This document shows positions 1 to 35,147 of a DNA stretch of 35,147 nt, one piece after another (position 1 is the first letter of the stretch; the number at the start of each line of letters is the position of its first letter). Location of the stretch: NCBI GenBank assembly GCA_029762535.1, contig JARVGK010000006.1:78703-113849 (forward strand), read 5' to 3'. Below the pieces are notes generated by a model. It was given only the letters and a program-made list of their open reading frames with translations, was not told the origin of the DNA and ran no database searches. Source of the DNA: Thermoplasmatota archaeon. Lineage in GTDB: Archaea; Thermoplasmatota; Penumbrarchaeia; Penumbrarchaeales; Penumbrarchaeaceae. A program made the position numbers and the translations under genes.

Positions 1-36
1 ATGAAGCATAATTTTTCATCAGTAAATTGTTGTAGA

Positions 37-83
37 GCACCATTTTCCGCAACAATGAAAATATGACGAGAGGAAAATGGTGC
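37..83. repeat. 12-bp perfect inverted repeat overlapping the tRNA 3' end
   Basis: gcaccattttcc (37-48) is the exact reverse complement of ggaaaatggtgc (72-83). On the tRNA strand the trailer can pair back onto GCACCA-TTTTCC. Confidence 0.7.
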
Positions 84-164
84 GAGGGCTGTGATTTGAA
101 CACAGGAACCACTAAGGACCAGACCCTCAATCTGGCGCCGTTGACCAAGCTGAGCTACCCTCGC
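78..164 (-). tRNA. tRNA-Leu (anticodon GAG), intron-less, CCA encoded
   Basis: Reverse complement is GCGAGGGTAGCTCAGCTTGGTCAACGGCGCCAGATTGAGGGTCTGGTCCTTAGTGGTTCCTGTGTTCAAATCACAGCCCTCGCACCA. Acceptor stem GCGAGGG/CCCTCGC, anticodon stem CCAGA/TCTGG around TT-GAG-GG, long variable arm, T arm CTGTG-TTCAAAT-CACAG, discriminator A plus CCA. Confidence 0.96.
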
Positions 165-550
165 AGATAATTGGCGGTCAACACCGGTCCATAGAGTTTT
201 TGCGGATGGTTCGATCCCCTTTTTCGCTGATCCTATCAGCTTGGTCAACGGGGACCGTGTCGGGGCCGAATGGCGCCGACATCCGGGAAATCCATTCGGA
301 TTTTCCGAAGATTGACCAAGCTGAGCTACCCTCGCAGATAATTGGCGGTCAACACCGGTCCATAGAGTTTTTGCGGATGGTTCGATCCCCTTTTTCGCTG
401 ATCCTATCAGCTTGGTCAACGGGGACCGTGTCGGGGCTGAATGGCGCCGACATCCGGGAAATCCATTCGGATTTTCCGAAGATTGACCAAGCTGAGCTAC
501 CCTCGCAGATAATTGGCGGTCAACACCGGTCCATAGAGTTTTTGCGGATG
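141..550. repeat. 171-bp tandem repeat, about 2.4 copies, each containing the first 24 nt of tRNA-Leu plus its upstream region
   Basis: Units start at 141, 312 and 483 (ttgaccaagctgagctaccctcgc...). The third is truncated at 550. Units 1 and 2 differ only at C267/T438. Confidence 0.95.
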
Positions 551-628
551 AAGAGCGGGGATCCCCCGCTGACTTTCAGAGCATAACATGACGTTGGATT
601 TATTACTATCGCTTCGAGATCCCACGTA

Positions 629-1696
629 TCATCCACAGGCGATGTCGAGAATCCTTCGGGCGCTCTCCCCGTCCCCGAACGGGTTCTCCCAATCCCTCCT
701 CACGGAGATCATCTCCAGGCTCCTTTGAAGGATCCTGTCAGGATCCGATCCCGCGAGCACGTTGGCCCCAACATCTATGGTCTCTGGCCTCTCGGTGTTC
801 TCCCTCAAGGTCACGCAAGGGACCTTGAGTATGCAGGCCTCCTCCTGTACCCCTCCGGAATCAGTAAGTATCAGAGAGGATCCCTCCTCGAGCTGCAGGA
901 ACTCCATGAAACCGACTGGGTCCACCACCCTTATCCCTCCAGAATCGATACCATGCTGATCCATGAACTTTTTCGCCCTGGGATGAATGGGGTAAAGGAC
1001 GGGCATTCCCAGTTCCTCCCCGACCCTGGAGGCTCCCTGGATGATCCCCGATAACCTCTCCCTTACATCCACGTTCTCGGCCCGGTGCGAGGTCATCAGT
1101 ATGTACTTACCCTTCTCCAGACCGAACCTTTCGAAGGGATCCCCCTGTCTCCTGGATATCTCCAGGTTCTGAAAAACGGAATCGACTATGGTGTTCCCGA
1201 CGATGAATATCTTCTCCTCGCCGATGCCCTCCCTCAACAGGTTCCCCTCGGAGATCACGGTCGGAGCGAAGAGATGATCGGATACGTGATCGGCAACGAT
1301 CCTGTTGATCTCCTCCGGCATGGTCCTGTCGAAACTTCTGAGACCGGCCTCCACATGTCCCACTCTGATGTGCATCTTCGCTGCGGCGATGGCCGCGGCC
1401 ATGACAGTGTTCGTATCTCCCTGGACGAGCACTTCGGAGACATCCTCCCTTTTCAGAACGGCCTCGACGCCCTGGAGGATCCTCGCGGTCTGCTCGCCAT
1501 GTTCTCCGGAACCCACATCCAGGTTATAATCGGGATCTGGCAGCTCAAGCTGTTCGAAGAATTTGCGGTCCATCTCGTAGGAGTAATGCTGCCCCGTATG
1601 CAGCAGTATATGGCCTAATCCTATCTCCTTGCAGCGCCTTATGACCGGGGCCATCTTTATTATCTCGGGCCTGGTGCCCAGAACAATGGCTATCAG
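629..1696 (-). CDS. wecB: UDP-N-acetylglucosamine 2-epimerase (non-hydrolysing), probable CTG start
   Basis: Motifs HTGQHY, VQGDTNT, HVEAGLRS, PEEINR, TDSGGVQEEA, TERPET, NPFGDG. The conserved N-terminal IAIVLGTRPEIIKM lies upstream of the first ATG (1654). An in-frame TGA at 1715-1717 leaves CTG at 1694-1696, which follows SD-like GGAAGTGA. Confidence 0.93.
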   Translation of the reverse strand: MIAIVLGTRPEIIKMAPVIRRCKEIGLGHILLHTGQHYSYEMDRKFFEQLELPDPDYNLDVGSGEHGEQTARILQGVEAVLKREDVSEVLVQGDTNTVMAAAIAAAKMHIRVGHVEAGLRSFDRTMPEEINRIVADHVSDHLFAPTVISEGNLLREGIGEEKIFIVGNTIVDSVFQNLEISRRQGDPFERFGLEKGKYILMTSHRAENVDVRERLSGIIQGASRVGEELGMPVLYPIHPRAKKFMDQHGIDSGGIRVVDPVGFMEFLQLEEGSSLILTDSGGVQEEACILKVPCVTLRENTERPETIDVGANVLAGSDPDRILQRSLEMISVRRDWENPFGDGESARRILDIACG

Positions 1697-1700
1697 CGTC

Positions 1701-2174
1701 TCACTTCCTTCTTCTCAGGACCAGGAATGCAGCCGCCAGGCCGCCGAGCCCCAGGAATATGGCCCCACCGCAGCAGCAGGCGCTGTCCAGCCCCGGACCG
1801 ATATTAACAGTGATCGAGAAGGGACCGGTTCCGGAAACCATCAGGAACAGCTCCTTGGAGGACGTTCCCTCGTTTATGTGCTCGTAGGATTCTCGATCCC
1901 CTTCACTGTCAAGGACGAACGTGAAGAACGGGTCATCCTCCTGGTCATAACCGCCATAGGCCCTTATCGAACCCTCTCCGAGCAGCTCGAACGTGATGGT
2001 GAACTTCATGTATGGATGGACGTCGAGGGAATACCATTCCTCGCTTTCCTCCACTTCCCCCTCCGTCACCCCAACGAAGATCTTCTGGGCGTTCTCCATG
2101 CTGTCGTTGTCAAGTCCCATAGCGGAACCGCAAAGGAGCGTTATAACCAGGACAGATACTGCGAACCTGTTCAA
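1701..2174 (-). CDS. Hypothetical secreted protein with C-terminal Cys-rich membrane anchor
   Basis: TTG start, signal peptide (MNRFAVSVLVITLLCGSAMG), acidic beta-rich body, C-terminus ACCCGG + hydrophobic helix + RRRK. Co-oriented with wecB and 4 nt from it. Confidence 0.8.
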   Translation of the reverse strand: MNRFAVSVLVITLLCGSAMGLDNDSMENAQKIFVGVTEGEVEESEEWYSLDVHPYMKFTITFELLGEGSIRAYGGYDQEDDPFFTFVLDSEGDRESYEHINEGTSSKELFLMVSGTGPFSITVNIGPGLDSACCCGGAIFLGLGGLAAAFLVLRRRK

Positions 2175-2189
2175 ATTCCCACCGCACCT

Positions 2190-2261
2190 TCATCGCCTAA
2201 GGATTACATCCATTTTGCGCTGGGCCTCACTCCATAGATGCAGCCTGTAGCTCGCGTCCAT
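2190..2261 (-). CDS. Putative 23-aa micropeptide MDASYRLHLWSEAQRKMDVILRR (below ORF-track cutoff)
   Basis: ATG at 2259-2261 with TATA-like CTTAAATA at 2284-2291, the same 23-30 nt spacing as leaderless genes elsewhere in the window. RKMDVIL resembles the KRMEIVL motif of a neighbouring peptide. Confidence 0.4.
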   Translation of the reverse strand: MDASYRLHLWSEAQRKMDVILRR

Positions 2262-2308
2262 AATGAACGATTCACAACTGGAATATTTAAGGTGTACGGC
2301 ATAAGCCT

Positions 2309-2488
2309 CTAATCATCATCCGAGCTTTCGAAGGAATCGGTCTCTGTACCGAAATCCCTGTCATCGAAGCTTTTCCTCGCACATGCGGGACATATCCTTG
2401 ATAGCTCCGGAGGCCTCTGCAGTCTGATGTATATATTATCCTCAAAATATTCACCGCATAGTTCGCAGCGTATCTTGAATCCCGACAT
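2309..2488 (-). CDS. 59-aa zinc-finger microprotein (CELC ... CPAC, acidic tail), not in ORF track
   Basis: Hand translation MSGFKIRCELCGEYFEDNIYIRLQRPPELSRICPACARKSFDDRDFGTETDSFESSDDD. Two CxxC pairs. TATA box ATTTATAA at 2511-2518, 23-30 nt upstream of the ATG. Confidence 0.8.
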   Translation of the reverse strand: MSGFKIRCELCGEYFEDNIYIRLQRPPELSRICPACARKSFDDRDFGTETDSFESSDDD

Positions 2489-2520
2489 GGACGGGCTAAA
2501 GGATAAATTATTATAAATAT

Positions 2521-2616
2521 CTAATCAAGGGCCCTGAAAGGATATGACAAGAGGACTATCTCCATCCTCTTCACGTGCTCCCTGTCATATCGAGCGACCT
2601 TATGGGTAACATCCAT
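2521..2616 (-). CDS. Putative 31-aa micropeptide MDVTHKVARYDREHVKRMEIVLLSYPFRALD
   Basis: SD-like AGGGGTCA 4 nt before the ATG. Shares EIV(L/I)LSY with the upstream peptide through mostly synonymous codon differences. Confidence 0.5.
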   Translation of the reverse strand: MDVTHKVARYDREHVKRMEIVLLSYPFRALD

Positions 2617-2631
2617 GTACTGACCCCTTGA

Positions 2632-2697
2632 CTATCTTCGGCCGTTGTAGGATAGTATCACTATCTCCCTGAATGGATCCTCATCGGTCCGCTGCAT
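2632..2697 (-). CDS. Putative 21-aa micropeptide MQRTDEDPFREIVILSYNGRR
   Basis: Consensus TATA box TTTATATA 23-30 nt upstream of the ATG. EIVILSY motif shared with the next peptide. Confidence 0.5.
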   Translation of the reverse strand: MQRTDEDPFREIVILSYNGRR

Positions 2698-2719
2698 AAG
2701 GGCTCAACCTACAAAACCA

Positions 2720-2727
2720 TATATAAA
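2720..2727 (-). promoter_or_regulatory. Archaeal TATA box (TTTATATA) for a leaderless transcript starting near 2697
   Basis: Consensus TATA sequence at the same spacing seen for the cupin, metK, nmd3, J-domain, Lrp and PfkB genes. Confidence 0.7.
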
Positions 2728-2761
2728 GAAAGCAACCTCATTATCAATAGTTGAAAAAGGA

Positions 2762-2929
2762 TCAGGTCAAGAACCTGTAATTGGTAAGGTTATCCCTTAT
2801 CTTCTTCTCAGTTATCATGGTAAGGATCTCGACGGCCTCCTCCCTTGTTCGGCCTGCGGCCTCGGTCTCCAATTCCGGGCAGCGGGCTATGAACGTCCCG
2901 CCCTCATTGACCACCTGTACGTCGAACAT
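2762..2929 (-). CDS. HicB-like antitoxin N-terminal domain protein (55 aa, no DNA-binding domain)
   Basis: MFDVQVVNEGGTFIARCPELETEAAGRTREEAVEIL matches the HicB pattern (F/Y-x-A-x-C-P-E/D-L...G-x-T-x-E-E-A). Start moved from 3016 to 2929 based on the domain boundary and a TTTTTATC box upstream. Confidence 0.7.
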   Translation of the reverse strand: MFDVQVVNEGGTFIARCPELETEAAGRTREEAVEILTMITEKKIRDNLTNYRFLT

Positions 2930-3151
2930 CCATTCATTCAACCGGTAATAGAGGATAAAAAGGTTGTCATCGGATTTCCTTAGATGAAAAACGGGTGTTA
3001 CAAGTATGTAAATCATTGTCGAAAGATGTTAAAATGACCTTTTATCGCCCTGGAATGAGAGGTGATAATCTCATGGAATGCGCAAAGATTCAAAAAGGGG
3101 TCCGATATCCCATCGTTCGATGAAAAGCGAAGGTAAAGGGGTTATGCCGGA

Positions 3152-4336
3152 ATGAACGCGATGTCCTTCATCGAGTTCATCGTCGCGATCTCCGCATTGA
3201 TGCTCATTGCCAGGAAGAGCCTATGGTTGGCACTGACGTTCTCCGCCCTCCTCCTTGGCATCATTTCCCTATCCTTTTCGGACCTCTCGGTCGTGGTAAG
3301 CACAACGCTCTTTGATCCTTCCATCATACTCCTTTCCATATCAGTGGCCCTCATCGCGATGATTGGCGGTTCCATGGAGATGACGGGGCTCATAGATGAG
3401 ATGATGGACAACGCCAAAATTAGCAGAAGACACGCCCTGCTCACCATACCCGCGGTCCTTGGATTGCTTCCCATTCCAGGGGGCGCCCTTCTCTCCGCCC
3501 CAGTTGTGGAAAAGGGCGCTGGCAAAGCCGAACCCGATATTAAGGCCTCCATAAACATATGGTCAAGACATGTGACCGTGCTGTTCTATCCCTTAGGCAC
3601 CCTTCTTGCTGCCTCAAAGATGGCTGGATTGAACGTGTACACGATCATCCTTTATCTCTTACCAGGACTTGTCCTGACGATAGTGTTGATATGGGCGTTC
3701 CTCTTGAGAAAGGTGGAAGGGGGCCGGATCTCAAGCGGCGGGACCATCAAGAAGGCCTTGGCCCCGATCCTTTTGATACTGACGGCACCCTTGGTCCACG
3801 CTGGCCTGATGCACGCCTTTCCGAACGTCATGGAGGAGATATTCCTGCTGATCGGCGTCTCATTGAGCCTATCCCTTGTAATGATATTCAAGAGAAAGGG
3901 GCCCTCTTATCTCCTCCCCGTACTTAAGAAGATGAAAGCGTACAACTTCGCCCTTATCATCATTGGCATGTTCCTTTTCCTCAACGTCTTCAACAGTTCG
4001 AACGCCCCTGGAGCTGTGGCCTACCTTCCTCTTTCAACGCCCTTATTGATCGTCCTTGCAGGAGGTTTGCTCGGTGTCGCTACGGGCAGGGTCAACGTCC
4101 CCATATCCGTCATGCTGCCTATACTGACAGCAAAAGGCATGATCGTCAACGAGATCTCCTTCACAATACTGTTCTTCAGTATATTCATCGGGTTCCTGAT
4201 ATCACCAGTCCATCCATGCGTCAGCGTGTCGCTCGAGTACTTCAGGACCGATTACCCATCGACCCTGAAGCGCACGTTCATACCAGCCACCATCTCGTGG
4301 TCCCTGGCCCTGATAACGGCATATCTCCTGTTGTGA
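3152..4336 (+). CDS. DUF401-family multi-pass membrane protein (putative transporter)
   Basis: About 10-12 hydrophobic helices. Motifs PAVLGLLPIPGGALLSAP, NIWSRH and GFLISPVHPC. Confidence 0.8.
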   Translation: MNAMSFIEFIVAISALMLIARKSLWLALTFSALLLGIISLSFSDLSVVVSTTLFDPSIILLSISVALIAMIGGSMEMTGLIDEMMDNAKISRRHALLTIPAVLGLLPIPGGALLSAPVVEKGAGKAEPDIKASINIWSRHVTVLFYPLGTLLAASKMAGLNVYTIILYLLPGLVLTIVLIWAFLLRKVEGGRISSGGTIKKALAPILLILTAPLVHAGLMHAFPNVMEEIFLLIGVSLSLSLVMIFKRKGPSYLLPVLKKMKAYNFALIIIGMFLFLNVFNSSNAPGAVAYLPLSTPLLIVLAGGLLGVATGRVNVPISVMLPILTAKGMIVNEISFTILFFSIFIGFLISPVHPCVSVSLEYFRTDYPSTLKRTFIPATISWSLALITAYLLL

Positions 4337-4351
4337 TCATGGAGCGCAAGA

Positions 4352-7300
4352 TCACTCTTCGTCGAACTTGCCCTTCTTGGACCCGCCTCTCAAGGCGAAG
4401 CCCACCAGGCCTCCGATGAGCAATGCGGCCGCCACTCCACCGCCCATCATGGCAGCGGAGACGCCCCTGGTCCCGCCGGTCGTCGGGTTGTCCACCAATA
4501 TCCTCTGGTAGAGAGTAACTTTCGCAGTGTAGGTCCTGTTCATCTCTAACTTAACGGGGGCGTTGAGCGGGCCGATCTCGTTTCCGTTCTCGTCGTAGAG
4601 CACCGCATGGGCGGCAGCGATGTTTATGGTGTACTCCCCCTCCTCCGGAATTCCGAAGGTAACAAGGCCCTCATCATCGGTCACGAAACCCCCTATGCCG
4701 ATGACCTCTATCTTCAGGTCCTTCATCGGGGTGTTGTTGTCCTTCTCGACGAACTTCACGGTTATGTTCAGTGGGACCGGTATTGGGATCCTCGGCGTCA
4801 GGTACAGCGGCTGGTATATGCTCGATGCCGAGGGCACGTTCACCAGGGCGGAGCCCGGAGCGTATCCAGAAAGGGACGCTTTGACGTAATAGTCCCCCGG
4901 CATCAGCACCTGGCCGTAGTTCCCATTGGTATCAGCGGTCAATGTATAGGTGAGGACCATCCCGGGCATCTGATAGATCTCGACGGTCGATCCCGCCCCT
5001 GGAGCATAGGTATAGAGCTTGAACACCTTGCCGTGTAGCTTCCCGGGCTTCTGCTGTCCCTCTCCCACCGTTATATCCACCCACATGATCTGGGAGGAGC
5101 TGAGCGGGAAGGTGACCGGAAGGGTCGTCGATGTAGTGCTGGCCCCTCCAGGGTAGAGATAGTATTTGACCTCCAAAACGGAGAGTGAGGGATGGAAACC
5201 GCTTATCTGCCAGTTGGAGAACAGATATATGGGCGAGAAGAAGAAGAGACCGCTCGCAGGGGTCGACTGCGTGTAGGTCAGCGTTCCGCTGTTCGCGCCG
5301 ACGGTGAACCCGTCGACCGGATCCCCGGTCCCATACATGGTAACCTGGCCAGCGATCACGGCGGCCTCCCTATCCTGCTTCAGGAGGAAATCCACATGCC
5401 TCGAGGTGCCTGGAAGCACCGTACCTGACCAGGGTGCTGCGGACACCACGCCCGTGGTCCAGTCGTATGCCATGATCGAATAACCGCCCACTGCCAACGG
5501 TGTGAGGGTGAAGTCCCCCGGTGTAACGATCCTATCGTAGTGTCCAGTGCTGTCAGTGACATCGAACAGCGTCATACTGGAGGTGATATCGAGGATGGGG
5601 CAGGAAGGCACTATGGGCCCACCAATCGCCCCAACATAGACGTAACCCCAGATCCTCGTCCTGTTGTTCGGAACCTCCTGCTGGACGGAGATCCTCACCC
5701 ACATCGCATCAGGAACGGACATGTTGAACATCACCGGAAGGGTGCTCGAGCTTGTGGTAGGTCCTCCGACCATGAGATGGTATTCCACATCCACAACGTA
5801 TAGGCCGGGATGGGATCCGTCTACTGTCCAAGATCCAGGGTCCCACAATGGGGAGAATAGGAAGAACCCGCTCGCAGGGGTCGTCTCGTGCATGGTGGGA
5901 GTGGACGGACCTAAGGCTTCAACGTCGAAACCGGCCACAGGCGCTCCGCTGCCGTGATATACGACCTGTCCGGCGATGAGGAAGGACTCCTTTTGCTCCT
6001 TTATGACGTAATCCACCTGCCTCGACTCCCCGGGGGCTACAGTGCCGGTCCATGGACCCCAGCCCCAGATCCCGGTCGCGTGATCGTAGTTCATCATCGA
6101 ATATCCGCCGGAGGGAAGGGCTATGTGTGTGTATGTCCCCGGGGATACATGCTCATGATAGAAGCCGGACCCATCCGTCGTGGAGAATACCGTCATCGAG
6201 GTGGTGATGTCCAGGATCGGGCAGCCGGATATCGCCGTCCCGAAGGCCGCGCTCGTTACGTAGCCCCAAATGCTGGTCCTGTCCTCCCCTTCCTCCTTCT
6301 CCATGAACAGTTTCACTATGTTCACCTCGGAGGAGGTTAGGTTCAGTGCCCCCATCACCACCGGACCGGGATGATGGTCGAATCCGACCATGTGATAGCC
6401 CGGATGGACCGAGTTTATCCAGTACAAACCCCAAGCAGGGATCCCCACCCAGATATGGACGTTGGATGAGGGTCCTGTGTTCACGCTGTCCGAGAAGTAA
6501 CCATATGAATGGACGAGGTTGATCGTGGAGTCGTTCAATTCCACTCCCGTTCCGTTCTCCCATACGGACGCTATGACAACGGCGAACTCGCGCTCAGAGC
6601 CTTTCTGCAAATAGAAGTCCTGCCTCTGTATCGTTCCGGTGGGCACGTTGACCATCGTGGATTGGGGGAAGAAGCCTGCCGCGGTCGCACCGACGATATG
6701 ATCCATATCTCCAGGGAAATCCTCTATTACGTAGAGACCGGCGATGCCCATAGTGTTCGTTCCCACGACGTGAGGGACGTCGCTGAAAACCTGTGCGGTG
6801 GGGAGAGGTGTGCCATCCCCGTAAACGAATCCCCAGAGCACGGTCTGGTCCTCTTGGGACGGCTTGAGTTCGAGGTCCACGTATGTGATCTCTCCCCAGT
6901 TCACGGTGCCGGAACCGCTAGCGGGATAGTATCCGGAGGCTGCGCCAAGGACCGTGTAGGTGCCGGCATCGGGACCGGCGAAGAAGTAGAAACCGTGGGC
7001 GTCAGTGATCGTTGTGAGAGTGGCGATCCCGTTGGTCGCCATTATGGTCGCATTCCCTATCGGTACGCCCGTCACACCATCGGTCACGTTCCCGGTCAGG
7101 CCGCTGTTGTGCATGCCGGTGTATTTCATTATGAAATCATGGTAAACCACCTCTCCAGCATGGACGGAAAGGGTGGGAGAGTGTGAGGGCACATGTCCGT
7201 GGGCGAAGCACCAGAGATGATGGTCCCCAGGCGCGACTATCACGAAATATTCCCCTATCAACGGATCATCGGTCGCAAACACGTCCACGATACCGGGCAT

Positions 7301-7750
7301 GGGCACGCCCATCATGGATTCGAACCCGATGATCGCCTCCCCCGCATCGTGGGGAGGATCATAGACCTCGAGAATGACCCTTCCCTTGATCACTCCCTCG
7401 CGCACTGGCTCCTCCTTATCCATCATGAAATGGTACTGGGTCCCGTTCCTGTCGAACTCGATGTTCCTGTTGATGGGTATGTATCCCTGCGCGAGGACCG
7501 TTATCTTGTGCGATCCGAAGGCGATGTCGCGGAACGTCGCGGTCCCGTCCTTCAAAGTGTACCATACCACCTCATCGTCTATCCATACCATGGCGTTCTC
7601 TATCGGATCCTGGGTCCCGGACTCCGTAACGAGTACGTGAAAATAACCGGTATCCGCCCCATCCGCTCCTATAGGCAGGAGGGATATGACGGAGATCCCC
7701 ATCATGAGGACGCAAAGCAAGCTGAAATATGCCGAAAAACGATTCTTCAT
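4352..7750 (-). CDS. Large surface protein with tandem carboxypeptidase-regulatory-like (prealbumin/PEGA-type) beta-sandwich domains and C-terminal membrane anchor
   Basis: SD GGGTGA before ATG 7750 (MKNRFS, signal peptide). Repeated G-x-V-x-D...PI-x-N/G-A-x-V...TD-x-x-G-x-Y units, a ~206-aa internal duplication, and a Gly/Ala-rich TM helix followed by KKGK. Confidence 0.85.
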   Translation of the reverse strand: MKNRFSAYFSLLCVLMMGISVISLLPIGADGADTGYFHVLVTESGTQDPIENAMVWIDDEVVWYTLKDGTATFRDIAFGSHKITVLAQGYIPINRNIEFDRNGTQYHFMMDKEEPVREGVIKGRVILEVYDPPHDAGEAIIGFESMMGVPMPGIVDVFATDDPLIGEYFVIVAPGDHHLWCFAHGHVPSHSPTLSVHAGEVVYHDFIMKYTGMHNSGLTGNVTDGVTGVPIGNATIMATNGIATLTTITDAHGFYFFAGPDAGTYTVLGAASGYYPASGSGTVNWGEITYVDLELKPSQEDQTVLWGFVYGDGTPLPTAQVFSDVPHVVGTNTMGIAGLYVIEDFPGDMDHIVGATAAGFFPQSTMVNVPTGTIQRQDFYLQKGSEREFAVVIASVWENGTGVELNDSTINLVHSYGYFSDSVNTGPSSNVHIWVGIPAWGLYWINSVHPGYHMVGFDHHPGPVVMGALNLTSSEVNIVKLFMEKEEGEDRTSIWGYVTSAAFGTAISGCPILDITTSMTVFSTTDGSGFYHEHVSPGTYTHIALPSGGYSMMNYDHATGIWGWGPWTGTVAPGESRQVDYVIKEQKESFLIAGQVVYHGSGAPVAGFDVEALGPSTPTMHETTPASGFFLFSPLWDPGSWTVDGSHPGLYVVDVEYHLMVGGPTTSSSTLPVMFNMSVPDAMWVRISVQQEVPNNRTRIWGYVYVGAIGGPIVPSCPILDITSSMTLFDVTDSTGHYDRIVTPGDFTLTPLAVGGYSIMAYDWTTGVVSAAPWSGTVLPGTSRHVDFLLKQDREAAVIAGQVTMYGTGDPVDGFTVGANSGTLTYTQSTPASGLFFFSPIYLFSNWQISGFHPSLSVLEVKYYLYPGGASTTSTTLPVTFPLSSSQIMWVDITVGEGQQKPGKLHGKVFKLYTYAPGAGSTVEIYQMPGMVLTYTLTADTNGNYGQVLMPGDYYVKASLSGYAPGSALVNVPSASSIYQPLYLTPRIPIPVPLNITVKFVEKDNNTPMKDLKIEVIGIGGFVTDDEGLVTFGIPEEGEYTINIAAAHAVLYDENGNEIGPLNAPVKLEMNRTYTAKVTLYQRILVDNPTTGGTRGVSAAMMGGGVAAALLIGGLVGFALRGGSKKGKFDEE

Positions 7751-7859
7751 GCTATCACCCGCTCCGCTGCCATTATCGCGGAGGTAGGATTCCATCTGTA
7801 AAATCATTATTATAATTTTCCGTACAGGTCGCATATTATGAAATTATGGTTTTTCGTGA

Positions 7860-8699
7860 TCACAGGCTCAATAACTTCCTTATCCCCTTCTTTTTTTCCA
7901 CGGCGCTTCTCCTGCCCATCTTGATGGCCTCCGCCGACCGATCGAAATCCAGGAACCCGATGTCCCCTACCCTTGGCTGTATCAGTATATCAGGGGGATC
8001 CTCCTTGAGCTTCATTCGTGAGATCGTGCGCTCCATGATGTAGAGGGAGTCCATCATCATGTGGAAGATATCTGGTATGTTCTTTTTCCCCCCCATGATC
8101 CTACTCTCTATCAGTTTCATGAACCGGCCCCTCTCCACCTTCTCCCTTTCGAGGACGTAGTGGTTGAGATCAACGGCGATGACCATATCCGCCCCCAGGG
8201 CCCTTACCGCGCTGACGGGAACTGGGTTCACCACTCCGCCGTCGATGAGGATCCGGTCGCCTATCCTGACCGGGGTCACAAGCCCGGGCACCGCTATCGA
8301 GGCTCTCACCGCATCTGCCAGCGGTCCTCTGTCCATCACAATTTCCTCACCGGTCTGATGATCACAGCAAACTGAGGAATATCCAACATCGAGGTCCTCT
8401 ATTAGCCGATCCCCAAGCTGTGCCATGAAGAAGTCCTTGACCCTCTTACCGTTGACCAGTCCCGATATGGGAATGGACGGATCGAAGAACATAAGGAGGT
8501 TCCATACGTCCATGGAGAGAGCGTAGTCCTTCATTTCCCGATGTTTGCCGGCGGCGAATCCGGCTCCGACCAGCGCTCCTATGGATGTTCCGGATATGCA
8601 GTCTATCTCGACCCCCATCTCAAGGAGGGAATCGATGACCCCTATATGTGCGAGACCCCTCGCCGATCCTCCACCCAGAGCCAGTCCTATCTTGACCAT
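7860..8699 (-). CDS. Patatin-like phospholipase (RssA/NTE family)
   Basis: LALGGGSARGLAHIG oxyanion motif, GTSIG nucleophile, ASIAVPG and DGG catalytic Asp. Start placed at MVKIGLALGGG (8699) after GAAGGGGA. Confidence 0.92.
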   Translation of the reverse strand: MVKIGLALGGGSARGLAHIGVIDSLLEMGVEIDCISGTSIGALVGAGFAAGKHREMKDYALSMDVWNLLMFFDPSIPISGLVNGKRVKDFFMAQLGDRLIEDLDVGYSSVCCDHQTGEEIVMDRGPLADAVRASIAVPGLVTPVRIGDRILIDGGVVNPVPVSAVRALGADMVIAVDLNHYVLEREKVERGRFMKLIESRIMGGKKNIPDIFHMMMDSLYIMERTISRMKLKEDPPDILIQPRVGDIGFLDFDRSAEAIKMGRRSAVEKKKGIRKLLSL

Positions 8700-8712
8700 G
8701 GTCCGATCCCCT

Positions 8713-9075
8713 TCAATTATCTCTCTCAACGGGTTCGGTCTCCCTGCGGTAATCGTCCTCGTACCGAACGATATCGTCCTCCTCGAGCACATCCCCGAAT
8801 TGGACCTCGACAACGATCAATTCGCCCTCACCAGGGTTCTCCAGACGATGCCTGCTCCCCAGCGGCACATCGACGAACTCACCTTGAGCGACGAACCACT
8901 CCTCTCCATCAAGGATGATTCTGCCCCTCCCCCTTAGAATGTACCATCTCTCGCTCCTGTGGGCGTGTGATTGATAGCTCAATCTGTGTCCCGAACCTAC
9001 CTCGAGCACCTTTACCTTGTATCCGAGCCCTTCGTAGACCACGATGAAGCTCCCCCAGGGCCTGTCTTCCTTCAT
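8713..9075 (-). CDS. Stand-alone cupin of the phosphomannose isomerase type II C-terminal family
   Basis: RPWGSF, RLSYQSHAHRSE, HRLENPG, EVQFG and EDDIVRYEDDY. TATA box CTTATATT at 9098-9105. Confidence 0.9.
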   Translation of the reverse strand: MKEDRPWGSFIVVYEGLGYKVKVLEVGSGHRLSYQSHAHRSERWYILRGRGRIILDGEEWFVAQGEFVDVPLGSRHRLENPGEGELIVVEVQFGDVLEEDDIVRYEDDYRRETEPVERDN

Positions 9076-9185
9076 GTTATGACACCGTTAATGGGGTAAT
9101 ATAAGAACTGATATTCATTGATTATCCATCGATATGTATCCTCAGATTAGAAAACAATAATAAGCCGTCCATTATTCGCATGCTC

Positions 9186-10352
9186 ATGCCGAGGAAGAGA
9201 ACCTACAAATTCACATCAGAATCGGTTACCGAGGGCCACCCCGACAAGATGGCGGACCAGATCTCGGATGCCCTCCTCGATGAGATGATAAGGCAGGACA
9301 GCAGATGCAGGGTGGCCCTGGAGACCTTTCTAACTACCGGGCTGGCATTCGTGGCGGGTGAGGTATCGACATCGGCCTACGTCGATGTCCCTACCGTGAT
9401 CCGTGAAACGGTGAAGGATATCGGGTACACGGATCCGAAACTGGGTTTCGACCACAATTCCTGCGCGGTGATCACGAGCATTCACGAACAGTCCGAGGAC
9501 ATAAAAAAAGGCATCGACAGGGGACGTCCGGAGTTGCAAGGAGCGGGGGATCAGGGACTGATGTTCGGTTACGCTTCGAACGAAACCGATACCCTCATGC
9601 CCATGCCAATTACGCTGGCTCATCAGATAACCAGGAAGCTTGCAGAGGTCAGGAAGAATAACGTGATCGACAATATCGGTCCCGACGGGAAGTCGCAGGT
9701 GACGGTGGAGTATTCCCAGGGAAGACCGCAGGCGGTAACCGATGTCGTGGTCGCGGCGCAGCACAGTGATGGGATCGACGTTGAGAGATTGAGGAGGGAG
9801 ATCGTGGATAATGTTATATTGCCCTCTATCCCCCAGGAACTGATACGGGATGATATCAGATATCATATAAACGAGACCGGCAGCTTCGTACTGGGTGGGC
9901 CGCACGCCGATACGGGATTGACGGGCAGAAAGATCATCGTAGATACCTACGGAGGCGTCGGATCCCACGGTGGGGGTGCTTTCTCGGGCAAGGACCCTTC
10001 CAAGGTCGATCGCTCGGGGTCCTACATGGCCAGGTACATAGCGAAGAACCTCGTTGCGTCCGGTGTGTGCCGTAAGGCCGAGGTTCAGATAGCATACGCA
10101 ATAGGAGTGGCCAACCCCGTCTCCGTCATGATAGACACCTTCAGGTCGTCCCTGGTTCCCGAGGAGGAGCTCGAGGAGATCGTCAAACGCTGTTTCGACA
10201 TGAGGCCGGGGATGATCATCAAGGACCTGGACCTTCTGAGGCCCATATACCGCAAGACCGCATGCTACGGTCATTTCGGAAGGGATGACCCCGATCTCAC
10301 ATGGGAGAGGACGGACAGGGCGAAAGATATATGGAAAGAGGCGGGAATATGA
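9186..10352 (+). CDS. metK: Methionine adenosyltransferase, bacterial/eukaryotic type
   Basis: [56 protein letters not shown] and YGHFG. Start 9186 is preferred over 9180 because AATAATAA (9156-9163) then sits at -30..-23. Confidence 0.97.
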
Positions 10353-11575
10353 GCGTGTCGCGAGGGGAGCAGAAATTATCCTGGGCCCGGGTCCACATGC
10401 CGGTACTCAAAGAACTTGGGGATAGGATCAGAACACAGGGCAGCCTGAGAGGAGTGAGGATCTCGATGGCATTACACACCGAGGCGAAGACCGGCGTCCT
10501 CGCCCTCACCCTGGCCAGGGCTGGCGCCCATGTCCGGCTCGCTTCATGCAATCCTTTGTCCACGGACGATGACATACCGGTTGCTTTGGCATCGGCGGAT
10601 GTGGAAGGTTCCCTTCAGGTCAGGGCAAGGAAGGACCAGAGCAGGGACGAATACTATGAGGCACTGAACTGGTCACTGGACCAGGGTCCGGGGATAGTGA
10701 TCGATGACGGGGGAGATATCGTGAGGCTTCTCCACACCCAGAGGGAGGATGTCGTCGAAGGGGTGAACGGAGGCTGCGAGGAGACCACCACAGGCATAGT
10801 AAGGCTCAGGGCGATGCATAAACAAGGGGTTCTCAAGTTCCCCATGATCGACATAAACGACTGCATGATGAAGCATCTATTTGACAATAGGTATGGTACG
10901 GGGCAGTCCACCTTGGACGGGATAATGGCTTCCACCAATCTCTGTCTGGCATCAATGCGATGCGTCGTCGCCGGTTACGGATGGTGCGGCAAGGGTATCG
11001 CCATGAGGCTGAAGGGTATGGGGGCCAGGGTAACGGTGGCCGAGGTGGATCCCGTTAAGGCCGTTGAGGCGTTGATGGACGGTTTCGAAGTCTCTCCGAT
11101 GGAAAAGGCCGCTTCGGGATCCGATCTGATCATCACGGCGACCGGGTGCAAGGACGTCGTCCACAAAGGCGTTATCGACCGGCTTAAGAACGGGTGCGTA
11201 CTGGCCAACGCCGGGCATTTCGACAACGAGATCCAGGTGACCTATTTAGAGGATCATCCTTCATATAATGCCAGGCCAGGGGTCAAAGGGTATGAACTGA
11301 AAGAAAGGGAAGTGTTCCTCCTGTCCCAGGGCAGGCTTGTGAACCTCGCAGCGGGTCAAGGGCACCCTGTTGAGATAATGGACCTAAGCTTCGCCCTTCA
11401 GGCCTCTGGAGCCCAGTACATAGCCTTGAACTCCCTGGAACCGGGAGTGCACCCCCTACCACCGGAGATAGACCGAGATGTGGCCCTTCTAAAGCTGGGA
11501 TCGATGGGATCGCGGATCGACACCCTCACGCCGGAGCAGGTACGCTATCTGAATTCCTGGGATGAGGGTACATGA
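10349..11575 (+). CDS. ahcY: Adenosylhomocysteinase
   Basis: [76 protein letters not shown] overlap with the metK stop. Confidence 0.97.
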
Positions 11576-11627
11576 ACCATGATCAGATTATGAAAGCTTA
11601 ATAATCATCAGAATATCTCATGGACAG

Positions 11628-12650
11628 ATGCTTTGCCTGAGATGCGGAGTTCATGAACAGTTCCACGATAATCTATGCAGGGACTGCCTGATCTCGGCCT
11701 ACGACCCTTTCCATATCGCGAGCGTGATACACGGCACCGTGTGTCCGGATTGCAACAAGGTCCTCAGGAACAAGACCTGGGCGGACTGCCAGGGCTCCGC
11801 CATGGAAGCAGCGGTCCAGATAGCGATGTGGGAGGTCGAACAGAAGAGCGATCTGAAGAACGTTGCAGTGGAATTCTCCTGCGACAGGTTCGATAAGAAC
11901 GTCTATTTCCTATCGGGAGAGGGCAGAGGCTCTTACATGGGGATAATGGTAATGAAGCCCCTGACAACGGAGGTTAGGCTGACACCCAACCTTTGTGTCT
12001 ACTGTTCAAGGCGAAGCGGCAACTATTACGAGGCGATCCTACAGCTCAGGGGAATAGATGCCTTGGACCCTGACCAGCAGCGGAATATCGTTGACTGGAT
12101 CATCGACGAGGTATTGCTCCAGTCTAGAAAGGACCCCAATGTATTCGTGACCAGGGATGAGAAGGTCAGGGGTGGACACGATTTCTACATGGGAAACAAT
12201 TCCTTCGCCAGGCAGATCGCCATAAGGATCCACGATCAATACGGAGGGGAGATGAAGGTATCCAAGACCCTCTTCACCAGAAAGGATGGTAGGGACATAT
12301 ACAGGGTGACCTACCTGGTCAGGCTCCCGGGTTTCGTTCCAGGGGACTATCTATCAGGGGATGGATCCATATACAAGGTCAAACGGATCCATTCACGTGT
12401 CAAGGTCATAGATGTCGCTTCTGGCAGGGAAGAGCATCTGCCAATGGACGATGCGATGAGGATGACAAGGCTCTCTCCTGGCTCTGTCGAGGTCGATGCC
12501 GTGGTCCTATCGGAGGGCAGATCGGAGATACAGGTCCTGGACCCAGTATCGATGAGGACCAGGGATGTGATCCTGCCCGAAGGCTTTGTCAGGGAAGAGG
12601 GAGCGACCGTGAGATGCGCCCGCATCGATGACGAACTGTACCTCATCTAG
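11628..12650 (+). CDS. nmd3: Archaeal NMD3 family ribosome maturation protein
   Basis: Four CxxC pairs (CLRCG, CRDC, CPDC, CVYC), then GNYYEAILQLR, GGHDFYMG and RVTYLVRLP. TATA-like TTAATAAT at 11598-11605. Confidence 0.92.
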   Translation: MLCLRCGVHEQFHDNLCRDCLISAYDPFHIASVIHGTVCPDCNKVLRNKTWADCQGSAMEAAVQIAMWEVEQKSDLKNVAVEFSCDRFDKNVYFLSGEGRGSYMGIMVMKPLTTEVRLTPNLCVYCSRRSGNYYEAILQLRGIDALDPDQQRNIVDWIIDEVLLQSRKDPNVFVTRDEKVRGGHDFYMGNNSFARQIAIRIHDQYGGEMKVSKTLFTRKDGRDIYRVTYLVRLPGFVPGDYLSGDGSIYKVKRIHSRVKVIDVASGREEHLPMDDAMRMTRLSPGSVEVDAVVLSEGRSEIQVLDPVSMRTRDVILPEGFVREEGATVRCARIDDELYLI

Positions 12651-13492
12651 TTGACATCCAGCTTGAATATCGCGTTCCTTAGTATCAGCTGATCGATCCC
12701 GCTTACCGTTATCCTAATGGCATTGTTCCCATCGGCGTCCACGAAAGATGTGAAGCTCAGGTCACCGGCTGGTATACTCTCGTCCAGGGCCATTGCTCTG
12801 AAGTGGGCTTCCCATAACGAGCCATGCTCAGTGACCACTTCGATGACGAATGAGGCGGATGTGATGTCATAGGTTGCCATGACCTCTGAAAGAAGGGTCA
12901 TCCTGATCATGTAGGTCTCCGACCCCGAGTAGCTTCTCACATCTCCCTCGATCGTGGAGAGCAGAAGATACAGAACCCTCCTTCCGGTATTGAGGTCATC
13001 GTTCAGGACCATGTTGGGAGGGCCCTTCATCACGGAGCTTCCCGCCTGCTCCCTTATGAGCATACCTCCCTCCATCGATATCGTCTGATCGTCCACATAT
13101 GTGTTGAAGGAGCTGTAGGTGAGGCTGCCTCTTGCCCTGCCGTAGATGTTCCCGTCGCTGTCGTAGGCCAGCACGCTGCCGCTGTCCTGAAGGAGCTGCA
13201 GGTTACCAGTGCACCTTCCGAAGCCGAGCACGGGCCCGCCTCCCGAACCCAAAGTGATCTTGGTCGTCATCGACGTGCCGGCATCGCCCCTCACCGAAAG
13301 CTGGTCAACCGAGCTCTTCATATCCATGAACGAGTCCATGACCCCGTACAGGGTCTGGGCCTCAACGTCCTTGCCCCACGCCGGCAGGTAGGTCGAAAAG
13401 ACCATTCCCATCATCGATATTATGATCCCGGCGATCATCACCATCGATACGACGTTCGATACGCCGTTCTCGTCGGATATCCTCCTCATCAT
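12647..13492 (-). CDS. Archaeal type IV pilin-like protein (class III signal peptide)
   Basis: SD GGGGTGA then MMRRISDENG|VSNVVSMVMIAGIIISMMG. The start overlaps the upstream stop (ATGATGA). The ORF-track extension to 13660 overlaps the upstream gene and is rejected. Confidence 0.8.
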   Translation of the reverse strand: MMRRISDENGVSNVVSMVMIAGIIISMMGMVFSTYLPAWGKDVEAQTLYGVMDSFMDMKSSVDQLSVRGDAGTSMTTKITLGSGGGPVLGFGRCTGNLQLLQDSGSVLAYDSDGNIYGRARGSLTYSSFNTYVDDQTISMEGGMLIREQAGSSVMKGPPNMVLNDDLNTGRRVLYLLLSTIEGDVRSYSGSETYMIRMTLLSEVMATYDITSASFVIEVVTEHGSLWEAHFRAMALDESIPAGDLSFTSFVDADGNNAIRITVSGIDQLILRNAIFKLDVN

Positions 13493-14349
13493 ATGTTCAC
13501 CCCCATTACTCCCATGTCGTAGGAGATATACTGCATTGTGTCTATTCGGACCTCGAGGAACTGAGTCGTATCCTCCCAGTCCACAGGGTCCGTGAACGAA
13601 TAATGCACTCCGTTCACCAATCCCTTTCCGCCAAGAAATGAATCGAAATAGGCCTTCCAACTCTGCTCCGAGAACGAATTGATCCTAAGCATGATGGAGT
13701 CAGTGGCCTCGGACAGAGTCAGGGTCCTTGAGGTATAGCTCTGAAGGGAGACCTCGGCCGAAATGGATTCTATGCCAGAAACGGAAAAAGGCTCGCTCCC
13801 CAAGCCGTAGAAGGACAGGGCTATGCCCCATCCGGTAGGAGTCTCCCGCAGTTCAACCGAGGGAAAGGACGACATCGTGCGGTACCCGCTCTCATCGATG
13901 ATTATCGCCCCGCCCTCAAAGTAGTAGTCCTGGTCCTCGAAGTAGAACAGCTCGGAATCGTACTTGATCGAACCAGTGACGGTATCAAGCAGTATTTCAG
14001 AGCCTGTCGGACCAGCGTACAAAGAGCAGAAGAACCGATCCCGATCAGGCCTGACCTCAAGTGATCCGGAGGACCTGGCGACAGCAAGATAAGGGTTGCC
14101 GAATGTCCCTAGGGTAAGCCTGTTGACCACCGTGGTCCGGCTATCTTTCGCATCGAGAAGGGTGTACATCGAACCCCTCATGTTCAGAAGTGAATCCTCA
14201 ACATCGGAGATGTGCTCCATGTCCATCTCCTTGCCCTGGGCTTCGCCGTAGCTGATGAGAAGCCTCCCCCCCACGGACACCGCGAGGGAGAGGAGTATAA
14301 CGGCCGTGACCATCACGGCGTCCCCCCTGTCCGAAAGCAGCCTCTTCAA
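13489..14349 (-). CDS. Archaeal type IV pilin-like protein, paralog of the downstream gene
   Basis: SD GAAGGTGAT plus TTG. MKRLLSDRG|DAVMVTAVILLSLAV fits the [KR][GA]|[..D][..A] class III pattern. Aligns with its neighbour (GK-x-x-E/D...V-x-DS, I/LTLG, G-S-L/I-x-Y-x-S...DQ...EGG). Confidence 0.78.
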   Translation of the reverse strand: MKRLLSDRGDAVMVTAVILLSLAVSVGGRLLISYGEAQGKEMDMEHISDVEDSLLNMRGSMYTLLDAKDSRTTVVNRLTLGTFGNPYLAVARSSGSLEVRPDRDRFFCSLYAGPTGSEILLDTVTGSIKYDSELFYFEDQDYYFEGGAIIIDESGYRTMSSFPSVELRETPTGWGIALSFYGLGSEPFSVSGIESISAEVSLQSYTSRTLTLSEATDSIMLRINSFSEQSWKAYFDSFLGGKGLVNGVHYSFTDPVDWEDTTQFLEVRIDTMQYISYDMGVMGVNI

Positions 14350-14361
14350 GGAAGATCACCT

Positions 14362-17300
14362 TCAGGTCCTTCTCCTTATAATGACGGCTCCCATCAGGGC
14401 CGGTACCATCAGCAGAAGGAGGAGGAGAAGGGCGTATCCGCTTCCCACCCTGGCGGGATCTCCGATAGCGAATTGCTCCTCAATTTCGGCAGCAGGGGGA
14501 TCGATCCCGTCTTTGTGTTCTTCGAGGATAGGTTCGGTCAATGGGGTCATTACGGGAAGCGTCTCCTCATCATCGGTCCTTGATCCCTCGAGGGACTCTC
14601 CGAATAAGACCACGTTGTCCATGTATATGCCCTTGAACAGACCCGGATCCTCGAAATGCTGACCGTCGATGTTCGTCACTACCCTGAACCTGAGTATGAC
14701 GGTGTTCCCTATGAACCCGTCGAGGTTCGTTATCAGCCTGGCCAGGGAATGTGATGCGACCCAGTAGTTCCCTAAAGGCAGTCCGGTGAAGGATTTGCCG
14801 TCCCCGGGTACGCCGTCCGAGGCGTCGTTCTCCGTCCCCGAGACGCCCCAGGAGGTTCTGACACCGAGGCTCAGAGGGACCCAGCTGACACCGTTGTCCT
14901 TGCTGATCTCGACCCTGAAGCCGTCGGGAGGTCTGCCGGAGGCCGTCTGGATGTTGAACTTGAACTCGGCGTAAAGGTGTGCGGTCCTCGCGTTAGTGAG
15001 GTCGATGGGCCTCGTATAAAGGGAGTTGTCCACACCGTCCTTGAGATCGCCTCCCAGCGATGGATCCCCGCAGTACCAGGCCATTGTAGGTGCATTGTTC
15101 TTGTCGAGGGTGGAGACGTGGTTCCAGTTGTCCAATGAATCGTCCTTTCCCGTATTGTCAACGTCCGTGGATGTCTTCAACATCACATCGTCGATTATCC
15201 ACCCGTAGCCCGATCCCCCGTAGTTGTAGACGTACAGGAACTTTATCCTTATGTAATGGCCGACGAAATCGTTCAGATTTACCGAGATGAACTCCCAACC
15301 CATCGTCCCGCCCGCGCTCTTTCCGTTCCAACACCATCTCATGGGAACCCCGAAATCGTCCAGGTTAGTGACCCAGGAGCTTGTTAGTGTGTTCCCCGTA
15401 TAGGGCTGATCGGGCTGGATGTACAAGTATCTGTAGGAACCTTCAGGGAAGGCGTCGTCATCGGCTATGCCTATCTGGATCACTCCGCCGTTCGCTCCGA
15501 CCTTGAGGTTGTACTTGTGATAGAATGTCAGCGTCGCGTTGTCGACGTTCCTGAGGTCCAATGGTTTTGTCAGCAGCCACTTGTTCGTGTTCACGACCGA
15601 ACCGTCGGTCCAGGGATTGTTGGGATCGATCTCCGGGGCGCCTCCGCCGCCGCCGGATCCGCCTCCCCCCCCTCCTGAAGAGGTGTATTTGCTCAGGAAC
15701 AGCCTCTCGGGAGGAATGATCTGCTTGGGCTGGCTTGAGGAGGACCATGAAAGTTCGGCGACCGCACCGCCCCCGTTCTCGTAGTATTCCATCACGATCT
15801 TGTAGAGAACGTTCCCCTGAAGGGATATGGATCCCGATACCTCGTTGGGGCTCTTATCCCTCCAGTCATTTATTATCCTCACGTCGTTGACATAAAGCCT
15901 CACGCCGTCGTCCGTTCTCGTGTAGAAAGTGTAGGTCTCTGCGTAAAGAGGAAGGACATATCCAGTCCATCTGACCGCGACCCGATCGTTCTGGACTCCG
16001 CCCACGGAACCGGTCCCCCAGTTGTAGTTGACGTTGGGCTCGACCCTGACGAGCTCGAAGTTCTGGAACCCTGCGGAACCGCTCCAGGTGTAATACTCCG
16101 CCCTGAGACCGTTGCGGTCCCTCAAGGCGCTCTCGTACAGGTCCGTAACGTCGTTATCGGTCAGCCTGTAGTTGAATATCCTGAAATCGTCGAGGGATCC
16201 GTCGAGCCTGTAGTTCCAGTTGGAGCTGCCATCATGATAAGAGGTCCAGAGCCCTCCGGAGGCACCCATGAATATTCCACTCGTGTCGGATGCTATGTAT
16301 CCTCCGTAGTTCTGTGAATCCACAGGGACCGCGTCGATATACAGGGTCTGTGCTAAACCGTTCCCGTCGAACATGAACGTTATCAGGTGCCAGTTCGAGG
16401 TGTCCGAATAAGGCATCGATAACTCGCTGTTGGCCGAGAATGAGGACACCCATCGAGCGTAAAGCCTGTTGTTGTACAGATAAATGGTGAGGCCGTTGGT
16501 GGTGCCTCCCTGCCGATATATCACCTGCCTGTTCACGGTGTCGTCGGCCTTGATCCAGAAGGATATGCTCCTGGTCTGCATGTTCAGGTTGTCCAGTTGA
16601 AGGCTCGATGGGATCTTGATCTCGTTGTTCGCGTTCATGTCTATTGCGCCGGAGATCACTCCTGTGGTCACCCATTGATCGCTCCTGAGGACGTTCCCGT
16701 TATGACCAAAACCTGAGGCGTCGGCGGCCACGGTCGCTCCGAAGGCCTCGTCCAGCTTGTAGTATAGGACTTCTCCCGCCCGGGTATCGGCCCTTGTCGC
16801 CTGCTGGGCGAGGTTCTGGATCTCGACGAATATGTCATCGTATATTGTCTGCAGTTCGTTGGCTGTTGGAGCATAGTAATATTTACCCCTCCCTATGCTG
16901 TTGTATGAGGATTTGTGGGCTATCTGCCAGAGATCGTATTCGGTGGTGTGAGGAGACCAGCTCTGGCTCGGCGGCGTGGACCCTCCGTTGACGTATGTAG
17001 TGTCCCTGGGGCTGATGCCAAGTCCTATCGTGAATACATAGACCGGTGCATTGATCAACCCTGTTCGCATGTCATGGACGCTGTTTAGATTCACATAGGA
17101 CCCGCCTGAAGTGCTGGTCCTCCTGTAGATGTCGCGTCCAGCAACGCCCCACTCGTCGAGATACTGTTTTTGAGGATCCCCCCATCTCAGGCCGGACATG
17201 TCCCTTCGACCCCATGTCGTATCCGCATGGGACAAGCCCGCATCGGATCCGGGGGCATATCTCTCCGATCCTGTCTCCCGACCATTAGTTCCCCAGTCAT

Positions 17301-24183: not shown

Positions 24184-26550
24184 ATGCAGGGCAAGGAAAC
24201 GGTCCGGGTGATCAACTGTCCCCAGTGCAGTACGCGTTTGAGCGTCAAGGTATCTGGATCGCCCAAGGCCTACACGTGCAAGAACCCTGACTGCGCCCAT
24301 ATCTTCACCATTCTCCCGGATATGTCCATTCTATCGGGGGATAGAAGGCTCGAATATAAACGTAAGGTACAGACCCTGGAAAGGATCAAGGATCTCCAGA
24401 AGCAGCTCGAAGAGGTACCAACTCTCGATCAGGATGAGAAGCGGATAATCAACGAGCTGAGGGAGAAGGTCCTATCGATGAAGGGAAAGAACACGCCGGA
24501 GACCAATATCCTTCGAAGGGAGATCGAAGAAAAGGACGATATCATCAGACTAAGGAACGATGAGATATCTGCCCTGATCGCGGAATCGGAAGGTCTGAAG
24601 GCCAGCATCGCCAGGCTCGAAGAGGAGAACGAGGATTTGGAAAGGGTCATCAGAGAAGGCAGCCCAGCGAAGATCGACCCCGACCTCGAGTTGAAGTTCA
24701 AGAAGTTACAGAAGAAGTTCAAAGAGCAGGCCATTGCCCTCAGGGAAACGGCCAAACGTCTCAATGATACAGGATCGATAGGCCCTAAGGTCGACGTTGA
24801 TGAGATATCGGCCTCGCTCAAGGATAATGAACAGAAACTCCGGGAAAGAGCGATACTTTTAGACGACCGCGAGGAAGAGCTCGAAAAGAAAGATATTTCT
24901 TTGGATGAGTGGGAGAAGGATTTGAACACACGCGAGGAGGGGCTAAGGATCGACAGGGAGGAGTTCGCCAAGGAAAGGACCGAGCTCATGAAAATAAGGA
25001 AGGAGATAGAGGATGGCAGGGTAGAACTCGAATCGGAGAGGATCGGGTTTAATGAGGAAAAACTCCAGTTGGAGAACCTCCGTTCCTCCCTGGACGATGT
25101 GATGGAGGGATCGACCGGGTCCGACGATAATGAATCGATGAGAAAGGAGATCCAAACCCTTCGTACCAATATCGCTGAGCTTGAGGCATCCAACAAGAAG
25201 ATATCAAAGCAGAACGAGAGGATGAGATCAAAGCTCAAGGAGCTCAGGGACGGTTCCTCACTGCTGGAGAAACAGAAGAGGGACGAGTTGGCCGATGTCG
25301 AGAAGGAGCTGTCCAAAGAGAGGAAGAGGACAAAAGAACTATCCGAGGAACTGGATCTATCTATGAACTCGGAGGCCTCGCTTAAAAAGGACCTCGATGA
25401 GAAAGGGAGGGCAGTTCAAGAGGAGATAACGAGTCTTGAACTCGAGAGGAGGGCCCTTGATAAGGAAAGGACCGAGATCGATAAGGAGAGGGCCAGCTGT
25501 GAGGCGTCACTCGAGAAGATCGTCAAGGACCAGGAATCCATGAGGAAGAAGGCCCAGAAGCTCAAGGACATCGAGAACAAGCTCTATGAGGAGAGAGCGG
25601 AACTGGGATCAGAAAGGGAAAGGCTCGAAGAAGAGAGAGGCGAGATCTCTCGATCCAGAGAGGACCTTGAGATGAAAATGGCCGAATTCGCTGAACGGGA
25701 AAGAACTATGGAATTTCAAATCGCATCGATTGGGAAGCTTGAGAAGCTGAAGGCGATCCTGGAACAGAAGAACAGGGAGATCGACTCCATAAAAGCGGAG
25801 CTTCAGCGAAAATCGGAAGAGCTCCAGCTCTCATCTTCCGCATCCGAGGAGGTCAAAAGGTCTTTTTGTGAGGAGAAGGCATCGCTGGAAAAAACGGTGA
25901 ACGAACTCGAGTCGCTCCTGAAGGATAGGGATATCCAGTTGAAGAATATCTCGGAGGACCTCTCCTCTAAGGTTTCCAGGATCTCTGATATCGAAAATAG
26001 CTTGCGCGATGCTGAGGCATCGTTCGATGAGCTCGAGGAAAGGCGATCGAAGACCTCCGAAGAGGAGGACAGGCTCAACCTCCTCGATAAAGAGCTATCA
26101 ACCAAGCGAGAGGAGATGGACTCCGAGAAAGGATCGATAGAGAAAAGAAAATCCGAGCTCCAATCCCTTGAGAAAGAACTGAAGAACCGGGAAAGAAGGC
26201 TCAAAGAAAGCGAAAGGCCCCCTTACAGAAAGGATATGCTTCGATCGGGGCAAGAGAGAGCTAAGGACCATTCGGGGATTTCATCTTTAGTACTCAACCA
26301 TACTTCCCATGGTGAGGATGCTGTGACAGCGTTCGACGATGAAACAGCATTCGAATGCCCCCACTGCAATTCGGCCATTTCGGAGGACAGCGTTCTATCC
26401 GGAGTATGTCCATTCTGCGGGGGCAGATTCAGGATAGAGACGGAGGAGGTATTGGAGATATATGAATGTCCCTCCTGCGGAAGGACACTCACCAAAGATG
26501 TTGTGGAAGAGGGGAAATGCGCTTTCTGCGGCGTGGGCTTCAGGCTATGA
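24184..26550 (+). CDS. Long coiled-coil protein with N-terminal zinc ribbon and C-terminal double zinc ribbon
   Basis: CPQC...CKNPDC, then ~620 aa of E/K/R/L heptad sequence, then CPHC...CPFCG and CPSCG...CAFCG. No Walker motifs or TM helix. Confidence 0.85.
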   Translation: MQGKETVRVINCPQCSTRLSVKVSGSPKAYTCKNPDCAHIFTILPDMSILSGDRRLEYKRKVQTLERIKDLQKQLEEVPTLDQDEKRIINELREKVLSMKGKNTPETNILRREIEEKDDIIRLRNDEISALIAESEGLKASIARLEEENEDLERVIREGSPAKIDPDLELKFKKLQKKFKEQAIALRETAKRLNDTGSIGPKVDVDEISASLKDNEQKLRERAILLDDREEELEKKDISLDEWEKDLNTREEGLRIDREEFAKERTELMKIRKEIEDGRVELESERIGFNEEKLQLENLRSSLDDVMEGSTGSDDNESMRKEIQTLRTNIAELEASNKKISKQNERMRSKLKELRDGSSLLEKQKRDELADVEKELSKERKRTKELSEELDLSMNSEASLKKDLDEKGRAVQEEITSLELERRALDKERTEIDKERASCEASLEKIVKDQESMRKKAQKLKDIENKLYEERAELGSERERLEEERGEISRSREDLEMKMAEFAERERTMEFQIASIGKLEKLKAILEQKNREIDSIKAELQRKSEELQLSSSASEEVKRSFCEEKASLEKTVNELESLLKDRDIQLKNISEDLSSKVSRISDIENSLRDAEASFDELEERRSKTSEEEDRLNLLDKELSTKREEMDSEKGSIEKRKSELQSLEKELKNRERRLKESERPPYRKDMLRSGQERAKDHSGISSLVLNHTSHGEDAVTAFDDETAFECPHCNSAISEDSVLSGVCPFCGGRFRIETEEVLEIYECPSCGRTLTKDVVEEGKCAFCGVGFRL

Positions 26551-29331
26551 TCATCTGTATATCACCGTGAGACCGCTGAGCCTCACCACTCCCTGCTGGC
26601 CGCAGATGACGCTAACAGGAACTCTGACCTTTCCCGAACCGCCATGATCTTCGATATACCTTTTGACCGCGTCAGTGATATCGATCTCGAACACCTCTTT
26701 TCCGAGCGATCCTTCGTGATCCATCTCGAAATTGTCGTCGGAACCGACATCTATCCTGACATCCGAAGGGTAATAGAAACAACCCTGAACCACTGCCCTG
26801 GCCGTATTAACGCTCGTCAGAACTATCTCATGCCTTCCGTCGTTGTTGAGGTCATCCACCGAGATCATATAAGGAAAAGCTCCGATCCACATGTCCGAGA
26901 ACTTCGAAAAGGACCTCCCGTTGTTGTTCCTGAGGATATGGAGATCGTTGCTCTCGCTGTTGGATACCACGATGTCGATCCAGCCGTCATGGTCCAAGTC
27001 TATCGATGTCAGGAACTGCGGCCTGTCCCCGACCGGGTATGTGCCCAGCCTCTCGAAGTTGCCGTAACCATCGTTTAGCAGAACGGTCACAGTATCATCG
27101 GCCGCGTCCGAAGTTGCGATGTCGAGGTCACCATCGTTGTCCAGGTCGATAACCAAACCGGCGGTGGGCTGTCTCCCCACGCTGTATGTTGCATGGTCTT
27201 TGAATTTAAGGTCGCCCTCGTTTAGGAATATCGATATGGTGTTGGTCGGGTCCAGGTCATCCCCTCGGTTCACCGTTATCAGGTCCTTTAGTCCGTCCCC
27301 GTTGACGTCTTTCATTAACGCGTCATAGGGCATCCTGTTGCCCAGATCGATGGTTATGAAATCGCTGAACATCGTTTCGAAATTTCCCGAACCGTCGTTG
27401 ATGAGTATCGTCGTCGTGTTCTGGGCATAATTCGATGTGTAGAGGTCGGGAAAACCGTCCCCGTTGACATCGTCTATCCTCAGTGAGAACGGGTATGCCT
27501 GGATGTCGATGAGGTATCTATCTGTCGTGAAACCGCCGTTCTTGTCGGATTCCAGAAGTATTATCCTGAAGTTCGCCTCATCGGCCGAGGCGGCGTCTAT
27601 ATACCCATCGTTGTTCAGGTCCCCCATCACGACCATGTATGGTTCCAGACCTATGGGGTAGTCCTGTTTGGAGCTGAATAATCCGAGCCCGTCGTTCTTC
27701 AGGATCGATATCGTTGAACCGAAATAATTGGCCGTTGCGATGTCCTTATCACCATCCCCGTCGAGATCATATGTGAATATACCTCGGGGGCTGTTGCCTG
27801 TGACGTATTGTCTGTATGTACCGAATATACCGTTTCGGAGGTTCCTTATGATCGATATCGTGCCATTACCTCCTATTCCCCCATCCTTGCCCCTCCAGTC
27901 GGAAGTTACAACGTCCAGGTCTCCGTCGAGGTCGAAGTCAAGGAAGTCGAAGGAGGTGGGGGATAATCCGCCGTAATAATGTACGAAATCGTGGAAGGAT
28001 CCGTTGCCCATGTTGTAATAGACGAGGATCGAGTCCGCGGACTTCGATATCGCTATCGCGTCGATATGTCCGTCCCCGTCCAGCTCAACAAGTTTCAGGT
28101 CGATCGGATCCAGCGACCTGAACTCCCTGGAATCCATATTCCCGGAACCCCCCTTCCTGAAATTAGCGGACCCTTCGGAATACAGGACGGATATCGAGTT
28201 GTAACCGAGATGCGCCATTGCTATGTCCATGTGGCCGTCGCCGTCCAGATCCGCCGCATCCATGGAGTTCACCCCTCTTTGTACCCTATACTCGAAGGGT
28301 TTCTCCTGAAATACCATGCCGCCTCTGTTCATCAAAAGGACCACGGTATTGTACCAGCGCTGGGTCCTCTCCCTCTCGACGTTGTAATATGACCCGTTTC
28401 CCTGGGACAGGTAAAGAGCGATGTCCATCATACCGTCCTTGTCAAGGTCCATCGGCAGGATCCTCGATGGGTTCCTGCCGATCTCCAACTGCTCTCCCAG
28501 CGTGAACGATCCGGAACCGTCGTTCATGAAGAATGTGAGCTTGTCCGTGCTGAGGTCGCTCACGCATAGGTCGATATCACCGTCGCCATCAGCGTCAAAG
28601 GCAGCGATGTCCGAAGGTACCCTGTCAACAGGGTAGGATCTCCTGTTACCTATGAACATTCCGTTCCCGTCATTCATCAGAACAGTGACCTCAGAAACAT
28701 CCTCGGAGAGGACAGCAAGGTCCGGATATGTGTCCGAATTCAGATCCATGGCGATGATCTTGATCGGGGCCTTGGCGACCGGATATGTGCCTGATCGCTC
28801 GAAACCTTCTCCCAGCCTGTTGAACCTCACCGATACGGTGTTGTCATTGTAGTTGATCGCCGCCACATCGGTAAAACCATCCCTATTGTAATCCGCGGCT
28901 GCCACATCTATCGGTGCTCTACCTATCTCCGATCCTATCTTTGACGGGGGCAGGGCTCCTGCAACGGAAAGGGTAGCTTTTTCGATCACGGCGTCGGCGT
29001 CGATCTCGAAATAGACTTCCGTGCCGGTGTATGAAGCGTTCACGAGGGGGGACCTGCCTCCATCCAGAAAGCTGTCGATCATCCTCGGCTCCCCAAGAGG
29101 ACCCCTTCTGTTGAAATCCATGAAATTGTAAGCGACTATGGAAAGGGCGAGCAGCAAGACGACGACGATGACCACGAGTCCGGCCTTCTGGAAGTTGAAG
29201 TCTTTTTCATTATCCAACCCTCCTCCTATTTGCCGGGATCGAACAATATCCCCGCTCCGACCTCCGTGGGACCTGTCCCCCATAGCTCTCCTGTCATAGG
29301 CTGGCCTCTGGGGTCTCGATGATCTGTACAT
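26551..29331 (-). CDS. FG-GAP/VCBS repeat protein (14 repeats) with N-terminal membrane anchor
   Basis: SD GGGTGA, Arg-rich N-terminal tail, TM helix (LVVIVVVLLLALSIVAY), and 14 D-x-[DN]-x-D-G-x-x-D calcium-blade motifs from DYNRDGFTD to DLNNDGRHE. Confidence 0.92.
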   Translation of the reverse strand: MYRSSRPQRPAYDRRAMGDRSHGGRSGDIVRSRQIGGGLDNEKDFNFQKAGLVVIVVVLLLALSIVAYNFMDFNRRGPLGEPRMIDSFLDGGRSPLVNASYTGTEVYFEIDADAVIEKATLSVAGALPPSKIGSEIGRAPIDVAAADYNRDGFTDVAAINYNDNTVSVRFNRLGEGFERSGTYPVAKAPIKIIAMDLNSDTYPDLAVLSEDVSEVTVLMNDGNGMFIGNRRSYPVDRVPSDIAAFDADGDGDIDLCVSDLSTDKLTFFMNDGSGSFTLGEQLEIGRNPSRILPMDLDKDGMMDIALYLSQGNGSYYNVERERTQRWYNTVVLLMNRGGMVFQEKPFEYRVQRGVNSMDAADLDGDGHMDIAMAHLGYNSISVLYSEGSANFRKGGSGNMDSREFRSLDPIDLKLVELDGDGHIDAIAISKSADSILVYYNMGNGSFHDFVHYYGGLSPTSFDFLDFDLDGDLDVVTSDWRGKDGGIGGNGTISIIRNLRNGIFGTYRQYVTGNSPRGIFTYDLDGDGDKDIATANYFGSTISILKNDGLGLFSSKQDYPIGLEPYMVVMGDLNNDGYIDAASADEANFRIILLESDKNGGFTTDRYLIDIQAYPFSLRIDDVNGDGFPDLYTSNYAQNTTTILINDGSGNFETMFSDFITIDLGNRMPYDALMKDVNGDGLKDLITVNRGDDLDPTNTISIFLNEGDLKFKDHATYSVGRQPTAGLVIDLDNDGDLDIATSDAADDTVTVLLNDGYGNFERLGTYPVGDRPQFLTSIDLDHDGWIDIVVSNSESNDLHILRNNNGRSFSKFSDMWIGAFPYMISVDDLNNDGRHEIVLTSVNTARAVVQGCFYYPSDVRIDVGSDDNFEMDHEGSLGKEVFEIDITDAVKRYIEDHGGSGKVRVPVSVICGQQGVVRLSGLTVIYR

Positions 29332-29408
29332 CTTTTCACCCTATACCCGACCTAGGAGACATCATATATAAAATGATTAGTACAGATTGGTATCTGTACC
29401 TCCGACGC

Positions 29409-30182
29409 TCAAAGGAAAATCCGCGGAGTGGGTATGCGAGGATAGGATAGTCTGAGGTTCGTTATCTCGCGATCCCTGATGGCCGACGTACAACATTCCA
29501 TGGCCAGAAGGGGATCGTTGTTCTCCTCGGATAGATGGGCCAGGACGATCTCCCTGGTCCTTTCACCAATGGTTCGCGTGATAAGATCCCGACATTGAAC
29601 GTTCGATAGATGCCCGTTGATGTTCATTATCCTTCTTTTCAGGCTGTACTGGTATGGCCCCCTCATCAGCATGTCAGGGTCGTAGTTGGATTCGATAACG
29701 AGCGCATCCCGATCTCGCAGGACCTCCACAACATCGCCTTCCGCCGAGCCAAGGTCGGTGGCGATGCCTATCGATGAACCTCCTCCTTCGATTATGAAGC
29801 CGAAAGGTTCCAAGGCGTCGTGCGGGACCTGGAATGGAGTGATCCTCAAACCGTCGAGATCGACGCATCTCCTGTCCCTCAGCTCCTCTATCCTCGCATT
29901 TTCGTGAAGGTCCAGTAGAAATCCGACCGATCTCGAAGCATAGATCGGAGCCCTATATGCTTTTGACAGGGTCTTCAGGCCTTTGATATGATCGGAATGT
30001 TCATGACTTATGAATATGGCGTCCAGACCGTCCTTGGTCGTCAGATCCTTTATGATCCTCCTGGTGTAGTTCAGAGGAAGACCCGCATCTATGAGGACGT
30101 TCTGTCCCCCGAAGGAGATCAGACTGCTGTTACCGGAGCTCGAGGATCCGAGGACCGTGAAAGAAAGCCTTTCGTTATCCAG
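29409..30182 (-). CDS. MBL-fold metallo-hydrolase (YycJ/WalJ-like), probable CTG start
   Basis: The frame is open upstream of the ORF-track start and reads LDNERLSFTVLGSSSSGNSSLI...LIDAG...ISHEHSDHIKG, continuing into VPHDA, ATDLG, ESNYD, GHLSN and LAHLSEENN. CTG at 30180-30182 follows AAGGAGG. Confidence 0.9.
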   Translation of the reverse strand: MDNERLSFTVLGSSSSGNSSLISFGGQNVLIDAGLPLNYTRRIIKDLTTKDGLDAIFISHEHSDHIKGLKTLSKAYRAPIYASRSVGFLLDLHENARIEELRDRRCVDLDGLRITPFQVPHDALEPFGFIIEGGGSSIGIATDLGSAEGDVVEVLRDRDALVIESNYDPDMLMRGPYQYSLKRRIMNINGHLSNVQCRDLITRTIGERTREIVLAHLSEENNDPLLAMECCTSAIRDREITNLRLSYPRIPTPRIFL

Positions 30183-30183
30183 A

Positions 30184-32079
30184 TCATCCCTCCTTGAACA
30201 GGTCGAACCTCAGGTTCCTGGGATCCGATATGAACTTGACATCCCAAAATGAGGGTATGGCGATCATATTCCTGCGGTCCTGATACCTTCTATCCATTAG
30301 AATGACGAACCTCTTTTCGCTTGGGGCGTACATCTGAGAGTTCACCATCCTGATGGCCTTCTGCATAGCGGGCAGGACCCTTGATATCAGCTCTCCTGTA
30401 TTGGAACCGTAGTTATCATGGAAGAATATCTTCTTCTGGTTCGATTCCGGAGAGGGTGGATTGAACTGCAGTCCGACCATCACCGATGTCGATACTCTCA
30501 GGGACCCGGATTCAAAGCTCCTCGCAATAATTCCGTTCTGAACGGCCAGTGCAACTCCGTCGATCGAATCCCTGAACTCCACCAACATCGCCTCCTTCTC
30601 TTCCTTATGCATATCCCTGGTCTCCTCGAAGACCGGACCTTTTAAATTGCCTTCAAGGAATTTTCCAGCACATGAGTCGAGAGCGTTGTAAGATGGGAAT
30701 ACGAAGAGAGAACGCCCCGAAAGCGATCCCACGATAAGTCTCATGTTCTCCGCCACGGTTCGATACTGCTCTTCCATGTCAGTTCTCGAGGTGAGATCGA
30801 CGTTGGTGAATGCGAGAACGGTAATGTCCTTCATCTTTCCGGCCGATACATAGGTCCTGTTGCTGACCCTGTTAAGTGGCAGACCCAAAAGCCTGGTGAA
30901 TATATCGTGCGGGTACACATTATCGCCGAATATGACCGATGAATGGAACATGGATGTGATCGATGACGTGACCACCTGGGGAGCTATCAGCGATATGTTT
31001 ATGGACATCTCCCTCTCGTTCAAAACGTACCTGGAGGCCGTAGAGTGCTGTTCGAACCAGACCGATATGAAATCCTCGAGATATCTCAATCGAACTCTGT
31101 CCGAGAAACTCAGATCAGATACTCCGCTCGAGAGTGCGGATAGGATCTGAGCGATGTCGGTGAGGGAGTATTTCTTATCGAACTCTTTCATCTCCCTGCG
31201 AAGGTCATCTATGAGCTGTTTCCTATCGATGGTCGCTCCATCATCGTTCTTTTGGATGAATTCGCGCAGGACCTGGAAAAGGGTCTCCATGCCCTGTATC
31301 TCCATCTCGGAAAGCGCGCTGAAAGGCCAGTAGGATGTCTGAAGCATTGGGGATGTCAGTTTCAGCGAGTGGACCTCCCAAACCTTTTCGACAAATGAGA
31401 CTGGGTCCATCATACATAAGAGGGTATCCGCAGGTTCCAATCCGATATGTCCGATCGTTCTTTGGAATCCAGGTGAGATCATTAACGAGTGATCGAAGAC
31501 CAGGACGCTTGCTTCGCTCGCAATATCCATCAGCGTACGGGAGGGGCACATCCCACTGTCCCTGAACAGGCCCTCGTCCATCCCTTCGAGGGAGCCGGAG
31601 GATTCTTTGATCCTTCTATAGATGTCGATCGAGAACCCGCTCTGGTAAGGACATGACCTGTGGCAGTCATCAGTATAACAAAAATGTGATATGGCCGCAG
31701 GTGAGGCCTTGAAACCCTCGGAGAGGCAGGTCAGGTCCTCAGGGTCTATCGCAGCTAACAGGGTCTCGGGGGAGATCCTATCCAGGAGCCTTCTCAGTAT
31801 GGTCCTGGACCTACCCACATGATATGGAGGGCATAACATCAGGATCCTTTTACGATGGGATTGGCCCCCTTTCAGCAGGTGATACGCGAACGTTTCGAAC
31901 GTATCATCATCCACGGGCAAGAGGGCCATCAATGTATTCTTCCGCTGTATCGTTGATGCGATATCATCCTTTGCGGTCTGGAGAACCTGATCGGATGCCG
32001 AAAGATCTTTTCCCTCCATGGAGAAGCACCGCTGGAAGAGCGCATCGGATCGAAGGTGATCCCACGTCCGATGACCCAT
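30184..32079 (-). CDS. XPD/Rad3/DinG-like helicase homolog with degenerate catalytic motifs
   Basis: Scaffold motifs FVFPSY, VMVGLQFNPP, PAMQKA and VILMDRRY plus Fe-S-type Cys (LTCL, FC, SCPY, GMCP). No Walker A, DEAH or QxxGR motif. Confidence 0.72.
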   Translation of the reverse strand: MGHRTWDHLRSDALFQRCFSMEGKDLSASDQVLQTAKDDIASTIQRKNTLMALLPVDDDTFETFAYHLLKGGQSHRKRILMLCPPYHVGRSRTILRRLLDRISPETLLAAIDPEDLTCLSEGFKASPAAISHFCYTDDCHRSCPYQSGFSIDIYRRIKESSGSLEGMDEGLFRDSGMCPSRTLMDIASEASVLVFDHSLMISPGFQRTIGHIGLEPADTLLCMMDPVSFVEKVWEVHSLKLTSPMLQTSYWPFSALSEMEIQGMETLFQVLREFIQKNDDGATIDRKQLIDDLRREMKEFDKKYSLTDIAQILSALSSGVSDLSFSDRVRLRYLEDFISVWFEQHSTASRYVLNEREMSINISLIAPQVVTSSITSMFHSSVIFGDNVYPHDIFTRLLGLPLNRVSNRTYVSAGKMKDITVLAFTNVDLTSRTDMEEQYRTVAENMRLIVGSLSGRSLFVFPSYNALDSCAGKFLEGNLKGPVFEETRDMHKEEKEAMLVEFRDSIDGVALAVQNGIIARSFESGSLRVSTSVMVGLQFNPPSPESNQKKIFFHDNYGSNTGELISRVLPAMQKAIRMVNSQMYAPSEKRFVILMDRRYQDRRNMIAIPSFWDVKFISDPRNLRFDLFKEG

Positions 32080-32140
32080 CCCTTGCCGCTAGATGGCCCC
32101 AGGGGATTTAAATCATTTTATGAACATCCTCCGGGAGTGC

Positions 32141-33040
32141 CTATCCGTGTCTCTTGAGAGCCTCTTCCAGTATCGATATGTCCATACTGCGGTCCATCCT
32201 CACGCCTTCCGGCAGTATGATGGTGAGATCATCCACCCATGGCATCCTTCTTATCCTCTCCAACATGTGGTCCATCGAATGGAGATCGACCCCGAAGGAC
32301 CTCATCCATATCCCGGGAGGCTTCAATAAAGGCGACCTTTCGTATATCATAGGTGCTATCCTGTTCATCGCCGTCAATGCTTCAGGAAGCGAACCAGGAG
32401 AATCCAGGGTCGCTATGAAGGAGAAACATGGATAAGGGCTCATATCCTCCTCGTTCAGAACGGGCAATATCCTGACCCTCGAGCGCTGAAGCATGTTCTC
32501 GATCAAGGATCTGATGTCCTCTTCTTTCGAGCCGAGTCTATTCGCCAGGGTCTTGACGGGGATCAGGCCGTCCTCAACGAGCTCTTTCAAAATCGAAAGA
32601 TGAATGCCGTTCTTGAGATCGGGGACCTCATCAGGCAATCTTGGGACGTATGCGGCGCTGACCGTGCAAGTATGGATTATTCCCTCGATCCCATCGATAA
32701 CCTTCTGTAAGGAGGACCTTCCCTTGTGTACGGCCTCGACAAAGCAGAAATCGTCCATGTTAGGATATACGGACGCCACGTCTGGGAGGGATCCGATGCT
32801 CTCCATGACGAGCCCGCGTTTCCTGTTCGGATAATGAACTCTCAAATATGTGGTATCATAACCCATACATCTTCGGTCGAAGAAGGCGGAAAAGAACCTT
32901 ATCGTCCCCTCGTGGAGCATTAGCCTTATCCGCCGGTTCGTGTTCTCCTCCGTCAGAGATAGCGAAGAGGCTAATGAGACAGGGTCCACACAACCCTGCT
33001 CGAACAAACATCTCAACAGCTCCAGGTCCTTCCTGTCCAT
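32141..33040 (-). CDS. Lrp/AsnC-family transcriptional regulator with two HTH-RAM units
   Basis: MDRKDLELLRCL...LASSLSLTEENTNRRIRLMLHEGTI and a second unit SILKELVEDG...LANRLG...IENM. TATA box CTTATATC at 33063-33070. Confidence 0.85.
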   Translation of the reverse strand: MDRKDLELLRCLFEQGCVDPVSLASSLSLTEENTNRRIRLMLHEGTIRFFSAFFDRRCMGYDTTYLRVHYPNRKRGLVMESIGSLPDVASVYPNMDDFCFVEAVHKGRSSLQKVIDGIEGIIHTCTVSAAYVPRLPDEVPDLKNGIHLSILKELVEDGLIPVKTLANRLGSKEEDIRSLIENMLQRSRVRILPVLNEEDMSPYPCFSFIATLDSPGSLPEALTAMNRIAPMIYERSPLLKPPGIWMRSFGVDLHSMDHMLERIRRMPWVDDLTIILPEGVRMDRSMDISILEEALKRHG

Positions 33041-33083
33041 GAAAGCTCCTTTGCCGGTTTTGGATATAAGGTCCGCTGACTAA

Positions 33084-34028
33084 TTAACCTATATCGGTCA
33101 TTGTGCCTTCGAAGGAATCTATTGTACGTTGGTCGGGATAGACGGATACTGATGATGAGAGGCGGATCGCGGAGGCCTTCTGTGCCTGGGAAATAGAGCT
33201 TTCAAGGTCCGAATCCGCATGAACGAGCCCGATCAGGACACCGTTGAACACATCCCCGCATCCGGTCGGGTTCCTAGGTTCGGAAACCTTGTATGCCGGC
33301 ATGGAGCCTGACCCCATCCTCCCCCTCCACAAGGCCCCTTTCTCACCTCTATGTAAGAAAACCGTTCCCACCCCTGATCCGAGCAATGACTCTAATCCGG
33401 AACCAACCTCCACCTCTCCTGTGATCGAGAGGAGTTCCTCCTCGTTGAGAAAAAGGATGTCCAGATACTCCAATACCCCTCTGAACCCTTCTATCCTACT
33501 CTCAGTGAAGCCCAGGGGATCGGTCGCCGGGTCCAACGATGTCTCGATCCCGGCGGCCTTGGCAGCGGCCAGCAGGCGTATGTCGTTATCCCCCATCATG
33601 CTCTCGGTGAACCAATACCCGCCCCTGTGAAGGTGGGTTATCTCGTCCATGTCAATATCGCTAGGCTTTGCACTGAAGGAAAGATTGGCCCCCGAATAGC
33701 TAAGAAGCCTTCTTCCTCCCTTCTTGTCGGGGATCGCGACGGTGATCGCCGTCCCACATCCCTCAAGGACCTTGGTCTTGATATTGAGAGGATACTTCGA
33801 GACAATGCCGATAAGCGTTCGTCCCAATTCATCATCCCCAACTGCTCCCATGAAGTGTACATTCCTATTGACCATAGAGCATGCGATCGCGAAATTCAGA
33901 CTGTTGCCCCCTGGGGATAGAACGGGCTTCTCGATCCTGTGCTGCGAGTCACCTTCGGGCAGGGAAGGCATGGGAGGGCAGAGCATGTCAAGGACGCAAT
34001 CCCCGACGGATAGTATCCTCTTTTCCAT
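33084..34028 (-). CDS. PfkB-family carbohydrate kinase
   Basis: PGGNSLNFA, GAVGDDELG, FLNEEEL, HRGEKGA and NPTGCGDVF. Start MEKRILSVGD at 34028 with ATTAATAA at 34051-34058. Confidence 0.92.
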   Translation of the reverse strand: MEKRILSVGDCVLDMLCPPMPSLPEGDSQHRIEKPVLSPGGNSLNFAIACSMVNRNVHFMGAVGDDELGRTLIGIVSKYPLNIKTKVLEGCGTAITVAIPDKKGGRRLLSYSGANLSFSAKPSDIDMDEITHLHRGGYWFTESMMGDNDIRLLAAAKAAGIETSLDPATDPLGFTESRIEGFRGVLEYLDILFLNEEELLSITGEVEVGSGLESLLGSGVGTVFLHRGEKGALWRGRMGSGSMPAYKVSEPRNPTGCGDVFNGVLIGLVHADSDLESSISQAQKASAIRLSSSVSVYPDQRTIDSFEGTMTDIG

Positions 34029-34066
34029 GGCGGGGAATGAGAATACTTCGTTATTAATTTGGCCCT

Positions 34067-35147
34067 TCAAAGAGAAAGATACCTGCTGATCTCCCACTCC
34101 CCGACATGCTTCCTGTACTCCACAGCCTCCCTGCTCTTCCTCTCGATCAGAGCATCGAATAGCTCGGATCCGAGCGAGAGTCTCACGATATCGTCGGAGA
34201 GTGCGGCATCCACAGCCTCACTAAGGGATGATGGCAGCAGTTCTACCCCTTGTTCCTTCTTCTGACCTTCTGATAGTTTGTTCGGATCCGTGTCAAGCGG
34301 AGCGGGAGGTTCGATCCCTTTCTCTATACCATCCAGGCCTGCCTGGATCAGAACTGTGAAGGCGAGATAGGGATTGCACGAGGTGTCGGCATGCCTTATC
34401 TCGATATCCCCCACTCGTCTCGATCCGGGGGAACCTGGTATCCTTACCATCGTGGTCCGGTTCCTGTAGCCCCAAGAAGCGTAAACGGGGGCCTCGAACT
34501 GCGGTATCAGCCTCTTGTAGGAGTTGATGGTCGGATTCGTCACTATGCAGGTGGCCCTTGCATGGCTCAGTATGCCGCCGATGAAGTGTAGCGCCGTCTT
34601 TGAAAGCTCCATATCTTTTCTCTGATCAACGAACGCCGATCCATTTTCACCTTCAAGCCATGCATGTATGTGCATTCCGTTTCCGGAGTCCACATCCGAG
34701 ATCTTAGGCATGTAGGATACGAAATAACCGAATTCCCGCGCGGTTAGTCTGGATAGGAGCTTGTAGAGCATCGCGGCATCGGCACATTCGATGATGTCTG
34801 GAACGTGCTTGAACTCGATCTCGACCTGGTCCGCACCCCCCTCGTGGTGATGGAACTTGATATCCAGGCCGGCTTTCAAGAGATTGCTCGTGAACTCGTT
34901 GCGGAACGCATCGGTGTTGTCCAGAGGGATGGAAGCGAAGTAACCTTTCTTTGGCTGTATATCAAGGATGGACCTCTCCCCCACCATATCCTCAATATCG
35001 GAATCCTCCTTGAAGAGATAGAATTCGAGTTCGGGCTGGAGATGCGCCCTCTTGTATCCCATGCTGATAAGATGCTCTTTGCAACGCTTCAGCGCGTTCC
35101 TTGGGTCCATGGAGAAAGGTCGGGATCCGTCCGAGGTGAAGGTATCT
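34067..35147 (-). CDS. glnA: Glutamine synthetase type I family protein (5' part outside window)
   Basis: PELEFYLF, HHEGG-x-x-Q-x-EI, MPK...SGNGMHIH, NPTINSYKRL, FEAP, NRTTMVRIP and NPYLA. The frame is open to the window edge. A GS-like gamma-glutamyl ligase cannot be excluded. Confidence 0.88.
   Translation of the reverse strand, partial: DTFTSDGSRPFSMDPRNALKRCKEHLISMGYKRAHLQPELEFYLFKEDSDIEDMVGERSILDIQPKKGYFASIPLDNTDAFRNEFTSNLLKAGLDIKFHHHEGGADQVEIEFKHVPDIIECADAAMLYKLLSRLTAREFGYFVSYMPKISDVDSGNGMHIHAWLEGENGSAFVDQRKDMELSKTALHFIGGILSHARATCIVTNPTINSYKRLIPQFEAPVYASWGYRNRTTMVRIPGSPGSRRVGDIEIRHADTSCNPYLAFTVLIQAGLDGIEKGIEPPAPLDTDPNKLSEGQKKEQGVELLPSSLSEAVDAALSDDIVRLSLGSELFDALIERKSREAVEYRKHVGEWEISRYLSL

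Follow-up and report, generated by a model that had tools for sequence, protein, structure and literature searches.

The ends of IS200/IS605 elements, PATEs and REP/RAYT systems carry two strand-specific hairpins, and their insertion site is chosen by base pairing to the DNA of the element. Larger elements enter tRNA genes: the Islander catalogue, which requires an integrase and a length of at least 2 kb, lists 5′-fragment islands as 159 of 3,919 (PMC4383910). The nearest described small repeats, as far as the available text of their description goes, are the tRNA-linked repeats (TLRs) of Escherichia coli (PMC8144298). Here we describe what is apparently an undescribed family of tiny, gene-less DNA cassettes in tRNA genes of sediment archaea (Thermoplasmatota), which flank, unannotated, more than half of the tRNA genes of one archaeon. 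No description of this cassette family was found in the literature we searched, which covered few subscription journals.

The window, by which we mean the whole stretch of 35,147 nucleotides analyzed here, comes from a 2.96-Mb genome (53% GC, 93% complete) whose family-level relatives are Thermoplasmatota MAGs; the stretch is present in mud and sediment metagenome runs. Near its start lies an intact tRNA-Leu(GAG) gene, the target gene (78–164, minus strand, ARAGORN), and upstream of it 2.4 copies of a 171-nt unit (141–550), each made of tRNA nucleotides 1–24, a 44-nt leader and a 103-nt insert, the cassette. Comparison of the repeats sets unit 1 at 141–311, with its tRNA nucleotides 1–24 (141–164) now belonging to the intact gene, and unit 2 at 312–482, which is 99% identical and carries the single change C267/T438. 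The leader (165–208, minus strand), which starts with a CATCCGC-type box common to cassette-bearing loci, has identical copies at 336–379 and 507–550; a variable linker occupies 209–235. A displaced copy of tRNA nucleotides 1–24 lies at 312–335 (minus strand), and a distal copy of the same nucleotides with its leader at 483–550 (minus strand) is flanked by a decayed linker-like stretch. By analogy with an empty and a filled site in sister species, the distal copy is presumed to be the original site. The repeat and the junctions in relatives place the insertion point between tRNA nucleotides 24 and 25 (window 141/140; Sprinzl 21/22), in the D-loop. Judged from sequence, this layout of a tRNA and its displaced fragment is the integration signature described for genomic islands (PMC4383910).

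Unitig depth in the best DNA run (X1) was about 27 at the junction and about 42 in the 68-nt repeat, against about 12 in the unique flanks. Because depth relative to the unique flanks is thus about twofold at the junction and about threefold in the 68-nt repeat, and because of an independent strain, we consider the repeat real and not an assembly artefact. On the 3′ side of the gene, positions 1–77 (minus strand) hold the start of an array of related cassettes, with units of about 213 nt that end in the tRNA 3′ end; 37–48 are complementary to the tRNA-Leu 3′ end and trailer (72–83). This array (window 1–77 plus the 503-nt genome contig C3) is broken by an assembly gap left of the window, its depth suggests at least three copies, and the loops of hairpin B, described below, vary among them. 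The gene adjoining the locus encodes UDP-GlcNAc 2-epimerase. At 629–1654, a wecB-containing block lies upstream of tRNA-Leu(GAG) where most relatives have rpoD directly upstream, and the locus has therefore been rearranged. Farther along, a 2,530-aa ORF occupies 14362–21954 on the minus strand. No mobile-element enzyme or recombinase was found among the ten nearest ORFs scanned or inside the 171-nt unit.

A first-pass annotation of the window had described each repeat junction as a three-way element, and the pairings on which it relied are all present: the perfect stems 236–248/312–324 and 407–419/483–495, hairpins at 258–281 (loop GAAT) and 284–307 (loop ATTC), the 8-nt complement 266–273/292–299, the G287·T304 pair, the C267>T438 change, a further hairpin at 226–240 and the T-loop-like GGTTCGATCCC at 208–218. 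The fold is real, but the junction is four-way rather than three-way, because there is a fourth arm of 3 bp (249–257) as well as two basal pairs (282–283 with 310–311). On the plus strand it comprises a guide of 16 nt, the complement of the empty tRNA site (236–251; second copy 407–422); the mini-arm CGG-GGA-CCG (249–257; second copy 420–428); hairpin B, with a 10-bp stem whose sequence is free to vary while pairing is kept (258–281; second copy 429–452); and hairpin A (282–311; second copy 453–482), in which the two basal pairs and an AA bulge (308–309) underlie a stem, 284–307, of the GAAAAT...ATTTTC type with a G·T pair. The guide and the D-loop end of the displaced tRNA copy close the junction. 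On both strands, the fold was more stable than all 200 shuffled controls, whether computed as RNA (z = −7.35 for the plus strand, −6.78 for the minus strand) or as DNA (−8.28 and −7.19).

On the folded strand, 23 of 26 units have G-N-A as the loop of the mini-arm, which the other strand never shows; by analogy, this pattern suits DNA mini-hairpins. GNA triloops are known in stable DNA mini-hairpins, and their special stability is described, in the available text of the source, for a C-G closing pair (PMC13037366); the 5′ units close with G-C. The T-loop mimicry that the first-pass annotation had seen in 208–218 is not conserved; 212–219 is instead one arm of an alternative stem with 250–257, with one G·T on the tRNA strand, and in some units this stem could explain part of the G-N-A conservation.

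The same layout occurs in related genomes upstream of tRNA-Leu(GAG), Leu(CAG) and Ser(TGA). All 18 loci that we parsed have an insert of 55–60 nt, consisting of a 9-bp hairpin A, a 10-bp hairpin B, three tRNA-continuing bases, a 3-nt loop and the guide. In an 18-row MAFFT alignment, 87.9% of cells were paired and 23 of 35 pairs had changed on both sides, levels reached by none of 500 shuffles, and slid controls paired at 22–48%; the rows are related, so these pairing statistics are not a probability. Two-sided changes affected nine of the ten pairs of hairpin B, and almost no unpaired base is conserved among the aligned units. The fold is real and is conserved by compensatory changes in two Thermoplasmatota families. 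A covariance model matched all 13 other genomes of the family and all 4 of the second family (at least 80% complete); it had no match among 123 further genomes sampled from the phylum. Every one of the 18 good genomes in the two families has cassettes, and this ubiquity could reflect a host function. The first-pass annotation recognized no family for the element, and Rfam, at gathering and E-value thresholds, likewise gave no credible match to the fold, in a scan that also missed the tRNA itself. Viral contigs, phages and plasmids that we searched held no cassette copy, and the four matches of our pattern in bacterial genomes, along with most of those in metagenomes, lay away from tRNAs and formed no junction. 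In the same D arm there are at least two other types of core, each equipped with a guide of its own (after nucleotide 15 and after nucleotide 23; loci L008, L015, L017, L034, L037, L059–L062, L077, L085–L087 and L090), and their antisense part often reaches, with gaps, the tRNA 5′ end or leader.

The complementary loops of hairpins A and B had suggested an RNA switch on the plus strand, in which kissing of the loops unmasks a 24-nt anti-tRNA-Leu segment and the hairpin at 226–240 competes with the fold. The loops are indeed complementary in the host genome, and the plus strand folds slightly better than the minus strand. Yet complementarity is confined to one of 18 loci, that of the host genome, and a 4-nt loop match would be expected at least once in 18 loci with p ~0.07. 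A close strain (run X3), with 8 differences in 198 nt, breaks the match: it has TTAC for ATTC, keeps GAAT and replaces G287·T304 with A-T. The competing hairpin is not conserved in relatives, whose linkers differ from one another. The switch idea fails because the kissing loops are not conserved, and we hold it to be very improbable indeed. The masked anti-tRNA RNA fared no better, as behind other tRNAs it is the tRNA-sense strand on which this core folds.

What the first-pass annotation took for an inverted copy of the D arm is one, although it is 16 nt long (236–251) and matches the intact tRNA across the insertion point. This guide complements positions 138–153 of the window (tRNA nucleotides 12–27) and spans the exact insertion point, with 13 nt on one side and 3 nt on the other. 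Across loci, the guide is tailored to each target tRNA. Guides match their own D-loops at Ser(TGA), Ser(GCT), Ser(CGA) and Leu(TAA) loci, and contain target-specific segments (GGCC for Ser(TGA) and one Leu(CAG), GGCCCA at L096, GGTACGG for Ser(GCT)); at L040, AAG in the tRNA past the junction is matched by AAG in the cassette and CTT in the guide. When D-loop targets are distinct, the own match is clearly the best (at L096, for example, 11 against at most 4); scores are tied among near-identical Leu targets, and a few guides have decayed. In one 3′ subfamily, the antisense stretch matches the tRNA 3′ end and trailer, not the breakpoint. We considered a C/D-box guide in view of the CTGA that stands after the guide and rejected it, CTGA being merely the complement of the tRNA and missing in relatives.

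Copies of tRNA fragments are widespread in the host genome, lying within 600 nt of 25 of its 45 tRNA genes (on the 5′ side at 9, on the 3′ side at 22) against a background of 0.4% at random sites. Some orthologous sites are empty: three genomes of one genus carry tRNA-Leu(GAG) without a cassette, and in another genus one species has an empty site that is filled in its sister species. At the filled site, the distal leader matches the empty site of the sister and the tRNA-proximal leader differs. This pair agrees with an element that supplies its leader and 5′ end itself, with the direction of change unpolarized and the repeat perhaps collapsed in assembly. Contigs of four runs, which drop rare forms, contained neither circle joints nor empty alleles. 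Arrays that mix different unit types are frequent (L037, L040 and L172), and at the tRNA-Arg and tRNA-Pro loci of the host the units include a TATA-like box common to the loci.

Several other places in the host genome hold related modules. Upstream of tRNA-Thr GGT, at about 49,465–49,750 of contig C36, a whole dead tRNA copy is broken by two double-hairpin cores, located in its anticodon stem and its T loop. The unit has neither a target duplication nor a guide, which suggests that cores can also insert alone, or that units recombine. On C29 (about 1,000–4,370; tRNA-Ile2/Met CAT), cassettes behind the tRNA bracket cargo that appears to consist of a heavy-metal P-type ATPase-like gene, a His-rich small gene and a hicAB-like pair. 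Modules of the hairpin A type also occur off tRNAs, on C25 (47,700–48,000 and 48,600–48,850), C61 (1–340), the end of C4, and C31. Three cores on C25, one with a possible guide, interrupt a long ORF, from which protein genes may be targets too.

Observations on the strand support the plus strand as the favored folded strand at the tRNA-Leu unit, as its wobble pairs had led the first-pass annotation to propose. Mismatches in hairpins A and B of relatives were A·C on the tRNA strand 17 times and G·T twice, or about 13 versus 2 by hand count after shared cases were merged. A model built from 5′ D-loop units alone also retrieved T-loop units behind tRNA-Asn, Ser, Thr, Glu and Arg in relatives, with a weak match behind tRNA-Arg(GCG) in the host genome, and these units fold on the tRNA-sense strand. 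Because a model of 5′ units thus finds the core on the opposite strand, the folded strand follows the cassette and not transcription. In the host genome, 12 copies carry the G·T mark of hairpin A on the sense strand, and at 8 tRNA genes it is on the antisense strand. The mark follows core orientation: behind tRNAs, cores that run B then A have the G·T pair on the tRNA strand, and cores that run A then B have it on the opposite strand. Read along the folded strand, 5′ and T-loop units share one order: guide, short loop, about 3 nt of left target, hairpin B, hairpin A and right target. The left flanks on this strand are CCG, CTT, GGG, GGGT and GGGAA. From copy to copy the T-loop breakpoint moves by a few bases and is therefore no fixed sequence. 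The word TTGACG recurs in hairpin B loops and linkers of the host's 3′ cassettes, oriented with the core, and may be a protein-binding site.

These findings bear on the idea that the unit is a pre-tRNA leader or trailer maintained by the host, whose guide pairs with the D or T arm to tune folding, processing or turnover, with the fragment as a decoy. The unit does lie between the probable promoter and the tRNA, the guide:tRNA duplex (−29.3 kcal/mol) is stronger than that with the 13-nt own copy (−21.1 kcal/mol), and the alternative stem, which would display the guide, contains a G·T pair on the tRNA strand at two loci (L001 and L009) and has undergone a compensatory change at a third (L016). 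The family's presence in all good genomes of two families adds to this, as do the E. coli tRNA-linked repeats, which are transcribed according to the available text of PMC8144298. Against it, the core stems of the 5′ units are selected on the strand opposite the pre-tRNA (the 17 versus 2 above), the same core is found in both orientations behind one tRNA, and orthologous tRNA genes of close relatives have no cassette; nor is there a bulge-helix-bulge at the junction. We regard a host-maintained leader as quite unlikely. An archaeal tRNA intron or split tRNA was rejected separately, since a simple pattern found no bulge-helix-bulge with its cut at the junction on the tRNA strand.

Y1 transposase (TnpA) was found in 0 of 24 family genomes, with positive controls, in MAGs that can miss repeats. 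The first-pass annotation had offered a REP/MITE-like single-stranded DNA (ssDNA) element at the D arm as an alternative, and an ssDNA element at the D arm is close to our best reading; strict REP or MITE identity was rejected, given the 0 of 24 for Y1 transposase and the lack of fixed terminal inverted repeats. Reverse transcriptase (RT) was not detected in the host genome (93% complete), and a retron or other non-autonomous retroelement was rejected on this ground and on the patchiness of RT in relatives. Within the family, RT genes occur in 6 of 23 relatives and IS110 in 9 of 23. RT, IS110 and serine recombinase do not track the cassettes, since their distribution is patchy or extends to families that lack cassettes. 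The sole IS110 copy of the host (an intact 412-aa transposase, L056:1276–2514) lies away from tRNAs, and no cassette-like ends were seen at it. A 286-aa serine recombinase with resolvase and recombinase domains lies with a small upstream gene behind tRNA-Cys (L234:1117–2152, contig C58); it occupies this place in seven or more genomes of the family, occurs widely in the phylum and appears sedentary. As the enzyme it was rejected, being missing from cassette-rich genomes and common in cassette-free families. Tyrosine recombinases are widespread. One of 266 aa, scoring below the cut-offs of integron integrase and XerA models, adjoins a different array on C25 (about 72,000–101,700), where co-oriented genes are separated by attC-like sites (TAAC...GTTA) with branched tips; this recombinase is at most a possible cassette enzyme.

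A rival reading is that an RNA copy of the folded strand moves or acts, its guide working like the exon-binding site of a group II intron or a bridge-RNA loop, with a reverse transcriptase or IS110-type enzyme inserting the unit in trans. G·U pairs fit RNA, and indeed G·T pairs suit RNA as well as DNA, a point against our own reading; a guide-defined strand would also allow both orientations. RT and IS110 genes do occur in relatives, and one IS110 element is known to have a small non-coding passenger (PMC12288879). In the host itself, however, no RT was found, and its lone IS110 copy is far from tRNAs and without cassette-like ends. Moreover, there is one contiguous guide instead of two loops for two strands, and almost no unpaired base is conserved. 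One RNA run (X15) gave no contig, a weak test as contigs are strandless, and no plus-strand promoter was evident, in a scan for sigma-70 that, leaving archaeal promoters aside, is weak too. Taken together, we find an RNA intermediate fairly unlikely.

A dedicated enzyme might instead be dispensable, if fold-back synthesis and template switching wrote the antisense copy and re-copied the tRNA end, and the hairpin core spread by slippage and repair. Some units (L008 and L034) contain sense, antisense and sense copies reaching the leader, one at L015 has just two bases in place of the core, templated rewriting would explain the tailoring of guides, and no enzyme tracks the family. Repair noise would, however, have difficulty producing the geometry that is constant over two families and many targets (a 10-bp hairpin B, a 3-bp arm, 55–60 nt), the constant base of hairpin A (2 bp plus bulge) and the one-strand mismatch bias. 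Such an origin is, in our judgment, unlikely.

We favor, as somewhat the more probable account, a non-autonomous, non-coding mini-element: the 171-nt unit would insert in tRNA genes, rebuild them and be recognized as folded ssDNA. We infer movement of the unit from empty and filled sites and from its many targets. The element would integrate into the tRNA D-loop, bringing a replacement leader and tRNA 5′ end, and because the unit brings both, the gene would stay intact while its old 5′ end is pushed outward. The plus strand of the window, most likely as ssDNA, would fold into a four-way junction whose arms are the guide:target-right helix, a 3-bp guide:target-left arm, hairpin B and hairpin A. 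Exchanging its 13 + 3 pairs in the element's own junction for 16 contiguous pairs with the intact gene, the guide would then bring the hairpin A/target boundary into line with the empty site and so choose that site. A single strand transfer at that boundary, presumably catalyzed by a protein encoded elsewhere and fixed by subsequent replication, would insert or remove the unit, as for integron cassettes in the available account of their exchange (PMC3458562). Identical neighbors, like the two here, could be added or removed by slippage between the 68-nt direct repeats. We propose a sharper version tentatively, as doubtful: a dumbbell core of about 60 nt and a DNA guide in cis may form a Holliday-like ssDNA four-way junction, at which an enzyme transfers a strand at a site set by the guide alone. 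If true, this would be DNA-guided, re-targetable integration without a fixed target sequence, its 9–16-nt guide rewritten for each tRNA site.

If the guide truly selects the site, an enzyme that inserts DNA at guide-programmed sequences would represent a new recombination mechanism and a possible tool. Otherwise, the cassettes still offer a defined structure, strand and breakpoint for the origin of tRNA-linked repeats, a question since 1978 according to the available text of PMC8144298. The D-loop, 5′-restoring form mirrors the usual 3′ integration, with unusually clear geometry.

Set beside known systems, the cassettes share with tyrosine-integrase islands (Islander, PMC4383910) an intact tRNA with a direct-oriented displaced fragment on the correct side, a restored gene and tandem arrays. 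They differ in measuring about 110–200 bp, a hundredth of island size, in lacking an integrase, in carrying an antisense copy of their own site and in a T-loop crossover that shifts by several bases between copies. Island subsites are the anticodon loop, the T loop and the T/acceptor junction, whereas the tRNA-Leu unit uses the D-loop and its 3′ relatives the T loop. Integron attC sites (PMC5027507; archaeal integrons, bioRxiv 10.1101/2022.02.06.479319) resemble the cassettes in favoring structure over sequence, using one strand, and having bulges and arrays. The cassettes, in contrast, have no conserved RYYYAAC/GTTRRRY box (in the alignment and at Ser, Thr, Glu and Arg targets), a four-way junction in place of one hairpin and tRNA genes in place of attI, and are usually geneless inside.

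Programmable target pairing, and small non-coding modules that move and occur in tandem, link the cassettes to IS110 bridge RNA and its passengers such as ssr9 (PMC11208160, PMC12288879); the cassette guide, however, is contiguous and on one strand, the D-loop junctions have no common core dinucleotide, and nothing ties the cassettes to the host's IS110 copy. The E. coli TLR/rtT repeats, within the available text of PMC8144298, are likewise tandem non-coding units of similar size beside tRNAs, each ending in a copy of a tRNA end; they copy 3′ ends only, whereas the cassettes copy 5′ and 3′ ends, and neither a junction-spanning antisense guide nor a four-way core is described in that text. With IS200/IS605 elements, PATEs and REP/RAYT, the cassettes have in common strand-specific hairpins, no true target duplication by the core and site choice by base pairing. 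Unlike IS200/IS605, the family has no Y1 transposase (0 of 24) and no fixed 4–5-nt target 5′ of the site, and its guide, of 9–16 nt, mainly pairs 3′ of the cut and is target-specific. Unlike in a MITE, the closing stem derives from the target and differs from one tRNA to another, and there are no family-wide terminal inverted repeats or short target duplications. We class the cassettes as a variant of tRNA-integrating elements, with the layout of tRNA-integrating islands, and the complementary copy of its own site in each of them hints at a re-targetable way of inserting DNA.

Follow-up and report, generated by a model that had tools for sequence, protein, structure and literature searches.

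Background

β-strand-addition motifs, such as the SUMO-interacting motifs and the Hsp70 substrate peptides of the N-R-L-L-L-T-G type, have an aliphatic core of four to five residues between charged flanks, while the rest of the chain is unstructured, and some of the small proteins described from archaea bind a larger protein and modulate it. Ribo-seq and peptidomics in Haloferax volcanii (PMC10117724) and Methanosarcina mazei (PMC11456600) have brought to light unannotated ORFs coding for well under 70 aa, which are often leaderless, and leaderless translation is established in archaea (PMC7261190). Among toxin-antitoxin systems, type II HicAB is built around HicB, whose N-terminal domain, a partial RNase H fold, binds and neutralises HicA (reviewed in PMC11594946).

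Here we describe two adjacent micro-protein genes, ORF A and ORF B, from the genome of an uncultured archaeon of the Thermoplasmatota. They lie on the minus strand of a 35,147-nt stretch, the whole of which was analysed and is called the window below. The locus recalls HicAB in two respects: by profile comparison the gene upstream of ORF A is clearly homologous to the N-terminal domain of HicB, and a small gene stands on the same strand in the place of HicA. However, it contains no HicA, the HicB-like protein has neither a DNA-binding domain nor the last ~20 residues of HicB, and the predicted downstream product is a peptide of 21-36 aa without similarity to HicA, whose gene is preceded by a promoter of its own and can be present in as many as six copies at one locus. 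With the Haloferax and Methanosarcina small proteins the peptides share their small size, the lack of annotation and, as it appears, leaderless expression; unlike them, they form a family of unrelated sequence, drawn entirely from MAGs, that is defined by a single putative β-strand motif and arranged in tandem paralogue arrays. The aliphatic core, the charged flanks and the probably unstructured remainder resemble the β-strand-addition motifs, whereas nothing in those motifs corresponds to the Tyr-Pro that is conserved here behind the strand. The features of the window to which the text refers are as follows.

78-164: tRNA-Leu, the only tRNA in the window
629-1654, minus strand: UDP-GlcNAc 2-epimerase
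1701-2174, minus strand: 157-aa, probably secreted protein that has a hydrophobic segment at its N-terminus
2190-2261, minus strand: 23-aa micro-ORF beginning M-D-A-S-Y-R-L, second conserved micro-protein family of the island
2309-2488, minus strand: 59-aa zinc-ribbon micro-protein with an AT-rich TATA region of its own (Zn_ribbon_8, E = 7e-4, under the curated cutoff)
2521-2616, minus strand: ORF B, putative 31-aa micro-protein with the core M-E-I-V-L-L-S-Y-P-F and a TAG stop
2539-2562, minus strand: core of ORF B, E-I-V-L-L-S-Y-P, included in the codon alignment of the family
2623-2629, minus strand: Shine-Dalgarno-like AAGGGGT, 6 nt before the ATG of ORF B
2632-2697, minus strand: ORF A, putative 21-aa micro-protein with a charged N-terminus, the core R-E-I-V-I-L-S-Y and a TAG stop
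2647-2667, minus strand: core of ORF A, E-I-V-I-L-S-Y, where variation within the family falls almost wholly at third codon positions
2720-2727, minus strand: archaeal TATA box TTTATATA, a perfect consensus ending 22 nt before the ATG of ORF A
2765-2929, minus strand: HicB-like (UPF0150-like) protein, 55 aa when counted from an internal Met; the mechanical ORF extends to 3016 (84 aa, 2762-3016)

A micro-protein family conserved at the amino-acid level

ORF A and ORF B lie in one frame and are separated by a TAG (2632-2634) and 15 nt, a spacing that had been given in a preliminary description of this DNA and was confirmed here. The same description had claimed that both encode a core E-I-V-[IL]-L-S-Y through synonymous codons, and the codons are indeed as quoted: two are identical, four differ synonymously and one is an Ile/Leu change, leaving 14 of 21 nt identical. 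The core runs into Asn and three further residues in ORF A (R-E-I-V-I-L-S-Y-N) and into Pro and five further residues in ORF B (M-E-I-V-L-L-S-Y-P). A six-frame search for [ED][IV][VI][IL]LSY, which had been proposed at the same time, returned ORF A and ORF B as the only two matches in the whole 2.96 Mb genome, against a rough chance expectation of ~0.4 per genome; two matches in one place exceed chance.

No relative is close enough for an alignment at the DNA level, and loci in relatives were therefore found through homologues of the 84-aa upstream ORF in genomes of the same family, by looking downstream of them, and small ORFs with the same core were found first in this position in three genomes (G003, G008 and G013). 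A profile made from these ORFs and then refined was used for genome searches. Its matches in G003, G006, G007, G008, G012 and G013 have per-genome E-values between 1e-10 and 1e-13, and in per-genome searches the family HMM recovers ORF A at E = 4e-8 to 6e-7 and ORF B at E = 3e-13 to 2e-11. Diverged copies with weak matches to the motif (E = 0.2-0.45 per genome) are present in G016 and G023. Forms of 40 aa that end in L-S-Y-P-F and resemble ORF B were added by local BLAST or later inspection, the exact ending of ORF B, L-L-S-Y-P-F, being seen again in 40-aa ORFs of G008 and G013. Altogether, eight other genomes of the same Thermoplasmatota family contributed 20 additional small ORFs with the core R-[EQ]-I-V-[IL]-L-[ST]-Y-P, which is looser in the longer and diverged members.

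The tabulated members share an architecture in which a variable charged N-terminus leads into a basic residue and R-[EQ]-I-V-[IL]-L-[ST]-Y-P, with the stop codon 2-8 residues later. Lengths range from ~21 to 65 aa, basic residues flank the motif in nearly all members, and the N-terminal part varies even between species within one genus. Cousins of 53-65 aa carry the related form [ST]-R-E-I-[ILV]-[LV]-F-R-Y-P.

The mode of selection was read from the codons of the core. Across 13 members from seven genomes, the mean pairwise differences over six core codons are 1.08, 0.00 and 3.67 at codon positions 1, 2 and 3, respectively. The differences comprise 246 synonymous and 72 non-synonymous ones, the latter all Ser/Thr or Ile/Leu exchanges, in counts that overstate independence given that the compared genomes are few and kin. 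The third-position pattern holds between genera and also between paralogues inside a genome. The preliminary description had proposed paralogous peptides under selection at the amino-acid level, for which this comparison with eight other genomes provides decisive support; it had also named the preservation of nucleotides without the reading frame as the observation that would speak against the proposal, and what is found is the opposite, with variation concentrated at the third codon positions. From these comparisons it is highly probable that both ORFs are true coding sequences under selection, and we class them as paralogous micro-protein genes of a family that is restricted to one uncultured lineage of Thermoplasmatota.

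With the diverged copies counted, members were found in 9 of the 24 genomes and in six of the seven genera of one family (f1), and in none of the 13 genomes that represent other families of the class. A degenerate DNA pattern run against 185,579 species genomes matched five MAGs, titled Thermoplasmatota, Thermoplasmata or Thermoplasmatales, together with three chance bacterial sequences. The same pattern gave no match among viral contigs and three among metagenomes, two of which were checked, neither resembling a member. Among 5.8 billion proteins nine were matched, all without a name and none of them viral, and an exhaustive search of 1.84 billion representatives yielded five true members. 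Pfam and PHROGs searches with the peptides, the cousins and the neighbours in the island gave nothing useful, and the ESM Atlas no usable match. As judged by these searches, the peptides belong to no described family.

Expression signals and genomic context

The TATA box TTTATATA lies 22 nt before the ATG of ORF A, which suggests that its transcript is leaderless; with both strands counted, the genome has only 147 copies of the octamer. ORF B is probably co-transcribed with ORF A as a second cistron, since it has no TATA box of its own and is preceded by the Shine-Dalgarno-like site. Most members of the family have a TATA-like box 12-45 nt ahead of the putative start, and in 7 of 20, ORF A among them, the distance is 20-24 nt. 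Where the box lies nearer to the first ATG, an internal Met further downstream may be the true start. Both ORF A and ORF B are predicted to be translated.

The remainder of the island is likewise rich in small genes. The 23-aa ORF downstream has a TATA-like TTAAATAT ~21 nt upstream of it, and its N-terminus M-D-A-S-Y-R-L is kept in orthologues from G008 and G013 with synonymous codon changes. The 59-aa zinc-ribbon protein has no homologue in six related loci. The wider neighbours encode the HicB-like protein, the zinc ribbon, the secreted protein, UDP-GlcNAc 2-epimerase, a DUF401 protein, a surface protein, a patatin and a cupin, as well as SAM synthetase, AdoHcy hydrolase and NMD3. Related loci contain glycosyltransferases and NadE-like and AcpS-like genes, the last two having been named by eye only.

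An orphan HicB-like gene next to the peptides

The start of the upstream gene is most likely the internal Met at 2929, to judge from a TATA-like TTTTTATC 23 nt before this ATG and from the first 29 residues of the 84-aa ORF, which are not conserved. The protein of the window has no match in Pfam. Comparison of its family with canonical, HicA-paired HicB gave an hhalign probability of 97.3% and E = 2e-11 over template columns 3-50 of 70, and on this basis the upstream protein is homologous to the N-terminal domain of HicB. The canonical relatives match UPF0150, HicB_lk_antitox and DUF7387, all under the curated cutoffs. A sequence search of the PDB with the HicB-like profile gave only weak matches to TTHA1756 and to a HicB (E = 0.25-0.35); its top matches, to designed repeat proteins, are spurious.

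The HicB-like proteins of f1 end at a conserved hydrophobic-L-T and are without the last ~20 residues of canonical HicB. By eye, the missing segment looks like a final strand (T-L-M-T-T-F-E-V or A-I-V-T-T-F-D-V). The idea that the peptides are a detached version of this last strand goes back to visual resemblance only; when their profile was compared with the C-terminal portion of canonical HicB, no similarity was detected. In related genomes canonical HicB is directly followed by HicA (Pfam E = 2e-13), and HicA (PF07927) is found among the relatives only in G020, G035 and G001. The locus described here contains no HicA-like ORF, and the peptides are without a Pfam match; it fails the defining feature of HicAB, which is an adjacent HicA.

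In the canonical relatives it is HicA that occupies the site held here by the peptide gene. In six genomes from four genera a peptide gene lies 3' of the HicB-like gene on the same strand and 40-100 nt away, the gaps being 64, 69, 50, 40, 100 and 42-72 nt in G000, G003, G008, G013, G023 and G016, respectively, such that the position of ORF A behind the HicB-like gene is matched in five other genomes. The weak motif matches of G016 and G023 fall exactly behind the HicB-like gene, and chance does not account for this coincidence. G008 and G013 have another HicB-like paralogue, with a cousin ~250 nt behind it. On the other hand, in G006 and G012 a patatin gene precedes the peptide and a HicB-like gene was not detected, G005, G022 and G009 have a HicB-like gene without a detectable peptide, and G008 and G013 each have six motif ORFs against two HicB-like genes. 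Given these unpaired cases and the excess of copies, the link between the peptides and the HicB-like gene is non-obligate. Toxin-antitoxin pairs usually share an operon, and the promoter that each peptide gene has to itself counts against a pairing of the toxin-antitoxin type.

A proposed β-strand docking mechanism

Nothing points to an enzyme or to a stable fold in these peptides, and it is this, together with the lack of matches to any family, that favors their interpretation as linear motifs. An AlphaFold2 model of a 56-aa cousin (mean pLDDT 55.8), in which confidence is highest over the motif and the rest is too uncertain for interpretation, is compatible with a protein of this kind but is no proof of it. 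Our best explanation of the locus, to which we assign a probability of about one half with the docking mechanism included, is that each product consists of a variable charged N-terminus, probably disordered, followed by a nine-residue β-strand motif and 2-8 further residues. ORF A would be made as a leaderless mRNA from its own TATA box, and ORF B would follow on the same transcript by means of its Shine-Dalgarno-like site. The motif is envisaged to dock as an extra β-strand on a partner protein and to modulate that partner, for which the best candidate would be the shortened HicB-like protein, whose gene lies 40-100 nt upstream. The extra copies would represent expansions of paralogues in a variable island of small genes beside genes for cell-surface glycosylation. 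The suggestion made earlier, that the peptides act as β-strand ligands or inhibitors, is plausible in this light.

Within this overall explanation the HicB-like neighbour is the leading candidate for the partner, though the odds that it is the right one lie clearly below even. Structure prediction was attempted for the pair: a complex prediction that used the family alignments of the HicB-like protein and of the peptide scored 0.00, with no verdict from the tool, and an AlphaFold2 model of the HicB-like protein and peptide of G003, read through two in-frame stops as a tethered chain without an alignment, had a mean pLDDT of 41.5, a level too low for any conclusion. It is conceivable, if rather tentative, that the two genes make up an archaeal module in which an orphan HicB-type domain, shortened at its C-terminus, is combined with β-strand micro-proteins of 20-36 aa, with no HicA and in arrays of up to six. 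In such a module the peptide might complete or extend the sheet of the HicB-like domain in trans, as in a split fold, or it might itself be a minimal toxin or ligand that the domain holds in check.

Alternative interpretations

The main rival to the HicB-like partner is some other partner in the cell. The peptides would again be real, translated micro-proteins, and they would act on another conserved cellular protein or would assemble with themselves through the aggregation-prone I-V-I-L-T-Y strand. The genomes in which peptides occur without a HicB-like gene (G006 and G012) or exceed its copies (G008 and G013) speak for this possibility, as do the basic flanks of the motif in nearly all members. 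Candidates can be named by resemblance only: an Hsp70-type substrate site, which takes a hydrophobic core with basic flanks, a PCNA-type pocket (Q-x-x-I-x-x-Y) and a β-sheet edge like that of CarA. In the case of PCNA, the sequence Q-x-x-[ILM]-x-x-[FYW]-[FYWL] of PIP boxes is not matched by the family: the first position is more commonly E than Q, and position 8, for which PIP boxes need an aromatic residue, is Pro. The strand G-Q-I-[LV]-x-x-T-Y-P-x-I-G-N from the N-domain of CarA is the best look-alike of the motif, both in this genome, which has its own CarA, and among the chance pattern matches. This very similar conserved strand agrees with some members at 8-9 of ~12 positions. However, it is embedded in an enzyme of ~370 aa, and since there is no similarity outside the motif the resemblance is likely to be a case of convergence. 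More generally, likeness between a 9-mer and known motifs carries little weight, and a different partner would leave the adjacency to the HicB-like gene in four genera unexplained. We regard it as doubtful that the partner is of this other kind.

The three other readings that we considered are each unlikely. One would have the peptides act in cis, as leader or ribosome-arrest peptides that control downstream genes through their C-terminal residues in the exit tunnel or through the run of Ile, Val and Leu codons. Known arrest peptides combine conservation at the C-terminus, a Pro near the stop and a variable N-terminus, and here too the last ~10-15 residues are the conserved part, a Pro lies close to the stop and the N-terminus is variable. 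To our knowledge, however, no such leader or arrest mechanism has been described in archaea. The genes found downstream vary with the genome (another peptide, a zinc ribbon, a repeat array or a HepT-like gene), the tandem copies each have their own promoter, the same motif recurs in the 53-65 aa cousins and branched-chain amino-acid genes were not found nearby. A precedent does exist in bacteria, in that leaderless short ORFs are described as attenuators in mycobacteria (bioRxiv 10.1101/834739), and even so regulation of this kind has little probability in the present case.

The chance is slimmer still that the peptides are precursors of RiPP-like products or of secreted signals, with the conserved core being modified or exported, as had also been suggested in the preliminary description. 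Short precursor-like genes in several copies with a conserved Tyr-containing core would be in keeping with this. RiPP leaders are usually conserved, though, whereas the part that would be the leader is not conserved here, the conserved part being the C-terminal core, and the peptides have no signal peptide. The absence of an adjacent modifying enzyme, already remarked upon in the same description, was borne out on a wider scale, as no RiPP-type enzyme was seen among the neighbours: within ~10 kb, and likewise in six related loci, there is no gene of the radical-SAM, YcaO or lanthionine type and none for a peptidase or transporter.

Finally, the stretch might be a single gene that has decayed, is interrupted by the TAG or is read through, or else a non-coding RNA or operator that merely looks coding. 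The shared frame of ORF A and ORF B with only 18 nt between them could be taken in this sense, and it had been proposed that readthrough of the TAG would give a 58-aa peptide with two repeats. But TAG is a normal stop in this genome, where it ends 212 of 1270 long ORFs (17%), and no match to PylS above the cutoff was found. In the relatives the peptides are separate ORFs with their own stops throughout. All 18 tabulated motif ORFs of the relatives end in TGA, and tandem copies are placed in different frames, each behind a promoter of its own, which means that the two-repeat product is not conserved. A 72-76 aa protein of G003, G008 and G013, the ends of which resemble ORF A and ORF B by eye, was examined as the parent of one broken gene and rejected, there being no HMMER match to the stretch at E <= 1; the relatives, in which the peptides are separate, argue against a broken gene as well.

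Where a role as RNA or operator is concerned, the hairpin noted earlier at ~2541-2591 does exist but is not unusual, for 21 of 200 shuffles fold as well (stretch 2536-2596, -18.3 kcal/mol, z = -1.36). Among 14 stretches, namely 13 member ORFs and the hairpin window, the folding z-scores run from -1.74 to +1.73 with no shared structure. The putative 196-nt transcript (z = -1.07) folds no better than its shuffles, and Rfam has no match in the window. The repeat GRAGATAGT, which together with local inverted repeats had been the other ground for such a role, is present three times in the 35 kb window as reported, with all copies at 2555-2668 against an expectation of 0.59, and three copies were reached in 4 of 100 shuffles. 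Two of these copies correspond to the codons for R-E-I-V and the third overlaps the stop of ORF A. Variation at the wobble positions is itself enough to rule out constraint at the nucleotide level, and the reading as a decayed gene or RNA, largely refuted already, is the least probable of all.

Conclusions

ORFs as short as these escape gene callers, to the extent that only a handful of ORFs with the motif are to be found in 5.8 billion predicted proteins. The present case indicates that synonymous-codon variation between paralogues allows a family of micro-proteins, from 21 aa upwards, to be recognised in raw sequence and then confirmed through its relatives. Several genes are also gained for the annotation of this genome and of eight related ones, in an island that would otherwise be read as intergenic. 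If the link to the HicB-like protein holds, a widespread antitoxin fold would have in the peptides a partner of a new kind, and peptide and HicB-like protein together would form a compact peptide-protein pair, amenable to synthesis, for the study of β-strand docking in archaea. If the partner is instead a core cellular machine, the peptides would be natural modulators of it from an uncultured lineage.

Micro-proteins and their resemblances

The two micro-protein genes of the window both end in TAG, whereas all 18 listed motif ORFs of the relatives (18/18) end in TGA. TGA is the commonest stop codon in the window's genome (70% of long ORFs), so that the contrast may be no more than a matter of stop-codon usage. 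A strand resembling the peptide core was also encountered in CarA:

Contig C18 of the genome, around 21297, minus strand, and locus L094: CarA strand

This conserved strand, G-Q-I-[LV]-x-x-T-Y-P-x-I-G-N, is close to the core and tail of the peptides (e.g. T-Y-P-L-G-N), a likeness which is probably the result of convergence.

Other small genes of the variable island

Window 2765-3016, minus: HicB-like ORF, 84 aa
Window 2190-2261, minus: M-D-A-S-Y-R-L micro-ORF
L074:5332-5433, plus, and L076:6275-6379, minus: its conserved orthologues
Window 2309-2488, minus: zinc-ribbon ORF, 59 aa, two C-x-x-C pairs
L071:3573-3803, minus, L074:5576-5797, plus, and L076:5919-6137, minus: conserved protein, 72-76 aa
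L074:4278-4586, plus, and L076:7063-7404, minus: conserved protein, 102-113 aa
L073:2159-2602 (G007) and L075:4-304 (G012): tandem repeat arrays upstream of the UDP-GlcNAc 2-epimerase gene
L072:4078-4443 (G006), minus: putative HepT/DUF86-like ORF, 121 aa

Judging from sequence, the HicB-like ORF is probably 55 aa in true length: its alignment with orthologues begins only at an internal methionine (2929), 23 nt upstream of which lies the TATA-like TTTTTATC. All members of its family end in a hydrophobic residue-L/M-T followed by TGA.

The N-terminal M-D-A-S-Y-R-L defines a second micro-ORF family, retained with synonymous codon changes in G008 and G013. The window member is preceded by a TATA-like box at about 21 nt. 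Its orthologues are 34 aa long and finish with Q-I-Y-L-S-T-I-P-F, a looser strand of a similar kind. The 72-76 aa and 102-113 aa proteins, for which no Pfam family was found, share the island in G003, G008 and G013 and are absent from the window. For the zinc-ribbon ORF, directly downstream of an AT-rich TATA region, no homologue turned up in the six related loci.

The G007 and G012 arrays are reminiscent of the repeat modules behind the tRNA-Leu at the window start. Immediately preceded by a peptide gene, they consist of tandem 117-119-nt units, each copying the first ~30 nt of the epimerase gene, and could be the sign of a hotspot for integration or recombination. Closely downstream of both G006 peptide genes lies the ORF judged by eye to be HepT/DUF86-like, lending the island a further hint of toxin-antitoxin character.
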